Origin: an uncultured delta proteobacterium
GTDB lineage: Bacteria; Myxococcota_A; Polyangia; Polyangiales; Polyangiaceae
NCBI GenBank assembly: GCA_963841435.1
Contig: CAWJCS010000005.1
Location: 256,001 to 320,000 of the forward strand
DNA length: 64,000 nt
Direction of reading: 5' to 3'
Under the pieces are notes generated by a model, which made no database searches, was not told the DNA's origin, and saw only the letters and a list, made by a program, of their open reading frames with translations. Each line of letters begins with the position of its first letter. Positions within the stretch are counted from its first letter, which is position 1. This document shows, in pieces, positions 1-64,000 of the stretch. Made by a program: the position numbers and the translations under genes.

Positions 1-111
1 GACTTTCACTCGAGCGACGCGCCCACGCTCGTGCCGGCCCGGCATTTCGCCGCCGGCTCGCCTCGCACCGCAATGCTGTCGCTCTCCGCGACGCTCGGAG
101 ACACGCCATGA
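1..111 (+). CDS. C-terminal end of a probable TonB-dependent receptor (5' partial)
   Basis: Frame 1 reads DFHSSDAPTLVPARHFAAGSPRTAMLSLSATLGDTP*, resembling myxobacterial TBDR C-termini; its stop overlaps the next start (ATGA). Confidence 0.55.
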   Translation, partial: DFHSSDAPTLVPARHFAAGSPRTAMLSLSATLGDTP

Positions 112-884
112 AACGGATTGCCTTCGCCCTCCCCCTACTTGCGCTCACGGCTTGCGTCGGCTCGACCGGCGGGGACCTGTTCGCGTTCCGAGCCGCTGCC
201 CGCGGTCCCGACGGCGCCGACGGATCGAGCTACACGTTCACGAGTGGCCGCGGCTACCGCGTGACGCTCACGCGCGGAAAGCTTCACGTGGGGGCCGCCT
301 ACCTCAACGAATCGGTGCCGACGTCGGTTTCGAGCGACACCACCTGCACGCTCGCCGGCATCTACGTGGCCGAGGTGACCTCGGGCCGCGACGTCGACCT
401 CCTCTCGGCCGATCCACAGCCGTTCCCCGTGCTTGGCAGCGCCACGACGGATCGCGCGATGACGGGCGAAGTGTGGCTGAACGGCCGCGACGTGAACGTG
501 CCGAACGATCGCACGCCCATCCTCGACGTGGCGGGCAGCGCCGAGAAAGACGGCCTCGTCTATCCGTTCGAGGGGGTGCTGACCATCGGCACCAACCGCC
601 AAGCGCTGACGCCGCCGGCAACGCCCGGCGCGAAACCGATCTGCAAGGAGCGCATCGTGACGCCGATCACGGTCGATCTCATCCCCCTGCGGGACGGACA
701 GCTGACGCTCACGATCGACCCCAAGCCGATGTTCGACAACATCGACTTCTCGACGCTCGCGGAGGGGGACGGCGGGGTGCGGCACTTCGTCGACGACCCC
801 TCGAAGGCGACTGCGGCGGACACGGCGCTCTACCACGGCATGCACGCCGCGACCGCCTACCACTTCGCCTGGAGCGACCCCTGA
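108..884 (+). CDS. Hypothetical lipoprotein
   Basis: Signal with lipobox LTAC; ATGA coupling to the upstream gene; GC3-rich codons. Confidence 0.8.
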   Translation: MKRIAFALPLLALTACVGSTGGDLFAFRAAARGPDGADGSSYTFTSGRGYRVTLTRGKLHVGAAYLNESVPTSVSSDTTCTLAGIYVAEVTSGRDVDLLSADPQPFPVLGSATTDRAMTGEVWLNGRDVNVPNDRTPILDVAGSAEKDGLVYPFEGVLTIGTNRQALTPPATPGAKPICKERIVTPITVDLIPLRDGQLTLTIDPKPMFDNIDFSTLAEGDGGVRHFVDDPSKATAADTALYHGMHAATAYHFAWSDP

Positions 885-910
885 AACACGAAGCAACAAG
901 GAGCACGACC

Positions 911-2071
911 ATGGAACATTCGACTATCCAGCGCCTCGTCCCGCTCACAGCGGCCCTCTTCTTCCTACCCGCCTGCGGCGGTGATGACGACGACGCCACG
1001 GGCGGCACGGGCGGCATCGCCGTGCAGATCTCGGGCGAGGAAGCCGCCACCGACGGCTTCCTCTTCCCCACGGGCAGCGAGGTCGCGTTCGCCGATGGCT
1101 GGGAGCTTCACTTCAGCCACCTCATCGTGACGATCGACGACGTGACCCTGTCTGAAAATCCCGACAAGGCACCGACCGACCAGTCGCAGACGGACACCGC
1201 CGTCGCGCGAGCCAAGGGACCCTGGGCCATCGATCTCGCCATCGAGGGCACCGTTCCCGGCGCCGGTGGCGAAGGGCTCGCGACGCCGCTCACGACCATC
1301 GCGAACCAAACGCTGAACGGCGGCAAGGCGTTCGCGCTCGACCGGCGCTACGCGTTCGGCTTCTCGATCGTCGAGGCAACCGACGCCGCGACCCGCGTGA
1401 ACTTCGAGGGAGATGCGGAAGCAAATGCCGCCTACGACACGATGATCAGCGAGGGCTACGCCGTCTACTACGTCGGCACCGCCACCTTCAAGGGCGACTC
1501 GTGCGAGACCAGCGACGATGGTTACGACTTCGACGCGGTCCCAGGCGAGCTCTCGTTCGAGCTCGGTTTCGAGACGCCCACCTCCTACCTCAACTGCCAG
1601 AACCAGGACAACGACGGCGACCCGTTCGACGGCGAGGAGTACCAGCGCGGCATCGCGCCGTTCGCGGATCGGCCCGCCACGGCGCAGATCACGCTGCACG
1701 CGGAACACCCCTGGTTTTCCGATGTCATCCACGACTCGGCGCTACAATTCGACCCGATGGCGTCCAGGCTGGTGGGCAAACCGTCCGGCACGGTGCTCAC
1801 CCTCGACGACATGACCGACGACGACCCGACCGCGCTGACCGACGGCGCGGGCAGTCCGCTGCCCAATCGCGTGTGCGACGGATCCGACCTGCCCGCGGGC
1901 GCTCAACGGGGCTTCGGCGTCGGCTCGCTGCCGGTCAATCCGAGCGGCGACCCCAAGACCGATCTCCGCGACTACCGGGACTTCGTCGCGTACGTCCAGA
2001 GCACCCAAGGCCACCTGAACGGCGGGGAGGGACTCTGCTACGTCCGGCGCAATTACCCCTCGCCGCGCTGA
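911..2071 (+). CDS. Hypothetical acidic lipoprotein
   Basis: AAGGAG RBS before ATG 911; lipobox LPAC-GGDDDD; conserved-looking C-terminus QGHLNGGEGLC. Confidence 0.8.
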   Translation: MEHSTIQRLVPLTAALFFLPACGGDDDDATGGTGGIAVQISGEEAATDGFLFPTGSEVAFADGWELHFSHLIVTIDDVTLSENPDKAPTDQSQTDTAVARAKGPWAIDLAIEGTVPGAGGEGLATPLTTIANQTLNGGKAFALDRRYAFGFSIVEATDAATRVNFEGDAEANAAYDTMISEGYAVYYVGTATFKGDSCETSDDGYDFDAVPGELSFELGFETPTSYLNCQNQDNDGDPFDGEEYQRGIAPFADRPATAQITLHAEHPWFSDVIHDSALQFDPMASRLVGKPSGTVLTLDDMTDDDPTALTDGAGSPLPNRVCDGSDLPAGAQRGFGVGSLPVNPSGDPKTDLRDYRDFVAYVQSTQGHLNGGEGLCYVRRNYPSPR

Positions 2072-2132
2072 GCGCGAGGAGTGGTCCGCGCGGGGACGCT
2101 GAGTCGCCCGCGTTCGCCCGCAAGATCCGCGG

Positions 2133-3482
2133 CTACTTGCGAAAGAGCGTGCTGCCGACGAGCACGCCGCTTGCGAAGTACGTGCCGGACGAGGATGCCG
2201 GCAAGATGTCGTAGGTGTGCGAATGCTCGTAGGGGATCGTCTCGACGCTCGCAACGGTTCCCCCCATGAGCGAGCTGCCGGGCGAGAGCGACGAGAGCGG
2301 GTGACCATCGGCGAGCGGATGACCCGGGCTCATCTCGAAGCCTTCGCCGTTGGTGAAACGTACGCGCAGCACGCGATGATGGGAGGCGGGCACGCGGTTG
2401 ATGCGCGCGATGGGCACGGCCCGGATCTGCTCGCCGTCCTCACTGTAGACGAGGTCCCCGACGGCCAGGCTCGCGATGGGGCGTTCGCCGTCGGGCGTTG
2501 CGATGAGGGTGTCGGGGGAGGCGCAGCGACAGCCCGAGCACGTGCCGTCCGTTTTGCGGCAGTATCCGCTCGCGACTGGGCCCGACGCCTCGATGCACGC
2601 GCCAAACTGGGAATCGTCGCGGCACGTGCACGTGGGTCCCGGCGAGTCGCAGTCGCCCTCGGGGCACGCTTCGGGGGCGCAGCTGCCGACGCGATCCGCG
2701 ATTGTGGTGCCGCACGGTGCCGGAGCGCCACCGGTGCAAAGCTGCCCGGACGGACAGTCGGCGTCGCCGAAGCAGCCGGTCGACGGCACCGCGCGACAGG
2801 TGCCCGGCGCGGGAGTGACGCAGTCCGCGCCGTAGCAACGCTCGCCGTCCGCGCAGTCGGAGTCCTGAAAGCAGACGCAGCCGTCGGGCGCGACGATGCT
2901 CTGCGCGCTGCACCCATCGGCGCAGGGGCACTGGCCCTGACAGGCGATCTCGACGGGCACGCACTCCGTGCCGCACGCCGCGTCGTACGTCGTGCCGTCG
3001 GTGCCGCAGACGGGGACGTAGGCGCCCTTCACGCACATGCAGTCGACGCCACCCGTGCCACCCGAAGCGGTGCCGCCCGTGCCGCTCGCGCCGCCGTTGC
3101 CGCCGCTACCGGCGTCACCGCCGCCAGCCTCGCCGCCGGTGCCGGAGGAGGTGCCCCCGGTGCCGCCGGTTCCCGCGTCGCCGCCCGTGCCGCCCGAAGC
3201 ACCCGTCCCAGTGCCACCCTTGCCGCCGCTGCCACCCGTGCCCGACGCCGACGACCCCGCCGTGCCGCCGGTCGTGCCGCCACCGACCGCACCCCCGGCG
3301 CCCCCGCTCGAGCCCCCGCTGCCACCTGTGCCACCGCGCCCGCTGCCCGAGGCGCCTGCCGCGTCGCTGCCGTCGCCGACGAAGAGCTCCTTGCTGCCGC
3401 AGGCGGCGAGCCAGAGCGAGACGAACAGGGCGCCCGACAGCGAGGGCGCGAAACGACGGCGTGTGGCTTTCGGCAAACTCAT
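2133..3482 (-). CDS. Lipoprotein: Gly linker + Kazal-like/Cys-rich region + C-terminal Hint domain
   Basis: LAAC lipobox; PVCGTDGTTY Kazal motif; Hint blocks CASPDTLIATPDGERPIASLAVGDLV, SPGHPL, TYDIL, YFASGVLVGS. Confidence 0.85.
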   Translation of the reverse strand: MSLPKATRRRFAPSLSGALFVSLWLAACGSKELFVGDGSDAAGASGSGRGGTGGSGGSSGGAGGAVGGGTTGGTAGSSASGTGGSGGKGGTGTGASGGTGGDAGTGGTGGTSSGTGGEAGGGDAGSGGNGGASGTGGTASGGTGGVDCMCVKGAYVPVCGTDGTTYDAACGTECVPVEIACQGQCPCADGCSAQSIVAPDGCVCFQDSDCADGERCYGADCVTPAPGTCRAVPSTGCFGDADCPSGQLCTGGAPAPCGTTIADRVGSCAPEACPEGDCDSPGPTCTCRDDSQFGACIEASGPVASGYCRKTDGTCSGCRCASPDTLIATPDGERPIASLAVGDLVYSEDGEQIRAVPIARINRVPASHHRVLRVRFTNGEGFEMSPGHPLADGHPLSSLSPGSSLMGGTVASVETIPYEHSHTYDILPASSSGTYFASGVLVGSTLFRK

Positions 3483-3585
3483 GAAGGACCTCGTGGCTCC
3501 TGTGTCGCGAGCGGAAGAAATGGATCGGTGCCGGTGCCGGACCGGTGCGAAATGACGCTCGCCGAGCTTTTCCCACGCCGGCCCG

Positions 3586-4674
3586 TCATGGCCACTCGAC
3601 ACCTGCGAACGCGCCCGGCTGCGCCTGCCACGGCGACAGCTCGCGCTCGGAGCGACCGTCGAGCAGCACCGCGTAGTCGATGCGCACGAGATCAACGTCG
3701 ACGCTCAGGCCGAGCACGAGTCGAAGCGGTCCGACGGGCAGGCCGTGCAGCAGAGCGAGACCGAGTGAGGGGCGCCGGTCGCTGGTCGCTCGTGGTCGAA
3801 CGTCCGAAGCGGAGCCCGTTTCCGCGTCGATGCTCAGAACGGAAAGCCCCGCCGCGACCTCGAGCGCCGTCACGTGGCCGCTCGGGCCGAGAACGGCCGC
3901 GCGGAGCCCGGCACGCGCCGAAAACCCAGCGATGACGAGCTCCAGGCGACGCCCGTTGGCGCGGTGCGGTAGCTCGCCGTGCACCTCGGCGAGCAGCGAC
4001 AGCCCGACGGGTCCCCAGGCAACGCCCACTTCGCCGCTCACTCCCGGTCCATGAACGAGGCCCTCCGGTCCCGCGTAGCGCGAAAGGTAACGCGCACCGA
4101 TGGAGCCGCGCAGCACCGTGGGCGAAGCCGGCGACCGCTCGGGCGGGCGTTCCGGGGGCGCGGGCTTGTGCTCGGGCTCGGCGGGGGCAGCGGGAGAGCC
4201 TTCGAGCGCGCTCCGCACCGCGGCGGCCGACGTTTGCTCGCGCTTTTGCATGAATGCGATCGCCGCCGACAGCAGCACCTGCGTGACCTGCTCGCGCCCC
4301 ACTTCGTTCAGCCCGTGCTCGAGCGGCACGTCGCGGACCAGGAAATGCTCGGCGCCGCGATCGGCCATGTAGATCCGCACGTGCTTCGGCGTGGCCGTGA
4401 CCCACACCCGGACACGACGCTCGGTTGGATCCGACGCGAGCACCTCGTCCACGCTCAGGGCACGCTGCGCCTGAACCTCGACGCGGAGGCCCGTCGGCTC
4501 GAGCCATTCCTCGATCAGACTTCCGAGCTCGGGCCCGTTCGCGTCGCCGACCAGCACGACGCTCAAGCGGTTGACGGTCGCTTCGGAGACGCGAGGCGAC
4601 TCGTCCGGCGGGGCGGCGAGCGCGCGGGTCGCGATGCAGACGAGCGCGAGTGCGGAGCATGGAACCGCCCTCAA
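3586..4674 (-). CDS. Secreted hypothetical protein with C-terminal beta-strand-rich (barrel-like) region
   Basis: Signal ...TRALA; TTG start overlaps the upstream stop (TTGA); ends FAGVEWP. Confidence 0.7.
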   Translation of the reverse strand: MRAVPCSALALVCIATRALAAPPDESPRVSEATVNRLSVVLVGDANGPELGSLIEEWLEPTGLRVEVQAQRALSVDEVLASDPTERRVRVWVTATPKHVRIYMADRGAEHFLVRDVPLEHGLNEVGREQVTQVLLSAAIAFMQKREQTSAAAVRSALEGSPAAPAEPEHKPAPPERPPERSPASPTVLRGSIGARYLSRYAGPEGLVHGPGVSGEVGVAWGPVGLSLLAEVHGELPHRANGRRLELVIAGFSARAGLRAAVLGPSGHVTALEVAAGLSVLSIDAETGSASDVRPRATSDRRPSLGLALLHGLPVGPLRLVLGLSVDVDLVRIDYAVLLDGRSERELSPWQAQPGAFAGVEWP

Positions 4675-5699
4675 GGTGGAGACGCGAGGCGACTCCTCGC
4701 GGCGCGTGCCTGGATGGACTTCGGGAAACGCTCGACGAGCTCTTCGAGGGTCCGTCGCTCCGCCTCCGGGCGCCCGAGCGCACGCAACGCCTGCGCCCGA
4801 CCCTGCAGGGCTTCCTCGACGAGCGCTCCGTTGCGAGCGGCCGCGAGGTAGCGATCGAAATGGGCGAGCGCACCGGAAAAATCGCCGCTTCTGAGCGCGA
4901 GCCGCGCGGTGAGCACGTGCGAGAGCAGCGCCTCGGGTGCGCTCGGGTAGAGGCGCTGCAGCTCGCCGTACGAGGCGACCGCCCGCGCGACATCGCCGGC
5001 CTTGCGCTCCGAGTTGGCGCGAGCAAAGAGCGTCGCCGCGTCAACCGGTGACGCGACCGACGGCCCGGGCTCGGCGCCGTTGGCTCGAGGCGCAACGGCG
5101 ACGGCGGCGGGCGACGGCGACGGTTGCGGAGACGTGCCAGTCAACGCCTCGGCGTCCCCGTGCGGCGAAGTTGGCTGCCGCGCGGCGCCGCTCGACACGC
5201 CCGCGCCCGGTGGCGGCTCGGCGGGCGACGGGGCGGCGGTCAGCGGCGCGGGCGCGTCCGGGTCGTTCACTTGGGAGCGCGGCGCGCGTGCCGGGGCCGC
5301 TCCGGGCGGCCGTGCCACGGCGGACGACGGCGTCTCGTCGGCAGGAGTCGCCTGAGCGGGTCGGTGCGTGCGCTCGATGCCCCACGCCCCCGCGGCCAGG
5401 ACGCCAGCGAGCAGCACCGCGGCACCGAGCTGGCTCGCGCGGCGCCGCCGGGGCCCCGCACGCCCGGCAAGGTGCACCGACGGGCTCGCGTAGCGAACGG
5501 CCGCGCGCTCGGCGAGGCGCTCCACGAAATCTTCGTCGCCGGGCCGTGACGTGTCCATCGCGTCGTAGTCCGAGCCCGCGCCGTGCAACAGCAGCGACTC
5601 GTCGGAGCTCTTGAGCGCGAGCTCGAGCCGGCGCGACTCGGGCAGCGTGAGCGCGCGGCGGCGCGACAGAACGCTGAGATCTTCACTGGAGCCCGGCAT
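4671..5699 (-). CDS. Membrane-anchored anti-sigma-like protein with C-terminal TPR domain
   Basis: Short N-terminal domain, one TM helix, Pro/Ala linker, TPR-like helices (ATLFARAN...YP...FDRYL...EEAL...RFPKS); directly follows the sigma factor. Confidence 0.75.
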   Translation of the reverse strand: MPGSSEDLSVLSRRRALTLPESRRLELALKSSDESLLLHGAGSDYDAMDTSRPGDEDFVERLAERAAVRYASPSVHLAGRAGPRRRRASQLGAAVLLAGVLAAGAWGIERTHRPAQATPADETPSSAVARPPGAAPARAPRSQVNDPDAPAPLTAAPSPAEPPPGAGVSSGAARQPTSPHGDAEALTGTSPQPSPSPAAVAVAPRANGAEPGPSVASPVDAATLFARANSERKAGDVARAVASYGELQRLYPSAPEALLSHVLTARLALRSGDFSGALAHFDRYLAAARNGALVEEALQGRAQALRALGRPEAERRTLEELVERFPKSIQARAARSRLASPP

Positions 5700-5701
5700 G
5701 T

Positions 5702-6316
5702 TCAGGATGCTCCTTTCCTCTTCGGCTCGAGCTCGTCCGCGAGCACGGTGCTTTCGGTCACGCGCCGCTTCAACGCCGCCTTGGCGCTCAAAAGACGGCT
5801 GCGGACGGTGTTGGGCGGCACGCCGCAAGATTCGGCGGTCTCCGCGATCGTAAAACCGAGGATCAGATGCATCGCGAGCGCCTCGGCTTGGGCGGGTGGC
5901 AGCTCGTTGAGTAGCTCCTCGACGGCGTGCCGGCGTCGGCGCGACGCGAGATCCACGATCGGCGACGCGCCGGGGGCCTGGAACGCGTCGAGACCGTCGG
6001 GCCCGAGCTCGGAGCTGTGCCGCTCGCGCAGCCGCAAGCGCCGGCGCGCGTTCATGGCAGTGAGCAGCGCCACGCGCGATGCGAAATGGAGCACGCCGGA
6101 CTCGCCGCGGAAGTGCGGCAACGCCTCGATCACGCCGAAGACCGCGTCCTGCATGACGTCCTCGGCCTCGGGGTGCCGCGCGCCGAGCACCTGACGCACC
6201 ACTCTGAGGACGCGCGGCCCGACGCCACGCACGAGCTCCCGGATGGCCTCGGCTTCACCGCGCAAGACGGCCGGAACCAGGCCATCGAGACCCCGAGCGT
6301 GGGTCGGCTCCACCAT
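5702..6316 (-). CDS. ECF RNA polymerase sigma-70 factor
   Basis: Region 2 EAEDVMQDAVF...FRGES; region 4 GFTIAETAESCGVPPNTVRSRL; GGAGG RBS. Confidence 0.92.
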   Translation of the reverse strand: MVEPTHARGLDGLVPAVLRGEAEAIRELVRGVGPRVLRVVRQVLGARHPEAEDVMQDAVFGVIEALPHFRGESGVLHFASRVALLTAMNARRRLRLRERHSSELGPDGLDAFQAPGASPIVDLASRRRRHAVEELLNELPPAQAEALAMHLILGFTIAETAESCGVPPNTVRSRLLSAKAALKRRVTESTVLADELEPKRKGAS

Positions 6317-6369
6317 CGATCCTCCCTGTACCTTCGCACGCAAAAAGCGATCGGGTATCCCGCCCGGCC

Positions 6370-6385
6370 GGGGGCGCGAGCCCCC
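6370..6385. terminator. GC hairpin just after the tldE-like stop
   Basis: GGGGGC-GCGA-GCCCCC stem-loop; no adjacent U-tract. Confidence 0.3.
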
Positions 6386-6389
6386 GCGG

Positions 6390-8142
6390 CTATTTCGCGC
6401 CGGGCGACGGCTTCGCGCCGGGCGACGGCTTCGCGCCGGGCGACGGCTTCGCCTCGGGCGGCGGGTAGCTCGGCGGCTTGGGGTTGTCCGCCTCGTGCCG
6501 CTTCACGTCGATCTCGCCGAGCACGAGCGACGGCGTGATGATGGACGCGCCGCTCGTCTGATCGACGTTGAACACCGCGGGGTCCTTGCCCGCGCCGAGG
6601 ACGTCCTTGAGCGCGCGAAGCTCGAGCCCGTCGAGCGTGAGGCCGCGCACGGGCTCTTCCTTCTTGCCGGTGACGAGGTAGGCCTCCGCCGCGACGACGC
6701 CCTGTTCGACCGACACGGCCTCGTCGGCCGACATGCCGAACATGCCGCGCATCGCGAACACATGGCGCGGCGAGAGGCGTCTCACGACGTAGACTTTCGT
6801 CGCGGAGCCGTGCTTCTTCGCCTCGCGTTGGGCGAGATCGAGCAGCCGGTCACGCGAGAGCGGGCGGCGCGCCTGGACGACGAGCGTGGCGATGCCGGCA
6901 CCGCGCCCCATGCGAAAATGCGCGTTCGACTGGCGGATTTCCTTGCGCGGCGCGCGCGACATCAAGAGCGTCTTCAAGACGCCTTTCTCGATGAGCGAGA
7001 CGCGCCGCGCCGGCACGCCCTCGTCGTCGGCCGCGTAGTGACCCCAGAGTGCCTCGCCGCCCGGTCCCGCGGCGAGCGTGGCGTCGTCGAAAACGTCGAG
7101 CAGCGGCGAGACGACCTCGACGCCGAGGCGCGACGCGAGGCTGCGGTCGGTGTCCGCCGCCACGTAGCGCATGGGCGGCGTGCCCGAGAGGCGCTGCGCG
7201 AGGAGCGAGCGAACGAGCTGCGTCGCGGCGCGGCCTTCGAACAGCACGACGGCGCTACCGCTCTCGGCGAGCGGCGCCGTGCGGAACGTTTCCAGCCGCG
7301 CGACGGCGCGCCGTACCTCGGCCTCCATCGCTTCGAGCGACGGCAGCTTGCCCGCATCGTCGCTCGTGAAGTCGACGCCCTCACGCAGCTGCATGCCGTC
7401 GTCGGCTTGTGCCATGGCGCTCGCGCTGACGCGAACGCGCCGGTGCGTCTCGTCGGCCCAGGTGCCTTCGCTCGTGAGCAGGCGCCGCCTGAGCGTGATG
7501 CTCTGCGCGCCGGCACCCGAATCGACGAGCCCATGCCCCTCGGCGGCGGCGCTCGAAAGCCGTTCGACGACGCTCCGGAGCCGCGCGGCGTCGGCCGCCG
7601 AGTCGCGCGGCTTGTCGGGCACGACGGTTTCGTGGCGCGGCTCGGCCGCAAAATCCGGGTACGGGTCGCTGCGCTCGTTGACGCGCGCCGAGAGCGCGTT
7701 CTTTTTCTGGGCGAGCGACTCGAGCCCGTCCTTGTACTCGCTGTCGCTCTCGAGCCAGAGCTCGCGCCGCAAGGCGGCGTAGTCGTCTTCGAGCGGCGAG
7801 CCGCCGAACCCGACGCCGCGGCGACCGTACCAGACGCTCGAGCTATCGAGATCCGGCGTGCCGACGCGCAACGAGAACGTCGAGCGAGCGCGTGGGCATC
7901 GCGGACTCGAACGTGACGGCGCCGTGCGTCGCCATCGCCACGAAGAGCTCGCTGTCAACGGCCGTGTACGCGGCGAAATGAGTGTGCGGCTCGCCGGGCA
8001 GCGAAAGCTCGGTCGTCGTGCGCGCGAGCTCGTCGGCGAGAGCCCGGCGCAAAACGGCGTCGCCCGCCGGCGTCTGGGCGGCGGCGAGGCCCGGCGCGCA
8101 AACGAGCGCGAAGAGCGCACCGGCGAGCAGCGCGCGCCTCAC
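6390..8142 (-). CDS. TldE/PmbA-like protein with signal peptide, split by a +1 frameshift near 7876
   Basis: ORFs 7843-8142 and 6390-8120 join as RSLDV-SLRVGTPDLDS if one T is removed; D-D-EGVPA...LIEKGVLK...SNAH motifs; no HExxxH; GTG overlaps the tldD-like stop. Confidence 0.8.
6394..6447 (-). repeat. 3 x 18-bp coding tandem repeat (AKPSPG)
   Basis: ttcgcgccgggcgacggc x3, exact. Confidence 0.9.
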
Positions 8143-9950
8143 GGGGCACCTCCCGGTGCGGCGGGCGGCGGCGGCAAGATGGGCGGCTTGTCGTTCGCTT
8201 TGTCGCGCAGGGCGACCTCGATCTGCTGGACGAGCAGGCTCGGGCTCACGGCGGAAACCGGCACCCAGCCCGACTCGGCGCCGCAGCTACCGTTGAACAC
8301 GGCGTAGTGATCGTCGGCAGCGAGCACCTTGGTGAGCGAGACGAGCGGCGTGCCCACGATGTCGACGCCGCGAATGAGCTCGTCGGGGCGCCCATCCGTG
8401 AAGATCCGGTACACCATGACGGGCAAGAGCTTGTAGCCCTGCGTCGATTGGCGCGCCGTCTGCGTGTAGCCGCCCTCGATCTCCGCGAACAAGAGACCGT
8501 ACGGTTTGTGCTGGCGCTTCGCCTCGGCGACGAGCAGCCGGCGGAGCTCGGCGGCGGGCACCATGCGGCTCGGCTGCACGACGAGGTTCGCCTGGCGCGC
8601 CGTGGCAGCGCCGCTCAGCCGCCGGCCGTGCCCGTTGGAGCGCACGATGCCGCGCACGGGCACGCGGCTCATCAAGAAACCCTTGAGCACGCCGTCCTCG
8701 ACGAGCGACGCGCGCTGCGCGGGCACGCCCTCGTCGTCGAAGCGATAGAAACCGCTGAGCTCGGTGGGGCCGAGCGACCGGAGCCGCGGATCGTCGTACA
8801 CGCTCAAGAAAGGCGGCATGACGCGCTCGCCGAGCTTCTTCGCGAAGGTCTGCCCCTCGTCCTCGAGCTTCTGCCGCTCGCCCTCGATGCGATGACCGAA
8901 CGTCTCGTGGAAGAAGACGCCGGCGGCGCGACCACTGAGGATGGCTGGGCCCACGAAGGGCTCGGCGAGCTTGGCGCCACTGAGCGCCGCGAGGTCTCCC
9001 GCGATGCTGTCGGCCGCCGCGCCGAGCTTTTCGTCGTTCGGCAGGCCCGCTGGCGTCGAAGCCAGGAAATCCTCGCGCCGCGAGAGCTGCATGCCGTCGT
9101 CGGCGCGCGTGCTCGCACTGACGCTGAGCCGGTAGATGCGCTCACCGGTCTGGATCCGCGTTCCTTCGGAGGTCAGGATCCAGCGCGTGCCCGCGAAGGC
9201 CTCGATGCTCGCGTTGCCGCCGTGGATGCCCGGACGCTCGCGCAGCCGCGCGGAAATGGCGCGCAGGCGCCCTTGCCACTCTGCCTCACCGATCTCGAGC
9301 GGCAGCGCGGGCGGGCCGATGTGTCGGACCGGCGTCTCGCGCGAAAAGTCACCCGAGTGGTCCTCAATGTCAACCTTGACGCTGCCCTTCGACCGCACGG
9401 CGAGGAAGCGCTCGCTGGCGTTGCGATACACCTCGTCGATCTCCTGCCAGGCGAGGTGCCGGAGCGCGTCGTCGGATTCGGGACGATCAGCGGGCAGCAT
9501 GGCGGTCGAGCCGCCGCCGGTCTCGCCGTCGATTGGATGCGTCGAGTCGAGCTCGTACTTGCCGACGCGCACGTCGGTCATGAGAACGCGCATCTTGACG
9601 TGGTTTTTTCCCGTGACGGCGCCGTTCGCCGTCGCGACCCGCACGATGTCGTAGTCGGTGACCTCCTGGCCGATGAAGTAGGGAGCGAGGTCGCCGCGCC
9701 CGCCGAGCAACGTCATGGCGCGCTCGATCTCCGCGCCCATGACGTCCATACCGTGCGGAACGGGATGCTCGGGCTCCTCTCCCGGCTCGAGGCTCGAGAA
9801 CGAAGGTGCGGGCGCCCGGGCCACGGCCGCGCCTGCGGGCGCCCTGGGCGCAGCCGCGCCTTCCCCGCCGCAGCGGCACAGGGAGAGGCCGAGGGCAGCG
9901 ACCACCGCCGGCCGCGAAGCGAGAAGACGCCCCATGCGTGCTCCCGCCAT
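8139..9950 (-). CDS. tldD: TldD-family metalloprotease with N-terminal signal/lipoprotein peptide
   Basis: FFHETFGHRIE (HExxGH), FDDEGVPA, SNGHGR, CGAESGWVPVS; start uncertain. Confidence 0.88.
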   Translation of the reverse strand: MAGARMGRLLASRPAVVAALGLSLCRCGGEGAAAPRAPAGAAVARAPAPSFSSLEPGEEPEHPVPHGMDVMGAEIERAMTLLGGRGDLAPYFIGQEVTDYDIVRVATANGAVTGKNHVKMRVLMTDVRVGKYELDSTHPIDGETGGGSTAMLPADRPESDDALRHLAWQEIDEVYRNASERFLAVRSKGSVKVDIEDHSGDFSRETPVRHIGPPALPLEIGEAEWQGRLRAISARLRERPGIHGGNASIEAFAGTRWILTSEGTRIQTGERIYRLSVSASTRADDGMQLSRREDFLASTPAGLPNDEKLGAAADSIAGDLAALSGAKLAEPFVGPAILSGRAAGVFFHETFGHRIEGERQKLEDEGQTFAKKLGERVMPPFLSVYDDPRLRSLGPTELSGFYRFDDEGVPAQRASLVEDGVLKGFLMSRVPVRGIVRSNGHGRRLSGAATARQANLVVQPSRMVPAAELRRLLVAEAKRQHKPYGLLFAEIEGGYTQTARQSTQGYKLLPVMVYRIFTDGRPDELIRGVDIVGTPLVSLTKVLAADDHYAVFNGSCGAESGWVPVSAVSPSLLVQQIEVALRDKANDKPPILPPPPAAPGGAP

Positions 9951-10054
9951 GAGTAACACAATTGCGCCCGCCCCGGGGGGCCTCCTCGGGGGGCGGCCCC
10001 CCGCCGAAAAAAATCCGCCGCCCGTGTCGATCGGGGCTCGAGCCGGACGTCGCC

Positions 10055-10078
10055 TGGTCACGTGGTCACGTGGTCACG
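10055..10078. repeat. 3 x TGGTCACG direct repeat in a divergent intergenic region
   Basis: tggtcacg tggtcacg tggtcacg. Confidence 0.8.
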
Positions 10079-10157
10079 ACCCAGAACGACGCCCCTCTGG
10101 CGCACCCACGCGTACACCCTTTTTTTTCCTCAATCTCCAAGTTAATCAGCGAGGCCC

Positions 10158-10844
10158 ATGATGTCCACAGCACCCCTTCTGTTGAACGACGACGGCACCG
10201 CGTCGATGGCGACCGCGCTCATGCTGTCGCACCACGCCTTCCGCCGTGATCTGGCGCGCTTCGCTCGCGCCCTCGAGCGCATGGCAAAGGGCGACACGTC
10301 GCGGGCCGCCGCCGTGAGCGAGGAGTGGCAAAAGCTCCACGCCGCCCTCCACGGGCACCACGAGGCCGAGGACAACGGCATGTTTCCTGGCATGGCCGCC
10401 GAGCACCCGTCGGCGCGCGCGACCATCGAACGGCTCGGCGCGGATCACCGCCGCATCGACCCGCTGCTCGAGCGCGGCGACCTCGCGTTCGCCGAGCTGC
10501 CGAAGACGGAGGGCGCCTTGGCCGTCGTGAACGAGCTGACCGAGCTGCTCCGTCCTCATCTCGCGACGGAAGAGGCGGAGCTCATCCCGTTCATTCGTGG
10601 CGCGAAGCAGTTCCCGCCGCCTGCGACGGAAGCCGAAGCCGAGCTCTACGCCGGCGGCTTTGCCTGGGCGATGCACGGCATCGCGCCCGACGTGCTCGAA
10701 AAGGTCCACGTCATGCTCCCCGAGAACCTGCGCGCGAAGCTGCCCGAAGCGCGCCGGGAGTTCGACGCGCGCTGCGAGCGCGTGTGGGGGTCGGCGAAGG
10801 CCGGCGCGGCGCGCACGCCGATTCCGGAACTGGAAAACCTCTAG
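10158..10844 (+). CDS. Hemerythrin/HHE cation-binding domain protein
   Basis: HHAFRRD, HGHHEAED..FP, DHRRID, HLATEE motifs. Confidence 0.85.
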   Translation: MMSTAPLLLNDDGTASMATALMLSHHAFRRDLARFARALERMAKGDTSRAAAVSEEWQKLHAALHGHHEAEDNGMFPGMAAEHPSARATIERLGADHRRIDPLLERGDLAFAELPKTEGALAVVNELTELLRPHLATEEAELIPFIRGAKQFPPPATEAEAELYAGGFAWAMHGIAPDVLEKVHVMLPENLRAKLPEARREFDARCERVWGSAKAGAARTPIPELENL

Positions 10845-12444
10845 CGCGCCCGCCAAAACCAGCCCCAGATCGTGCGCGTCTCGCGCTGCGAGTCACGAAG
10901 AGCAGAAGAAGCAGGGTGAAAACGGCGCCGTTCGGGGCCGGTCGCCGTGCCGTGCGGCAGCTGCAACCCCCGTCCGCGGCAGAGGTGGCGCCGTTCGGTG
11001 CTCCCGCCGAGCCGTTCGGTGCGCCCGCGGCGCCGTTTTGAGCGCCCGCTTCGCCGCCGTTCGGCGCCGTGCCGCAGACGAGCGCCCCCGGCGACGGCGC
11101 AGGCTTTTCGTCGCCGCACGCATTGAGCTGTGCGCAGAGCCCGACGCCGACGGGCGCCGTCGGATCGCTACTTTGCCACTCCTCGGCGCACGGGCCGCTC
11201 TCGCCACCTTCAAAGGGCGCGGGGCCACGGACGTCGCGCAGCTTCAGGAGCGGCGAGAAATCACCGACGCTCGCCGGAGCGCCGCTTCCCGCGTAGAGCC
11301 CAAGGTGAAAATCCGCGCTTTCCGCAGCGGCGCCGAGCGGATCGCGCTCGAGGGCGCACGCGTACAGGCCCTGCTCGGCGAAGCGCAGGCAGCTCACGTC
11401 CAAATCGGTGACGGCGTGCTCGAACGCGAGGTCGCTCGTGCTCGCCCAGTAGAGCCCGACGGCGTCCGGCGACGAGATCGTCTCGTCGGCGCGCGGATCG
11501 CCGTAGCCGGCCGCCACGGCCGTGCCGTCGAGCGAGATCGCGAAACCGAGCAGATTCGCGGGCTCGCGCAACACCTCCTCGAAAGAATCGCCGCCGTCGC
11601 GACTCACGACGAGCGAATCGTCGCGCTCGTAGCGCCCCTCGGTCGTCAGCACGCGCCGCGCGACGCGTAAATAAACCTGATCGGCGTCCGTGGGCGACAC
11701 GCCACCGAGGTACGCGCCGAGCACCGACTCTGGATCCTCGAGCACCAGCGGCGCCTGATGAAACCGAGCGCCGCCGTCGTCGCTCACGAGCAGCACGGGG
11801 TCGTTGGCGAGCGTGCCGCTCACGTAGAGGCGATCGGGATCCGACGGGGCCGCGTCGAGCGTGAGGCCGAAGTCGAGCTCGCTCGGCGGGAGTGCCGCGC
11901 CGACGCGGTGGAACGCGCCGGTCGCGTCCGACTCGTACAGGCGGTGCTCCGTCGTGAAGCGCTGCTCGTCGAGCATCGCGACGAGCGCGAGCACGGGCGC
12001 CGCCTCACCCGCGCCACGCCGGCAAACATCGACAATCTGCCCGGTCTCGGCGCCCGCGGGGGGCGTGGCCTCGAAGAACGCCCAGTTTTCGGGCAAGGAC
12101 GGCTCGGTCTCGAACGTGCAGCCCCGGTCGCGCGACACGCGCACGGAGTGCCGCGAGCCCGTGAGGATGGCGCCGCCCGGACCGAGCTCGAGCAGCGGGT
12201 CCATCGTGTAGGTGCCGGGCGGCTTGCCGAAGATCTCGGACTCGCAATCGTAGTAAAAGTCCGCGCCGCCGTTCGTCGTGACGAGCAGCCCGTACGTCCC
12301 CGCGAGCACGAGCGTCTCCTGATCGACGACGCGAAGCTGCTGCGCGTTCGGGTAGCGGCCGTTCGCGCGGGCGGGCGCGGCGACGAGAAGCGCTGCGGCA
12401 ACGCACGCCGCGGCGCCGACTTTCAGTAAAAGAGGTACACCCAC
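10711..12444 (-). CDS. Secreted BNR/Asp-box repeat protein with MYXO-CTERM-like tail
   Basis: ARA|NGRYP signal; repeated SRDRG/SDDGG/SRDGG boxes; GGCSC...FTLLLLLFV..RR; both ends uncertain (3' end overlaps the hemerythrin gene). Confidence 0.7.
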   Translation of the reverse strand: MGVPLLLKVGAAACVAAALLVAAPARANGRYPNAQQLRVVDQETLVLAGTYGLLVTTNGGADFYYDCESEIFGKPPGTYTMDPLLELGPGGAILTGSRHSVRVSRDRGCTFETEPSLPENWAFFEATPPAGAETGQIVDVCRRGAGEAAPVLALVAMLDEQRFTTEHRLYESDATGAFHRVGAALPPSELDFGLTLDAAPSDPDRLYVSGTLANDPVLLVSDDGGARFHQAPLVLEDPESVLGAYLGGVSPTDADQVYLRVARRVLTTEGRYERDDSLVVSRDGGDSFEEVLREPANLLGFAISLDGTAVAAGYGDPRADETISSPDAVGLYWASTSDLAFEHAVTDLDVSCLRFAEQGLYACALERDPLGAAAESADFHLGLYAGSGAPASVGDFSPLLKLRDVRGPAPFEGGESGPCAEEWQSSDPTAPVGVGLCAQLNACGDEKPAPSPGALVCGTAPNGGEAGAQNGAAGAPNGSAGAPNGATSAADGGCSCRTARRPAPNGAVFTLLLLLFVTRSARRARSGAGFGGRARGFPVPESACAPRRPSPTPTRARSARRTPGALRAASRAGSRGA

Positions 12445-14057
12445 CAGTTGTGCATCGCGCTGCCGTCGCCGCTCGTTGCCTGCGTACCGTAGCTCGGGAA
12501 GTTTTGATAGAGGTACGTCGTGCCGTGGCCTCCGCAATCGTCGTCACAGGCGGGCTGATTGGCGGGGCACGTGCGCTGGCTCCTGCCGTAGAACCCGTCG
12601 GTCATCGCGTTGGTGTACGTGGTGGTGAGGTCTTTGCCACCGGTGCCGTTCTTCAAGCCGTAGTTCTCGCAGGAGGTGAGCACCGTGGGGTCCGGCATGT
12701 TCGCGTCGTAGGAATAGGTCCCGGTCGTGTTGGGGTAGAAGTGCGCGTTGCCGCAGCCCTCCGACATGTCGGCGATGTCGAACGAGCGTGAGGCGCTCGG
12801 CCCCGAGCGCGCGTGAATCTGCGAATCCCACACGATGCAGTCGGTGAGCTGCGTGCTGTTGCTGTTGCACGCGTTGTAAAAGTTCGAAAACGGCGCTCCC
12901 ACGCGCGTGTCGAGATCCCAGTTCAAGAAGCGCTCGGCCTGCTTGGCGAGCATCGGCACGGCGTTCGAATCCATGTAGCGCTCCCACGCGTGTCCCATGG
13001 CGTGCTGGTGACAGCCGGATCCGCGCCCTGAGTTGAAGTCGGTGATGCGCACCGTGACCTTGCAGCCGAGGTTCGTGATGCTGTCGCCGTTGGAGACGTT
13101 GCGGAACTGGTTGGCCATCTTGTTGCCGTCGGCGTCGTAGGCTTGCTTCGACTCCTGCGTCTCGCCGCACTTCGGATTCGAGCTTGCCATGCACCAGACT
13201 TCGTTGATGACGCCCTTCTCGAACAAGCCGCACAGCGTGAGGTTCGGGCCGGTCGGATCGGCGGGATCCTTGATTTGAAGATTCGTGTCGGCGAACGACT
13301 GCGAGTTCCACGACGTGTAGTCGATGCGCGTGCCCTTGCTCGCCTGGGCAACCTTGACGAGCTCGTACGAGAGCATCGGCGTCGCCGCGGCGTCCTTGTA
13401 TTTGTGGAAGCTGCTCGCCTCCTTGAGCGCCGCGATGTGCTGATCGACGAGCGACTGCGCGCTCGCGGTGTTCTCGAGGTCGATCACGAGCACCTTGGGC
13501 CGGAGCTCGACGATGCGGTCGTGGTTTTCGACGAGCCACGGATCGGAGTTCGCCTGACTCTCGTCGTTCGGCCACACGACGCCGCCGCCCGCGCCCGCCG
13601 TGCCGCCCGCACCGGCGCCGGCACCCGCGCTGCCACCTGCGCCCGCGCCCGCGTCGCCGCCCGACGCGCCGCTTGCACCGGCCGTTCCTCCGCTGCCCGC
13701 GCCGAGCTCGCCCGCCGTCCCGCCGGTCGCTCCGGCGGCTCCGCCCCCTGCGCTTCCGCCGACGCCACTGGTCCCTCCCGCGCCCGCAGCGAGACCGCCC
13801 GTGCCGCCCGCAACCGCGCCCGACGTGCCACCCGTCGCCGCGCCCGACGTTCCGGCGCTGCCGCCAGTTCCGCCCGACGCCGGCGTCCCCGCGCCCGAGC
13901 TCCCGGCCGACGCGCCGCCGGTTGCCGTTCCACCGACTCCCACACCGCCCGTTCCACCCGACGTTTCCGTGGTTGGATCGCTGCTGCAGCCGACTCCGAG
14001 AAGACAAACGGAGCCGAGCAGGGAGACGGCCACGGCGGAGCGATGGTCACGCTTCAT
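12423..14057 (-). CDS. Gly-linker lipoprotein with putative metal-binding domain
   Basis: GVGC lipobox; long Gly/Ala linker; INEVW, HQHAMGHAWE, CGNAHF, ends NWWVYLFY. Confidence 0.8.
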   Translation of the reverse strand: MKRDHRSAVAVSLLGSVCLLGVGCSSDPTTETSGGTGGVGVGGTATGGASAGSSGAGTPASGGTGGSAGTSGAATGGTSGAVAGGTGGLAAGAGGTSGVGGSAGGGAAGATGGTAGELGAGSGGTAGASGASGGDAGAGAGGSAGAGAGAGGTAGAGGGVVWPNDESQANSDPWLVENHDRIVELRPKVLVIDLENTASAQSLVDQHIAALKEASSFHKYKDAAATPMLSYELVKVAQASKGTRIDYTSWNSQSFADTNLQIKDPADPTGPNLTLCGLFEKGVINEVWCMASSNPKCGETQESKQAYDADGNKMANQFRNVSNGDSITNLGCKVTVRITDFNSGRGSGCHQHAMGHAWERYMDSNAVPMLAKQAERFLNWDLDTRVGAPFSNFYNACNSNSTQLTDCIVWDSQIHARSGPSASRSFDIADMSEGCGNAHFYPNTTGTYSYDANMPDPTVLTSCENYGLKNGTGGKDLTTTYTNAMTDGFYGRSQRTCPANQPACDDDCGGHGTTYLYQNFPSYGTQATSGDGSAMHNWWVYLFY

Positions 14058-14176
14058 CGACAATCAGGTGCCGGCCCGACAGACTGAAGACCCAAGTTTC
14101 GAGGTCGGGGTCCTTTCGCCCTCGCGCGCGGCCGTCTGCGACGAAAAGATTCGCCGACCCGAGAAGCCATCGGCGG

Positions 14177-15523
14177 CTACTCGGGCCCCGAGTAGAGGTC
14201 CTTCGCCAGCGTGTCGAAGCCGAAGGCGTAGCCGACGCCGCTGTTGAGCTTCCACTTGGACGTGCCGTCGGGGGACACCCGCTCCATCTGTCCCGCCGCC
14301 GACCAGTTCACGAACGTGTCGCCGTCGGCGAGTCGCGCGGGCTCGCCGAGCACGAACGTGTAGACCGGAGGGTCGGCCGTGTAGCGCCACACCTCGGTGG
14401 CGACGTTCGCCTCGAAGTCGAGCTCGTACTCGAGCACGCGAGATTCGTCGCCGGAGCTACCGTCGTTGTCGAACACCAGGATGTGATTTTGGCGGACCTC
14501 GAACTGGTGCTGGTGGAGAAAGTGCGCGGAGCCGGGAGCGAAATCGAACGTGCCGCCGAAGGTGCCGAGCACCCACTCGCAGGCACCCGAGGCGCGGTCG
14601 ATCTTCACGATGCTGCTGAAATTGCGCATCCCGAGGTAGTACGCCTCCTCTTCGGGGTCGTAGTCGAGCGCGTTCGCGAAGGTCCAGCCGAGCTCGATGT
14701 CGTCACCCGGGGTCGTCGCCGGATCGAAGCAGTCCCAGGCGCTCCACACCGTGCTGATCTCGCCCTCGGGGTCAACCTCGACAATCTCGTCGCCGCGCAG
14801 CGTCTTGCCGTCGAAGTCGCGATACTCGACCACCATCGCGCCCAGCGTGCCGTCCGGGTGCTCGACGAAGTCGTGCGCGAGAAGCGGCAGCGGCACCGAC
14901 AACGTCTGCGTGCCGTCGAGCGACACGCGCACGAGCTCCGACGCCTCCGACGGTGTGCCCGAGATGCTGGCGGCGTTGTAGAGGATGCTCTTTCGGTCGA
15001 CGGAGAGCCGGGCCCGGTAAAAATCGAGATCGCGATCGTCCTCGTGGTACCAGACGATCTTGCCGTCGGCGTCGATCACGAGCACGGCCGTCGTCGCGCC
15101 GAGCACGGGCACGAGAACGAAGCCGTCGTGCCCCTCGCCCGTGAGCGAGAGCGGTGGCATCCCGAGTGGCAGATCGCCCGTGCGGATGCTCAGCGTGCCG
15201 CTTGCCGAGCCGCCCTCGCCCGTGGTGACGACGCGATAATAGTAGGTCGTGTCGGCTTCGAGGCCGAGCAAGTCCTGCTCGTGGGCGGTGCTCGCCGCGC
15301 CTTCGAGAGGTGTTCTCGACCCCAGGCTCTCGGTCGGGCCGTACTCGACGTAGGCCGTGGCGGGCTCGCTCGTCCTGAAGCTCACCTTGACGACCGTCGA
15401 GATGGCGTCGCTCAGGCGCGCCGAAATGTTCTCGGGCGCGCCGCCGTCCGACCCGCCGCACGAAACGATGCAACAGACGGCGACGCTCGCAACGAGCCAC
15501 GTTGCGGCACGTCCGGCGCTCAG
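14177..15523 (-). CDS. Aryl-sulfate sulfotransferase-like lipoprotein with FN3-like N-domain
   Basis: GLEADTTYYYRV (FN3); HDF, ANALDYD, MRN, HQHQF..LVFDN; probable CTG start at 15523. Confidence 0.78.
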   Translation of the reverse strand: MSAGRAATWLVASVAVCCIVSCGGSDGGAPENISARLSDAISTVVKVSFRTSEPATAYVEYGPTESLGSRTPLEGAASTAHEQDLLGLEADTTYYYRVVTTGEGGSASGTLSIRTGDLPLGMPPLSLTGEGHDGFVLVPVLGATTAVLVIDADGKIVWYHEDDRDLDFYRARLSVDRKSILYNAASISGTPSEASELVRVSLDGTQTLSVPLPLLAHDFVEHPDGTLGAMVVEYRDFDGKTLRGDEIVEVDPEGEISTVWSAWDCFDPATTPGDDIELGWTFANALDYDPEEEAYYLGMRNFSSIVKIDRASGACEWVLGTFGGTFDFAPGSAHFLHQHQFEVRQNHILVFDNDGSSGDESRVLEYELDFEANVATEVWRYTADPPVYTFVLGEPARLADGDTFVNWSAAGQMERVSPDGTSKWKLNSGVGYAFGFDTLAKDLYSGPE

Positions 15524-16593
15524 AATCCCTCCGCGCTCGGCTCGAGCACCGTCAAGAGAACGGGCGACGGGTTCTGGCACGTGCCGCAGAGCAGCGCGAA
15601 CAGCCAAACGCCCGCGTCGTCACGAGCGAACCCGGAGAACGCCTCGCCCGTGGTGCGCTCCGTCGCGAGCGCCAAATCCGTCGTCCGCCCACCCTCGAGC
15701 GGGATCTCGTAGAGCTCGGTGGCCGTCGTCTCGAGATCGAAGATCCCCGCCTCGAGATCCTCCACGCTGCGCCCCGCGTAGAACGCGACGAGCGCTCGGT
15801 CAACGGCAGCGTACGGAACGGGATTGCCGAGCCCGTTCCGGCCAAGCTCGTGCCAGTCGAGCGGCCATGGCCCTTTCTCCGGCACGACCAGCGGCTCCGC
15901 GCTCGCAAGATCCGCCGAAAAGTCGAGGATGCCGCAACCCGGCTCGGCGTCAACGCGCGTGTTGTCGGAATCTGCGGTCGGCTCGATGAAGATCATCGAG
16001 CGCGCGCCCATGCCGGGCACCGTGCCCGTCGTGAAGATCAAGAGGTAGCTGCGGTCGTTGCTTTCGACGTACTGCTCTTCGAGATCGATCATCGTGTCGA
16101 AGAACGAAAATGACGAGAGCTTCGTGCAGGTGTCACCCTCGCTCGTCGGGTACTGGACGTAGCCGTCGATCGCCGATTGCTCGAGCGTGTCGGTCGCGAG
16201 CTTCGACTCGACCTCGGCCTCGTCGAGGTGTATGATCCTGAGAAGTCCGACGTTGTCAACGTCGCCACTCGGGGACAGCTCGTGGCACTGGATGTCAGTC
16301 TCGACATCCGCCCAGCAGATGTCCAGATCCGTCGCCGGCGCCGTGCGCACGACGGGGATCGAGAGGCTGCTCGTCGCCTGGTAGTTGTTGGCGTCACCGA
16401 TGCTGATGGGTGCGGGCTCGGCCTGTTCGGGGCCCCCGTTCTTGGCGTCTTCACCGCAAGCCGCCGCGAGGAGCGCCGCCAGGGCGACGGGCGCGCACGC
16501 GCGAGAAAACCGGCCACTTTGCCGTGCGCGCGAGGCGTCCGAGTGGGGGGCCTGAGCAGGCAGGTGCGGTGTTTCTGGCTGGGGCGCTTGCAC
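15520..16593 (-). CDS. Hypothetical lipoprotein
   Basis: LAAAC lipobox; CGTCQNPSP near the C-terminus; operonic spacing. Confidence 0.75.
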   Translation of the reverse strand: MQAPQPETPHLPAQAPHSDASRARQSGRFSRACAPVALAALLAAACGEDAKNGGPEQAEPAPISIGDANNYQATSSLSIPVVRTAPATDLDICWADVETDIQCHELSPSGDVDNVGLLRIIHLDEAEVESKLATDTLEQSAIDGYVQYPTSEGDTCTKLSSFSFFDTMIDLEEQYVESNDRSYLLIFTTGTVPGMGARSMIFIEPTADSDNTRVDAEPGCGILDFSADLASAEPLVVPEKGPWPLDWHELGRNGLGNPVPYAAVDRALVAFYAGRSVEDLEAGIFDLETTATELYEIPLEGGRTTDLALATERTTGEAFSGFARDDAGVWLFALLCGTCQNPSPVLLTVLEPSAEGF

Positions 16594-16602
16594 GAGCCTC
16601 GC

Positions 16603-17352
16603 TCAGTAGTTGCAGAAGCCGTTGCGGCGCTCGAACTTGAGCGTCTCGGCGTCCGGGTCGTAGGTCGCGTTGCCGAAGGGGCCCCACGTCGAAAGGTCGT
16701 CGTCGTACTTCATGAGCACGCTGACGTGCCCGGCGTACTCGTTGACGAAGCCGTACGCGGCCTCCGAGCCGTCGAGCGCGGCGATGGCGTCGGCACCGAG
16801 CATGAGCTCGCTGTTTTCGCACACGCCGTTCTCGTCGAGCGTCACGCTCGGATTCGAAAGCACCACCCGGTGCGACCACAGACAATCCGGGCAACCATCC
16901 GGCGGGTCCCCCGCGCGCTCAACGTCGAAGTGGACGATGCAGATGTCGGCACCCAGGCCATCCTCGCCGATCAGAAAATACTCCTCGAACCCCGAAAACT
17001 CGTCCGCGTTGACGCTGGCCTCCCCCCGGTGCCCGCACACGCCGACCTGGGTGAAGCCGCTTCCCGACGAGCCGCCGCTCGCCGCCGTGCCGCTCGTGCC
17101 TCCGGCGCCGGTCCCCGCAGCGCCGCCGCTCGCCGACGCTCCCGCCGCTCCGGACAATCCACCGCTCGCCGAGGCTCCTGCCGCTCCTGCCAATCCGCCG
17201 CTCGCCGACGAGCCTCCGCCGGAAGTGCCGGCTGCCGCAGCGCTGCGCGCATCGTCGTCGCCGGAGCCACAGCCGGCCGCGACCGGCAGACCGCCGGCGA
17301 GCGTGGCGAGGACGACGAACCGGCTCGTGGCCGAACGCGTCGCTTCGATCAT
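16603..17352 (-). CDS. Hypothetical Gly-linker lipoprotein with Cys motifs
   Basis: AAGC lipobox; CPDCLW; ATGA overlap with the upstream gene. Confidence 0.78.
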   Translation of the reverse strand: MIEATRSATSRFVVLATLAGGLPVAAGCGSGDDDARSAAAAGTSGGGSSASGGLAGAAGASASGGLSGAAGASASGGAAGTGAGGTSGTAASGGSSGSGFTQVGVCGHRGEASVNADEFSGFEEYFLIGEDGLGADICIVHFDVERAGDPPDGCPDCLWSHRVVLSNPSVTLDENGVCENSELMLGADAIAALDGSEAAYGFVNEYAGHVSVLMKYDDDLSTWGPFGNATYDPDAETLKFERRNGFCNY

Positions 17353-19127
17353 TCGGGCCCTCCGACGTTCAGCGCGTAAAGGTCGTCGATGAGCACCGTG
17401 TTGCCGACCATCTTGTTGTACGCGTCGTTCCCACCGTCGTAGTCGAACTTCACGTAAAAGACGGTCTGCTTGTCGGGCGTGATCTCACGAATCACGCCGC
17501 CCGTGCCGTAGTTGCCGAGCGTGTTCCCGTTTTCGAGGCGAAGTGCCATGCCCTTGGCGCGCGGCCATTCGGGGCCCTCGGTGTAGCGCCACTTCTCGAC
17601 GAGCCGCTGATTCTGCCGGTCGATCGTGAACTCCAGGAAGGCGTGCTGATTGGGCGTCGGCGTCGTATTGCCCGCGGTGTAGCCCGGCATGTGGCTCGAA
17701 ACCATCAACGTACCGTCCTTGCTGATGTTGGGATCGTGCTGGTAACCGAAGCTCCAGGCGTTCGGCGGCATGGTGAGCGGGGGTGCGAAGGTGTAGCTGC
17801 CCGGCGCTTCCCCGTACTGCCCGATCACGGTGCCGTCTTGGCGGCTCACCTGGATCACGGTGTTCTCGTCGGGGTACGACATGATCACGCTGTCGTCCGC
17901 TTCGTTCCAGTTGATGGTGTTCGTGTAGCAGACGAAGTTGCGACCGAAGTGATCGGCGCAGCTCCACACGGTGCGAAACACGCCCGCGCGGCTCATCTCG
18001 CGCAGCTCGTCGTTGGCGTCGTAGAGCAGCGCGCCGTCCGTGGTCACGTCGATGGCGTCGGCGAGGTTCGGCACCTCGATCTCCTCCTCGTAGGCGTGAT
18101 CGAGCGTCATCTTGAGCACGGACTCGGTGAAGTTGCCGCAGCCGAAGCAGCGCTTTTCGATCCAGATGTAGCCGCCGTCGCGCGCGATGCGCTGGAACGA
18201 CGAGGTCGCGAGTGTCGAAGGGTCGGCGTAGTACCAGACGACGCGGCCCTTGCGATCCATGATGTAGAGCCAGAACGTGTTGCGGTAGTAGTTGTTCGGC
18301 CCGCCGCCCTCGGAGTCCTCGACCGAGCCGAACATCCAGCGATCGGGGCTCGCGCGCACGGGGTCGTAGTCCATGACCGTGGCCACGGGCATGCTGCTCG
18401 GCACCGGATCGGTCGTGCCCTCGTAGTCGTGCGTCGCGCAATCGGTCGAGCCCTGGCGGCTCACGACCCGCACGGTGACGGGCGTCGCGCCGGGCACGCC
18501 GAGCACGACGTCGCTGTGGGCGCCGGCCACGCCGGGCTTCGGGCGCGAGGTCATGACGTTGCCGGGCTCGAACGTGAACTCGAGCCACGTCTCGTCCGCG
18601 GCGACCGTCTGCGTCCAGTCGACGACGAGGACGGTGTTCACGTCGTCGTGAACGCGGATGCTCACGCCGCTCACGAACGCGTCACCGCAACCTGCTCCGC
18701 CGACGCCGCTGCCGCTGCCCGCTGTGTCGCTCGCTCCGGCCGTGCCCGCGGCGCCGGCTGGCGTCGCCGTGCCGTCGCCCGCGGTGCCGCCGCCGCCCGT
18801 GCCGGCGTTGCCCCCGCCTCCGCTCGCCGAGCTCCCGCCTGCGGTCCCCGACCCTCCTGCTGCCGTACCCCCCGAGGTTCCTGCGTCGCCGGCGCTACCC
18901 GCACCGCTTTCGGAGGTGCCTCCTTGGCCCGCGGCGCCGCCCGCCGTCAGGGCGCCGCCGGCGCCGCCCGCGCCAGCGCCTGCACCCGGCGCACCGCTCG
19001 TCCCGGCGCCCGCGCCGCCGCCCGCATCGGACGACGTGCAGCCGGCGGCCGACGCCAACAGAGCGAGCCCGCCCGCGGTCCCGGCGACAAGCGCCGAGAC
19101 CCGACGCCTCATTCGCATGCGCCTCAT
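17349..19127 (-). CDS. Divergent aryl-sulfate sulfotransferase-like beta-propeller lipoprotein
   Basis: AAGC lipobox; Gly linker; YIMDRKGRVVWYY, YTNTINW, FGYQHDPN, RLENGNTLGNYG. Confidence 0.72.
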   Translation of the reverse strand: MRRMRMRRRVSALVAGTAGGLALLASAAGCTSSDAGGGAGAGTSGAPGAGAGAGGAGGALTAGGAAGQGGTSESGAGSAGDAGTSGGTAAGGSGTAGGSSASGGGGNAGTGGGGTAGDGTATPAGAAGTAGASDTAGSGSGVGGAGCGDAFVSGVSIRVHDDVNTVLVVDWTQTVAADETWLEFTFEPGNVMTSRPKPGVAGAHSDVVLGVPGATPVTVRVVSRQGSTDCATHDYEGTTDPVPSSMPVATVMDYDPVRASPDRWMFGSVEDSEGGGPNNYYRNTFWLYIMDRKGRVVWYYADPSTLATSSFQRIARDGGYIWIEKRCFGCGNFTESVLKMTLDHAYEEEIEVPNLADAIDVTTDGALLYDANDELREMSRAGVFRTVWSCADHFGRNFVCYTNTINWNEADDSVIMSYPDENTVIQVSRQDGTVIGQYGEAPGSYTFAPPLTMPPNAWSFGYQHDPNISKDGTLMVSSHMPGYTAGNTTPTPNQHAFLEFTIDRQNQRLVEKWRYTEGPEWPRAKGMALRLENGNTLGNYGTGGVIREITPDKQTVFYVKFDYDGGNDAYNKMVGNTVLIDDLYALNVGGPE

Positions 19128-19301
19128 ACGTTGCAGAGAGACGCGGGGAGCCGGTGACGCGCCAGGTTCCGCTAAGCCTCCAGGAATTTACCGCCGCCTC
19201 GACGACATTTTCGTCCCAAATCTCGCTGCTACCGGTAGGCTTGGTAGACAAGAGCATCCGCGGCGCACGGTCGGACGCCTGCGGGGTGCTAGGGCTTTTC
19301 G

Positions 19302-19865
19302 ATGGGCCGTCTCTACGATTCGCTCGAAGAAGTCAGGGAGTTTCTCGAGGCGCAGCACCTTTTCTTCGTCGCGACGGCGCCGGCCGGTCGCGAGGGGCAC
19401 CTGAACCTGTCGCCCAAGGGGCTCGACGGATTCCGCGTGCTCGGGCCGACGACGGCGGCATACGTCGATTATCCGGGCAGCGGCGTCGAGACGATCGCGC
19501 ACCTTCGCGAGAACGGCCGCATCGTGCTCATGTTCTGCGCCTTCACGGGCTCGCCGAATATCGTGCGCCTCTGGGGTCGCGGCGAGGTCGTCGAGCCCGA
19601 CGACGCGCGCTTCGCCGAGCTCGTCACCCAGTTCACGCCGACGCTCCACGTGCGCTCCGTCATCCGCATCGACGTGACGCGCATCGGCTCGTCGTGTGGG
19701 TTCGGCGTGCCACTTTACGACTACGCTGGCGAGCGTGACGTGCTCGCGCGCTGGGCCGAAAAGAAGGGCGCCGAAGGGCTCGAACGCTACCAGGCCGAGA
19801 AGAACGGGCAGAGCATCGACGGCCTTCCGGGGCTCGCGCCACGGGCGAGCCCCGAGCCGCGCTGA
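19302..19865 (+). CDS. Pyridoxamine 5'-phosphate oxidase family (FMN-binding) protein
   Basis: FFVATAP, NLSPKG, GSGVETIAHLRENGR, SCGFGVP. Confidence 0.9.
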   Translation: MGRLYDSLEEVREFLEAQHLFFVATAPAGREGHLNLSPKGLDGFRVLGPTTAAYVDYPGSGVETIAHLRENGRIVLMFCAFTGSPNIVRLWGRGEVVEPDDARFAELVTQFTPTLHVRSVIRIDVTRIGSSCGFGVPLYDYAGERDVLARWAEKKGAEGLERYQAEKNGQSIDGLPGLAPRASPEPR

Positions 19866-19877
19866 GCGCACACCCGC

Positions 19878-20459
19878 TCAGAGGTTCATCACGTTGAGAC
19901 CGAGCGTGACGAGCCCCGCGACGAGCGCCACGCTGCCGGCGACGTGGGCACGGCGCGTTCCCACGTGTGCGCCGTGCGAGGCTCGGAGCGCCGCGCGCCA
20001 GTAGAGCGCCGCCCCGCCGAGCACGAGCAGGAGCTCGAGCGCGATCGAAACGGCCTCGAAGCGCCAGATACCGAACCCGAGCCGCGGCAGCCCCCCGGCG
20101 TTGCCGGGAAGGAGCGGCAGATCGGCCCGGTGGACGACGAGATCGAGCACCCAGTGCGAAAAGGACACGCCTGCGAGCGTGACGGCGCCCCCGCGACCGA
20201 GCCGCCCGAGGAAGAACGCTCCGTAGAGCGCCGACAAGAAGAGCGCGCCGACGAGCGAGTGCGTGTAATCGGCGTGGATGATCACCTCGCCGTAGTGGCT
20301 GTCGGCGCCGTGGAGCGGCGTGAGCGTCTCGATGCCCGCAACGAAGAGGGGCACGAAGATCACGTCGAGCCATTGCGTCGCGACCATGAGCGCCCAGAGC
20401 GGCACCGCGGGGCGCCTGGCCTTGACCATGGCCGCGAAGCCAAAATGCCCGGCGATCAC
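19878..20459 (-). CDS. Membrane-bound metal-dependent hydrolase-like protein
   Basis: GHFG, QWLD, YTHSL, SHWVLDLVVHRADL. Confidence 0.85.
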   Translation of the reverse strand: MIAGHFGFAAMVKARRPAVPLWALMVATQWLDVIFVPLFVAGIETLTPLHGADSHYGEVIIHADYTHSLVGALFLSALYGAFFLGRLGRGGAVTLAGVSFSHWVLDLVVHRADLPLLPGNAGGLPRLGFGIWRFEAVSIALELLLVLGGAALYWRAALRASHGAHVGTRRAHVAGSVALVAGLVTLGLNVMNL

Positions 20460-20800
20460 GGCGCACCCCCTTTGCCGGCGGCCGTGCCACCAGCCCCTCG
20501 CGAGACGACGGGCCAGGGAAGGCGCCGATCGATGCGGCCGAGCACGACCGCGAACAGTAAAAGGCCGAGAACGAACGACATCGTGACCACCTCATCGTAG
20601 GTGAAGGCCGAGGTGAACGGCGGGAAATACGAAGAAGGGCGAGCGACGCCACCCGCGAGCTCGAACCGAAAGCCCGCGTCGACGCCCACGCTGAGCGTCG
20701 TTTGCCGGTCTGCGAGAGCACTCGCCTTCAAGCGTACGAGGCGCCTCGCCACGCCTGCATCGACCCCCACGAAGCCGCCCGAGCGGCCTGAGCGCAGCAC
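20456..20800 (-). pseudogene. Possible 3' remnant of a membrane protein gene
   Basis: Stop overlaps the next start (GTGA); protein-like tail PSSYFPPFTSAFTYDEVVTMSFVLGLLLFAVVLG; 5' part unconvincing. Confidence 0.35.
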
Positions 20801-20836
20801 CCGTTCGGCCGTGCTCGGAGCGCTCCAGCGCGGCCG

Positions 20837-22831
20837 TCAGTGCGCGACGTCCACGGTGATGCCCTGTCGCGCGGTGAGCGGAGCCTCGCCGTGCGGGCCG
20901 CCGTGGTCGGTGTAGACGAGCTCGATGCCGTAAAAGAGCCGCTCGGAGCGGTCCGTATCCCCATGATCCCCGAGATCGGGGACGAAGGTCACGCTGCACC
21001 CCGTGAGCGAGGTGACCGGGTGCGTGTGGGCGTTGTGACCGAGCCCGATGTTCCAGACGAGCTCGTCACACGCCGCATCGCCGTCCTCGGGATCGTGTCC
21101 CCAGCCTTCGAGCAAGGTGCCCCCGCCCGGGACGAGCACCACGCCGGGATCGGGGCTCACGATGTGGACTTCGGGTGGCGCGTTGCCGACCACGATCGTC
21201 TCGCCGACCGGCAAGCTTCGCTTCCCGGAGCTCGACACGACGACGAGACCCACGCCGTAGTTGCCCGGCTCCTCGAAGACGTGGCTCACCCTTTCACCCG
21301 TCGCGTCGGCGGCGCCGTCGCCGTCGAGGTCCCACAGGTACTCGACGAGCGTTTCGCCGTCCCCGTTCACGTGAGACCCTGCGGCCGAGAGCTCGACGGT
21401 GAGTGGTGACGCCCCGAAGGTCGGCGAGGCGCCGAGCGTCGCCACGGGCGAAAGCGCCGTGCCGAATTCGAGACGGCTGATCGCCGCGTCGGGGTTGTCG
21501 CCCCAGAAGGCGCTCCCGTATTCGAGCACATAAACGGCCCCGTCCGGTGTCACCTCGATATCGATGGGTCGGTGGAAGGCCTCGCCGGGAAAGGGCCGTT
21601 CGACGCCCGTGAGCGCACCGTCCCCGTCGAACGTCACGGCGGCGATGACGTCACGCGTCCAGTCCGTCATCAACAGAGCCCCCTGGAAGCGAGCGGGCAG
21701 CGCGTTCGGGGCGTCCTCGCTCGAGCGGTACACGGCGCCGGCCATGGCCGCGCGACCGACGAGCATGCCCGTGTCGTCGTACCCGTCGCCGAGGGCGTCG
21801 TAGCTCACCGTGTCGTAGTCGTAGGCGAGGAGCGACGGCTCGGTGCCGGCGCAATCGAAGGGCGCGCCCACGACACTGGTCGTGAAATCGAAGTCCGAAT
21901 ACGCAAGCCCATCGGCGATGCAATACGGCCAGCCGAAATTGCCCGGCGCGGTGGCGCGATCGATCTCGTCGTAGCCGCGCGGACCGAGGCTCGAGTCCTC
22001 CAGCGCGTCGGGCCCGATCTCACCCCAGTAGAGCGCCCCGTTTCGAGGATCGACAGCGAGGCGGAAGGGGTTGCGATTGCCGAGCGTGTAGATCTCGGGG
22101 CGGCCGAGCTCGCCGCTCTCGGGAAAGAGGTTGCCGGGCGGGATGCCGCCATCCGGCGCGATGCGCAGGATTTTCCCACGGAGATCGAAGGGGTTCGGCG
22201 CCGTGCGGCGGGCGTCGTACGTCTCGTGGCCGGCACGCCCGTCGAGGGGCGCCGCGCCCGACGAGCCGAACGGGTTCGTGTTGTCGCCCACGGAAAGGAA
22301 CAGCGTGCCGTCCGGCGCGAACGCGAGACCACCACCTTCGTGGCAGCAGAGCCTCTCGCTCGGCACGACGAGGAGCTCGACGCGGCTCGCAGGGTCGAGC
22401 GCGCCGTCCTTCGAAGCCGTAAAGCGCGCGAGCACGTTCTTTCCGGGCGGCGCGTCGAGGGGAAGCGGCTCTTCGAGCGGGAGCGAGTAGTAGAGGTAGA
22501 CGTAGCCGTTTTCGGCGAACGACGGATCGAGCGCGAGGCCGAGTAGCCCGCTTTCGTGACCGGTGTCCACGGCGAGCACGAGCGCGTCCTTCACGAGGCC
22601 GGTCTTCGCGTCGTAACGCCGCACCTCACCCGTGCGTTCCGCCCAGTACACGTCGCCCGCGGTCGAGACGCCGAGCGCCATCGGATTCTTCGGCGCGCGC
22701 GAGAGAAACGCGCGGCCGATGCGCACCTCCCCTTGCCCACCCTTTCGCACCTCGGGGTCCGAGCACGCACCGATAAAAAGCAAGAGTGCGACCGTGAGGA
22801 GCGCGGGGCATGAAAGGGGAGGCTTTCTCAT
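20837..22831 (-). CDS. PQQ-dependent sugar dehydrogenase (GSDH family) lipoprotein with PKD domain
   Basis: ESGLLGLALDP, CCHEGG, LRGKILRI, GNRNPFR, GNFGWPY; PKD motif YLWDLDGDG. Confidence 0.9.
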   Translation of the reverse strand: MRKPPLSCPALLTVALLLFIGACSDPEVRKGGQGEVRIGRAFLSRAPKNPMALGVSTAGDVYWAERTGEVRRYDAKTGLVKDALVLAVDTGHESGLLGLALDPSFAENGYVYLYYSLPLEEPLPLDAPPGKNVLARFTASKDGALDPASRVELLVVPSERLCCHEGGGLAFAPDGTLFLSVGDNTNPFGSSGAAPLDGRAGHETYDARRTAPNPFDLRGKILRIAPDGGIPPGNLFPESGELGRPEIYTLGNRNPFRLAVDPRNGALYWGEIGPDALEDSSLGPRGYDEIDRATAPGNFGWPYCIADGLAYSDFDFTTSVVGAPFDCAGTEPSLLAYDYDTVSYDALGDGYDDTGMLVGRAAMAGAVYRSSEDAPNALPARFQGALLMTDWTRDVIAAVTFDGDGALTGVERPFPGEAFHRPIDIEVTPDGAVYVLEYGSAFWGDNPDAAISRLEFGTALSPVATLGASPTFGASPLTVELSAAGSHVNGDGETLVEYLWDLDGDGAADATGERVSHVFEEPGNYGVGLVVVSSSGKRSLPVGETIVVGNAPPEVHIVSPDPGVVLVPGGGTLLEGWGHDPEDGDAACDELVWNIGLGHNAHTHPVTSLTGCSVTFVPDLGDHGDTDRSERLFYGIELVYTDHGGPHGEAPLTARQGITVDVAH

Positions 22832-22906
22832 GGGCGGGCGAAAGGGTAGAATAGTGGGATCCACGCGCCGGCGGTCGTCGGCGCCCCCGCCGCAGGGACA
22901 GCAAGC

Positions 22907-24652
22907 ATGCAGAGGTCACGTGCGCGCGCCGCCATGGTCGTCCTTTCTCTACCACTCGCCGGCCTTGCGCCTGCATGCGGCGGCTCCGGCGACGGGGGGA
23001 GCCCGGGCGGCGACGCGGGCAGCGCCGCCGCAGGCGGAACGGCCGGACGCAGCGCCGCGAGCGGCGGTCTAGCGGGCGGTGGCTCGGGGAGCGGCGGCTC
23101 GGCAGCGACGGGCGGCAAGGGCGCGAGCGGCGGCGACGCGGGACGCGGCGGCAGCTCGAGCGGCGGCGACGCGGGGAGTGGAGGAGGCGGCAGCGCCGGC
23201 AGCTCGGGCGCCGCGGGTGCAACGGGCGGCGAGGCGGGCGGCGCCGGAAACCCGGCGAACCCGCTGACCGTCTGCGACGAGCCGGACCTCGCCGACACCT
23301 CGGCGCCCGACCACGTCGTAGGCGACGGCTCACCCGAGAGCTGTACCGAGGAGGCGTTCGGCTCGGCCGCGGCGCAGGGCGGCGTGATCACGTTCGACTG
23401 CGGGCCCGATGCGATCACGATCACCGTAAGCTCGACGGTCGTCTTCACCAAGGAGAGTGTGCTCGACGGAGGCGGCCTCGTCACACTGAGCGGCGGCGGC
23501 TCGGCGCGTATCCTCTACCTCGACTCCGGCTACGACCAGACGACTCCCCGCCTCACGGTCCAACGCCTCACCTTTCGTGACGGAAGAAGCCCCCCGGGCG
23601 GCGACGACACGGCCGTGGGAGGAGGCGCCATCTACCGCGACGGCGGCAGCCTCACGGTGCTCGACTGCGATTTCGAAGACAATCACGCTCCCGAAACGGG
23701 ACAGGACCTAGCGGGCGGCGCCATCTACGGCTTCGGCGGCGGCGAGACCGTGATCGTCGGCAGCACCTTCACCGGCAACTCGGCGAGCGACGGCGGCGCC
23801 GTCGGCAGCCTGAACGGCGATCTCGTCGTCATCGACTCGGTTTTCACCGGCAACGCCGCCACGGGCACGGACGGCAACCCCGGCAACGGCGGCTGCGGCG
23901 GCGCGCTTTACATGGACGGCGGCGACGAGACCACGACGCTCTGCGGCGTCGTCATCGCCGACAACACGGCGGGCGCCATCGCGGGGGGCGTGTTTCGCGT
24001 GTCGAACTCCGACGACGGCACGTTCACGATGGAGCGGAGCGTCGTGCGCGACAATCGCGTGACACCGACGGACTCGGGCAACGCGGGCGGCCTGTACCTG
24101 CAGGGCCTCGCTCTCACGATCGAGGCCAGCACGATCTCGGGCAACCAGGCCTTTTACAACGGCGGGCTCTGGATCTCCGAGCGCGAGGCGAACCTTACCA
24201 ACGTGACCATCGCCGAGAACGTCGCATTCGGCAGCAACGGCGGCGGCCTCTGGCTGAGCCACGACCCCACGGGGACGCTCGAGAACTGCACGATCGCGAA
24301 CAACCATTCGACGGCCGACAGCCAGGTGGCGGGCGCGATCTTCGGCTCCGGGCTCGCGCTCAAGAACACCATCGTCTCGGGCAACACGGCGATGTACACG
24401 CCCGGCTGCGACGCCAAGCACCCGGACCTCGGTGGCAACGTGCAATGGCCCGCAGGAGCGCTGTGTGCGGACGGCATTCTCGTCGAGGACCCCGAGCTCG
24501 GCTCGCTTTCCGACAACGGCGGCGTCACGGAAACGCTCGTGCCGTCCGCGGCGAGCCCCGCCATCGCCCTCGGTAGCGACTGCCCGCCGACCGATCAGCG
24601 CGGCGTCGCGCGGAGCGAGCCGTGCACGGCGGGTGCCGTCGAGGCCCCTTAG
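22907..24652 (+). CDS. Gly-linker lipoprotein with right-handed beta-helix (GGAI/FxxN repeats) and choice-of-anchor Q-like tail
   Basis: GGAIY/FTGN repeats; DNGG.T...SPAI...DQRG...CTAGAVE. Confidence 0.85.
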   Translation: MQRSRARAAMVVLSLPLAGLAPACGGSGDGGSPGGDAGSAAAGGTAGRSAASGGLAGGGSGSGGSAATGGKGASGGDAGRGGSSSGGDAGSGGGGSAGSSGAAGATGGEAGGAGNPANPLTVCDEPDLADTSAPDHVVGDGSPESCTEEAFGSAAAQGGVITFDCGPDAITITVSSTVVFTKESVLDGGGLVTLSGGGSARILYLDSGYDQTTPRLTVQRLTFRDGRSPPGGDDTAVGGGAIYRDGGSLTVLDCDFEDNHAPETGQDLAGGAIYGFGGGETVIVGSTFTGNSASDGGAVGSLNGDLVVIDSVFTGNAATGTDGNPGNGGCGGALYMDGGDETTTLCGVVIADNTAGAIAGGVFRVSNSDDGTFTMERSVVRDNRVTPTDSGNAGGLYLQGLALTIEASTISGNQAFYNGGLWISEREANLTNVTIAENVAFGSNGGGLWLSHDPTGTLENCTIANNHSTADSQVAGAIFGSGLALKNTIVSGNTAMYTPGCDAKHPDLGGNVQWPAGALCADGILVEDPELGSLSDNGGVTETLVPSAASPAIALGSDCPPTDQRGVARSEPCTAGAVEAP

Positions 24653-24849
24653 CACTACTGTCAGAGTCTTGGAGGAACAGATCACGATCCGGCAGAGAGA
24701 ACATGAGCCACGAAAGCAACTGGCGCGGCCAGCGGGCGGCCGTCTTCGAGCACGAAATGGACGCAAGACGTGGGCGCCGCCGTCCGAAAAGTTCGCCGCC
24801 CGCCAATCTGCGAATTTCTCGAAGGAAACGCGAATCTCTGACAGTAGTG
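24653..24849. mobile_element. 197-bp MITE / internally deleted IS
   Basis: Perfect 14-bp TIR CACTACTGTCAGAG (24653-24666) / CTCTGACAGTAGTG (24836-24849); TTAG direct repeats at 24649-24652 and 24850-24853. Confidence 0.8.
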
Positions 24850-24905
24850 TTAGCGCTCCGCCAAAGCGCCGTCCCGAAGGCGTGCGGGGGCACCGCCGGC
24901 CGGGC

Positions 24906-26901
24906 TCAGTGTCGCACGCGCTCGAGCTTCGCCAAGGCGCGCGCACCCGTCGGGGCGCCCGGTGCACGCAGCGTGTCGCGCTCCTGCCCGACGAACGAGG
25001 ACCAGCCGTCGACGAGGTCGGACAGCTCGCCGACGACGGACGAGATTTCGTCACTCGACGGGGGGGCGGACGTCATGGCGTCGCGCGGAGGCTGACTCAC
25101 GCCGAGCGCGTTCAGGGCTCGTTCCAATGTCGCAACGAGCGTCGTCGCGCGGCCGAGCAGGTCATGGCGCAGCTTGGCGCTTTCGCGCCGGCGGCCAGCG
25201 ATGTTGACGGCTTCGAGGCCCGCGCAGATCGAGGCGCGGAGCGCTTCGTAGAGCGACCCGTCCGCCGAGCCCATCTCGAACACCGCGACGCCAAGCGAGC
25301 GCTCCCCGAAGCATAGCGGGGTGACCAGGAACGCCCGCGGGGCATCGGGGGTGAGCAGATGGCCCAAAAGGTCGGCCGTGGGGAAACGGCGCCGCTCGTC
25401 CGAGAGGGATCGCGGCCCTTCGGGCGTGAGCGCGAGAACGAGCGCGACGTCGCCGCGCCGCTCGTCCTCGGGGGTTTCGTGCAGCGCCAGGTAGGCCCGC
25501 GGAATGCCCATCGTGGGAAGCGCCCCCCCGACCGTACGAAGCAGCGCGTCGAGGTCGCTGCAGAGGATGAGCCCCTCGGCCAGATCGGCGAGCCCGTGCA
25601 TGGCCCTGAGATCGGCGAGATGCCGCTGCGATTCGCGGTGGTGGATCTGGTTCGCGAGCAGGACGCGCGCTTCGTGGAGCATGGTTTCGGCGCGAATGAG
25701 CAGCCCCCCGAGCTCGATCAGCGGGGGCACCGCGCCGCGGCGCAACGCCGTGATCACCGACTGAAAGCGGCGAAGGTCTGCGTCCGCGCGCTCGGCCTCG
25801 ACGAGGAGATCGTCCCACACCGTCGCGAACGCGACCGTGCCCTTGCCGCGCACGCCGGCCACGAAGGCGTCGACGAGAGCCCAAGCAGCCTCTTCTGACA
25901 CGAGGCCGGGCGCCGCCGCGAGCGCCTCGCTCACGAGCTCGGCACGCTTTTGCATCAACGGGCTTTCCTCGGCTGCGCTGTCGGGGCGACGCGGCGGGTC
26001 GACGACGAACTCGCGCTGATCGAGGGGGCAACCGCAGGAGCGCCGCATCACGATCTCAGTCTTCAGCTCCACGCGCTCGGTGGCAGCCTCGCCGCGGACC
26101 TGCGCGAGCACGCAGGCGACGGCGGCGGCGGCCTGCTCTTGAACCGCCTGGCGCGCGGTCGTGAGGCCCGGCAAGGCCTGGCGCGCGGCCGGTCCGTCGT
26201 CGAACCCGACGACGGCGCAGTCCTCCGGCACGCGAATGCCCCGCGCTCGAAGCGCCATCAACGCGCCGAGCGCCATCTCGTCGTTGGCGGCAACGACGGC
26301 GTCGAAATCCCGGCCCGAGGCGAGCAGCGCGTGCACGGCCCGCTCACCCGAGACCTGCAAAAAATCTCCGACGACCGCAAGCGCCGGCTCGAAGTCGATG
26401 CCAGCCGCCTCGAGCGCCTGGCGGTACCCCTCGAAACGAGCCTCCGCCTCGTCGTTCGCGATCGGCCCGCGCACGAATGCAACGTTCCTTCGGCCATGCG
26501 CCTCGACGAGGTGCGTCACGAGCCGTCGGGTGCCGTCGGCGTTGTCGAGCACGATGCTGGGCACGCCCGGCAGCGGCACGCCGACGCTGACCCGAGGGAG
26601 CGAGCTGAAGCGTTCGGCGAAGCCTGCGAGCACCTCGGCGCCCACACCGGACTCCAACGTTCCGGCCGACAGGATCAGTCCGTCAATCCGTTCCAGGTCG
26701 ATGGATTCGTAGACGCGATTGCGGAGCGACGCGGTTGCGCCGGGCTTGGCGGGCGCTCCGCCCGCGAAGCAGAGCAAGGTCGCGCCCTCGCGACGAGCAG
26801 CATCGGCCACCGCCGTGCAAAGGGCGTTCTGGTAGCTATCGTTCAACGCAATCGACCACGAGAGCGAGCGTCGGGTAAGTTTGCGAGATCGGCTTGGCCA
26901 C
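24906..26901 (-). CDS. LacI-type sugar-binding sensor without HTH, with a +1 frameshift near 26850
   Basis: HLVEAHGRRNVAF, AANDEMALG, VPEDCAVVGFDD, RRSCGC; GGAGG-GTG 26901 gives PTLALVVD-ALNDSYQ if one T is removed. Confidence 0.8.
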
Positions 26902-27259
26902 GATCCTCCATGCTACGACCATTTTCGCCTCGCCCGCTACACTGACAGCGCGCGCTGAAGAGATACCCATAACGCGCGCGCGGGGCCGGGGGGCTTCGAA
27001 GCGACGACGGCGCCCGAAGCGCCACGCTTCAGCGCCACGCTTCGGTCAATCTCTCGTCACGTAACTCGACACCACGGACACCACACTTGGCATCACTTTG
27101 TGTACACCACTTTACACTCGCACACATCGAACGACATCGGCCCCCTAGACCGACGGGAACCAGGAGAACGGCCCGGCGGTTTCGCTCGCGCAGAGAGGAC
27201 GGAACGTGTAGTTCTGGAGCTCCGAGGAAGCGTCTCCCAATGGACGCCCCGGACCACCG

Positions 27260-27775
27260 TTGCGCGCACCCAGGCACTACGTCAGGCACTGGCTCACAGC
27301 CTGCGCGTGCCTGTGCGCGCTCGTCGTCACGAGCCGGGCTCGCGCCGAAACGCCGCGCATGCGCACGACCTTGGGCGGCGCGTTCTCGGGCGCGCGCGAC
27401 CGCGCGGCACGCCTCGGCCGGAGCACACCCGCGCATCGTGCACGTTTGCGCGCGGGGCGCCCCGCGCGAGGACTGTTCCGGTTCGTCGCGGTCGGCCCTT
27501 CGCCGAGCAGCGCGCTCGCGGCGAGGGCAGCCAACCTTCCGCGCGGTGCCGGTCTCGAATGCCGCGCTCACTGCACCGACGGTCGCGTGACGAGCAACCG
27601 CTCGCTCGACGTCGCGAGCCGCGTGCTCGCCGGTGTCGCGGGTGCCGCCGTGGCGACGGGCGTCGTCCTGTGTTTCGCGCAACCGTCAGCGGGCGAGCGC
27701 AACGTGGTGGTACCGGTGTTCCGACTCAAGTTGTCGGGAAGCCGCGCGGTCGCGAGCGCGGGCTGGCAATTTTAG
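27260..27775 (+). CDS. Hypothetical secreted/membrane protein
   Basis: Signal-like ARA site, TM segment, ends AGWQF; start uncertain. Confidence 0.5.
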   Translation: MRAPRHYVRHWLTACACLCALVVTSRARAETPRMRTTLGGAFSGARDRAARLGRSTPAHRARLRAGRPARGLFRFVAVGPSPSSALAARAANLPRGAGLECRAHCTDGRVTSNRSLDVASRVLAGVAGAAVATGVVLCFAQPSAGERNVVVPVFRLKLSGSRAVASAGWQF

Positions 27776-27779
27776 GGCG

Positions 27780-28454
27780 TCAGAAGGAAAGCACGAAGGG
27801 GCCATAATCGGCCGAGCTCTCGCTGTGGGTCTGGTCGCCGTCGCTCATGATGCCGATGCCGACGAACGCGGGCACGTCGGCCGACGGGTCGCCGCCCTCG
27901 AAGTGCCTGCGGAACTCCGCACGGAGATCGAGATCCACGGACCGCCAGGTGCCGAGCGGCGGCCCCGACTGCAAGATGACCGTGTCCTGCGCGACGAACG
28001 GATTGCGCTTCCGATCGCACACCGCACCCTTCCTGCCCACGGCGCTCCAGACGTACTTCAGCGTGTAGTAGCGAAGGCCTCGCTTCCAGGTGACGTACAC
28101 GACGGCCGCGGAGTCGCCCTTGCCACTCACGCACTCGTCACCACCGCTGGGCAGCGTGCGGGCGCGCCAGGTCCAGCCGAGGCGAGACGCCGTTTCGCGC
28201 GCGCGGTCGGGAGCTTGCCAGCCGAGCACCGTGGTCTTCATGGGCGGGCGATAGCGAGAGCGAACGAACGAGGCGTCGCCCTCGCGAACGAGGGAGTAGT
28301 AGTTCGTCGGTCCTGACTCGCTCTCGACGACGCGCCAGGCGCTCGGCTCGATCGTGACCTTCGCGGCGGCCCACGCGGGCTGAGCGAGGGCAGAAAGCCC
28401 CAGGCACGCCCAGAGCGCGCGACCGACCGAGCGCCATCTGCGCATGAGTTTCAT
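27780..28454 (-). CDS. DUF3047 domain protein
   Basis: WTWRARTLP, GDSAAVVYV, LKYVWS, GIMSDGDQT..SSADY. Confidence 0.8.
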   Translation of the reverse strand: MKLMRRWRSVGRALWACLGLSALAQPAWAAAKVTIEPSAWRVVESESGPTNYYSLVREGDASFVRSRYRPPMKTTVLGWQAPDRARETASRLGWTWRARTLPSGGDECVSGKGDSAAVVYVTWKRGLRYYTLKYVWSAVGRKGAVCDRKRNPFVAQDTVILQSGPPLGTWRSVDLDLRAEFRRHFEGGDPSADVPAFVGIGIMSDGDQTHSESSADYGPFVLSF

Positions 28455-28589
28455 TTCTAGCTCGCCGCTCCCGCCTCGCAAGCGGCTCGACGAGGCGTCG
28501 CGCGCGAAACGCCAAAATCCGTGCAAACGCCGCGTCCGTTGGGTGGCGGTTTCGTTCGCGAGCGCGCGAAGTGGCGAGGGCGGGGACCG

Positions 28590-29051
28590 TCAGCTGCCCG
28601 TGTACGCGCGCGCGAGCGCCGCGATGTCGAGCTTCTTCATTTGCATCATCGCCTGCATCGCGCGCTCTGCCCCGTCGCGATCTGGTCCGCCCAGGTACTT
28701 TCCGAGCGTCTTCGGCACGATCTGCCAGCAGACGCCGAAGCGATCGGTGAGCCAACCGCACTGGATCTCCTTGCCGCCGCCCTCGAGCAGCGCCAGGTAG
28801 TAGCGGTCGATCTCGTCTTGCGTGTCACACGCTACGAACAGCGAGATACCCTGCGCGAAGCCGAAGCTCGGGCCGCCGTTCATGGCGATGAAGCTCTTGC
28901 CGAGGATCTCGAACGTGAGCGAAAAGACAGGTGAATCGGGGCCACCGGCGCGCGTCGTGCTCGTGATCGTGCCCTCGAAGATCGACACGTACTTCTGGAC
29001 CGCCTGCTCCGCCTCGTGGTCGTAAGTGATGAACGTCGTGATTTCGGCCAT
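28590..29051 (-). CDS. VOC/PhnB-like (3-dmu-9 3-methyltransferase family) protein
   Basis: AMNGGP, CGWLTDRFGVCWQIVP, MQMKKLDI. Confidence 0.92.
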   Translation of the reverse strand: MAEITTFITYDHEAEQAVQKYVSIFEGTITSTTRAGGPDSPVFSLTFEILGKSFIAMNGGPSFGFAQGISLFVACDTQDEIDRYYLALLEGGGKEIQCGWLTDRFGVCWQIVPKTLGKYLGGPDRDGAERAMQAMMQMKKLDIAALARAYTGS

Positions 29052-29366
29052 TTTATTGTCTCCGTGTTGGGGGGTTCGGTGCCGCCGGGCCCCTGCCCGG
29101 CTTCCTCCCACGGTCGGAGCCGACCGCACGGGCTCGACACGACTTCGGTTCTTTTTTGCGGCAACGTAGCCAAGCCTGCGGCGTGCGGGCGCAGTCCCTT
29201 CGTGGTCAGACGAAAGGGCTCCGAAGTTCGGATGAAACCTACCCCCACGCCAGGCGTAGGTAGAGCGAGCCCCGAAACTGAAGCGGCACGGAGGCACGCA
29301 GGCGATGTGCGCCCGGGAGCGTCCTGCCGCAGCGGGGCTGCGGGCCGCTCGGCCCAAAGGAGACTC

Positions 29367-29678
29367 ATGTTCACGCAGTCCGTCGTGCGGAGCGTTCTCG
29401 CGACCGCCTTTACCCTGACCCTCACCGTCAGTGCGTTCGCGCACGGTCACCCCGCGCTGACGCGAGCCCAGGCTCGCGCTGCGCACGCCGCCGCCTGCGA
29501 CGCCAAGAACGTCCGCCCCGGCGCGGGCTACCGCGATGCGATGCGTCGCTTCGGCCCCGCCACGGCGAGATCGAACCGCGTCGCCAGCGCCGGCTACCGC
29601 GATGCGATCCGTCGCTTCGGTCCCCGCCAGGCCCCGACCGTGGCGTGCACGACCTCGACTCGCTCGGCGAGCCGCTGA
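29367..29678 (+). CDS. Small secreted protein with a duplicated AGYRDAxRRFGP motif
   Basis: AAAGGAGA RBS; Sec signal ending AFA; internal repeat. Confidence 0.7.
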   Translation: MFTQSVVRSVLATAFTLTLTVSAFAHGHPALTRAQARAAHAAACDAKNVRPGAGYRDAMRRFGPATARSNRVASAGYRDAIRRFGPRQAPTVACTTSTRSASR

Positions 29679-29751
29679 GCACGGGCGAGCCGCAGCCACC
29701 GGGTGACCGGCGTGCCGCGGCTCCGTCCGCCGCGAGAAGCGGCCGAGCCGC

Positions 29752-30114
29752 TCAGCGGCTCTTGCCGTCGAACTGGGTGACGTTGAGCGCTCCGAGCTCG
29801 GCGTCATCCAGGCAGCGCGTGTTGACGGCGACCGTGGCGCCGCCGTCCCGCCCAGTGCCGCGCGCGAACGATTTGATGCCGCAGACGCGGCAGAACAAGT
29901 GGTGGATGACGTGATGGTTGAACTGATAGTCGGTCAGCGCGTCTTCCCCCGAAAGTAGCTGGAATTCCGACGCCGGAACGAAGCTGAGGAGTGTGCCGCT
30001 CCGCCCACACATGGAGCAATTGCAAGCGATGACCGGTTTCGTCAGATCGAGCTTCACCTCGTAGCGAACCTTGCCGCAGTGGCAGCCGCCCGCGTAGGTC
30101 TTGATCGCGCCCAT
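29752..30114 (-). CDS. GFA/CENP-V family zinc protein
   Basis: GGCHCG, CNCSMC, HLFCRVCG, AVNTRCL. Confidence 0.93.
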   Translation of the reverse strand: MGAIKTYAGGCHCGKVRYEVKLDLTKPVIACNCSMCGRSGTLLSFVPASEFQLLSGEDALTDYQFNHHVIHHLFCRVCGIKSFARGTGRDGGATVAVNTRCLDDAELGALNVTQFDGKSR

Positions 30115-30230
30115 GCGTCAAAGCTAGAGCGGCGAGCGCCTGCCGTCACCCCTCGGACCGCGAAAGGGGGCCACGGACGCTTCCGGCGCCGAGCGAGCGT
30201 CGGGGCGAAGACCTGATACGAACGGGGTCG

Positions 30231-31346
30231 ATGAGGCGACTCGTCTCGCTCCTGCTTTTCGCTGCGTCGTGTGCCCCGCCATCGGCCACCCCCACCGGCG
30301 GCGCCCCGGCAGCGCTCGCCCCTCACGCTCGAGCCGAGTCAGGGGCCGCGAGGTCGCACGCTCGAGTCACCGGCGCGGCTGAGCGCGACGCTCCGGGCGT
30401 CGGCCGCGCGTCGCTGCCGCTGGAGCTCGTGGTCGATGCGCCGCTCCCCGGGCGCGCCGTGCGCTTCGACTACCTGGAGCTCGACCGGACGACGAAGAAC
30501 CTCGTCATCGCGCACATGAACGACGCCTCGGTGCTCGTCGTCCGGGCCGGCGACGGCTCACTCGTGAAGCGGGTGTCGAGCGTGCCGATACCGCGCGGCG
30601 TCGCAATCGCAGACGACGCCGGTCGCATCTTCGTGAGCAGCTCGCCGCATGCGCTCGTGATTCTCGACCGTCGGTCACTCACGGAAATCGCCCGCGTCAC
30701 GACGGGCACCGCGCCCGACGGCGTGGCCTGGGACGGCACGGATCGCATCGTCGCGGTATCGGACCAAGGCGACGGCGCCGTATCGCTCATCGCCCAATCC
30801 GGCAGCGGCGCTCGAACGCAAGTGCAGCTCGGCGGCGAGCCCGGGAACGTGGTGTTCGATGCACGGCGCCGCGCCTTTTGGGTCACGGTCGCGACCACTT
30901 CGGCGCCTGATCGGCTCGTGGCACTCGACCCGCTCGAGGCGCGCATCACCGAGAGCGTGGCCCTCGGCCATTGCTCGGGGGCGCACGGCCTCAGGCTCCA
31001 CCCGAACGGCCCCAGCGCCTTCGTCGCGTGCGAGCGCAATTCGAAAGTCGTCCGTGTCGACCTCGCTTCCCGCTCGCATGATCAGCGCGTCGCCAGCTGC
31101 GGCAGGCATCCTGACGTCATGGCGATCGATGCGGGCCTTGGCTGGCTTTACGTCGCGTCAGAGAGCGGCGACCTCCGGGTATTCGACCTGGGCCAACCTG
31201 GGCTCGTGCAAATCGCAGAACAGCACCCTGGCGACGGCAGCCACTCTCTTGCAGTCGATCCCGAAACCCATCGGGTCTATTTTCCGCTGCCGCGCGGCCC
31301 TTTGGGCGCCCCCGTTCTGCGAATCATGAAGCCGTCGGGAACGTGA
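30231..31346 (+). CDS. YncE-like beta-propeller lipoprotein
   Basis: RFDY, AHMND, GAHGL, SHSLAVDPETHRVYFPL. Confidence 0.82.
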   Translation: MRRLVSLLLFAASCAPPSATPTGGAPAALAPHARAESGAARSHARVTGAAERDAPGVGRASLPLELVVDAPLPGRAVRFDYLELDRTTKNLVIAHMNDASVLVVRAGDGSLVKRVSSVPIPRGVAIADDAGRIFVSSSPHALVILDRRSLTEIARVTTGTAPDGVAWDGTDRIVAVSDQGDGAVSLIAQSGSGARTQVQLGGEPGNVVFDARRRAFWVTVATTSAPDRLVALDPLEARITESVALGHCSGAHGLRLHPNGPSAFVACERNSKVVRVDLASRSHDQRVASCGRHPDVMAIDAGLGWLYVASESGDLRVFDLGQPGLVQIAEQHPGDGSHSLAVDPETHRVYFPLPRGPLGAPVLRIMKPSGT

Positions 31347-31457
31347 GGACGCGCGCGTCGACCGCGCGCTGACGACGCCGCAAAATGTAGGCTTTCGCGG
31401 CCGGCGCTCGACCCGCGACGGCGCGCGGGAGTAGCATGAAGATTCGGTAGGGCGCTC

Positions 31458-33482
31458 ATGGCAACGGGTTCGAGAAGGAGCAGGTGGCAGAACGCATTCG
31501 CCGTACTGTTCGCGGGCACCGCCGTCGCGGCCGTGGCGTGCGGCGACGACGAGCCGGGGAGCGGCACCCAGGCGGCCTCGGGGAGCGGAGCCATGGGCGC
31601 CGCGGGCGGCCCGGGGGGCGCGAGCGGCAGCGCCGGCGGCGGCGGCGCTGGCACGGCGGGGAAGGGGTCGGGCGGGGCGAACGGTGGCTCGAGCGGCAGC
31701 GGCGGGAGCGGCGGCAGCGACGCGGGTGGCGCGCGCGACGGCGGCTCGGGCGGGACCGGCGGCGGCAAGGCCGGCAGCTCGGGCACGGGCGGGAGCGGGC
31801 CCATGCAGCCCACCGAGTGCAACGACGGCATCGACAACGATGGCGACGGCCTCGTCGACTGGCAGGAAGACCTCGGCTGCTGGGGCCCCGGCGACGGCAC
31901 CGAGGCCGCGCTGCCACGCGACCAGGAAGACGGCTTTTCTACCTTCGACATCGGCCCCGACAGCGTGGTCGTCTACGTGAGCGAGAACGGTGACGACGCG
32001 GCGAGCGGCACGAGCCCGAACGATCCGGTGAAGACGCTCGCGCGCGCGGCCGCTCTCGTTCGCGACGGGGAGAACGACTTCATGCTGCTCGAGCGCGGCA
32101 GCACCTTTCGCGACCAGACGCTCGGCCGCTTCAAATCGGGCCGCGATGCGACGCACCCGCTCGTCGTCGCGTCGTACGGCGACTCGATGGCGCTTCCCCG
32201 CGTGGAAGCCTCGGACTTTTTCATCAACCACGACGGCCAGGCGCGAAGCTTCGTGGCCGTCGTGGGCCTCCACTTCGTCGTCACCCACAGTGACCCGGCG
32301 GATGCGGCCTACGATGTGGGCGCCGAGGGCGTCTTCCGCTACGTGGGCAGCGGCCAGAACCTGCTCATCGAGAGCTGCCACCTCGAATACGGCGAGATCG
32401 CGCTGCAGAGCTACGGCTCGGGCACGTACCAGGACGTCGAGGTGCGTCGCAACGTGGTCGAGAAGGCGTTCCACGCGGACACGTGCTCTCCCGGCGATCC
32501 GAACGGCGACTCGACCTACCGACCCTCCGGCATGTACTCGAGTCACGTCGAGGGCCTGCTCGTCGAAGGCAACCTCTTCGACCACAACGGCTGGAACGAG
32601 GACGTTCCTTCCGCCTGCGCCACCATCTACAACCACAACCTCTACCTGAACGGCACGGACGTCGTCATACGCGACAACGTGCTCACGCGCGCCTCGAGCA
32701 TTCACATCAAGCTGCGCTCGGACGTGACGGGCGACATGCAGGGCACGGTGATCGAGAACAACTATTTCGTCGAGGGCGAAATTGGCGTCTCGATCGGCGG
32801 CAACAGCACCGAGCCCTTCCGTTTCGCGTCTTCGACCATCAAGAACAACGTGATGTCGGACATCGGCCGCAGCCAGCCGACGACGCGCACGCTCGCGTGG
32901 GGCGTCGAGGTCCAGGACAACGACGGCCTCGCGATCGAGGACAACCTGTTTTTGAATCAGCACCAGAGCAGCGTCGCCAATTCGTACGCGCTGAACGTCG
33001 CGGGCGACAGCGAACGCGACATCGGCGTGAAGAACAACCTCTTTTATCGCATCCAGACACGCGCCCTGCAGGTGAGCGCCGTGTCCGGGCACGAGACGAT
33101 CACGATTTCCGGCAACGCCTTCGTCAACCCCGATCAGGACTCGTGCCTCGTCGATCACAGCGGATCGTTTGCGAGCTACTCGTATACGGGCAACGGCTAT
33201 TTCAGCTCGGCCGCGGCGGGCTCCTGGTTCTGTCTCGACGCGGGGCGCGGCTCAATCGACGACTGGAAGGCGACGAGCGGCGAGAGCGACGCGACGACGC
33301 TCGACCCTGCCGACTTCTCCGATCCCGACCGCACCATCGAAACCTACGCCACCTCCCTCGGCCTCGGCTCGACGCTCGCGAGCTACCTCGACGCAGCCCG
33401 GAACCAGACGCGTCTCAATTTCGATCCGCGCCTCGGCGCCCCCGCGATCAACGACTACATCCGGGCCGGTTTCCAGCCGTAG
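31458..33482 (+). CDS. Gly-linker lipoprotein with right-handed parallel beta-helix
   Basis: AVAC lipobox; CNDGIDNDGDGLVD repeat; NLFDHNGW, NHNLY. Confidence 0.85.
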   Translation: MATGSRRSRWQNAFAVLFAGTAVAAVACGDDEPGSGTQAASGSGAMGAAGGPGGASGSAGGGGAGTAGKGSGGANGGSSGSGGSGGSDAGGARDGGSGGTGGGKAGSSGTGGSGPMQPTECNDGIDNDGDGLVDWQEDLGCWGPGDGTEAALPRDQEDGFSTFDIGPDSVVVYVSENGDDAASGTSPNDPVKTLARAAALVRDGENDFMLLERGSTFRDQTLGRFKSGRDATHPLVVASYGDSMALPRVEASDFFINHDGQARSFVAVVGLHFVVTHSDPADAAYDVGAEGVFRYVGSGQNLLIESCHLEYGEIALQSYGSGTYQDVEVRRNVVEKAFHADTCSPGDPNGDSTYRPSGMYSSHVEGLLVEGNLFDHNGWNEDVPSACATIYNHNLYLNGTDVVIRDNVLTRASSIHIKLRSDVTGDMQGTVIENNYFVEGEIGVSIGGNSTEPFRFASSTIKNNVMSDIGRSQPTTRTLAWGVEVQDNDGLAIEDNLFLNQHQSSVANSYALNVAGDSERDIGVKNNLFYRIQTRALQVSAVSGHETITISGNAFVNPDQDSCLVDHSGSFASYSYTGNGYFSSAAAGSWFCLDAGRGSIDDWKATSGESDATTLDPADFSDPDRTIETYATSLGLGSTLASYLDAARNQTRLNFDPRLGAPAINDYIRAGFQP

Positions 33483-33505
33483 CCGGCGATAGGCGGTCCG
33501 GCCTG

Positions 33506-34468
33506 CTAGCGCCGCCGTGTCGGGTGCGCGGCGAGCAGCAGGCGGTAGCAGGTGTCGAGCGTCGGCATCGCCACGCCGAGCTCGGCGGCGCGCGAGAGAG
33601 CGAAGCCGAGTGTTTCCTCGATTTCGAGCGGGCTGCCTCGCAGCGCATCTTGCTGAGCCGACACGCGGTGCTCGGGCGCGCCTTCTCGGTAGCGCTCGCC
33701 GACGCGGCGCACCAGCTCGATGGCTTCGTCGTCGGTCGCCCGCGCGATGCTGGCCACCGGCAACGGCGACGCGTCCTCGATCGCGATGCGCTCGGCATCG
33801 GCCAACGCCTTGGCCTCGCGGGCCATCCGCACGATGACGCCGGCGCCCGCCTCGTCGGTCAAGAACTCCCAGGTGTAGCGCCCGGTGAGCACGGCGAGCG
33901 GCAGCTGGGCGATCCAGCCGACGAACTTCGACCATTCGCGTGTGCGGATGTCGGGCGCCACGGCCGAGCGCACGCCCGCGGCGTCGATGAGTAGACTGAG
34001 AGCGCTCGTTCGCTCGCTCGTGCCACCCCCGAGCTCACCGAGGTGAAGGCACACGTTGCGCGTGAACTTGACGGCACCGCCCGGCAAGAGCTCCCCGCTG
34101 AAGTCCGCCATGCAGCCGAGCACGCGCTCGGCCCCGAACGCTTGGGCGAGCAGCTCGTCCTTGAGCACGCCGTTCTGGACCGAAAACGCGCAGCCGAGCT
34201 CGACGTGGGCGAGCGCCGCCAAGCTCTCGGCGGAGCCAATCGCCTTGGTGGCGACAATCAACGTGTCGGTCTCGCGAAGCTCGCGCGGATGACGCAAGAT
34301 GTTGGGGCGTGCCTCGATCGCGGCGAGGCCCGTCACGATCACACCGTCGCGCTCGAGCGTCGCTACGCGCTCACCGCGCGCGAGAAGCGTCACGTCGTGG
34401 CCGGCGCGGCAAAGGTGCGCGCCGAGAATGCTCCCGAGGGCACCGGCTCCGAGGATGGCGAAGCGCAT
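33506..34468 (-). CDS. panE: 2-dehydropantoate 2-reductase family
   Basis: ILGAGALG, ATKA, QNG, WSK, SAQQD...E. Confidence 0.85.
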   Translation of the reverse strand: MRFAILGAGALGSILGAHLCRAGHDVTLLARGERVATLERDGVIVTGLAAIEARPNILRHPRELRETDTLIVATKAIGSAESLAALAHVELGCAFSVQNGVLKDELLAQAFGAERVLGCMADFSGELLPGGAVKFTRNVCLHLGELGGGTSERTSALSLLIDAAGVRSAVAPDIRTREWSKFVGWIAQLPLAVLTGRYTWEFLTDEAGAGVIVRMAREAKALADAERIAIEDASPLPVASIARATDDEAIELVRRVGERYREGAPEHRVSAQQDALRGSPLEIEETLGFALSRAAELGVAMPTLDTCYRLLLAAHPTRRR

Positions 34469-34593
34469 GCCGGCAAATGTCCGTCTCGGGACGGCGAAGT
34501 CAACCGCGCGCGCGTCCGTCGCCGTCGGTCGTTCGGCCGTACACGCTCCTGCGCCTTGCAGCGCGCCGACGGGCATAGGACGCTACGCTTCGG

Positions 34594-35289
34594 ATGGCGC
34601 TTCGAGCGGGGCTCTTCGTCGTTGTCGGGCTCGGTGTGGCCTGCGGTGGGGGCGCACCTTCGAAATCCGCTGCCGACTCGGCAGGCCCGCGTTCGTCGCA
34701 CCACCAGGATCGCGCCGCCGACGCGCACGCGGCTTCCACGGAACGGACCGACGAACCGATGAGCAACGCCGTCGTCGAGGCTCGCCTCAGGAAGACACTG
34801 GCGGAGCTACCGAAGAACGCCCGCGTGGAGCGCATCGCCCTCGCCGACATCGCGTACCCGGAAAGTGCCGAGGAAAATCACGCGCTCGGGGGCTTCGCGT
34901 TCATGATCGTCACGGCCCTCGCGCAGGATCCGGCCGATTTACCGCTGCGCCGCGTGCACTTTCACAGCACGCGGGGCGAGCTCGATCTCCCGGTGCTCTT
35001 CGAGCGGGTGGGAACGGTCGAGCCCGAGGATCTGCGTCGAGCTTTCGGCGCCACCCGAACGGACGGCCTCTATGCCATCCCGCTCGGTGCGGCGTTCCTC
35101 GAGGGCTCCGTGATCGCGAATTTCAAGGCGGCACAGGGCGACTTCGAGATCCTCGCCTTTCACGGCGGGAGCCCGCCGACGAACGTCGAGCCGATCGAGC
35201 CGAGTGAGCCCGACGCCGACGCCCTCGACGCCTTCGTCAATCGCGAATTTCCCGTGGCCCGCGAGCGTGAGCTCGGGAGCACTCGCTAG
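34594..35289 (+). CDS. Hypothetical lipoprotein
   Basis: GVAC lipobox; GC3-rich frame. Confidence 0.7.
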   Translation: MALRAGLFVVVGLGVACGGGAPSKSAADSAGPRSSHHQDRAADAHAASTERTDEPMSNAVVEARLRKTLAELPKNARVERIALADIAYPESAEENHALGGFAFMIVTALAQDPADLPLRRVHFHSTRGELDLPVLFERVGTVEPEDLRRAFGATRTDGLYAIPLGAAFLEGSVIANFKAAQGDFEILAFHGGSPPTNVEPIEPSEPDADALDAFVNREFPVARERELGSTR

Positions 35290-35323
35290 TCGGGCACGTG
35301 CTCACCTCGACGAGCGGCGCGCG

Positions 35324-36037
35324 ATGACGGCAGGCAAGGCAGGCGCTCTGGGCGGGGTGCTCTTGGCGCTCGTCGTGCTTGGAGGGCTCGCTCTCAGGGC
35401 ATCGCAACGTGCCCGCGAGGGCACGCATCGCCCGCCTGGCGCTCTCTCGGCTTCGCCGGCGAGGGGCCCCGCCTCTGGCAACGTGCCCATGGCCTCGCCG
35501 AGTGCGAGCGCCACGGCGAACGCCCCACCGAGACCCGCGCTGCCGCGCTACACCGAGCCGGTCCGCGACCGGGCGCGCGCCGACGCGCTGAGGAAGCTCT
35601 TGCTCACGCTCTACGCGGCAAAGCCCGAGCCTCGCGACGGTGGCCGACGAGCGCTGCCAAAGCCCGCGCACGCCGGTGCCGCAACGCAGGGCATGCCCGC
35701 GCCCGAGGGGACGGGAAACCAGGCGAACGAGGCGCTCGGCCGCTACGTGGGTCGCGTCATGCGGGAGCAGTTCGTGCCGCTCGCGGGCTCCTGCTACGAG
35801 GAGCTGCTCTCGCGACACCCGGAAGCAAAGGGCAGCGTGACGCTGAAGTTCTCGATCATGGGAGACGAAAGCGTCGGCGGCGTCGTCGTCGACGCCTCGC
35901 TCGGCAAGGGCGCGGACCTCGGCGACGAGCTCTTCTCGGTGTGCGTCCAGGAGTCGCTCTATTCGGTCGTGTTCGAGCCACCCCCACCCGGCCACCCCAC
36001 GGTCACCGTCAACCAGTCGCTCGATCTCGCTCCGTAA
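35324..36037 (+). CDS. Membrane-anchored AgmX/PglI-type TonB-C-like domain protein
   Basis: TM helix, Pro-rich linker, CYEELLSRHP..G.V.LKF...CV. Confidence 0.7.
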   Translation: MTAGKAGALGGVLLALVVLGGLALRASQRAREGTHRPPGALSASPARGPASGNVPMASPSASATANAPPRPALPRYTEPVRDRARADALRKLLLTLYAAKPEPRDGGRRALPKPAHAGAATQGMPAPEGTGNQANEALGRYVGRVMREQFVPLAGSCYEELLSRHPEAKGSVTLKFSIMGDESVGGVVVDASLGKGADLGDELFSVCVQESLYSVVFEPPPPGHPTVTVNQSLDLAP

Positions 36038-36379
36038 AGCTCCGATTCGATGACACCTGTCGCGCGATGATCGGCCTTGCTCGAGGCGACGCGGTCGCGC
36101 CCGCCGTTCGCGCCGGCCACGGCGACGAACGGCCCCTCGACCAGCCGACGACACCAGGCGCTCGAAGCCACTCGCGCGCTCTCCTGGCTTCGACTCGGCC
36201 TTGCGCCGTGTCCATGGGATCGGAGCGTCATGTCGGAGCGTTCGCTCGGCTCGCACCTCGCCGAGCAGTGCCAGCGCGCCGCGCGGGTTCCGCGGCCTTT
36301 CGTTCGGCTCGGCCGAGCGTTGCCGCGAAAGCGGCCACGTGGTAAATTTATAAGCCGAGTTGACGGCGAAAAGTTCCGC

Positions 36380-36631
36380 ATGAGCGCCTACGCCTCCATC
36401 CAGAAGGACATCGCCGAGTACCTGGCCGCGAATTACGACATCAAGCTCGATGCGGTCGCTCCCGAAGCGACCCTCGAAGAGCTCGGTTTCGATTCGCTCG
36501 GCCTACTCGGGATCGCGACGTTGCTCGAGAACAAGTACGGGCTCAAGTTCGACACGGCCTCGATGTTCCGGGTCGAGACCGTCACGGACCTCATCGAGCT
36601 CGTAAAGAGCAAAAGCGCGGAGATCGCCTGA
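36380..36631 (+). CDS. Acyl carrier protein
   Basis: Acidic 83-aa protein with LGFDSL phosphopantetheine motif. Confidence 0.9.
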   Translation: MSAYASIQKDIAEYLAANYDIKLDAVAPEATLEELGFDSLGLLGIATLLENKYGLKFDTASMFRVETVTDLIELVKSKSAEIA

Positions 36632-37902
36632 TTCTGCCGAGTGAGCGCGCCGAGCCCGATCGGACGCGGGTCGCCATCACCGCGATCGGGCTCGTCACGC
36701 CGCTCGGCATCGGCACCGATGCGTTTTTCGAGAAGCTCGTCGCCGGCGTCAGCGGCGTTCGCCGCATCACGCTGTTCGACCCGAGCTCGAGTCGCGTGCA
36801 GATCGCCGCCGAGGTGGACGGCTTCGAGCCCCGTCGCTGGCTCGACTTCAAGGATACAAAGCGCCTCGCGCGCGTCGCCCAGCTCGCCGTGGCAGCATCG
36901 GAGCTTGCGCTCGCGGACCAGAGCCTCGACGGCCTCGACCGCGACGACGTGGCGACCATCGTGAGCAGCGGCCTCGGCGGGCCGGACTCCATCTTCACCG
37001 CCGTGCGCGCGCACCTCGCCGACGAGGCCGTGTCGCCGCTCTTCATTCCCATGGCCATGGCGAACCTCGCCGCGTCCGTGATCGCCGACCGCTTGAAGCT
37101 CGGCGGTCCGAGCTACGCGCCCGTGAGCGCCTGCGCTTCGTCGGCCGACGCGATCGGGCAAGGCTACCGGCTGATCCGCGGCGGCTATGCCACGGCCTGC
37201 GTCGTGGGCGGCGCCGAAGGAGGCATCAATCCGGTCGTGATGTCGGGCTTTGCGAGCATGCGGGCCCTGTCGCTTCGCAACGACGACCCCGCACGAGCCG
37301 CTCGCCCGTTCGCCGCGGATCGCGACGGTTTCGTGCTCGGCGAGGGCGCCTGCGTGCTGCTCCTCGAGTCGCTCGATTCGGCGAAGCGGCGCGGGGCTCA
37401 CGTCTACGCCGAGGTGTGCGGCTACGGTCAGACGAGCGACGCCCACCACCTGACGGCGCCGCGCCCCGACGGAGAGCGCGTGACGCGCGCCATGCTGCTC
37501 GCGCTCCGTGAAGCGGGGCTCGAGCCTTCGAGCGTGGACTACATCAATGCCCACGGCACCGGCACGCTGCTCTCGGACCCCGCCGAGACGCGCGCCATCC
37601 GCCAGGCGCTCGGGGAGCACGCTGCAAGGGTCGCCGTGAGCTCGACGAAGTCGATGCTGGGGCACCTTCTCGGAGCGGCCGGCGCCGTCGAGGCAGCGAT
37701 CTGCGCGCTCGCCATCGATCGCGGCGTCATCCCGCCGACCATCAATCTCGACATCCCCGATCCGACCTGCGACCTCGACTACGTGCCGAACCAGGCACGA
37801 AAGCAAGCCGTGAAGGTCGCCCTGTCGAACTCGATGGCGTTCGGCGGGCACAACGTCACGCTGGCGCTCAGAAACCATGCGCTACCGCTCGCTCGCGTGT
37901 GA
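36628..37902 (+). CDS. fabF: Beta-ketoacyl-ACP synthase II; start ambiguous (CTG 36628, or GTG 36641 plus a frameshift)
   Basis: RVAITAIGLVTPLG lies upstream of the called start; SACASS, AHGTGT, GHLLGAAG catalytic triad. Confidence 0.9.
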   Translation: MILPSERAEPDRTRVAITAIGLVTPLGIGTDAFFEKLVAGVSGVRRITLFDPSSSRVQIAAEVDGFEPRRWLDFKDTKRLARVAQLAVAASELALADQSLDGLDRDDVATIVSSGLGGPDSIFTAVRAHLADEAVSPLFIPMAMANLAASVIADRLKLGGPSYAPVSACASSADAIGQGYRLIRGGYATACVVGGAEGGINPVVMSGFASMRALSLRNDDPARAARPFAADRDGFVLGEGACVLLLESLDSAKRRGAHVYAEVCGYGQTSDAHHLTAPRPDGERVTRAMLLALREAGLEPSSVDYINAHGTGTLLSDPAETRAIRQALGEHAARVAVSSTKSMLGHLLGAAGAVEAAICALAIDRGVIPPTINLDIPDPTCDLDYVPNQARKQAVKVALSNSMAFGGHNVTLALRNHALPLARV

Positions 37903-38203
37903 CTACGACGGGACGCTCGCGAGCAACGGCGCCGTTTCGGCCTCGACTCGCGGGGCAGGCGTGGAGGAGCTCGTCGAGCGTTTGCTCTCCGGCGGCAAGC
38001 TCCCGCCGCGACGCGCCTGACGAGAGGCGACGGCGAACGAAAACGACGCACGCACCACGCCCTGGTCCTCCGTGGCGGGATCATATGCCCCAGCGTGCGC
38101 CACGCTGGGCTCGCCGTGGATTGTTGCCGCGCCTGTAACCGGTGACCTTGCGCGGCTTACTCGCACCGGGCCGGCACCCGGCCAACTTGCAACAGGAGGA
38201 GCC

Positions 38204-39148
38204 ATGCGTTTCATGGGAGCAGTTTGTCTCGCAATCGCCATGCTCACCGCCGGATGCGGCGGTGACGACGACGCGCCCGTCGTGCCGTCGGGCGACCACG
38301 CAACGGATCCCGACACGGCGCCGCGCGCGGCGGTGGATCGTTTCAGCGCCGATGCGGGGATGTTGATGGTACGCAGCGACGAAAACGACCTGCCGGGGCC
38401 GAACGAGCCCATCGACTTCGATTCGGGAGAGCCGTTCGTCACGCAGGGGCTCGGTCCCGATGGCGAGGTCGTGAAGTACTACAACTTCGACGTCCAACCG
38501 ACCGCGCCGGCGCCCATCTACGCCTTGTTCCGAGCCGGCGAAAGCTCGCCGGTTTCGGGGCAGCTCAACATCGTTGATGTCGTACCGGGCGACAAGGGAT
38601 ACAACGACTTCTGGCAGGTGATGAAGGTGACCGTCCCCGCCGACTACGTCACCAACAGCGTGACGAGCGCTTCGGCGCTCCGCGCGGCCGGGTACCCGAT
38701 CGACGAGACCGACATGCTCGTCAATTGCCCCATAGTGCCCGACGGCTCGACGGCGACGATGAGGCTAGGCGACGAGGATCCCGGGCTGAGCCGCGGATGG
38801 TACCGCGACGGCGTCGTGTTCTACTTCAACTTCTCGGAGGCCATGCTGACGACAACGGGGGGCAACGTGCCGGTTTCTCCGATCTTCGTCACCTTCAACG
38901 TCAATCCCGATCCCAACGACCCCATGAGCGGGCCGGCCTCGGGCTTCGAGGTCGAGCCCAACAGCGCGCAAACTCACAATGTCCCCGCCACGTTGCCCGA
39001 CGACGCTGGCTACTCACCGCTCTGGGGCGTGCAGATCTACGACAACGCCGATTTCGAAACCGTGATGGACCTCGCGTCCGTGGAGCACGCGTCGATTCTC
39101 GTGGACGATGGGCCCACCGTGAACTGTCCGATCGTCTCGATCGAATGA
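38204..39148 (+). CDS. Lipoprotein with two internal repeat domains
   Basis: AGGAGG RBS; TAGC lipobox; P..GY..[FL]W...VNCPIV occurs twice. Confidence 0.85.
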   Translation: MRFMGAVCLAIAMLTAGCGGDDDAPVVPSGDHATDPDTAPRAAVDRFSADAGMLMVRSDENDLPGPNEPIDFDSGEPFVTQGLGPDGEVVKYYNFDVQPTAPAPIYALFRAGESSPVSGQLNIVDVVPGDKGYNDFWQVMKVTVPADYVTNSVTSASALRAAGYPIDETDMLVNCPIVPDGSTATMRLGDEDPGLSRGWYRDGVVFYFNFSEAMLTTTGGNVPVSPIFVTFNVNPDPNDPMSGPASGFEVEPNSAQTHNVPATLPDDAGYSPLWGVQIYDNADFETVMDLASVEHASILVDDGPTVNCPIVSIE

Positions 39149-39319
39149 TCCCCGAGTCAGGCGCGCGCTTCGACGCGCCAGGGCCTGTGAAATCGATTCC
39201 GCATTCGTGCTCGGCGGCTCGGCGGCGCCAGCCGGAGCGTGCGTGGTCTCTGGCCCACGCCTGCCAATGTTGCGGAAAAGTTTGGGATCGAACGGAACCC
39301 GAGCGGCATTCACCACTCC

Positions 39320-41821
39320 GTGGTACCGGCGAGAGCGACAGGGTCTTCGACAGGCGTCAGGGCGCTCGGCGCGGTCGTGCTGGCGTGGGCGGTGTCGTGT
39401 GCCGTGCCGGACTACACGTTTTCCGGTGACTCGCCGGATGGCGGCGCAGGGGTCGGCGGCACCGAAGCGAGTGGTGGCGCGAGCGGCGAGGGCGCCGGCG
39501 GAGAGACGCCGACGAGCCACTGCGACAACGGCGTCGTCGACACGGACGAGGGCGAGACGGACGTCGACTGCGGTGGCGAGTGCCGGCGCTGCTCGCTGCT
39601 CGGAAGGTGCCGCGCCGAGGATGGTTGCGAAGAGGGGGATTGCATCGAAGGAGTTTGCCAAAAGCCCGACTGCGACGACGGCGTAAAGGACCTGAAGGAG
39701 ACGGCGGTGGATTGCGGGGGCGGCGACTGCCGGCCGTGCGCCGCGGGCGAGGCATGCAGGCAGGCGCGCGACTGCGAGAGTGGCGTGTGCGGCGACGACG
39801 AAACGTGCAGCCCAGCCGCGTGCGACGACGGCGTGACGAACGGCGACGAGACCGCTCGCGACTGCGGGGGCACGCGGTGCCCCGGATGCAAGACGGGCGA
39901 CGCCTGCGAGAAGAACGGCGACTGCGCGAGCGCGCACTGCGGCGACGGCAGGTGCCAGGTCTCGTGCTTGCCGGGAACCGCCGAGTGCGATGGCGACCTC
40001 GCCGAGGAGTGCGAGACGAACACGCTGACCGACCCCGACCACTGCGGCGGCTGCGGCATGCGTTGCAATCTCGCGCACGGCGCGGCGAGCTGCGTGGGCG
40101 GGACGTGCCAGGTGTCGAGCTGCGACTCACCCTACGAGGACTGCGACCGCGACCCGACCAACGGTTGCGAGGTGAACCTCGGCAAGGACGCCGACAATTG
40201 CAGCGCCTGCGGCGCGGCGTGCCCCGCGATCAACGGTGTCCCGTCGTGCGAAGGGTCACGCTGCCTCATCGAGTGCGAGCCTGGCTTCGCCGATTGCGAC
40301 GACGACCGCGGCAACGGCTGCGAGAAGCGCGTCGCCGCCGACGCGCAAAACTGCGGAGAATGCCGCAACGCCTGCACGGCGAACGCCGGCGAGACGCCGT
40401 TCTGTCTCGACGGGACCTGCGGCTCGACGACGTGTGAAGCGGGCTTGGGCAACTGCAATGGCGACCCCATGGACGGCTGCGAGCAGCCGCTCGACGACGT
40501 GGACAACTGTGGGGCATGCGGGAGCCGCTGCGTCGCCGCGCACGGCGTGGCGGCGTGCAGTGCGGGGAAATGCATCGTCGAGAGCTGCGACGCCGGCTTC
40601 GGCAACTGCAACACGGGAGACGCCGACGGCGGCTACTCGGACGGTTGCGAGACGAACACGAACGCGAGCCTCTCGCATTGCGGCGCCTGCGGGGCCGCCT
40701 GTTCGATCACGCACGCCACGGCGCGCTGCGAGAGCGGCCAATGCCGCGTCGGCAGCTGCACGGTTCCGTACCAAGACTGCGACATGGACGGCACGAGCTG
40801 CGAAACGGACACGAGCACGAGCGTGATGAACTGTGGCGGCTGCGGCATGGCCGGACTGCGCTGCGACACACAATTTGCGCATGCGACGGGCAAGTGCGTC
40901 GCGAGCACCTGCCAGCTCGGCAGCTGTGATCAGAGCTTTGGTGACTGCGACGGTGGGGCCCAAAACGGCTGCGAAACCGCATTGTCGAGCGACGAGCTTC
41001 ACTGCGGCTCCTGCACGACACAATGCCTCGCCGTGGGCGGCACCAACACGTGCACGAGCGGCGCGTGCATGCCGAGCTGCGATGCGACCCACCTGAGCTG
41101 CAACGCATCGACGAGCGACGGCTGCGAGGTCGATCGCACGACGGCGGCCCACTGTGGCACGTGTGCCAACAGCTGCGGCGGCGCGGCGCCCTACTGCGTG
41201 AACGGGGCCTGCGCGTCGATGCCCGCCACCATCTGCGGGCTGCCCGGCTGGGCGTTCTGCGACGACTTCCAGGACGGCAACGCGAACGGCTGGTCGCCCA
41301 CGGCGGGCAGCTGGTCGGTCGTGACCGACTCGAGCCTCGTCTACCGCTACGCCGGCGAGTCCGGCTCGCAGCGTTCGGTCGTCGGCTCTGGCAGCTGGAC
41401 GGACCAGACCATCGTCGCCAAGGTGAAGGTGCTCCACTTCGACGGCTCGAGCAGCTCGTACCGCGCCGGCATCCTCGGGCGCTACGCCGGTTCCACCAAT
41501 TACTACGCGCTCATGCTCGACGGCACGGGAGCGCTCACGCTACGCCGCGGAACGAGCTCGATCAGCGGCTCGGGCTGCGGCTCGGTCTCTCCCTCGCCGT
41601 CGCTCTCGGGCGGCGGCTTTTTCTGGCTCGAGCTGCAAATCTCGGGGCCGGCGAGCAGCACGCGCCTCGTGAGCTCGTACAGCACGAACGGCACGTCCTT
41701 CAGCGCGGCCCACAACTGCACGGTGTCGGGCGGCACCCTGGGCGGCGGAAACACGGGCGTGCTCACCGTCGGGCAAAATACCTCGACCGAGTTCGACGAC
41801 TTCGCCGTTTCGACGCCGTGA
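39320..41821 (+). CDS. Large Cys-rich repeat lipoprotein with C-terminal beta-sandwich (LamG/lectin-like) domain
   Basis: AVSC lipobox; ETDVDCGG and GCE..L..D..[HN]CGxC repeats; FCDDFQDGNANGW...FDDFAV; start uncertain. Confidence 0.85.
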   Translation: MVPARATGSSTGVRALGAVVLAWAVSCAVPDYTFSGDSPDGGAGVGGTEASGGASGEGAGGETPTSHCDNGVVDTDEGETDVDCGGECRRCSLLGRCRAEDGCEEGDCIEGVCQKPDCDDGVKDLKETAVDCGGGDCRPCAAGEACRQARDCESGVCGDDETCSPAACDDGVTNGDETARDCGGTRCPGCKTGDACEKNGDCASAHCGDGRCQVSCLPGTAECDGDLAEECETNTLTDPDHCGGCGMRCNLAHGAASCVGGTCQVSSCDSPYEDCDRDPTNGCEVNLGKDADNCSACGAACPAINGVPSCEGSRCLIECEPGFADCDDDRGNGCEKRVAADAQNCGECRNACTANAGETPFCLDGTCGSTTCEAGLGNCNGDPMDGCEQPLDDVDNCGACGSRCVAAHGVAACSAGKCIVESCDAGFGNCNTGDADGGYSDGCETNTNASLSHCGACGAACSITHATARCESGQCRVGSCTVPYQDCDMDGTSCETDTSTSVMNCGGCGMAGLRCDTQFAHATGKCVASTCQLGSCDQSFGDCDGGAQNGCETALSSDELHCGSCTTQCLAVGGTNTCTSGACMPSCDATHLSCNASTSDGCEVDRTTAAHCGTCANSCGGAAPYCVNGACASMPATICGLPGWAFCDDFQDGNANGWSPTAGSWSVVTDSSLVYRYAGESGSQRSVVGSGSWTDQTIVAKVKVLHFDGSSSSYRAGILGRYAGSTNYYALMLDGTGALTLRRGTSSISGSGCGSVSPSPSLSGGGFFWLELQISGPASSTRLVSSYSTNGTSFSAAHNCTVSGGTLGGGNTGVLTVGQNTSTEFDDFAVSTP

Positions 41822-41862
41822 CGCGCCGAAAGGCGAGCCGCACGGCGAACGGACTTCGGTAG

Positions 41863-42051
41863 CGTCCGCTCGAAGCGTTCACCATGGCCGACTGCGCCGC
41901 CGCACCCGCCCTGTTCTACGCAAACCGCGTCGCGCCCTTCACGAAGGACCACCCAGAGCTTGCCCGCTACTTCGCACGGCTCATGGAGCGCCCCTCGGTC
42001 GCACGCGTCTTCGCGGAGGCAGAGCCGTATTTTCACCTTTTCCCGGGGTGA
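41863..42051 (+). pseudogene. Glutathione S-transferase C-terminal fragment
   Basis: EAFTMADCAAAPALFYA...YFARLMERPSVARVFAEAEPYFHLFP*; in-frame TAG at 41860; no N-terminal domain. Confidence 0.75.
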
Positions 42052-42067
42052 AAGAGCTCGGACGCCG

Positions 42068-42559
42068 TCACCGCTTCCGGGCTCGCGGCGGCTTCGCACC
42101 CTGCGCTTTCGTCGCGGCTCGTCCCTGCGTGGGCGCTTTCGGCTTCGCGGCTCGTCCCTTCGTGGGCGCTTTCGGCTTCGCGGCTCGTCCCTTCGTGGGC
42201 GCTTTCGGCTTCGCGGGCGCTTTCCGCTTCGTGGGCCGGTGCGACGCAAGGCCGGCGATGCCGAGGTCGACCCAAACGTCGAGCTGCCGCGCCGTGCGGA
42301 TGGCGTCCGCGCCGACGTACACCATGCCCGCCGAGGGTCGCCCGGTGAAGTCGAACGGCCTCACGTGCGGCTTGGCGAGCGCGGCCGGCTGCCCTTCCTT
42401 GCCCACGCGAACGATGAGCTCGTCGGCAAGCACGCCGCAGCACATGCTTTCGCTCACCATGAAGCAGACGCCGCCGAACATCTTCTGCTCGACGACGCGC
42501 CGCGGCCGCTTCTCGAACGCGCGGCGCACGCGTTCGGCGAGCTTTTCGTCGTAGGGCAT
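42068..42559 (-). CDS. TfoX/Sxy N-terminal family protein with Lys/Ala-rich repeat tail
   Basis: KMFGGVCFMV, PFDFTGRP.AGMVYV. Confidence 0.85.
   Translation of the reverse strand: MPYDEKLAERVRRAFEKRPRRVVEQKMFGGVCFMVSESMCCGVLADELIVRVGKEGQPAALAKPHVRPFDFTGRPSAGMVYVGADAIRTARQLDVWVDLGIAGLASHRPTKRKAPAKPKAPTKGRAAKPKAPTKGRAAKPKAPTQGRAATKAQGAKPPRARKR
42112..42210 (-). repeat. 3 x 33-bp coding repeat (KPKAPTKGRAA)
   Basis: Near-exact tandem units with one substitution. Confidence 0.9.
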
Positions 42560-42599
42560 GCTTTGCGTCCCTTCGGTGACCGCGATCACCGCCCGGCTC

Positions 42600-43040
42600 T
42601 CAAGCACCCTGGCGAAGATCCACGAACTCGATGCGCTCCGAGACGGAGCCGGCGAGGGCGCGCAGAACATCCATGGGGACGACGATGCCCGCGAGCGTCC
42701 CGTCGTCGTTGACGACGAGGACGCGGTGGATGTTCTCGTCGAGCATCAGTCGGACCGCGGCGAGCACGGGATCGCTCGGTCGCACGCCGTAGGCGACGCG
42801 CGTCATCACCTCGCCCACGATACCGCCGGCGTCAGCGCCGCGGCGCCTCGGATCGGCGAGGTCGGAATTGGAGAGCACGCCGAGCAATCGACCCTGAGGG
42901 CTCTGCACGGGCGCTCCGGTGAGGCCCGCTTCGTGCAAGCGCTGCCAGGCCTGGTCGAGCGGCTCGTCCGCTTGCAAGACCAGCACGGCCTCGGTCATCA
43001 CGTCCTTCACTCTCAACGTCTCGAGCATCGCGACCTTCAT
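42600..43040 (-). CDS. CBS domain pair protein
   Basis: VKDVMT...GAPV...LLGVLSNSDL; VGEVMT...IHRVLVV...GIV..MD. Confidence 0.9.
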   Translation of the reverse strand: MKVAMLETLRVKDVMTEAVLVLQADEPLDQAWQRLHEAGLTGAPVQSPQGRLLGVLSNSDLADPRRRGADAGGIVGEVMTRVAYGVRPSDPVLAAVRLMLDENIHRVLVVNDDGTLAGIVVPMDVLRALAGSVSERIEFVDLRQGA

Positions 43041-43139
43041 GGAGCCACCTCCGCCGAGCAGTCTACTCCCCGACCCGTCTCGCACGGGCGCGCAACGATT
43101 GCGCCCTCGCGCACGCTCGTCGTGACGCCGCGCTGACGG

Positions 43140-43820
43140 CTACTTCGGCACGCGTCGCAGCGCTTCGCCGTTGACCCAGAAGACGCTCGCGTCGTCGAGC
43201 GCGATGTCGAAGAAATGGGTGTCGTAGGCGATCTCGGTGGGCTCGCCACCGTCCTTCGACACGCGCGACAGGCTGCCGAGGGCCCCCGCGAAGTAGACGT
43301 TTTCGTCGTCGAGCGCGCTCACTTGCAGGTTAAGGCCGCCGGAAAAGAGCGCCACACGCGCGCCGCCGTCGAGAGAGAGCTTCTCGACGGTGCCGCCGGA
43401 GTAGGTCGTGAAGAACAGATCGGTGGCATCGACCGAAACGCTCGACGGTAGGGCGAGCTCGGACGCCAGCGTCGCCATCGGCCCGCCTTGTTTCGGCACA
43501 CTGTGGATCGTTCCGACGCTGCCCTGCCCACCGCGCCTCGCGAAGTACACGTCGTCAGGGCCGAGCGCGAGCGCGGTGACACCGACGCCGTCCGTGACGA
43601 GCGGCGTCACGGGCCCGCCGTCGAGCGCAACGCGGCTCGGCTCGCCGAACTGGCCCGCGAAGTAAACGTCCGTCGCGTCGATGGCGACGAGGTCCGCGCC
43701 GGTCGCGAGCTCGGTGGGCGGCGTGCCGTCGAGTGGGATCTTCAAGAGCGAGCCCCAGCTCGCGCTCGCGAGGTAGGCATTCGTCGCGTCAACGGCAAGC
43801 TCGCACGTCCAGGGAAAGTG
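43140..43820 (-). pseudogene. Beta-propeller repeat protein, apparently 5'-truncated
   Basis: Repeats like AVDATNVYF...PxDGG; no plausible signal or start upstream in frame. Confidence 0.55.
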
Positions 43821-44038
43821 CAGTCTCCACCGGCCACGCCGGCCACGCCGACAGCGCGCCGGGGCGACACGCCCCACCGGAGAGCCAGGGCGCCGCGGCG
43901 GCACGGGGCGCGGCCGGCACCGTCTCGGCGCGGGACAAAGCCGTCTCACCGCCCTCGTTTGCGGCCGGAACCTGGAAATGTGCAGGCGGCGCGAACCGTC
44001 TGGGTGCACGCTGGCTCCAACCGGCAAGGAGCAACATC

Positions 44039-44242
44039 ATGTGCCAGCGGGTTCAATGTTCGAGCTGTGGAAAGCCAACCTACGCCGGCTGCGGCCGCCA
44101 CGTGGAGGCGGTGCTCGGCGACGTTCCGACAGAGAAGCGCTGCCGCTGCCGCGAAACGAGCCGCGAAACGCGCGAGTCGCAGAGCGCCGCGCCCAGAGGG
44201 AGCCGGCTCGCCGCCATCCTCGGCGCCCTGCAGGGAAGGTAG
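44039..44242 (+). CDS. Small Cys-rich putative zinc-binding protein
   Basis: AAGGAG RBS; MCQRVQCSSCGKPTYAGCGRHVE...RCRC. Confidence 0.8.
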   Translation: MCQRVQCSSCGKPTYAGCGRHVEAVLGDVPTEKRCRCRETSRETRESQSAAPRGSRLAAILGALQGR

Positions 44243-44244
44243 TC

Positions 44245-44673
44245 GTGAAAGCGAGCATCGAGTCCGCGGGCGGCGTCGCAAGTCGCGTTCGCGTGGGCTC
44301 GCACGAGCTCCTGTTCGACCAGGCGAGCCCGGTGCCCGGCGGAGAGGACCGCGGGCCATCACCCCTCGATGTGATGATCGTCGCCGTCGCCGCGTGCGCG
44401 CACTACTACGCCGCCGCGTTCCTGTTTGGGCGGCAGCTCTCGACCGAGGGCCTCCGCGTGGACGTCGAGGCCGAGAAGACTCGCGACCCGGTCCCCCGCA
44501 TCGCGTGCCTCACCATGCAGGTGAGCCTGCCCAGCGGCTTTCCCGAGCGCTACCTCGGCGCCATCGAACGCGCCATCCGCCACTGCCCTGCCTACGGTAC
44601 CCTGACTCACCCGCTCGAGGTAAAGCTCGAGATTCGCGCCGACGCGAGCGGCTCGGCGGCCAACGTCGCGTGA
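44245..44673 (+). CDS. OsmC/Ohr family protein
   Basis: DQ...GG.DRGPSPL, AACA, HCPAYGTL. Confidence 0.88.
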   Translation: MKASIESAGGVASRVRVGSHELLFDQASPVPGGEDRGPSPLDVMIVAVAACAHYYAAAFLFGRQLSTEGLRVDVEAEKTRDPVPRIACLTMQVSLPSGFPERYLGAIERAIRHCPAYGTLTHPLEVKLEIRADASGSAANVA

Positions 44674-44717
44674 GCTAATCGAGCGGCTCTGAGCCGGCCC
44701 GGGCATGTTATGGCCGG

Positions 44718-45286
44718 GTGGTGGGCGCGCGGGCGTGGTTGGTTCGGCTCCTGTGGGGAGCGCTGTCGGCGACGGTGGCCCTGCCTGCAGCGCGGGCTGA
44801 CGAGCCGGCACCGCCCAGCATCGTGCCACCCGCGCCGCTTTCGCCCATCGAGGTGCCGTACCCGAAGGGCGCGCACGGTGACGCCGAGGTCGTGCTCGAG
44901 GTCGTCGTCGCCGAGGACGGCAGCGTGTCGCGTGTCGCGCTGCGCCGCGGCGCGGAGCCGTTCGCGGCGGCGGCGCGCCGCCATGCCGAAACGCTGCGCT
45001 TCGTTCCGGCAACGCGGGGCGGTTTGCCCGTGCGCGCGCGCATCGCCGTACGCATCGCATTCCACGAGCCGCCGCCCGACGAGCCCGCGACGCCCGCCGC
45101 CGCGCAACCACCCGCCGGGCCGCCGAAAGCCTCTCGAATGGACTCTTCGTCACGGCCACGATGGAGTGGTTCAACACGCTGCTCGCGACCGAAGTCGTCG
45201 ACGCGAATTACACGCCGTCCGGGCTCGTATACGAACGGCAGTCGGCACTCACGGTGCCGAGCGTCGGCGTGGAGCTCGGCTGGTGA
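44718..45286 (+). pseudogene. TonB-dependent receptor with a large internal deletion
   Basis: Signal and TonB-C domain in one frame; barrel end TMEWFNTLLATEV...TVPSVGVELGW* in another frame (45131-45286). Confidence 0.7.
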
Positions 45287-45346
45287 CGCCGGCGCGGCCC
45301 ACCACGCACCTGGCGGCGGCGCGCGGGCGGCGCCGCGCGTGAGGAG

Positions 45347-46333
45347 TCAGCGACCGAGCGCCGCCATCATCGCTTCGGGGTAGCGCAAGCCAGAAGCCGC
45401 CCCCGGAGAAAATACCCGATCGATCTCGGCGAGCTCATCGTCGTCGAGCACAACGTCGAGCGCGCGGACGTTCTCTTCGAGGTACTTTCGGCGCTTGGTG
45501 CCCGGAATCGGCACGACGAATGGAGCGCGCGACAAGAGCCAAGCGAGCGCGACCCCCGACGGGGCCACGCCCTTCGCCTTCGCGAGCTCACCCACCTTCG
45601 CCACGAGATCGAGGTTCTTCTGGAAGTTTTCGCCCAAAAAGCGCGGTGAAAAGCGCCGGTAGTCGCCCTCGTCGAAGTCCTCGAAGCGTTTGATCTGCCC
45701 CGTGAGAAAGCCCCGACCGAGCGGGCTGTAGGCGAGAAAGCCCACACCGAGCTCGCGACACTTTTCCAGCACGCCGTCGGTCTCCGGATCGCGCGTCCAG
45801 AGCGAGTACTCCGATTGCACGGACGCGATGGGGTGCACAGCGTGCGCCTTCGCGAGCGTCGCCGCGCTCACCTCGGAGAGGCCGACGTAGCGCACCTTGC
45901 CCGCCTTCACGAGATCGGCGAGCGCGCCTACCGTGTCCTCGATGGGCGTTTCCGCATCGACGCGGTGATACTGGTAGAGGTCCACGTAATCGACGCCCAG
46001 GCGGTAAAGGCTACCGTCGATACAGCGCCGCACGTGCTCGGGCTTGCCGTTGAGCCCGCGACCGGCCGGGGTCGGTCCCCGGATCACGCCGAACTTCGTC
46101 GCCAGCACGATGCGGTCGCGCGGCCTGCCCTTGAGCGCACGGCCCAGGAGCTCTTCGTTCGTGAACGGGCCGTACGCCTCGGCGGTGTCGAGCAGCGTGA
46201 TGCCGAGCTCGAGCGCGCGGTCGAGCGTCGCGAGCGACTCGGCGTCGTTTCGCTGCCCGTAAAATTCGCTCATCCCCATGCAGCCGAGGCCGAGCGCCGA
46301 AACCGTGAGCCCGCCGAGCTTCCGAGCTTGCAT
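45347..46333 (-). CDS. Aldo/keto reductase
   Basis: [42 protein letters not shown]. Confidence 0.95.
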
Positions 46334-46345
46334 GCGAACCTCCTT

Positions 46346-46383
46346 CAGGGACCCTAGGGGCATGCAGGGACCCTAGGGGCATG
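46346..46383. repeat. 2 x 19-bp tandem repeat containing a CCCTAGGG palindrome
   Basis: cagggaccctaggggcatg x2, just upstream of the AKR RBS. Confidence 0.85.
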
Positions 46384-46470
46384 ACCGTCGAGGTCAAGGG
46401 CCGACGGCGCGCCCGGGCAGCGCATTTCCAGGTGATCGAGCGGCCTGCGGCGCGCATTTAGCCATTCGCC

Positions 46471-47874
46471 ATGGCATGCCCCCGATTTTTCGCGATTTTG
46501 CTGCTCTTGCCCGCGCTCGGCTGCGGCTCGAACGAGCCCGCGGCGGAGCAATCGGCGCCCCCGAAGGACCTGATGCTCGCGCTGACGGGCGAATTCCCGG
46601 CCGCCGGGGCGAGGGACGTCTGCGCCGACGCGTCGCTCACGCTGAGCTTCACTTCGCCGCCCACCCTCGGCAAGAAAGGCAAGCTCCAGGTGTTCGACGC
46701 CGCCGCGCCCGACGCGGCGGTCGTCACCATCAATCTCGAGGCGACGTTCTACAGCGCCGTCATCGGCGGCCAGAACCGCCAGCTGCTGCAGCCGGTGAGC
46801 ATCGACGGCTCCGAGGTGTCCGTGTACCTCGCGGGCACGCCCCTCGAGCCGGACCACGACTACTTCGTGCATGTCAACGACGGCGTGTTCCTGGACGAAA
46901 ACGAGAAGTCGCTCGGCGCGATCACGGCGCGCGACGCGTGGCAGTTCACGACCGTCTCGCCCAGTTTGGCGACCCCCGGCGAGCTTCGCGTGGCCGGGGA
47001 CGGGACAGCCGACTTCTGCTCCATCCAGGGTGCGATTGACTTCGTGCCCGCCGGCAACACCGAGCGCGCCACCATCTCCGTCTCGCCCGGAACCTACCGC
47101 GAGATGCTCGTGCTGGTCGGCAAGCAGTTAATCACCCTTAGCGGTGAAGACCGCGAAACGACGATCGTCTCGTACCCCAACAACGACGACCTGAACCCCG
47201 GCACCCACGGCCGCGCCATGGTGAACGCCGAAGGCTCGAACGACCTCGTGATCGAGAGCATCACGCTCGAAAACCCCACGCCCGAGGGCGGCTCCCAGGC
47301 CGAGGCGCTACGCGTCGAGCCCGGCCAGCGCGTCGTGCTCCGCAACGCGACCTTCCGGAGCCGGCAAGACACGCTGCTCCTCAGCGGCCAAGTCTACGTG
47401 GCCGACTCACTCGTCGAGGGCAACGTCGATTTCATCTGGGGCAAGGGCGGCGTGTTCTTCGAGCGCACGGAGCTCAAAACGATCGGCCGCGCGGGCTACG
47501 AGGTGCAGGCCCGAAACCCCCCGGGCCAGTACGGCTACGTGTTCGTCGACTCGAAGCTCACGGCCGACGAGGGCATCGCGGGCCAATGGCTCGGACGCAT
47601 CGACGTGACCGAGTACCCTGGCAGCCAGGTCGCGTACATCGACTGCGAGCTCGGCGCGCACGTGAACCCGGTCGGCTGGCTCATCACGCCGAACGGTGCC
47701 GAGGCGCCCGCGGACCTTCGCTTCTGGGAATACGGCAACGTCGACACCGAGGGCCTGCCCGTCAACCGAAGCCGGCGCGCTTCGTTCTCGAAAGAGCTGA
47801 CGGAGGAGGAGGCGATGCCGCTCCGCGACCCGTCCGTCGTGCTCTCGGGCTGGGATCCCCTGAGCGTGCCCTAG
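46471..47874 (+). CDS. Pectinesterase-family (CE8) lipoprotein with N-terminal Ig-like domain
   Basis: GTYRE, QAEAL, QDTL, VDFIWG, WLGR. Confidence 0.9.
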   Translation: MACPRFFAILLLLPALGCGSNEPAAEQSAPPKDLMLALTGEFPAAGARDVCADASLTLSFTSPPTLGKKGKLQVFDAAAPDAAVVTINLEATFYSAVIGGQNRQLLQPVSIDGSEVSVYLAGTPLEPDHDYFVHVNDGVFLDENEKSLGAITARDAWQFTTVSPSLATPGELRVAGDGTADFCSIQGAIDFVPAGNTERATISVSPGTYREMLVLVGKQLITLSGEDRETTIVSYPNNDDLNPGTHGRAMVNAEGSNDLVIESITLENPTPEGGSQAEALRVEPGQRVVLRNATFRSRQDTLLLSGQVYVADSLVEGNVDFIWGKGGVFFERTELKTIGRAGYEVQARNPPGQYGYVFVDSKLTADEGIAGQWLGRIDVTEYPGSQVAYIDCELGAHVNPVGWLITPNGAEAPADLRFWEYGNVDTEGLPVNRSRRASFSKELTEEEAMPLRDPSVVLSGWDPLSVP

Positions 47875-47933
47875 GCTCGACCTAGGCAGTCTCGAAAGGC
47901 GCCCGCTCGCGTCCTCGGCACGCCACGTTGGCG

Positions 47934-49148
47934 TCACGTCGCAGCCGTGCACCCCTGGTGAAACCAGGGCGGGCCCAGAACCCACCGGGAATCATTTCGA
48001 GACGCGGGCCGTTGACAAGGGAAACGCTCGTCCTCAAATGAAAGAGCGGACCGTGGAAAACGAGACACACGTGCACTTCGTGGAAGAGGGGGCGGACCTC
48101 GCGGCAGTCGAGAATCGACCAGCCGCGGCGGCGTTCGCCGGTCATCTCGCGACTGCATGGCGCGTTCTTCGCGCTCGGCATCGTGGTCTCGAGCTACCAC
48201 GTGCGCGCGCGCGGCAACGGTATCGTCGAGCGCCTCGTGATCCATCGCCGCGACGGCACCATGGTGAGCGGCGAGCTCGGTGTGCAAGCGCGCGCCGCGG
48301 TGCTGCCCGTTGCGCTGGAAGTGCAGGGCTGACGCTCCGTCGGTCGTCCTCGCTCCGTAGAATCCGAATAGCAGTGCGGCGAGCAGCAGGGCGTGGACGG
48401 CCCGAAAGAGGGCGCGCTCGGACGACGCGAGCGGAGGCTCCACGACGAACAGGCCGTCGTCGCGCGCGATGCGAAAAACGAGCACGTTGGCGGCGTCCAT
48501 GGCGAAGTGCAGCGCGGCTGGTACCCAGAGGCTCCCCGAGAGCAAGTACGCGGCGACGAGAACGAGGCCGCCGAGCGTCCAGCTCGCGATCTGCGGCCCA
48601 TCAACCCGATTGGTCGGAAAGTGAGCGAGCACGAAGATCGACGTGCTCAAAACGGCGACCCACACGGGCGCGGCGCCCACCAACACGAGCGCCAGATAGC
48701 CACGAAACAAGGTTTCTTCCTGGAGAGCGACGAGCAGCAGCACGCCGAGGGCCAGCGCGAGCATCGACCCACGTTTCGGCACCTCGAAGCTCGACCCGTC
48801 GGGACGCGCCGCTCGCACGAACACCGCAGCGGAAAAGAGCGTGAGGAGCCCCGCAGTGAGTGCGAAGGCCCCATCGCGCTGCGACAGCCCGAGGCCGAGC
48901 GCCGAGAGCGGGCGCCCGAGGAGCCAGTGAGTCAACCCGAGCACGCCTCCCAGGACGAGGACGTTCGCGGCGCCGCCAACGAGCAGCACGGCCGGGCGCG
49001 AGCGACTCTCGAGCTTCGACAGGTCCTCGCCGAGGCGCTTGACCAGAACGAGCGCTGCGACGGCACCCACGAAGTAGGCGCCGAGCCCAGCAAGGACCGC
49101 ACCCACGCGCAGCACGCTGCTCACGGCGAACCTTCCGGCAACGGGCAA
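47934..49148 (-). CDS. CPBP (CAAX-type) intramembrane glutamic endopeptidase; ends uncertain
   Basis: EETLFRGY, FVLAH, SLWVPAALHFAMD; the reading frame runs about 130 codons past the domain. Confidence 0.75.
   Translation of the reverse strand: MPVAGRFAVSSVLRVGAVLAGLGAYFVGAVAALVLVKRLGEDLSKLESRSRPAVLLVGGAANVLVLGGVLGLTHWLLGRPLSALGLGLSQRDGAFALTAGLLTLFSAAVFVRAARPDGSSFEVPKRGSMLALALGVLLLVALQEETLFRGYLALVLVGAAPVWVAVLSTSIFVLAHFPTNRVDGPQIASWTLGGLVLVAAYLLSGSLWVPAALHFAMDAANVLVFRIARDDGLFVVEPPLASSERALFRAVHALLLAALLFGFYGARTTDGASALHFQRNGQHRGARLHTELAAHHGAVAAMDHEALDDTVAARAHVVARDHDAEREERAMQSRDDRRTPPRLVDSRLPRGPPPLPRSARVSRFPRSALSFEDERFPCQRPASRNDSRWVLGPPWFHQGCTAAT
48053..48332 (+). CDS. Small ACT-like domain protein, +1 frameshift near 48113
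   Basis: Removing one A gives MENETHVHFVEEGADLAAVEIDQP...LHGAFFALGIVVSSYHV...VERLVIHRRDG...; not present in the ORF track. Confidence 0.55.
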
Positions 49149-49189
49149 GCAAAAGGGGACACGAGCCGAGATGCCCTGCCGTCGCTCGC

Positions 49190-49915
49190 TCAGCGCGACG
49201 GAGCGTGCGCGGCGTGCTCGCCCAGCGGGTGGCCGTGGCTCCGCGCCTCGGCCGCCGCCGACGGGTTGCGATGGTGATCGATCCAGGCGGCAACCACCGC
49301 GAAGACGAGATACGACACCAACGCGGCGGCGGCCGCCTGGTTCGCGCTCTCGGGTGGGCGTCCGAAGAACATCGTGACCTGGACGGCGCAGAGCGCCGAT
49401 GCAAATACCCAGGGGCCGATGCGCCCGATCGCATCACGAGCGCGCGTGGCCCCGAGATAGAGGAGCATGCCGCCCAGGAGCGACCCCACTTCGAGGGCGA
49501 GCGCGAGCGCGGGATAGTTCCAGAGGCCGAGTCCGACTTTCCCGACGCCATCGACGATCGGCAGATCGGGTCGGTGGACGAGCAGGTCGAGAACCCAGTG
49601 GGAAAATACCGCTACGGAGATGGCCGCGAAGACCCGTTTGAAGGACGAGCGCGGCTTCGCGAGCGCGTACAGCGCGCCAAACCCGAGCGCCCAGGCGAGA
49701 GCCCCGACGAGGCTGTGCGTGTACGGCATGTAGTAGAGATCGAGCGGGTTCGTTTTGGTGATGCCGGGCACGATGCGCACCTTCTCGATCCCGAGGGGCA
49801 CGAAGATCGCCCAGGCAACGTCAACGAGCTGCACGGCGAGGAACAGCACGAAGATCGGAATGCGAGGCTGCCACCGTTTGACGGCGTATGCGGGACCATA
49901 GTGACCGATGAACAT
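49190..49915 (-). CDS. Membrane-bound metal-dependent hydrolase-like protein
   Basis: MFIGHYG, YTHSL, SHWVLDLLVHRPDL, GLGLWN. Confidence 0.87.
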   Translation of the reverse strand: MFIGHYGPAYAVKRWQPRIPIFVLFLAVQLVDVAWAIFVPLGIEKVRIVPGITKTNPLDLYYMPYTHSLVGALAWALGFGALYALAKPRSSFKRVFAAISVAVFSHWVLDLLVHRPDLPIVDGVGKVGLGLWNYPALALALEVGSLLGGMLLYLGATRARDAIGRIGPWVFASALCAVQVTMFFGRPPESANQAAAAALVSYLVFAVVAAWIDHHRNPSAAAEARSHGHPLGEHAAHAPSR

Positions 49916-50062
49916 GCCCGCGACACGGCAATCATCGTTCCATCCGCAGGCCCGCGTGAGCCGCCGTACGCCCGGAACGAGCAAGCAACAATGCCACGCC
50001 GAGGCATATGGCCGCGGCGCTCTTCCCCAATCGTGCCTTTATTCGGTCAGCTCCCGCTGCGA

Positions 50063-50266
50063 TCAGTAGTGCGGCGGCTTCTCGTTCGGCGCGTCGCGCG
50101 GCTCGAGCTCGGCGCGCACCCAGCGTTCGAGCGCGTCGAGGCGCCGCTTGAGGTCGGAAACGGCTCGGCTCAGATCGACCGTGACCTCGTTGAGGTCGAG
50201 GATGGTCTTTTCCTGATAGGCGAGCTTGGTTTCGAGGGCCACGATCGCGCTTTCGGCATCGGACAT
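50063..50266 (-). CDS. slyX: SlyX family protein
   Basis: LETKLAYQE...LN...EKPPHY. Confidence 0.9.
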   Translation of the reverse strand: MSDAESAIVALETKLAYQEKTILDLNEVTVDLSRAVSDLKRRLDALERWVRAELEPRDAPNEKPPHY

Positions 50267-50338
50267 GCGGAAAGTCTTGGCCGCGATCCGCGCCACTGTC
50301 CACGGCATCGAGGCGAATCGTTCGCCAGGGTCCGACGC

Positions 50339-51109
50339 TCAGGCCGGGGGGTCGCCGAGCTTTTCGAGCTCGGCCTCGAGCGCTTCGACGCCACCCCGCG
50401 CGGTCTCGGCAGCCTGCTCCGCCGCGGCGGCTTGGCGGCGCGCGTCGGAGAGCTCCTGGGTGCGTGCCTCGAGCTCGCCCCGCGCGAGCCTGAGGCGCCG
50501 CTCGACTCGCTCGCGCTCCGCTCGAGCTTGGGCGCGCTCCTGCTCGAGGCGGCGGCGCTCGGCCTCCACTTCCTGCTTTCGCCGTGCCGCGGTCTCCGCG
50601 TTCGCCGGGGCAGCGCCGCGCGGTTTGCTCGGTGCGCCCACCGACAGGCCCGCGACGTCGAAGCCCGGCGGGTCGCGATCCGTCTTCAGGGCTCCCGGCG
50701 GATCCGGGTCGAAGCCGCCGGCAGCCCCGAGCGCCGTGAGCGTCGTCGTCGCGCGCCTGAGCGTTGCTTCGCTCGCCGGCTTGCCCGCCTCGGCGAGCAG
50801 CGCCGCCGCACGCTCGCGGAGCTCGCCGAGTGCCTCGCGGTACGCGGTGCTCGCCGCGGGGTCCGGCTCGCCGTGCCGCAACCAATCGGCCGTCGCGAGC
50901 AGCGCGTCGAACGCCGCGCGTTCCTTGAAATAGAGCTGATTGACGACCCACGCCGACACCGGCGGTCGCCGGTGCTTCTTCAGGTCCGACGCGCTTTTGG
51001 CCTCGCCCTGCTTCGCGAGCTCCGCCGCGAGCCGGTCGCGCTCGTTCACGAAGGCCTCGAAGGGCGCCGCGTGGAGCTTTTCGAGGGCGTCGTCGTACGC
51101 CGTGGTCAC
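50339..51109 (-). CDS. Conserved hypothetical coiled-coil protein
   Basis: F...RD.LA, RRPPVSAWVVNQL, G.L..D..PPGF, C-terminal coiled coil. Confidence 0.75.
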   Translation of the reverse strand: MTTAYDDALEKLHAAPFEAFVNERDRLAAELAKQGEAKSASDLKKHRRPPVSAWVVNQLYFKERAAFDALLATADWLRHGEPDPAASTAYREALGELRERAAALLAEAGKPASEATLRRATTTLTALGAAGGFDPDPPGALKTDRDPPGFDVAGLSVGAPSKPRGAAPANAETAARRKQEVEAERRRLEQERAQARAERERVERRLRLARGELEARTQELSDARRQAAAAEQAAETARGGVEALEAELEKLGDPPA

Positions 51110-51210
51110 GGGCGCATGATAGCCGTTCGTCGCTGGCGACGGTGACGGCGCGCGCTCGTCCCGCGCTGGCGCCGCGCCCACGCCCCTCGACGATCGTCGG
51201 GGAGCTCGCC

Positions 51211-52650
51211 CTACTGGCTGTAGCTCGGCGTCCAGCCGCCGAGCACCTTTTGAATGGTATAGTTCCCGGCCTCGCTCGAGCTCATTTGGTAGCCGGAGTG
51301 GGCGCTCGCGTTCGCGCCGGGGCCCGTGCTCTGGTACTCGCGGAAGCGCGCGTTCGCGGGGTCGTTGCTGCTCATGGGGACGAAGCCCGCGGACGCGATG
51401 TGCGTGCCGAGATTCACGTTCAGGTAGGCCCCCGCGCCGTCAGCGCCCCAGGGCCTGCCGAGGGCCACGGAGTTCGCCTTGACGGAGGAGACGGCCGTGA
51501 AGTTGCCGCCCAGGAAAACGATGCCGTATGGCAGCGATACGTCGGTGTTCGGTGCGGCGACGGCCGAGCCGCCCTCGACGTTGCGTACCTCGCAATTCTG
51601 GAGAATGGCCGTGGCGCCGCCGAAGACGTAGTCGGTGTTGCCCTGCACGTAGCAGTCGCGAAAATACTGGAGCCCGTGGTGCGTGTAGAGGGTGTCCTGG
51701 TAGCCGACGAAGCGGCAGCCCAAGAACTGCTGGCGATCCCCGTTGGTTCTGAGCGCAACGGCCTGCGAGCCACTCCCGAAGCTATTTTCGATGGTGAGGT
51801 TCGCCGCTGAAAAGTCGTCGGCGCTCACGTAAACGCTCGCGGTGCCGCTCGTGCTGCCCACCTTGGCGTTGTCATCGTCGTAGGTGAGCACCGTCAACAT
51901 TACGTTCTCGCCGACGAGGCAGAGGTTGCTGCGGCTCGCGATGGTGATCTTTTCGCGATAGGTACCCGCGCGGATGTCGATGCGGATGTGAGTCGAGCTC
52001 CCGCTCGAGATGGAATCGATCGCCGCTTGCACGGTGCTGAACTGGCCGCCGCTCTTCGCCACCGTGATGGTCTGCGTGATGCCGGGCGGGCACAGGGCCG
52101 AGCCCGAGCCAGCCGCGCCTGCGCTGCCCGACGAGCCAGCGGTTCCACTGCTGCCGCCCGCGCCGCCTGCGCCCAACCCTCCGCCTCCCATCGACCCCGC
52201 AGTACCCCCCGCCGACGACCCCGCGCCGGAGGCCCCTGATGTGCCCGCGCCGCCGGCGCCACCTGCGGCAACGCCGCCAGCGCCCGAAGTCCCGCTGCTG
52301 CCGCTCTCTCCCGCAGCTCCCGCACCGGCCGCTCCAGCACCGGACGTCCCCGCGCCGAGACTCCCCGCGACACCTGCCCCCCCGGTGGTTCCCGATTGTC
52401 CGCCGCCCGCCACGCCGCCCGTGGCTCCCCCCACGCCCGCCGTTCCGGCTCCGGACGCACCGCTCGTGCCGCCCACCCCCGCCCCGGCGAAGCTCGCACC
52501 GGCCGACCCACTACCTCCCCCCGCCGTGCCACCGGCTGGCGCGCCGCCCGACGCAGACACGGCTTCCTCGGAAGGCTCCGCACCCGAGCAGGCCACGGCG
52601 CCCAACAGGAGCAAGAGCTGGGGAAGCGAGTGCGCGCGCTTTGCGATCAT
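51211..52650 (-). CDS. Pectinesterase (CE8) Gly-linker lipoprotein
   Basis: GTYREK, QAVAL, QDTLY, DYVFG, LGRPW. Confidence 0.93.
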   Translation of the reverse strand: MIAKRAHSLPQLLLLLGAVACSGAEPSEEAVSASGGAPAGGTAGGGSGSAGASFAGAGVGGTSGASGAGTAGVGGATGGVAGGGQSGTTGGAGVAGSLGAGTSGAGAAGAGAAGESGSSGTSGAGGVAAGGAGGAGTSGASGAGSSAGGTAGSMGGGGLGAGGAGGSSGTAGSSGSAGAAGSGSALCPPGITQTITVAKSGGQFSTVQAAIDSISSGSSTHIRIDIRAGTYREKITIASRSNLCLVGENVMLTVLTYDDDNAKVGSTSGTASVYVSADDFSAANLTIENSFGSGSQAVALRTNGDRQQFLGCRFVGYQDTLYTHHGLQYFRDCYVQGNTDYVFGGATAILQNCEVRNVEGGSAVAAPNTDVSLPYGIVFLGGNFTAVSSVKANSVALGRPWGADGAGAYLNVNLGTHIASAGFVPMSSNDPANARFREYQSTGPGANASAHSGYQMSSSEAGNYTIQKVLGGWTPSYSQ

Positions 52651-52772
52651 GCGGACGTCGTTGCCGTGCGCGCGCGGCGCCCGTCAGGAAAGTGAGCGCC
52701 CAGAGCGGAGGTGCCGGGTGCCGGAAGCTCCGCGCGCGCATCCGGCAGGAGAGTCTCCAGGTACGGCGCGCG

Positions 52773-53222
52773 CTATTCGAGGACGGCCGAGGCTGCGGGC
52801 GGGGCGGCGTGCGGCTCGGAGGCTGACGGGGGCGGCGCTGCTGGCATGACGGTCGCGCCGGCGATCTCGAAGGCGTGCTTCGTCTTCCGGCAGGTCGAGG
52901 TCTTCGTGTAGCCGTAGATGGCCGAGCCGGCGAACAGGGTGGCGAAGGTCAGGCCGAGCGCGATATCGGCCTCGCGACTGATCGGGAAGTCCTTGTAGTC
53001 CTTGTCATCGGCGCTGGCGGCGTACGCCATGCGCACGACCTCGAGGCCAGCGGCGATGCTGTCGAGCGCCGGCGCGGCCTTCGAGGTGGTGCAGTCGACG
53101 GGCGCTGGGCGCGACCCTTCCGCCACTTTTGGCGGCGGCTCGACGAACACGAGCGAACAGCCCGCCGTCGGGGTGAGCACGAAAATGCCGAGAACGCCGA
53201 GGAAACGAGAGGGTGATTGCAT
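52773..53222 (-). CDS. Hypothetical lipoprotein/membrane protein
   Basis: AGCSLVFV..PP, CT.S..AP..D, SAIYGY.K...C. Confidence 0.72.
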   Translation of the reverse strand: MQSPSRFLGVLGIFVLTPTAGCSLVFVEPPPKVAEGSRPAPVDCTTSKAAPALDSIAAGLEVVRMAYAASADDKDYKDFPISREADIALGLTFATLFAGSAIYGYTKTSTCRKTKHAFEIAGATVMPAAPPPSASEPHAAPPAASAVLE

Positions 53223-53486
53223 GGGATGTCCTCCGGTCCCCCGCCGTATCGGCGCGGCGGCGTCGGCGGTTGCGTCGGCGGCGATGCGGTCGCGTCTCGG
53301 GGGTGATGCGCCCCCCGCCCACCGCCCGACGCGCCTCGCGTGAACCAACCCCGGACCGCGACGACCGGGTGCCCCGGTCGAGCGAGAGAGGAAGATTCCT
53401 CTGTCGCGGATTGGGGCGCGTCCGGGGTGCATTTTCAATCGAAACCCGGCCGCTGAGGGCGCCTGTACAGATGGAGGATCTCCACG

Positions 53487-55415
53487 ATGTCATTCGTCTC
53501 CCCCACCCAGGTGACAGGCCTACTCGGGACCGCGGGTCTCCTGGCCGGCCTGCTATCGGTAGGCTGCACCGGAGAGGTCGGCGGCCCCAACGGGCCCGGC
53601 AATCCGATGGGCACCGGCGCATCCCAGGGAGCCGGTGCCACGGGCACGGGCGGGAGCGGCACGGGCGGTAGCTCCGGTGTGGGTGCGGGTGGCAGCTCCG
53701 GCGTGGGCACGGGCGGCAGCTCCGGCGTAGGCACGGGCGGTAGCGCCGGCACGGGTGGCACGGGTGGCACCGGGGGCTCGAGCGGCGCGGTCGGTTGCGT
53801 GGGGACGCACGTCACCACGAGCAAGCGCGTCGTGCGCCTCACGGAGTACCAGCTCTACAACTCGTACACCGCGCTGTTCGGTTCCACCGCGGCCGCGACG
53901 ATCGCAAAAGACGAGGATCCTCCGTCGCTCCTCGAGCGCGAGTTCCCGCCCATCAGCGGTGAGATCAGCGTGAGCGAAGGTCTGTTCGCTCTTTACGATC
54001 GCCTCGCGCAAGCGGCGATGAGCTACGTGTCGGCGAACTCGGCGACCGTCACCTCGTGCGGCGCAACACCGTCCGACACGGCGTGCGTCCAGCAGTACCT
54101 GCTCACGTTCGCCGAGAAGGCCTTCCGCCACCCTTTGAGCGCGGAAGAGCAGAGCGCCATCACGGGCCAGTTCTGGACCGAGATGACCGCCGCGGGGGCA
54201 ACCGCTGCGGAAGCGCTCGCGTATGGCGTCTACGGCGTCTTGAGCTCGCCGAGCTTCATCTATCGCACCGAGTTCGGCAACGACGTGGCGAGCGACGGCG
54301 CGCTCACCCCGTACGAGCTCGCCTCGACCGTCTCGATGTTCCTCACCGATCAGCCGCCGGACGCCGAGCTCTTGACCGCGGCCGCTGCCGGTCAGCTCGC
54401 CACGCCCGACCAGGTGCGCGCTCAGGCCACGCGTCTGCTCGCAACGCCCCAAGCACGAGCAAACCTCGAGATTGCCCTGATCCGCTACTTCAAGCTCACC
54501 AACGCGCCCAACGTCATCCTCAACCCGGAAACGGTGCCGGGCATCACCGTGACGGGCGGCCTGCTCGCCTCGATTTATCACGAGAGCGAGCTCTTCATGA
54601 AGAACACGCTCTGGACGGGGCCGCTCGACGCGCTGCTCACGTCGCGCGACACGTGGACCACCTCGCAGGTCGCCACGCAGATCTACGGGGTCTCGGCGCC
54701 CACCAACACCGACGCGGATGGCTTCGGGCTCGTCCAGCTCCCCGCCGATCGGTCCGGTCTGCTCACGCTCTCGACGTTCCTCACGTCAACCGCGCGCTCC
54801 ACGGGGACCTCGCCGGTCACGCGCGGCCTCGCGGTCAATGGCTCGATCATCTGCGAGGTGAACCCGCCCTTCCCCGAGGTGATCAACCCCGACACCGGTC
54901 AGACCGAGCCCGACCCCGAGGTCGCGGCGGCGATCGCGTCGCTCGCGAACAAGAGCGAGCTCGAAAAGACCCAGTTCCGCGCCATGACGCCCAAGTGCGC
55001 GGGCTGCCACTCGCAGTTCGACGCGTTCGGCATGGTGCTCGAGCCGTACGACTCCGTCGGCCGCTACCGCACCACGGACCTCGAGGGTCGCGCCATCGAC
55101 GCGACGTGGACCACGACGACGCTACCGGACTCGGTGGGCGGCGCGATGGTCACGAGCGCCGCCGAAACCGGCCAGGCCCTCGCCAAAAGCGGCGCGCTCG
55201 ATCGCTGCATGGCCATGAACTTCATCAACTTCGCGCTCACCGAAGTCTCGAAGGGCGGCGCGAACAACACCGACCTCTCCCAGGGCCCGCAGACGGCAAG
55301 CTGCGCCGTGCAAGGGGTCCTCGACAGCTTCGAAGCGACGGACAAGAGCTTCCCGTCGCTCATGCGCGAGATCGCGGCGTCGGAAACGCTAGCCGCGCGC
55401 TCGAAAGGACAGTGA
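53487..55415 (+). CDS. DUF1592/1588/1595-type lipoprotein with a CxxCH motif
   Basis: RLT..QL.N, KAFRHPL, SPSFIYRTE, YELAS, RSGLLT, SPVTRG, CAGCH. Confidence 0.88.
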   Translation: MSFVSPTQVTGLLGTAGLLAGLLSVGCTGEVGGPNGPGNPMGTGASQGAGATGTGGSGTGGSSGVGAGGSSGVGTGGSSGVGTGGSAGTGGTGGTGGSSGAVGCVGTHVTTSKRVVRLTEYQLYNSYTALFGSTAAATIAKDEDPPSLLEREFPPISGEISVSEGLFALYDRLAQAAMSYVSANSATVTSCGATPSDTACVQQYLLTFAEKAFRHPLSAEEQSAITGQFWTEMTAAGATAAEALAYGVYGVLSSPSFIYRTEFGNDVASDGALTPYELASTVSMFLTDQPPDAELLTAAAAGQLATPDQVRAQATRLLATPQARANLEIALIRYFKLTNAPNVILNPETVPGITVTGGLLASIYHESELFMKNTLWTGPLDALLTSRDTWTTSQVATQIYGVSAPTNTDADGFGLVQLPADRSGLLTLSTFLTSTARSTGTSPVTRGLAVNGSIICEVNPPFPEVINPDTGQTEPDPEVAAAIASLANKSELEKTQFRAMTPKCAGCHSQFDAFGMVLEPYDSVGRYRTTDLEGRAIDATWTTTTLPDSVGGAMVTSAAETGQALAKSGALDRCMAMNFINFALTEVSKGGANNTDLSQGPQTASCAVQGVLDSFEATDKSFPSLMREIAASETLAARSKGQ

Positions 55416-55416
55416 G

Positions 55417-57009
55417 ATGAAATCGTATCGCTTCGCTCGACGCTCGTTCCTCGCCGGCATCGGTGGCGCCGTCGGTCTCGAGATCCTGCTCAGGAACATG
55501 GAGGCCGCAGCGATGGGCGCCGGCGCGCCGCCGCGCTTCTTGATGATGCACTGGCCCGTCGGCACGATCAGGAACCAGTTCATCCCCACGGGCACCGGCA
55601 CTTCCTACAGCACGTCGAAGACGGCTCAGGGTCCCGGCTACATCATCTCGCCGTTCGATACGCCGGAGCTTCGCCCGTACACAATCGCGATGCACGGCTT
55701 CAACATGAACGGCATCAGCGGCCAGGGGGGCGGCCACGAAGACGGCACGCCGTTCGCCACGACGGGCTCGAGCTCGCCCGGGACGCGCGCCAACGGCGGC
55801 GAGGCCGACGACGGCTGCGCCGGCGGGCCGTCGTGGGATCAGATCATGCTGAAGAACGTGCCCGAGCTCTCCCGCAAGGACGGCATGGGTACGATCATCG
55901 GCAAGGGGTATTACAACACGATCTGCGACAAGCGCATCGACTCCTACGAGACGTCGACGCGCTGCCTTTCGTACAGCTACGAGAAGCAGTCGATCAACTC
56001 GGCACGTCCCGGCGGCTCGATCACCGAGAACAAGCCACTCCCGCCCGAGCTCAGCCCGCTCCGCGCCTTCAACGACCTCTTCAGCGGCTTCATGCCCGGC
56101 GGCACGATGAGCGATCCGCAGGCGCTCAAGATCCTGAAGCTCCGAAAGAGCGTGCTCGACTACTCGCTGCGCGAGCTCGACCGGCTCAAGACGCTCGGCC
56201 CGGCAAGCGAGCGGGACAAGATCGATAGCCACGCGGCGGCCGTTCGCAAGCTCGAAGCCCAGCTCACCGATCAGATCAGCAACGGCGGCACCGGCACGAC
56301 CGGGGAATGCACCCTGCCCCCGATGCCGGATTCTTCCCTCACCGGCAAGACGGGCGACACGCTCGGCGGGGACTACAACAATCCGGTCGCCAACCAGTCC
56401 GACGAGACGACCCACGAAGCCGTGGGCAAGGCCCATGCAGCCATCATCCGCGCCGCATTCGCCTGCGACCTCATCCGCGTGGCGACCTTCCAGTGGTCAC
56501 CCGGGACCAATCACGTCTCGTTCAAGGGGCTCGACCCGAACAGCCCGAACACGATCTACATGCACCACCCGCTCAGCCACCGCGTGGGCGACGCGAACTT
56601 CTACAACGGCGCGCGCCCCTCGACGAACGCGTACATCTGGGACGCCATGGTGAATGCCAACCGCTGGTACTTCCAGAAGACGGCCGACATCCTCAACGAG
56701 TTCAGGCTGCAGATCGATCCGCTCGATCCGATGGGCGGTAGCCTGCTCGACACCACGGTGATCCCCATGATCACGGAAGTGGCCGAGGCCGCTCACACTC
56801 GAAACGGGCATGGCGCGTTCATTTTCGGCGGCACCAAGCTCGGCATGCAGGGCGGCCAGTACAAGAGCGTCTCCGGCATCCACAATCAGTTCTGGGTGAC
56901 GGTGGCCCAGGCGTTCCTCGGCTCGAACGCCGTGAGCGCGCTGTCGGGCGAGAGCTACGTGAAGAACGGGGCGAACCCCATCGCGGGGATCTGGTCCGCT
57001 CCGGCCTGA
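55417..57009 (+). CDS. DUF1552 domain protein (Tat signal)
   Basis: RRSFL, SVLD, AFACDLIRVATFQW, HHPLSH; 1 nt after its partner gene. Confidence 0.88.
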   Translation: MKSYRFARRSFLAGIGGAVGLEILLRNMEAAAMGAGAPPRFLMMHWPVGTIRNQFIPTGTGTSYSTSKTAQGPGYIISPFDTPELRPYTIAMHGFNMNGISGQGGGHEDGTPFATTGSSSPGTRANGGEADDGCAGGPSWDQIMLKNVPELSRKDGMGTIIGKGYYNTICDKRIDSYETSTRCLSYSYEKQSINSARPGGSITENKPLPPELSPLRAFNDLFSGFMPGGTMSDPQALKILKLRKSVLDYSLRELDRLKTLGPASERDKIDSHAAAVRKLEAQLTDQISNGGTGTTGECTLPPMPDSSLTGKTGDTLGGDYNNPVANQSDETTHEAVGKAHAAIIRAAFACDLIRVATFQWSPGTNHVSFKGLDPNSPNTIYMHHPLSHRVGDANFYNGARPSTNAYIWDAMVNANRWYFQKTADILNEFRLQIDPLDPMGGSLLDTTVIPMITEVAEAAHTRNGHGAFIFGGTKLGMQGGQYKSVSGIHNQFWVTVAQAFLGSNAVSALSGESYVKNGANPIAGIWSAPA

Positions 57010-57081
57010 GACGTTTCCCCGCACGGACGAGCGCCGCATTTGCGCCTCACCGACGCGTGAGGGGCGTCGAGCACGACTCGA

Positions 57082-57101
57082 AAGCCGTTGAGTAACGGCT
57101 T
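57082..57101. promoter_or_regulatory. Perfect 8-bp inverted repeat (operator or hairpin)
   Basis: AAGCCGTT-GAGT-AACGGCTT. Confidence 0.4.
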
Positions 57102-57335
57102 CGAAAGAGGGGGCCCCCGGCGTCCCGAAGCCTGGAAACCGTGCGGCGGGCATGGGGTCGCGCGACGTCCGCGGAAGATTTCGGTGTGGGCACCGAGGGG
57201 CGGCCCGACGTAATTTGCGGCCACCGCCGACATATTCTCCGAAAACTCGTCGCCGCGGCTCCACGTTTCTGTTACTTGACGGCCGTTGCTAGGGAACCAA
57301 GAGGCTCCCCGGGGAAAAGCAGAGGGTTACGCACG

Positions 57336-58779
57336 ATGTCAAAGCAGACCATGCGCTTTCGAATTTTTAGCTGTGCCGTGCTTGCCGCGGGCAGCGCGAT
57401 GGCACAAGAGGCGCCGGCGGCCGGTGGCGGTGCCTCCCTATCGACGGGTGACGGCGCCAAGGCCAGCATGGAGACGAGCGGCGCGGCTCCCGCGGACGGG
57501 TCGGCATTCGAGCCCTACGAGGAGGGCTACCCGCCGGAAGGCAACGTGCTCGAGATCGGCATCTTCGGCGGCGTCCTCTTCCCGAGCCCGATCCACCAGC
57601 TGCGCAATCACGAGCTTTACCCCACTCACTACAAGTACAACTCCGGGCTCGAGGGCGGCGGGCGCCTCGGATACTACCCGCTGTCGTGGGTCGGCATCGA
57701 AGGCGAAGGCATGGGCGCAAGCTCCAAGGTCAAGGGCGTGGGCGACCTCGCCGTGCTCTTCGGGTACCGAGGCTTTCTGGTCGTGCAAGCACCGACACCG
57801 TACGTCGCCCCGTTCCTCGTCGGCGGCTACGGCAGGCTCGGCGCCGTGAGCCACGCCATGGGCGGCGACGTTGATCAGGGCTGGATGTTCGGCGCCGGCG
57901 CGAAGATCCCGATGACGCACATCCTCGGCCTGCGTGTCGATTTCCGCGACAACCTCACGCCGAACAAGCACCTCGGCAAGGGGCAGGGGCACAGCTTCGA
58001 GCTCCAGCTGGGCCTCTCCGCGACGATCGAGCGGTCGCGCAAGGAACCGCCGCCTCCGCCGCCGGATTCCGACCACGACGGCGTCGGCCGATCCGATGGA
58101 CAAGTGCCCGAACGACGCGGGCGTGGCGCCCGATGGCTGCCCGACGGACATGGACGCCGACGGCGTGCTCGACCGGGACGACTTCTGCCCGCGTGAAGCC
58201 GGGCCCGCTCCGAAGGGCTGCCCGATCATCGACCCGGATCCCGACAAGGACGGCGTGCCGCTGCCCTGCGATCAGTGCCCGGACGAGGCGGGGATCAAGC
58301 CCGACGGCTGCCCGGTGCGCGACAAGGACGGCGACGGCATTCCCGACGACCGCGACAAGTGCCCCGACGCTGCCGAAACCAAGAACGGCTTCGAGGACGA
58401 CGACGGCTGCCCCGACAAGATCCCCGAGGCGGTTCAGAAGTACTCGGGTGTCGTGCCGGGCATCTACTTCGAGAAGGGCAAGGCCGTGATTCGGCCCACC
58501 TCGAAGCGTGTGCTCGATGCCGCGGTCAAGGTTCTCGAGCAGTACCAGAGCATCTCCTTCGAGATTTCCGGGCACACGTCGAGCGAAGGCGACCCGACCG
58601 TCAACGACGAGCTGTCGCTCGCGCGCGCCGACGCCGTGAAGCAGTACTTCGTCGACAAGGGCATCGCCCCGAATCGCCTGAAGACGCGCGGCGCCGGCTC
58701 CTCGGAGCCCGTCGCCGACAACAAGACGCGTTCGGGCCGCGAGCAGAATCGCCGCATCGAGTTCAAGGTCCTGCAGTAG
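57336..58779 (+). CDS. OmpA-family protein (beta-barrel + TSP3-like repeats + OmpA C-domain), +1 frameshift near 58086
   Basis: DxDGDG..D.CP repeats; GHTS...N..LS.ARA.AV...NRRIEF; the two frames join as DHDGV-ADPMDKCP. Confidence 0.85.
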
Positions 58780-58869
58780 GCGCCCTCGGCGGCGCCGTGC
58801 CGGCGGCATCTCTGCCGGCGCGGCGCCCCGTGGCTCGACACGGGGCCCGAGAAGCCGCAGCATTCGGCC

Positions 58870-59880
58870 GTGGACGCCTCGGGACGAGCCGAGCACGACG
58901 AGCGTTCCGCGTCGGCGCGCGGCTTCGCCTGGACCGAAGCGCCCGAGCCGCACGCCGAGCGGCGCCGCGCCATGCTGCGCGACCATCCCGAAATTCGCGC
59001 CCTCTACGGCCCTTCGACGCGCACCAAGTACGTCTGCACCGCGCTCGTCGCCGTTCAGCTCGCCGTCGCATACCTCCTCCGCGACGCTTCGTGGGTGTGG
59101 GTCGTCATCGTGGCGTACGCCTTCGGAGGCGTCGTCAACCAGTCGCTCCTGCTCGCGATTCACGAGCTCAGCCACAACCTCGCCTTCCGGCGGCCTGCGT
59201 ACAACCGTCTGTTCGCGGTGTTCGTCAACCTGCCGATCGGCGTGCCCGTGGCGGAGACGTTCCGCTACTACCACCTCCTGCATCACCTCAATCAAGGCGA
59301 CGAGCGGCTCGATACCGATCTACCCACCGAGCTCGAAGGCCGGCTCACGCGCGGGCCCGTCGGCAAGCTCCTCTGGCTCAGCGTGCAGGGGCTCGCGTAC
59401 GCCCTTCGCCCGCTCATCGTCCACCCGAAGCGCCCGAGCCTCGCCGAGCTCGGCAACCTCGTCGTCGTTTTCGCCTTCGACTGGGCGGTGCTGCACTTCT
59501 GGGGCGTGAAATCGCTCGCGTACCTGCCGATCGGCTCGCTCGCCGTCATGGGTCTGCACCCGATCGCCGGCCACTACATTTCCGAGCACTACGTGTTTCG
59601 CCCGGGCCAGGAGACGTACTCGTACTACGGGCCCCTCAATCTCATCGCCTTCAACGTGGGCTACCACAACGAGCACCACGATTTTCCGTACGTTGCGGGC
59701 GCGCGGCTGCCGGAGCTCCGACGCATCGCGCCCGAGTTCTACCGCGACCTTTTGCACCACGGATCGTGGACGGCAACGCTCGTTCGCTACGTCACGCGCC
59801 CGAGCCTCGGTGGTTTTAGCCGCGTCAAACGCCGCACGCGCGGGGACGCGTCGTCGCGCACGACGCCCGCCACCCGCTGA
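58870..59880 (+). CDS. Sphingolipid delta-4 desaturase/C4-hydroxylase (DEGS/DES1-like)
   Basis: N-terminal W..EPHAERRRAML..HPEI..L; His boxes HELSH, HLLHH, HNEHH; HPIAGHYISEHY; ETYSYYG. Confidence 0.88.
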   Translation: MDASGRAEHDERSASARGFAWTEAPEPHAERRRAMLRDHPEIRALYGPSTRTKYVCTALVAVQLAVAYLLRDASWVWVVIVAYAFGGVVNQSLLLAIHELSHNLAFRRPAYNRLFAVFVNLPIGVPVAETFRYYHLLHHLNQGDERLDTDLPTELEGRLTRGPVGKLLWLSVQGLAYALRPLIVHPKRPSLAELGNLVVVFAFDWAVLHFWGVKSLAYLPIGSLAVMGLHPIAGHYISEHYVFRPGQETYSYYGPLNLIAFNVGYHNEHHDFPYVAGARLPELRRIAPEFYRDLLHHGSWTATLVRYVTRPSLGGFSRVKRRTRGDASSRTTPATR

Positions 59881-59897
59881 GGCCCGAGGCTCGCGCC

Positions 59898-60266
59898 ATG
59901 GTCCGGTCGAACCTCGCCGCGGCGCTCTTCGCGCTGGCGCTCGCCCACGCGTGCGGCGGCGAGTCGAGCCTCGTTCACTCGGGCGATGCCCGTGGGACGA
60001 ACGCCGAGGACGCCGGCGCCGCCGGCGAGGGTCCGGCGTGCGACCCGTCGAGCGAGCACCAGCGCCGCTACATCGGGCTCGGGGCCGAGTGCCCCGGCGT
60101 CGAGTTCCGCTGCTACGATCCGACGACCGTCTTCTGGAACGACTGCGGCTGCGGCTGCGAGGAAGACCCGAATTGCCCCGAAGTCTTCGACTGCTCGCCG
60201 CGCGCGAGCACGCCCTGCACGCCCGAAGAGCTCGCTCACTGTCCGTTCAGCCGGGTGCTCGAATGA
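59898..60266 (+). CDS. Small Cys-rich lipoprotein
   Basis: AHAC lipobox; F.C...F.NDCGCGC. Confidence 0.72.
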   Translation: MVRSNLAAALFALALAHACGGESSLVHSGDARGTNAEDAGAAGEGPACDPSSEHQRRYIGLGAECPGVEFRCYDPTTVFWNDCGCGCEEDPNCPEVFDCSPRASTPCTPEELAHCPFSRVLE

Positions 60267-60278
60267 GCGAGCACGCGG

Positions 60279-60791
60279 TTACTTCTCCATGAACCGACGC
60301 AGCGCTTCGAACCACACGAGCTTGTGCCGGAAGCCCGGAAAGCTCGCGTTGAGGCCGCTCGGGTTCGGCACGACGAAAACGCGCGCCCCCGCGATCGTCT
60401 CGGGCTTCTCGCCGGCGCCGCCGCTTCGCGGCAGGCGGAAGTACGTCTGGTAGAGGCTGAGGCCCACGAACGCCACGACGCGCGGCTCGAGACGCGCGAT
60501 CTTTCGCGCCAGCGTGCGCCTGCCGCGCGCAATCTCGTCGCTCGTGAGCTCGGCCGCCGAGCGCGTGGGCCGCGGGCAGAGGTTCGTGAGCGCTATGCCG
60601 GACTCGGCGAGCCTTGCGTCGTCTTCGTACGTGAGCCGCTTCGGAACGAGGCGCGCCTCGTCCAGGAGTCGCCAGAACGGGTTGCCGTTCCCCGCGAAGT
60701 GGTGCCCGAGAGCGGCCGAGCGCAGCCCCGGGTTGATGCCGACGAGCAAGAGCCGTGGGCGGGCGACGATCACGTCCTTGAGGCGCGGCAT
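60279..60791 (-). CDS. mug: Mismatch-specific uracil-DNA glycosylase
   Basis: GINPG, HFAGNGNPFW, PNPSGLNA. Confidence 0.92.
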   Translation of the reverse strand: MPRLKDVIVARPRLLLVGINPGLRSAALGHHFAGNGNPFWRLLDEARLVPKRLTYEDDARLAESGIALTNLCPRPTRSAAELTSDEIARGRRTLARKIARLEPRVVAFVGLSLYQTYFRLPRSGGAGEKPETIAGARVFVVPNPSGLNASFPGFRHKLVWFEALRRFMEK

Positions 60792-60815
60792 GGCGGACGA
60801 AGGCGCCTCGCGGGC

Positions 60816-61229
60816 TCAGCCGACGACGGACACGACGACGCGCCGCGTGGGGCGTGGCCCGTCGAACTCGCAGAAGAAGACGTTTTGCCACGTGCCGAGC
60901 CCAAGCTCCCCGGCCGCGACGGGGATGGTTTCGGACGGACCGACGAGCGCGCTCTTGATGTGCGCAGCGGCATTGTTGTCGATGCGATCGTGCAGCCAGC
61001 CGTCGTGCTCGACGACCATTTTGCCGAGGGCGCGCAAGAAGTCCTTTCCGATGTTCGGATCGTCGTTCTCGTTCACGGTGATCGCGGCCGTGGCGTGTGG
61101 TGTAAAGATCGATATTTGACCGTCGCGCACACCGGACTCGCGCAAAACACCGCGCACCTGGTCCGTGATGTCGACGATTGCCTGCTTGTCGCGCGTCGGG
61201 AACGTGAGGGTGCGAGCGAAGTAGGTCAT
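60816..61229 (-). CDS. yjbQ: YjbQ/UPF0047 family protein
   Basis: HATAAI..NEN.DP, NAAAHIK, LGTWQ...EFDGPR. Confidence 0.92.
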   Translation of the reverse strand: MTYFARTLTFPTRDKQAIVDITDQVRGVLRESGVRDGQISIFTPHATAAITVNENDDPNIGKDFLRALGKMVVEHDGWLHDRIDNNAAAHIKSALVGPSETIPVAAGELGLGTWQNVFFCEFDGPRPTRRVVVSVVG

Positions 61230-61479
61230 GCCGAATCCTTCCCCGTTCTCGGAGCGGCGCAAGGGTTCGGCGCCGGCCCCCCGAGCCCCGAGCGTCTCCG
61301 CCCAGCGCGACGCGCCCCGGTGAAGCGTCTCACAGGGTCGGCCGAAAAAAGCACCGGCACCGCGATGCGCGCCAAGCAATCGTCCAAAAACCGCGGGAGC
61401 TTTGACCGTCCGAGCCGGGCGAGAGCGTCCATGGAACGAGCCCCGGCTCGCGTCGAGCACCGTGGCGGGTACCGCCAGA

Positions 61480-62997
61480 TTGAAGAACCGCTCGGTCGAT
61501 TCCAGACGATCCCCCGCACGGGGCCGGGCCCGTACGGCGCGAGGGCTTCGCCGCGCCGCCGCCTGCTCGGTCTTCGCCCTTTCGACGGTCCTGGCTGCTC
61601 CAGCAAAGGCGCACCGCACGGGCATCGTGGCCAACAACTGCAGTGGCTGCCACTCCAACGAAGGGGCATCCGTCGAGGTGAGCGCGAGCCCGCAGACGTT
61701 CGAGCCGGGCGACGACGTGACCTTCACGGTGACCGTGGCCCGTTCGCAGGGGACTGCGGCCGTCGGGGGCGTCTTCGTCGGACAGCCCGCCTCGGGTGAG
61801 CTTCGCACGATCGCCGGTGAGGGTCTGACGCTCGTTCCGGGCTCGGGCCTCACGCACTCGCAGCCGAAACCCGCGGTTTCCGGTGTCGTGACCTTTCGCT
61901 TCGGCTGGCGTGCTCCTGCCGAGCCCGGCGGTGTCACCCTCGCGGTCGCCGCGCTCGCTGCGAATGGCGATGGTCGATCGTCGGGCAACGTCGCCGGCGT
62001 GGCACGCTACCTCGCCGCGTTCGGCTGCACCGCCGAGCTTCTGTACGGCGACCTCGATCTCGACGGACACGGTACCGATCTGTTCGAGACGAGCATCGGT
62101 TGCGCGGGGGCACCGCCTCCCATGGGGTTTTCGCCGCTGAACGACGACTGCAACGACAACGACGCCGCCATCCACCCCTTGGCGGTCGAGAAGTGCAACA
62201 AGAAGGACGACGACTGCAACGGCGAGACGGACGAGAACGCGGAGCTCCTCGAGCTCTGGCCCGACGCCGATGGCGACGGCTACTATCGCGATCGGACGGG
62301 CACGCCGCTCGTCGGCTGCGTCGGCACGGTGGGGTACGCCGCAGAGCCGGGCGACTGCGCACCGGACGACCCGAACATCCATCCGGGCGCGACCGAAATC
62401 TGCAACATGCTGGACGACAACTGCGACGGCCGCATCGACGAGCGCGTGCGCCCGCAGTGCGGCATCGGCTTTTGCCTGCGTGAAAGCTACGACTGCGATC
62501 CGGCGCACTGCACGCCGGGCGCGCCAAGCCCGGAGAAGTGCAACTACCTCGACGACGACTGCAACGACAACGTCGACGACGGCGAGACCTGCGCCGCCGG
62601 AAGCGCGTGCCTCGCGGGCAGGTGCATCGAAAGCGAGGGCGTCGGCGCTGCGGGCGGGGGCGGCGCGCCACCCGGCGGCGGTGGCTCGGGGCTCGGAGCC
62701 GACAGCTCGGGTGGCGTGGCGGGCGGCGACGCTGGCGCTCGGGGCGGCAGCTCATCCACCGCAGGCGCGGCGGCGGGCGGCGGGACGGGCGTCGGCGGCT
62801 CGTCGCCGGGCGCCGCGAGCACCGAGGGCACGGCGAGCGGCGGCGCGCGAGCGACGCCGGTTAAGCCGAGCACGAACGCTCCGTCCGGATGCAGCGTGGG
62901 CCATGGCCGAGCCTCTCGGCGCTTCGGCCTGGTCGCCCTGCTCGCGCTCATGGCTGTGTTCGGAACGCTCAGCGCGGGCCGTCGTCGCCGCCGATGA
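61480..62997 (+). CDS. Surface protein: CxxCH/Reeler-like domain + MopE-type metal-binding repeats + MYXO-CTERM-like tail
   Basis: AKA|HRTG...CSGCH; DCND.D..IHP.A.E.CN..DDDC repeats; GCSV...TM..RRRRR; start uncertain. Confidence 0.82.
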   Translation: MKNRSVDSRRSPARGRARTARGLRRAAACSVFALSTVLAAPAKAHRTGIVANNCSGCHSNEGASVEVSASPQTFEPGDDVTFTVTVARSQGTAAVGGVFVGQPASGELRTIAGEGLTLVPGSGLTHSQPKPAVSGVVTFRFGWRAPAEPGGVTLAVAALAANGDGRSSGNVAGVARYLAAFGCTAELLYGDLDLDGHGTDLFETSIGCAGAPPPMGFSPLNDDCNDNDAAIHPLAVEKCNKKDDDCNGETDENAELLELWPDADGDGYYRDRTGTPLVGCVGTVGYAAEPGDCAPDDPNIHPGATEICNMLDDNCDGRIDERVRPQCGIGFCLRESYDCDPAHCTPGAPSPEKCNYLDDDCNDNVDDGETCAAGSACLAGRCIESEGVGAAGGGGAPPGGGGSGLGADSSGGVAGGDAGARGGSSSTAGAAAGGGTGVGGSSPGAASTEGTASGGARATPVKPSTNAPSGCSVGHGRASRRFGLVALLALMAVFGTLSAGRRRRR

Positions 62998-64000
62998 AGC
63001 CCTTCTTGCGAAAGTAGACGACCATGCCGACCGCCGTGGCCAGCATCATGAGCAGCACGAGCGGGTAGCCGAGTGGACGACGCAGCTCCGGCATGTCGTC
63101 GAAGTTCATGCCGTAGATGCCGGCGATGAACGTCAGCGGAATGAAGATGCTCGCCATGATCGTGAGCACTTTCATGACCTCGTTGGTCCGCATGCCGACG
63201 AGCGAAAGGTACGTGTTGAGGAGGCCGTTCGCGAGGTCGCGGTGGGACTCCACGACGTCGGCGAGCTGCGCGCAGTGATCGTAGGTGTCCCTGAGATAGA
63301 GCTGCACTTCGGGCGTGAAGCCCGAGGCGTCGCCCCGTTGCAGCCGCGAGAGCGCCTCGCGCTGCGGCAAAATCGCGCGGCTCGTGCCGGCGAGCGACGC
63401 GCGGATGCGGTTCAAGCGGTCGAGGTCGGTCCGCTGCGTGCGCTGCATCATGCGTGTCTCGAGCTCGGCCAGCTCCTCGCCGAGCCGCTCGATGATGGGA
63501 AAGTAGCCGTCGACGATGGTGTCGAGGATCACGTAGGCGAGGTAGTCGGCCCCCTGCGTCCGGATCGGTCCGATCCCGTCGCGGATGCGACGCCTCACGG
63601 GATCGAGCACGTCACCGTATCGCTCCTGGAACGAGAGCACGTAACCCTGATCGAAGAGCAGGCTCACCTGCTCGAGCTCGAGTGCCAGGTCGGCTCGGAG
63701 CTTTAGCATGCGGGTGATGAGCAGGTGCTGGTCGCCGTAAGCTTCGACTTTCGGCCGCTGGGGAATGTTCGCGACGTCCTCCAGGGCGAGCGGGTGGATC
63801 CGGAACGCGGCCGCCATCCCGCGGAGCAGCGGCTCGTCACCCAGTCCCTGCACGTCGATCCAGGTGACGCTCCCTTCACGCACGAGGGCGCGAGCATCCT
63901 CCGACGAGAACACCTCACAGTCCTTCACGCCATCGCGATCGTAGCGATAGGCGTGCATCCTCGGCGGCACGGCGTCGCTCCCGAGCACCAGCGTGCCCGG
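62969..64000 (-). CDS. corA: Magnesium/cobalt transporter CorA (5' partial)
   Basis: HPLALED, QRPK.E, IPLTFIAGIYGMNF..MPEL. Confidence 0.95.
   Translation of the reverse strand, partial: PGTLVLGSDAVPPRMHAYRYDRDGVKDCEVFSSEDARALVREGSVTWIDVQGLGDEPLLRGMAAAFRIHPLALEDVANIPQRPKVEAYGDQHLLITRMLKLRADLALELEQVSLLFDQGYVLSFQERYGDVLDPVRRRIRDGIGPIRTQGADYLAYVILDTIVDGYFPIIERLGEELAELETRMMQRTQRTDLDRLNRIRASLAGTSRAILPQREALSRLQRGDASGFTPEVQLYLRDTYDHCAQLADVVESHRDLANGLLNTYLSLVGMRTNEVMKVLTIMASIFIPLTFIAGIYGMNFDDMPELRRPLGYPLVLLMMLATAVGMVVYFRKKGFIGGDDGPR

Follow-up and report, generated by a model that had tools for sequence, protein, structure and literature searches.

The window analysed here, a stretch of 64,000 nucleotides from the genome of an uncultured delta proteobacterium of the family Polyangiaceae, contains, as judged from its sequence, an intact gene of a soil-type myxobacterium whose product is a close relative of the animal ceramide-modifying enzyme. 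Sequence comparison and structure modelling together indicate that this product, referred to below as DES, belongs to the DEGS/DES family of membrane di-iron enzymes. We consider it probable that the target of DES is C4 of the sphingoid base in a ceramide supplied by an unlinked cluster of spt-, GNAT- and epimerase-like genes, and that the product is a 4,5-unsaturated and/or 4-hydroxy ceramide.

The ORF lies exactly where the original prediction had placed it. The gene, the predicted features of its protein and the two genes that adjoin it are as follows:

57934-58779, plus strand: OmpA-family protein with a thrombospondin type 3-like repeat and an Asp/Pro-rich linker, directly upstream of DES.
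58870..59880, plus strand: predicted DEGS/DES-family sphingolipid C4 desaturase/hydroxylase gene, an ORF of 336 aa with a GTG start (Pfam; identity; AF2).
58924..59016, plus strand: Lipid_DES N-terminal domain, residues 19-49 (PF08557, E 1.3e-13, 50.5 bits against a cut-off of 23).
59095..59748, plus strand: FA_desaturase catalytic domain, residues 76-293 (PF00487, E 7.5e-24, 85.3 bits; Foldseek matches).
59161..59175, plus strand: His box 1, HELSH (H98, H102), invariant in 23 of 23 aligned sequences.
59272..59286, plus strand: His box 2, HLLHH (H135, H138, H139), invariant in the 23-sequence alignment.
59665..59679, plus strand: His box 3, HNEHH (H266, H269, H270), invariant in the 23-sequence alignment.
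59898-60266, plus strand: 122-aa Cys-rich ORF with a lipoprotein-like N-terminus, beginning 17 bp downstream of the stop codon of DES (GC3 0.90).

Both strings that had been quoted from the translation, HPIAGHYISEHY and ETYSYYGPLNLIAFNVGYHNEHHDFP, are found in it, and so is the N-terminal DEGS motif, which had been written one residue short between the W and the PH (the true sequence is FAWTEAPEPHAERRRAMLRDHPEIRAL, a trivial correction). The three His boxes, also reported from the outset, fit the HX3H, HX2HH, HX2HH pattern, and the family alignment in which they are invariant includes members down to 37% identity with DES. Hydrophobic segments are located at about residues 52-98 and 190-216. 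The profile search that had been proposed as a check did match Lipid_DES, and this is the single match to that profile in the whole genome: of the eight FA_desaturase matches that the genome contains, only DES carries the Lipid_DES domain as well. This, together with an identity of 47-52% to DES1/DES2, bears out the claim that the protein is of the DEGS type and not an ordinary fatty-acid desaturase. An assignment to the ordinary bacterial desaturases was tried and rejected, the NCBIfam DesB and CrtW models reaching just 16-22 bits.

The identity to animal proteins extends over most of the sequence. In BLASTP comparisons, a protein of the nematode Gnathostoma with the UniRef name sphingolipid 4-desaturase is 47% identical to DES over 313 aa (E 9e-113, 2 gap positions) and DES2 of Mustela is 52% identical over 289 aa (E 3e-94, 2 gap positions); the latter, named 'sphingolipid delta(4)-desaturase/C4-monooxygenase', gives the top pairwise identity found. 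Nematode and mollusc DES1-type proteins are 47-50% identical to DES, and outside its own clade the top representatives are named animal DES1 and DES2 proteins. Such likeness is far beyond chance. A search of the PDB by sequence returned nothing relevant to DES and no DEGS structure. The AF2 model built from the 23-sequence alignment has a mean pLDDT of 90.3 and a pTM of 0.87, and its top Foldseek matches in the PDB are the desaturase-like chains 8xks_K and 8xqw_M (TMq 0.60-0.62), which are parts of two chloroplast motor complexes. AlkB follows with TMq 0.51 (8sbb) and 0.44 (8f6t) at E values of 5e-4 to 2e-3, and the match to the stearoyl-CoA desaturase SCD1 (4zyo, 4ymk) is weaker, with TMq 0.32-0.34.

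The GC3 of the DES ORF is 0.88, within the range of the neighbouring genes (0.83-0.91), and the gene is located on a 1.85-Mb contig of a 7.78-Mb genome that is 95% complete; DES is therefore a resident bacterial gene and no contaminant. Further neighbours in the window are genes for a UDG-family glycosylase and CorA. When the OmpA-family protein, the 122-aa ORF, the UDG, CorA and a DUF1552 protein were compared by tblastn with the best 80 bacterial DES loci, three OmpA matches were obtained and none for the others; the 122-aa ORF, which has no Pfam match, thus adjoins DES in none of these 80 loci. The window neighbours of DES give no clue to lipid function. A scan of positions 57000-60900 returned no promoter-like sites and two terminator-like sites, against 2.7 expected. 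Elsewhere in the window, two adjacent large PmbA/TldD-like proteins are encoded at 6390-10061 (minus strand) and two arylsulfotransferase (ASST)-like proteins, separated by two ORFs without annotation, at 14177-19127 (minus strand).

A candidate ceramide pathway is encoded elsewhere in the genome. The search for serine palmitoyltransferase (SPT) that had been suggested started from 14 class I/II aminotransferase matches, 11 of which were scanned against NCBIfam, the three weakest (25.8-28.2 bits) being left out. SPT models are the best matches of a 514-aa alpha-oxoamine synthase encoded on a contig other than that of DES (G000:C3:1062729-1064273; L016:10730-12274), with 448.7 bits for NF047600 and 383.1 bits for NF047599 compared to 345 for bioF. 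By its best-scoring models the protein is a candidate SPT, but both scores lie under the equivalog cut-offs, which are 640 and 500, respectively. Downstream of this spt-like gene and on the same strand are ORFs of 454, 375 and 326 aa. The 454-aa product (G000:C3:1064445-1065809; L016:12446-13810), encoded between the spt-like and the GNAT-like genes, is proline-rich, contains a long proline run and has no Pfam or NCBIfam match. The 375-aa GNAT-like product likewise matches nothing in Pfam or NCBIfam, and in the Atlas its nearest clusters (score 0.98-0.99) consist of Myxococcota and Pseudomonadota proteins of the N-acetyltransferase family, about 375-384 aa long. The 326-aa product is an NAD-dependent epimerase-family protein (PF01370). 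The available part of one report on Caulobacter describes a ceramide pathway made up of Spt, the N-acyltransferase CerS and the dehydrogenase CerR (PMC11324152), and CerR is called NDUFA9-like in the part available of another (PMC11087976). Because the enzyme types match this set (types, not sequences, were compared), we read the spt-like, GNAT-like and epimerase-like genes as candidates for Spt, bCerS and CerR.

No TLC-type ceramide synthase (PF03798) was found in the genome, and the ceramide would accordingly come from the bacterial route; this negative result says little, however, the same profile having matched none of the control genomes either. With a candidate ceramide pathway in the genome, the original prediction that the organism may make sphingosine- or phytosphingosine-type ceramides is a reasonable one. 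The single full-length methyltransferase of the CMAS family in the genome (242 bits) is encoded at G000:C4:665386-666207 (L112) and could be either a synthase of cyclopropane fatty acids or a C-methyltransferase that acts on lipids.

DES (contig C5) and the spt-like gene (contig C3) are unlinked in the window genome, and the connection between them is seen in other bacteria. The three cluster proteins were compared by tblastn with the best 80 bacterial DES loci, each including as much as 6 kb of flanking sequence. In 12 of these 80 loci, one or more of the spt, GNAT and CerR homologues lie within 6 kb of DES; the 12 belong to Ekhidna, Marinoscillum, Cyclobacteriaceae, a MAG labelled Rickettsiales and Bacteriovorax UBA1852. 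All three adjoin DES in six of the 80 (Ekhidna and Cyclobacteriaceae, both Bacteroidota), and in the Bacteriovorax locus (L111) spt is the only one of the triad beside DES. The linkage supports the view that the triad is a conserved module and that bacterial DES-family genes belong with it. Of the 14 loci in the myxobacterial clade, three of them shorter than 6 kb, none has a triad homologue nearby; the link of this clade to ceramide is thus one of homology and not of its own gene context. Among the loci compared, two DES copies with identical scores are located about 80 kb apart on one Cyclobacteriaceae contig (L065 and L066). The DES of a locus labelled Rickettsiales bacterium NP5 (L062), where spt and GNAT adjoin it, falls within a tight Marinoscillum/Cyclobacteriaceae group, and that of a locus labelled uncultured Alphaproteobacteria (L047) groups with metagenomic representatives adjoining a choanoflagellate sequence; the bin labels or contigs of these two loci may be misassigned.

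It is because of its family membership and the linkage of the triad to DES in other bacteria that we assign DES a role at C4. According to the mechanism that we propose, the spt-, GNAT- and epimerase-like genes of the other contig would supply (dihydro)ceramide to DES, an integral-membrane protein, and the di-iron centre held by its His boxes would carry out an O2-dependent oxidation at C4 of the N-acyl-sphinganine base. The outcome would be a 4,5 double bond (sphingosine-type), a 4-hydroxyl (phytosphingosine-type), or both, and the resulting ceramide would probably be destined for the outer membrane. Since named DES1- and DES2-type proteins are about equally similar to DES, the choice between desaturation and hydroxylation is not decided by sequence. 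It is possible, though we do not think it likely, that DES is a pure or predominant C4-hydroxylase akin to the monooxygenase activity of DES2, producing phytoceramide-type lipids with no 4,5 double bond. The top identity being to a mammalian DES2 speaks for this, as do the JGI name 'sphingolipid 4-desaturase/C4-monooxygenase' carried by some close homologues and the case of Bacteriovorax, in which phytosphingosine-type bases have been reported and a DES family member is encoded beside spt. On the other hand, the identity to the nematode and mollusc DES1-type proteins is similar, and hydroxylations could be supplied instead by other enzymes, as there are seven FA_hydroxylase (PF04116) matches in the genome.

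The original prediction spoke of a eukaryote-type desaturase in a bacterium, but such a gene is not unusual there: bacteria commonly carry DEGS-type genes, which have been annotated as such before, and the window gene is one more member of a widespread family. Of 8,000 candidates scored in a word-indexed search, at least 5,033 are homologues of DES. The top 120 share 66-82% identity with it; many of them are named 'sphingolipid delta-4 desaturase' by JGI, and the NCBI names, where given, are Polyangiaceae. An exhaustive search of 50%-identity representatives returned 2,686 proteins at E <= 1e-3 and 453 at E <= 1e-30. With one genome per bacterial species, there are at least 589 DES loci (of 598 pattern-matched stretches), and the phyla represented among the matches listed include Myxococcota, Bacteroidota, Ignavibacteriota, Acidobacteriota and Bdellovibrionota. 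The near end of the best 80 loci consists of Polyangiaceae- and Sorangium-labelled MAGs at 61-75% identity and of Cystobacter fuscus Cbf 10 at 72%, and at the far end are Bacteroidota, Ignavibacteriota, Balneolota, Acidobacteriota, Bacteriovorax and others at 37-48%.

Within the phylum the gene is patchily distributed. In a sample of 401 genomes, with 18 first-look candidates scored per genome, Lipid_DES is present in 18, the window's own genome included, and the GNAT gene in 168. The GNAT gene occurs in 13 of the 18 DES-positive and 155 of the 383 DES-negative genomes, although the genomes are related and these counts are not independent. In the family to which the window genome belongs, Lipid_DES is present in 4 of the 29 other genomes sampled, compared to 28 of 29 for the GNAT gene. 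A whole-protein search of one family member (G140, 97% complete) gave no DES match, and a member of the same genus (G195) has a DES copy that is just 48% identical to that of the window; the copy of another member (G280) is 63% identical. In G295 DES is split between adjoining frames that cover query residues 17-140 and 141-323 (G295:C101:15279-16198; L118, L120), the result of either a frameshift in a pseudogene or an assembly error, and all that G265 contains is a fragment of 39% identity. As an accessory gene, DES has thus been gained and lost over a candidate ceramide pathway that is near-universal in its own family.

According to another reading, DES acts not on ceramide but on a different lipid with a similar head, for example a sulfonolipid or some other N-acyl amino-alcohol lipid, or else its target is an acyl chain. 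In favor of this are the absence of linkage between DES and spt in the window genome and in the myxobacterial clade, and the fact that five of the 18 DES-positive genomes have no GNAT gene, none being found even at E 1e-3. The best SPT-model matches of these five genomes score 560, 540, 419, 278 and 276 bits, so that three of them do have SPT-like matches of 419-560 bits. The 276-bit domain (G354:C11:239292-240428) is part of a 2,225-aa open frame that may be a PKS-type sphingoid-base synthase. The Lipid_DES domain, the identity of about 50% to ceramide-specific enzymes, the linkage of the triad to DES in other bacteria and the near-universal GNAT gene of the family all argue against a substrate other than ceramide, and we hold it to be very unlikely. 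That DES is an inactive or decaying accessory gene is hardly credible, for in spite of the split copy in G295, the fragment in G265 and a distribution that is patchy even within genera, the window ORF is intact and keeps every family-invariant residue, its GC3 is typical of the genome and its AF2 model is confident.

The phylogeny of the family was analysed using a FastTree of 204 rows and an IQ-TREE (LG+C20+F+G4 PMSF) of 46 named rows. Of 30 representative clusters that were looked up, 12 name a eukaryote, one of them (P0139, a mite) via a cluster member only. The smaller tree includes 11 of these 12, namely two nematodes (P0122 and P0124), a mollusc, a mammal, a mite, a choanoflagellate, a chytrid, a yeast, a euglenozoan, a green alga and Chromera; the twelfth and the unnamed representatives of the larger tree were left out. 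Both trees place the window DES in a clade of Polyangiaceae-type sequences and C. fuscus (support 100/100), and in both a large Bacteroidota/Ignavibacteriota/Balneolota clade (100/100) has the fungal and euglenozoan sequences as its sister group (98/94). The backbone branches of either tree are short, with weak support. The DES of C. fuscus, which by its NCBI lineage belongs to another myxobacterial family, nests among the Polyangiaceae sequences (97/92), and this suggests a transfer within the phylum.

An exchange of lipid genes between myxobacteria and eukaryotes had been envisaged, and the trees do not support it in that form. Bacteria and eukaryotes are mixed in the family: holding the 11 eukaryotes together, a group that was named after the first tree had been seen, is rejected by the AU test (delta lnL 19.9, p = 0.009), so that one or more interdomain transfers, over and above a single split, are likely. 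Where the myxobacterial clade itself belongs is not decided by the test: neither placing it with Holozoa (delta lnL 7.1, p = 0.20) nor joining it to bacterial group A (delta lnL 2.7, p = 0.14) is rejected. The naming of a donor or a direction of transfer for this clade was considered and set aside as unsupported. One may imagine that the Polyangiaceae-type and Cystobacter DES share a specific origin with the holozoan DEGS through one interdomain transfer, in either direction, and that sphingosine-type ceramides are made here by a eukaryote-like enzyme fed by a non-eukaryotic pathway. The top identities outside the clade are to animal proteins and the tree constrained to the holozoan union is worse by the 7.1 lnL given above, which is what such an origin has in its favor; we regard it as unlikely. 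In a 2026 Nature paper, the sphingolipid metabolism of eukaryotes is discussed as possibly of Asgard affinity, with limited contributions from Myxococcota; the main text of that paper mentions desaturases nowhere (PMC12872458).

The synthesis of ceramide in bacteria by Spt, bCerS and CerR has been worked out only recently, and the window DES and its many bacterial relatives are the obvious candidates for the modification of sphingoid-base C4 in bacteria. Sorangium cellulosum So ce56 reportedly has C9-methyl sphingosine-type bases. Our literature search, with subscription journals mostly outside it, returned neither a report of desaturation or hydroxylation at sphingoid-base C4 by a bacterial enzyme nor a characterized bacterial DEGS-type enzyme, and no match for C9-methyl bases in Sorangium. 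The 72%-identical copy in C. fuscus Cbf 10 could make the question testable there, if the strain is available and tractable. The interleaving of bacterial and eukaryotic DEGS sequences in the trees means that the family bears on a sphingolipid chemistry shared by the two domains, of which the window gene settles neither donor nor direction.

Among enzymes of known structure, AlkB (8sbb, 8f6t) and SCD1 (4zyo, 4ymk) belong to the same structural superfamily as DES; they differ from it in sequence (13-17% identity), substrates and regiochemistry. Far closer are the eukaryotic DES1/DEGS1 and DES2/DEGS2, a family reportedly described by Ternes et al. in 2002, with which DES shares both Pfam domains (PF08557 and PF00487), the three His boxes and a collinear identity of 47-52% over nearly the full length. 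Eukaryotic DES enzymes receive electrons via cytochrome b5. The window DES differs from them in its bacterial host, in a substrate that would come from the candidate Spt/bCerS/CerR route, and also in its electron donor, which would have to be another one, as no Cyt-b5 domain (PF00173) was found in the 95%-complete genome with a profile that matched one of 14 control genomes. The DEGS-type genes of Bacteroidota, Ignavibacteriota, Acidobacteriota and Bdellovibrionota, known by annotation only, belong to the same family (37-48% identity); several of them adjoin spt, GNAT and CerR, whereas the clade of the window gene (100/100) is separate from them and unlinked to spt.

With Caulobacter crescentus, the window genome shares the types of enzymes, its SPT-like, GNAT-like and NAD-epimerase-like candidates being encoded in a cluster, the Caulobacter counterparts being Spt CC_1162, CerR CC_1164 and CerS CC_1154 in the part of the source available (PMC11324152). 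In contrast to the Caulobacter pathway, no ACP or acyl-ACP synthetase gene was seen beside the spt-like gene. The two organisms would also differ in where the lipid is oxidized: in Caulobacter, the DesA-family hydroxylase CC_0202 modifies the amide-linked acyl chain, as stated in the same part of that source (PMC11324152), whereas the window DES possesses the Lipid_DES domain of enzymes that modify the base.
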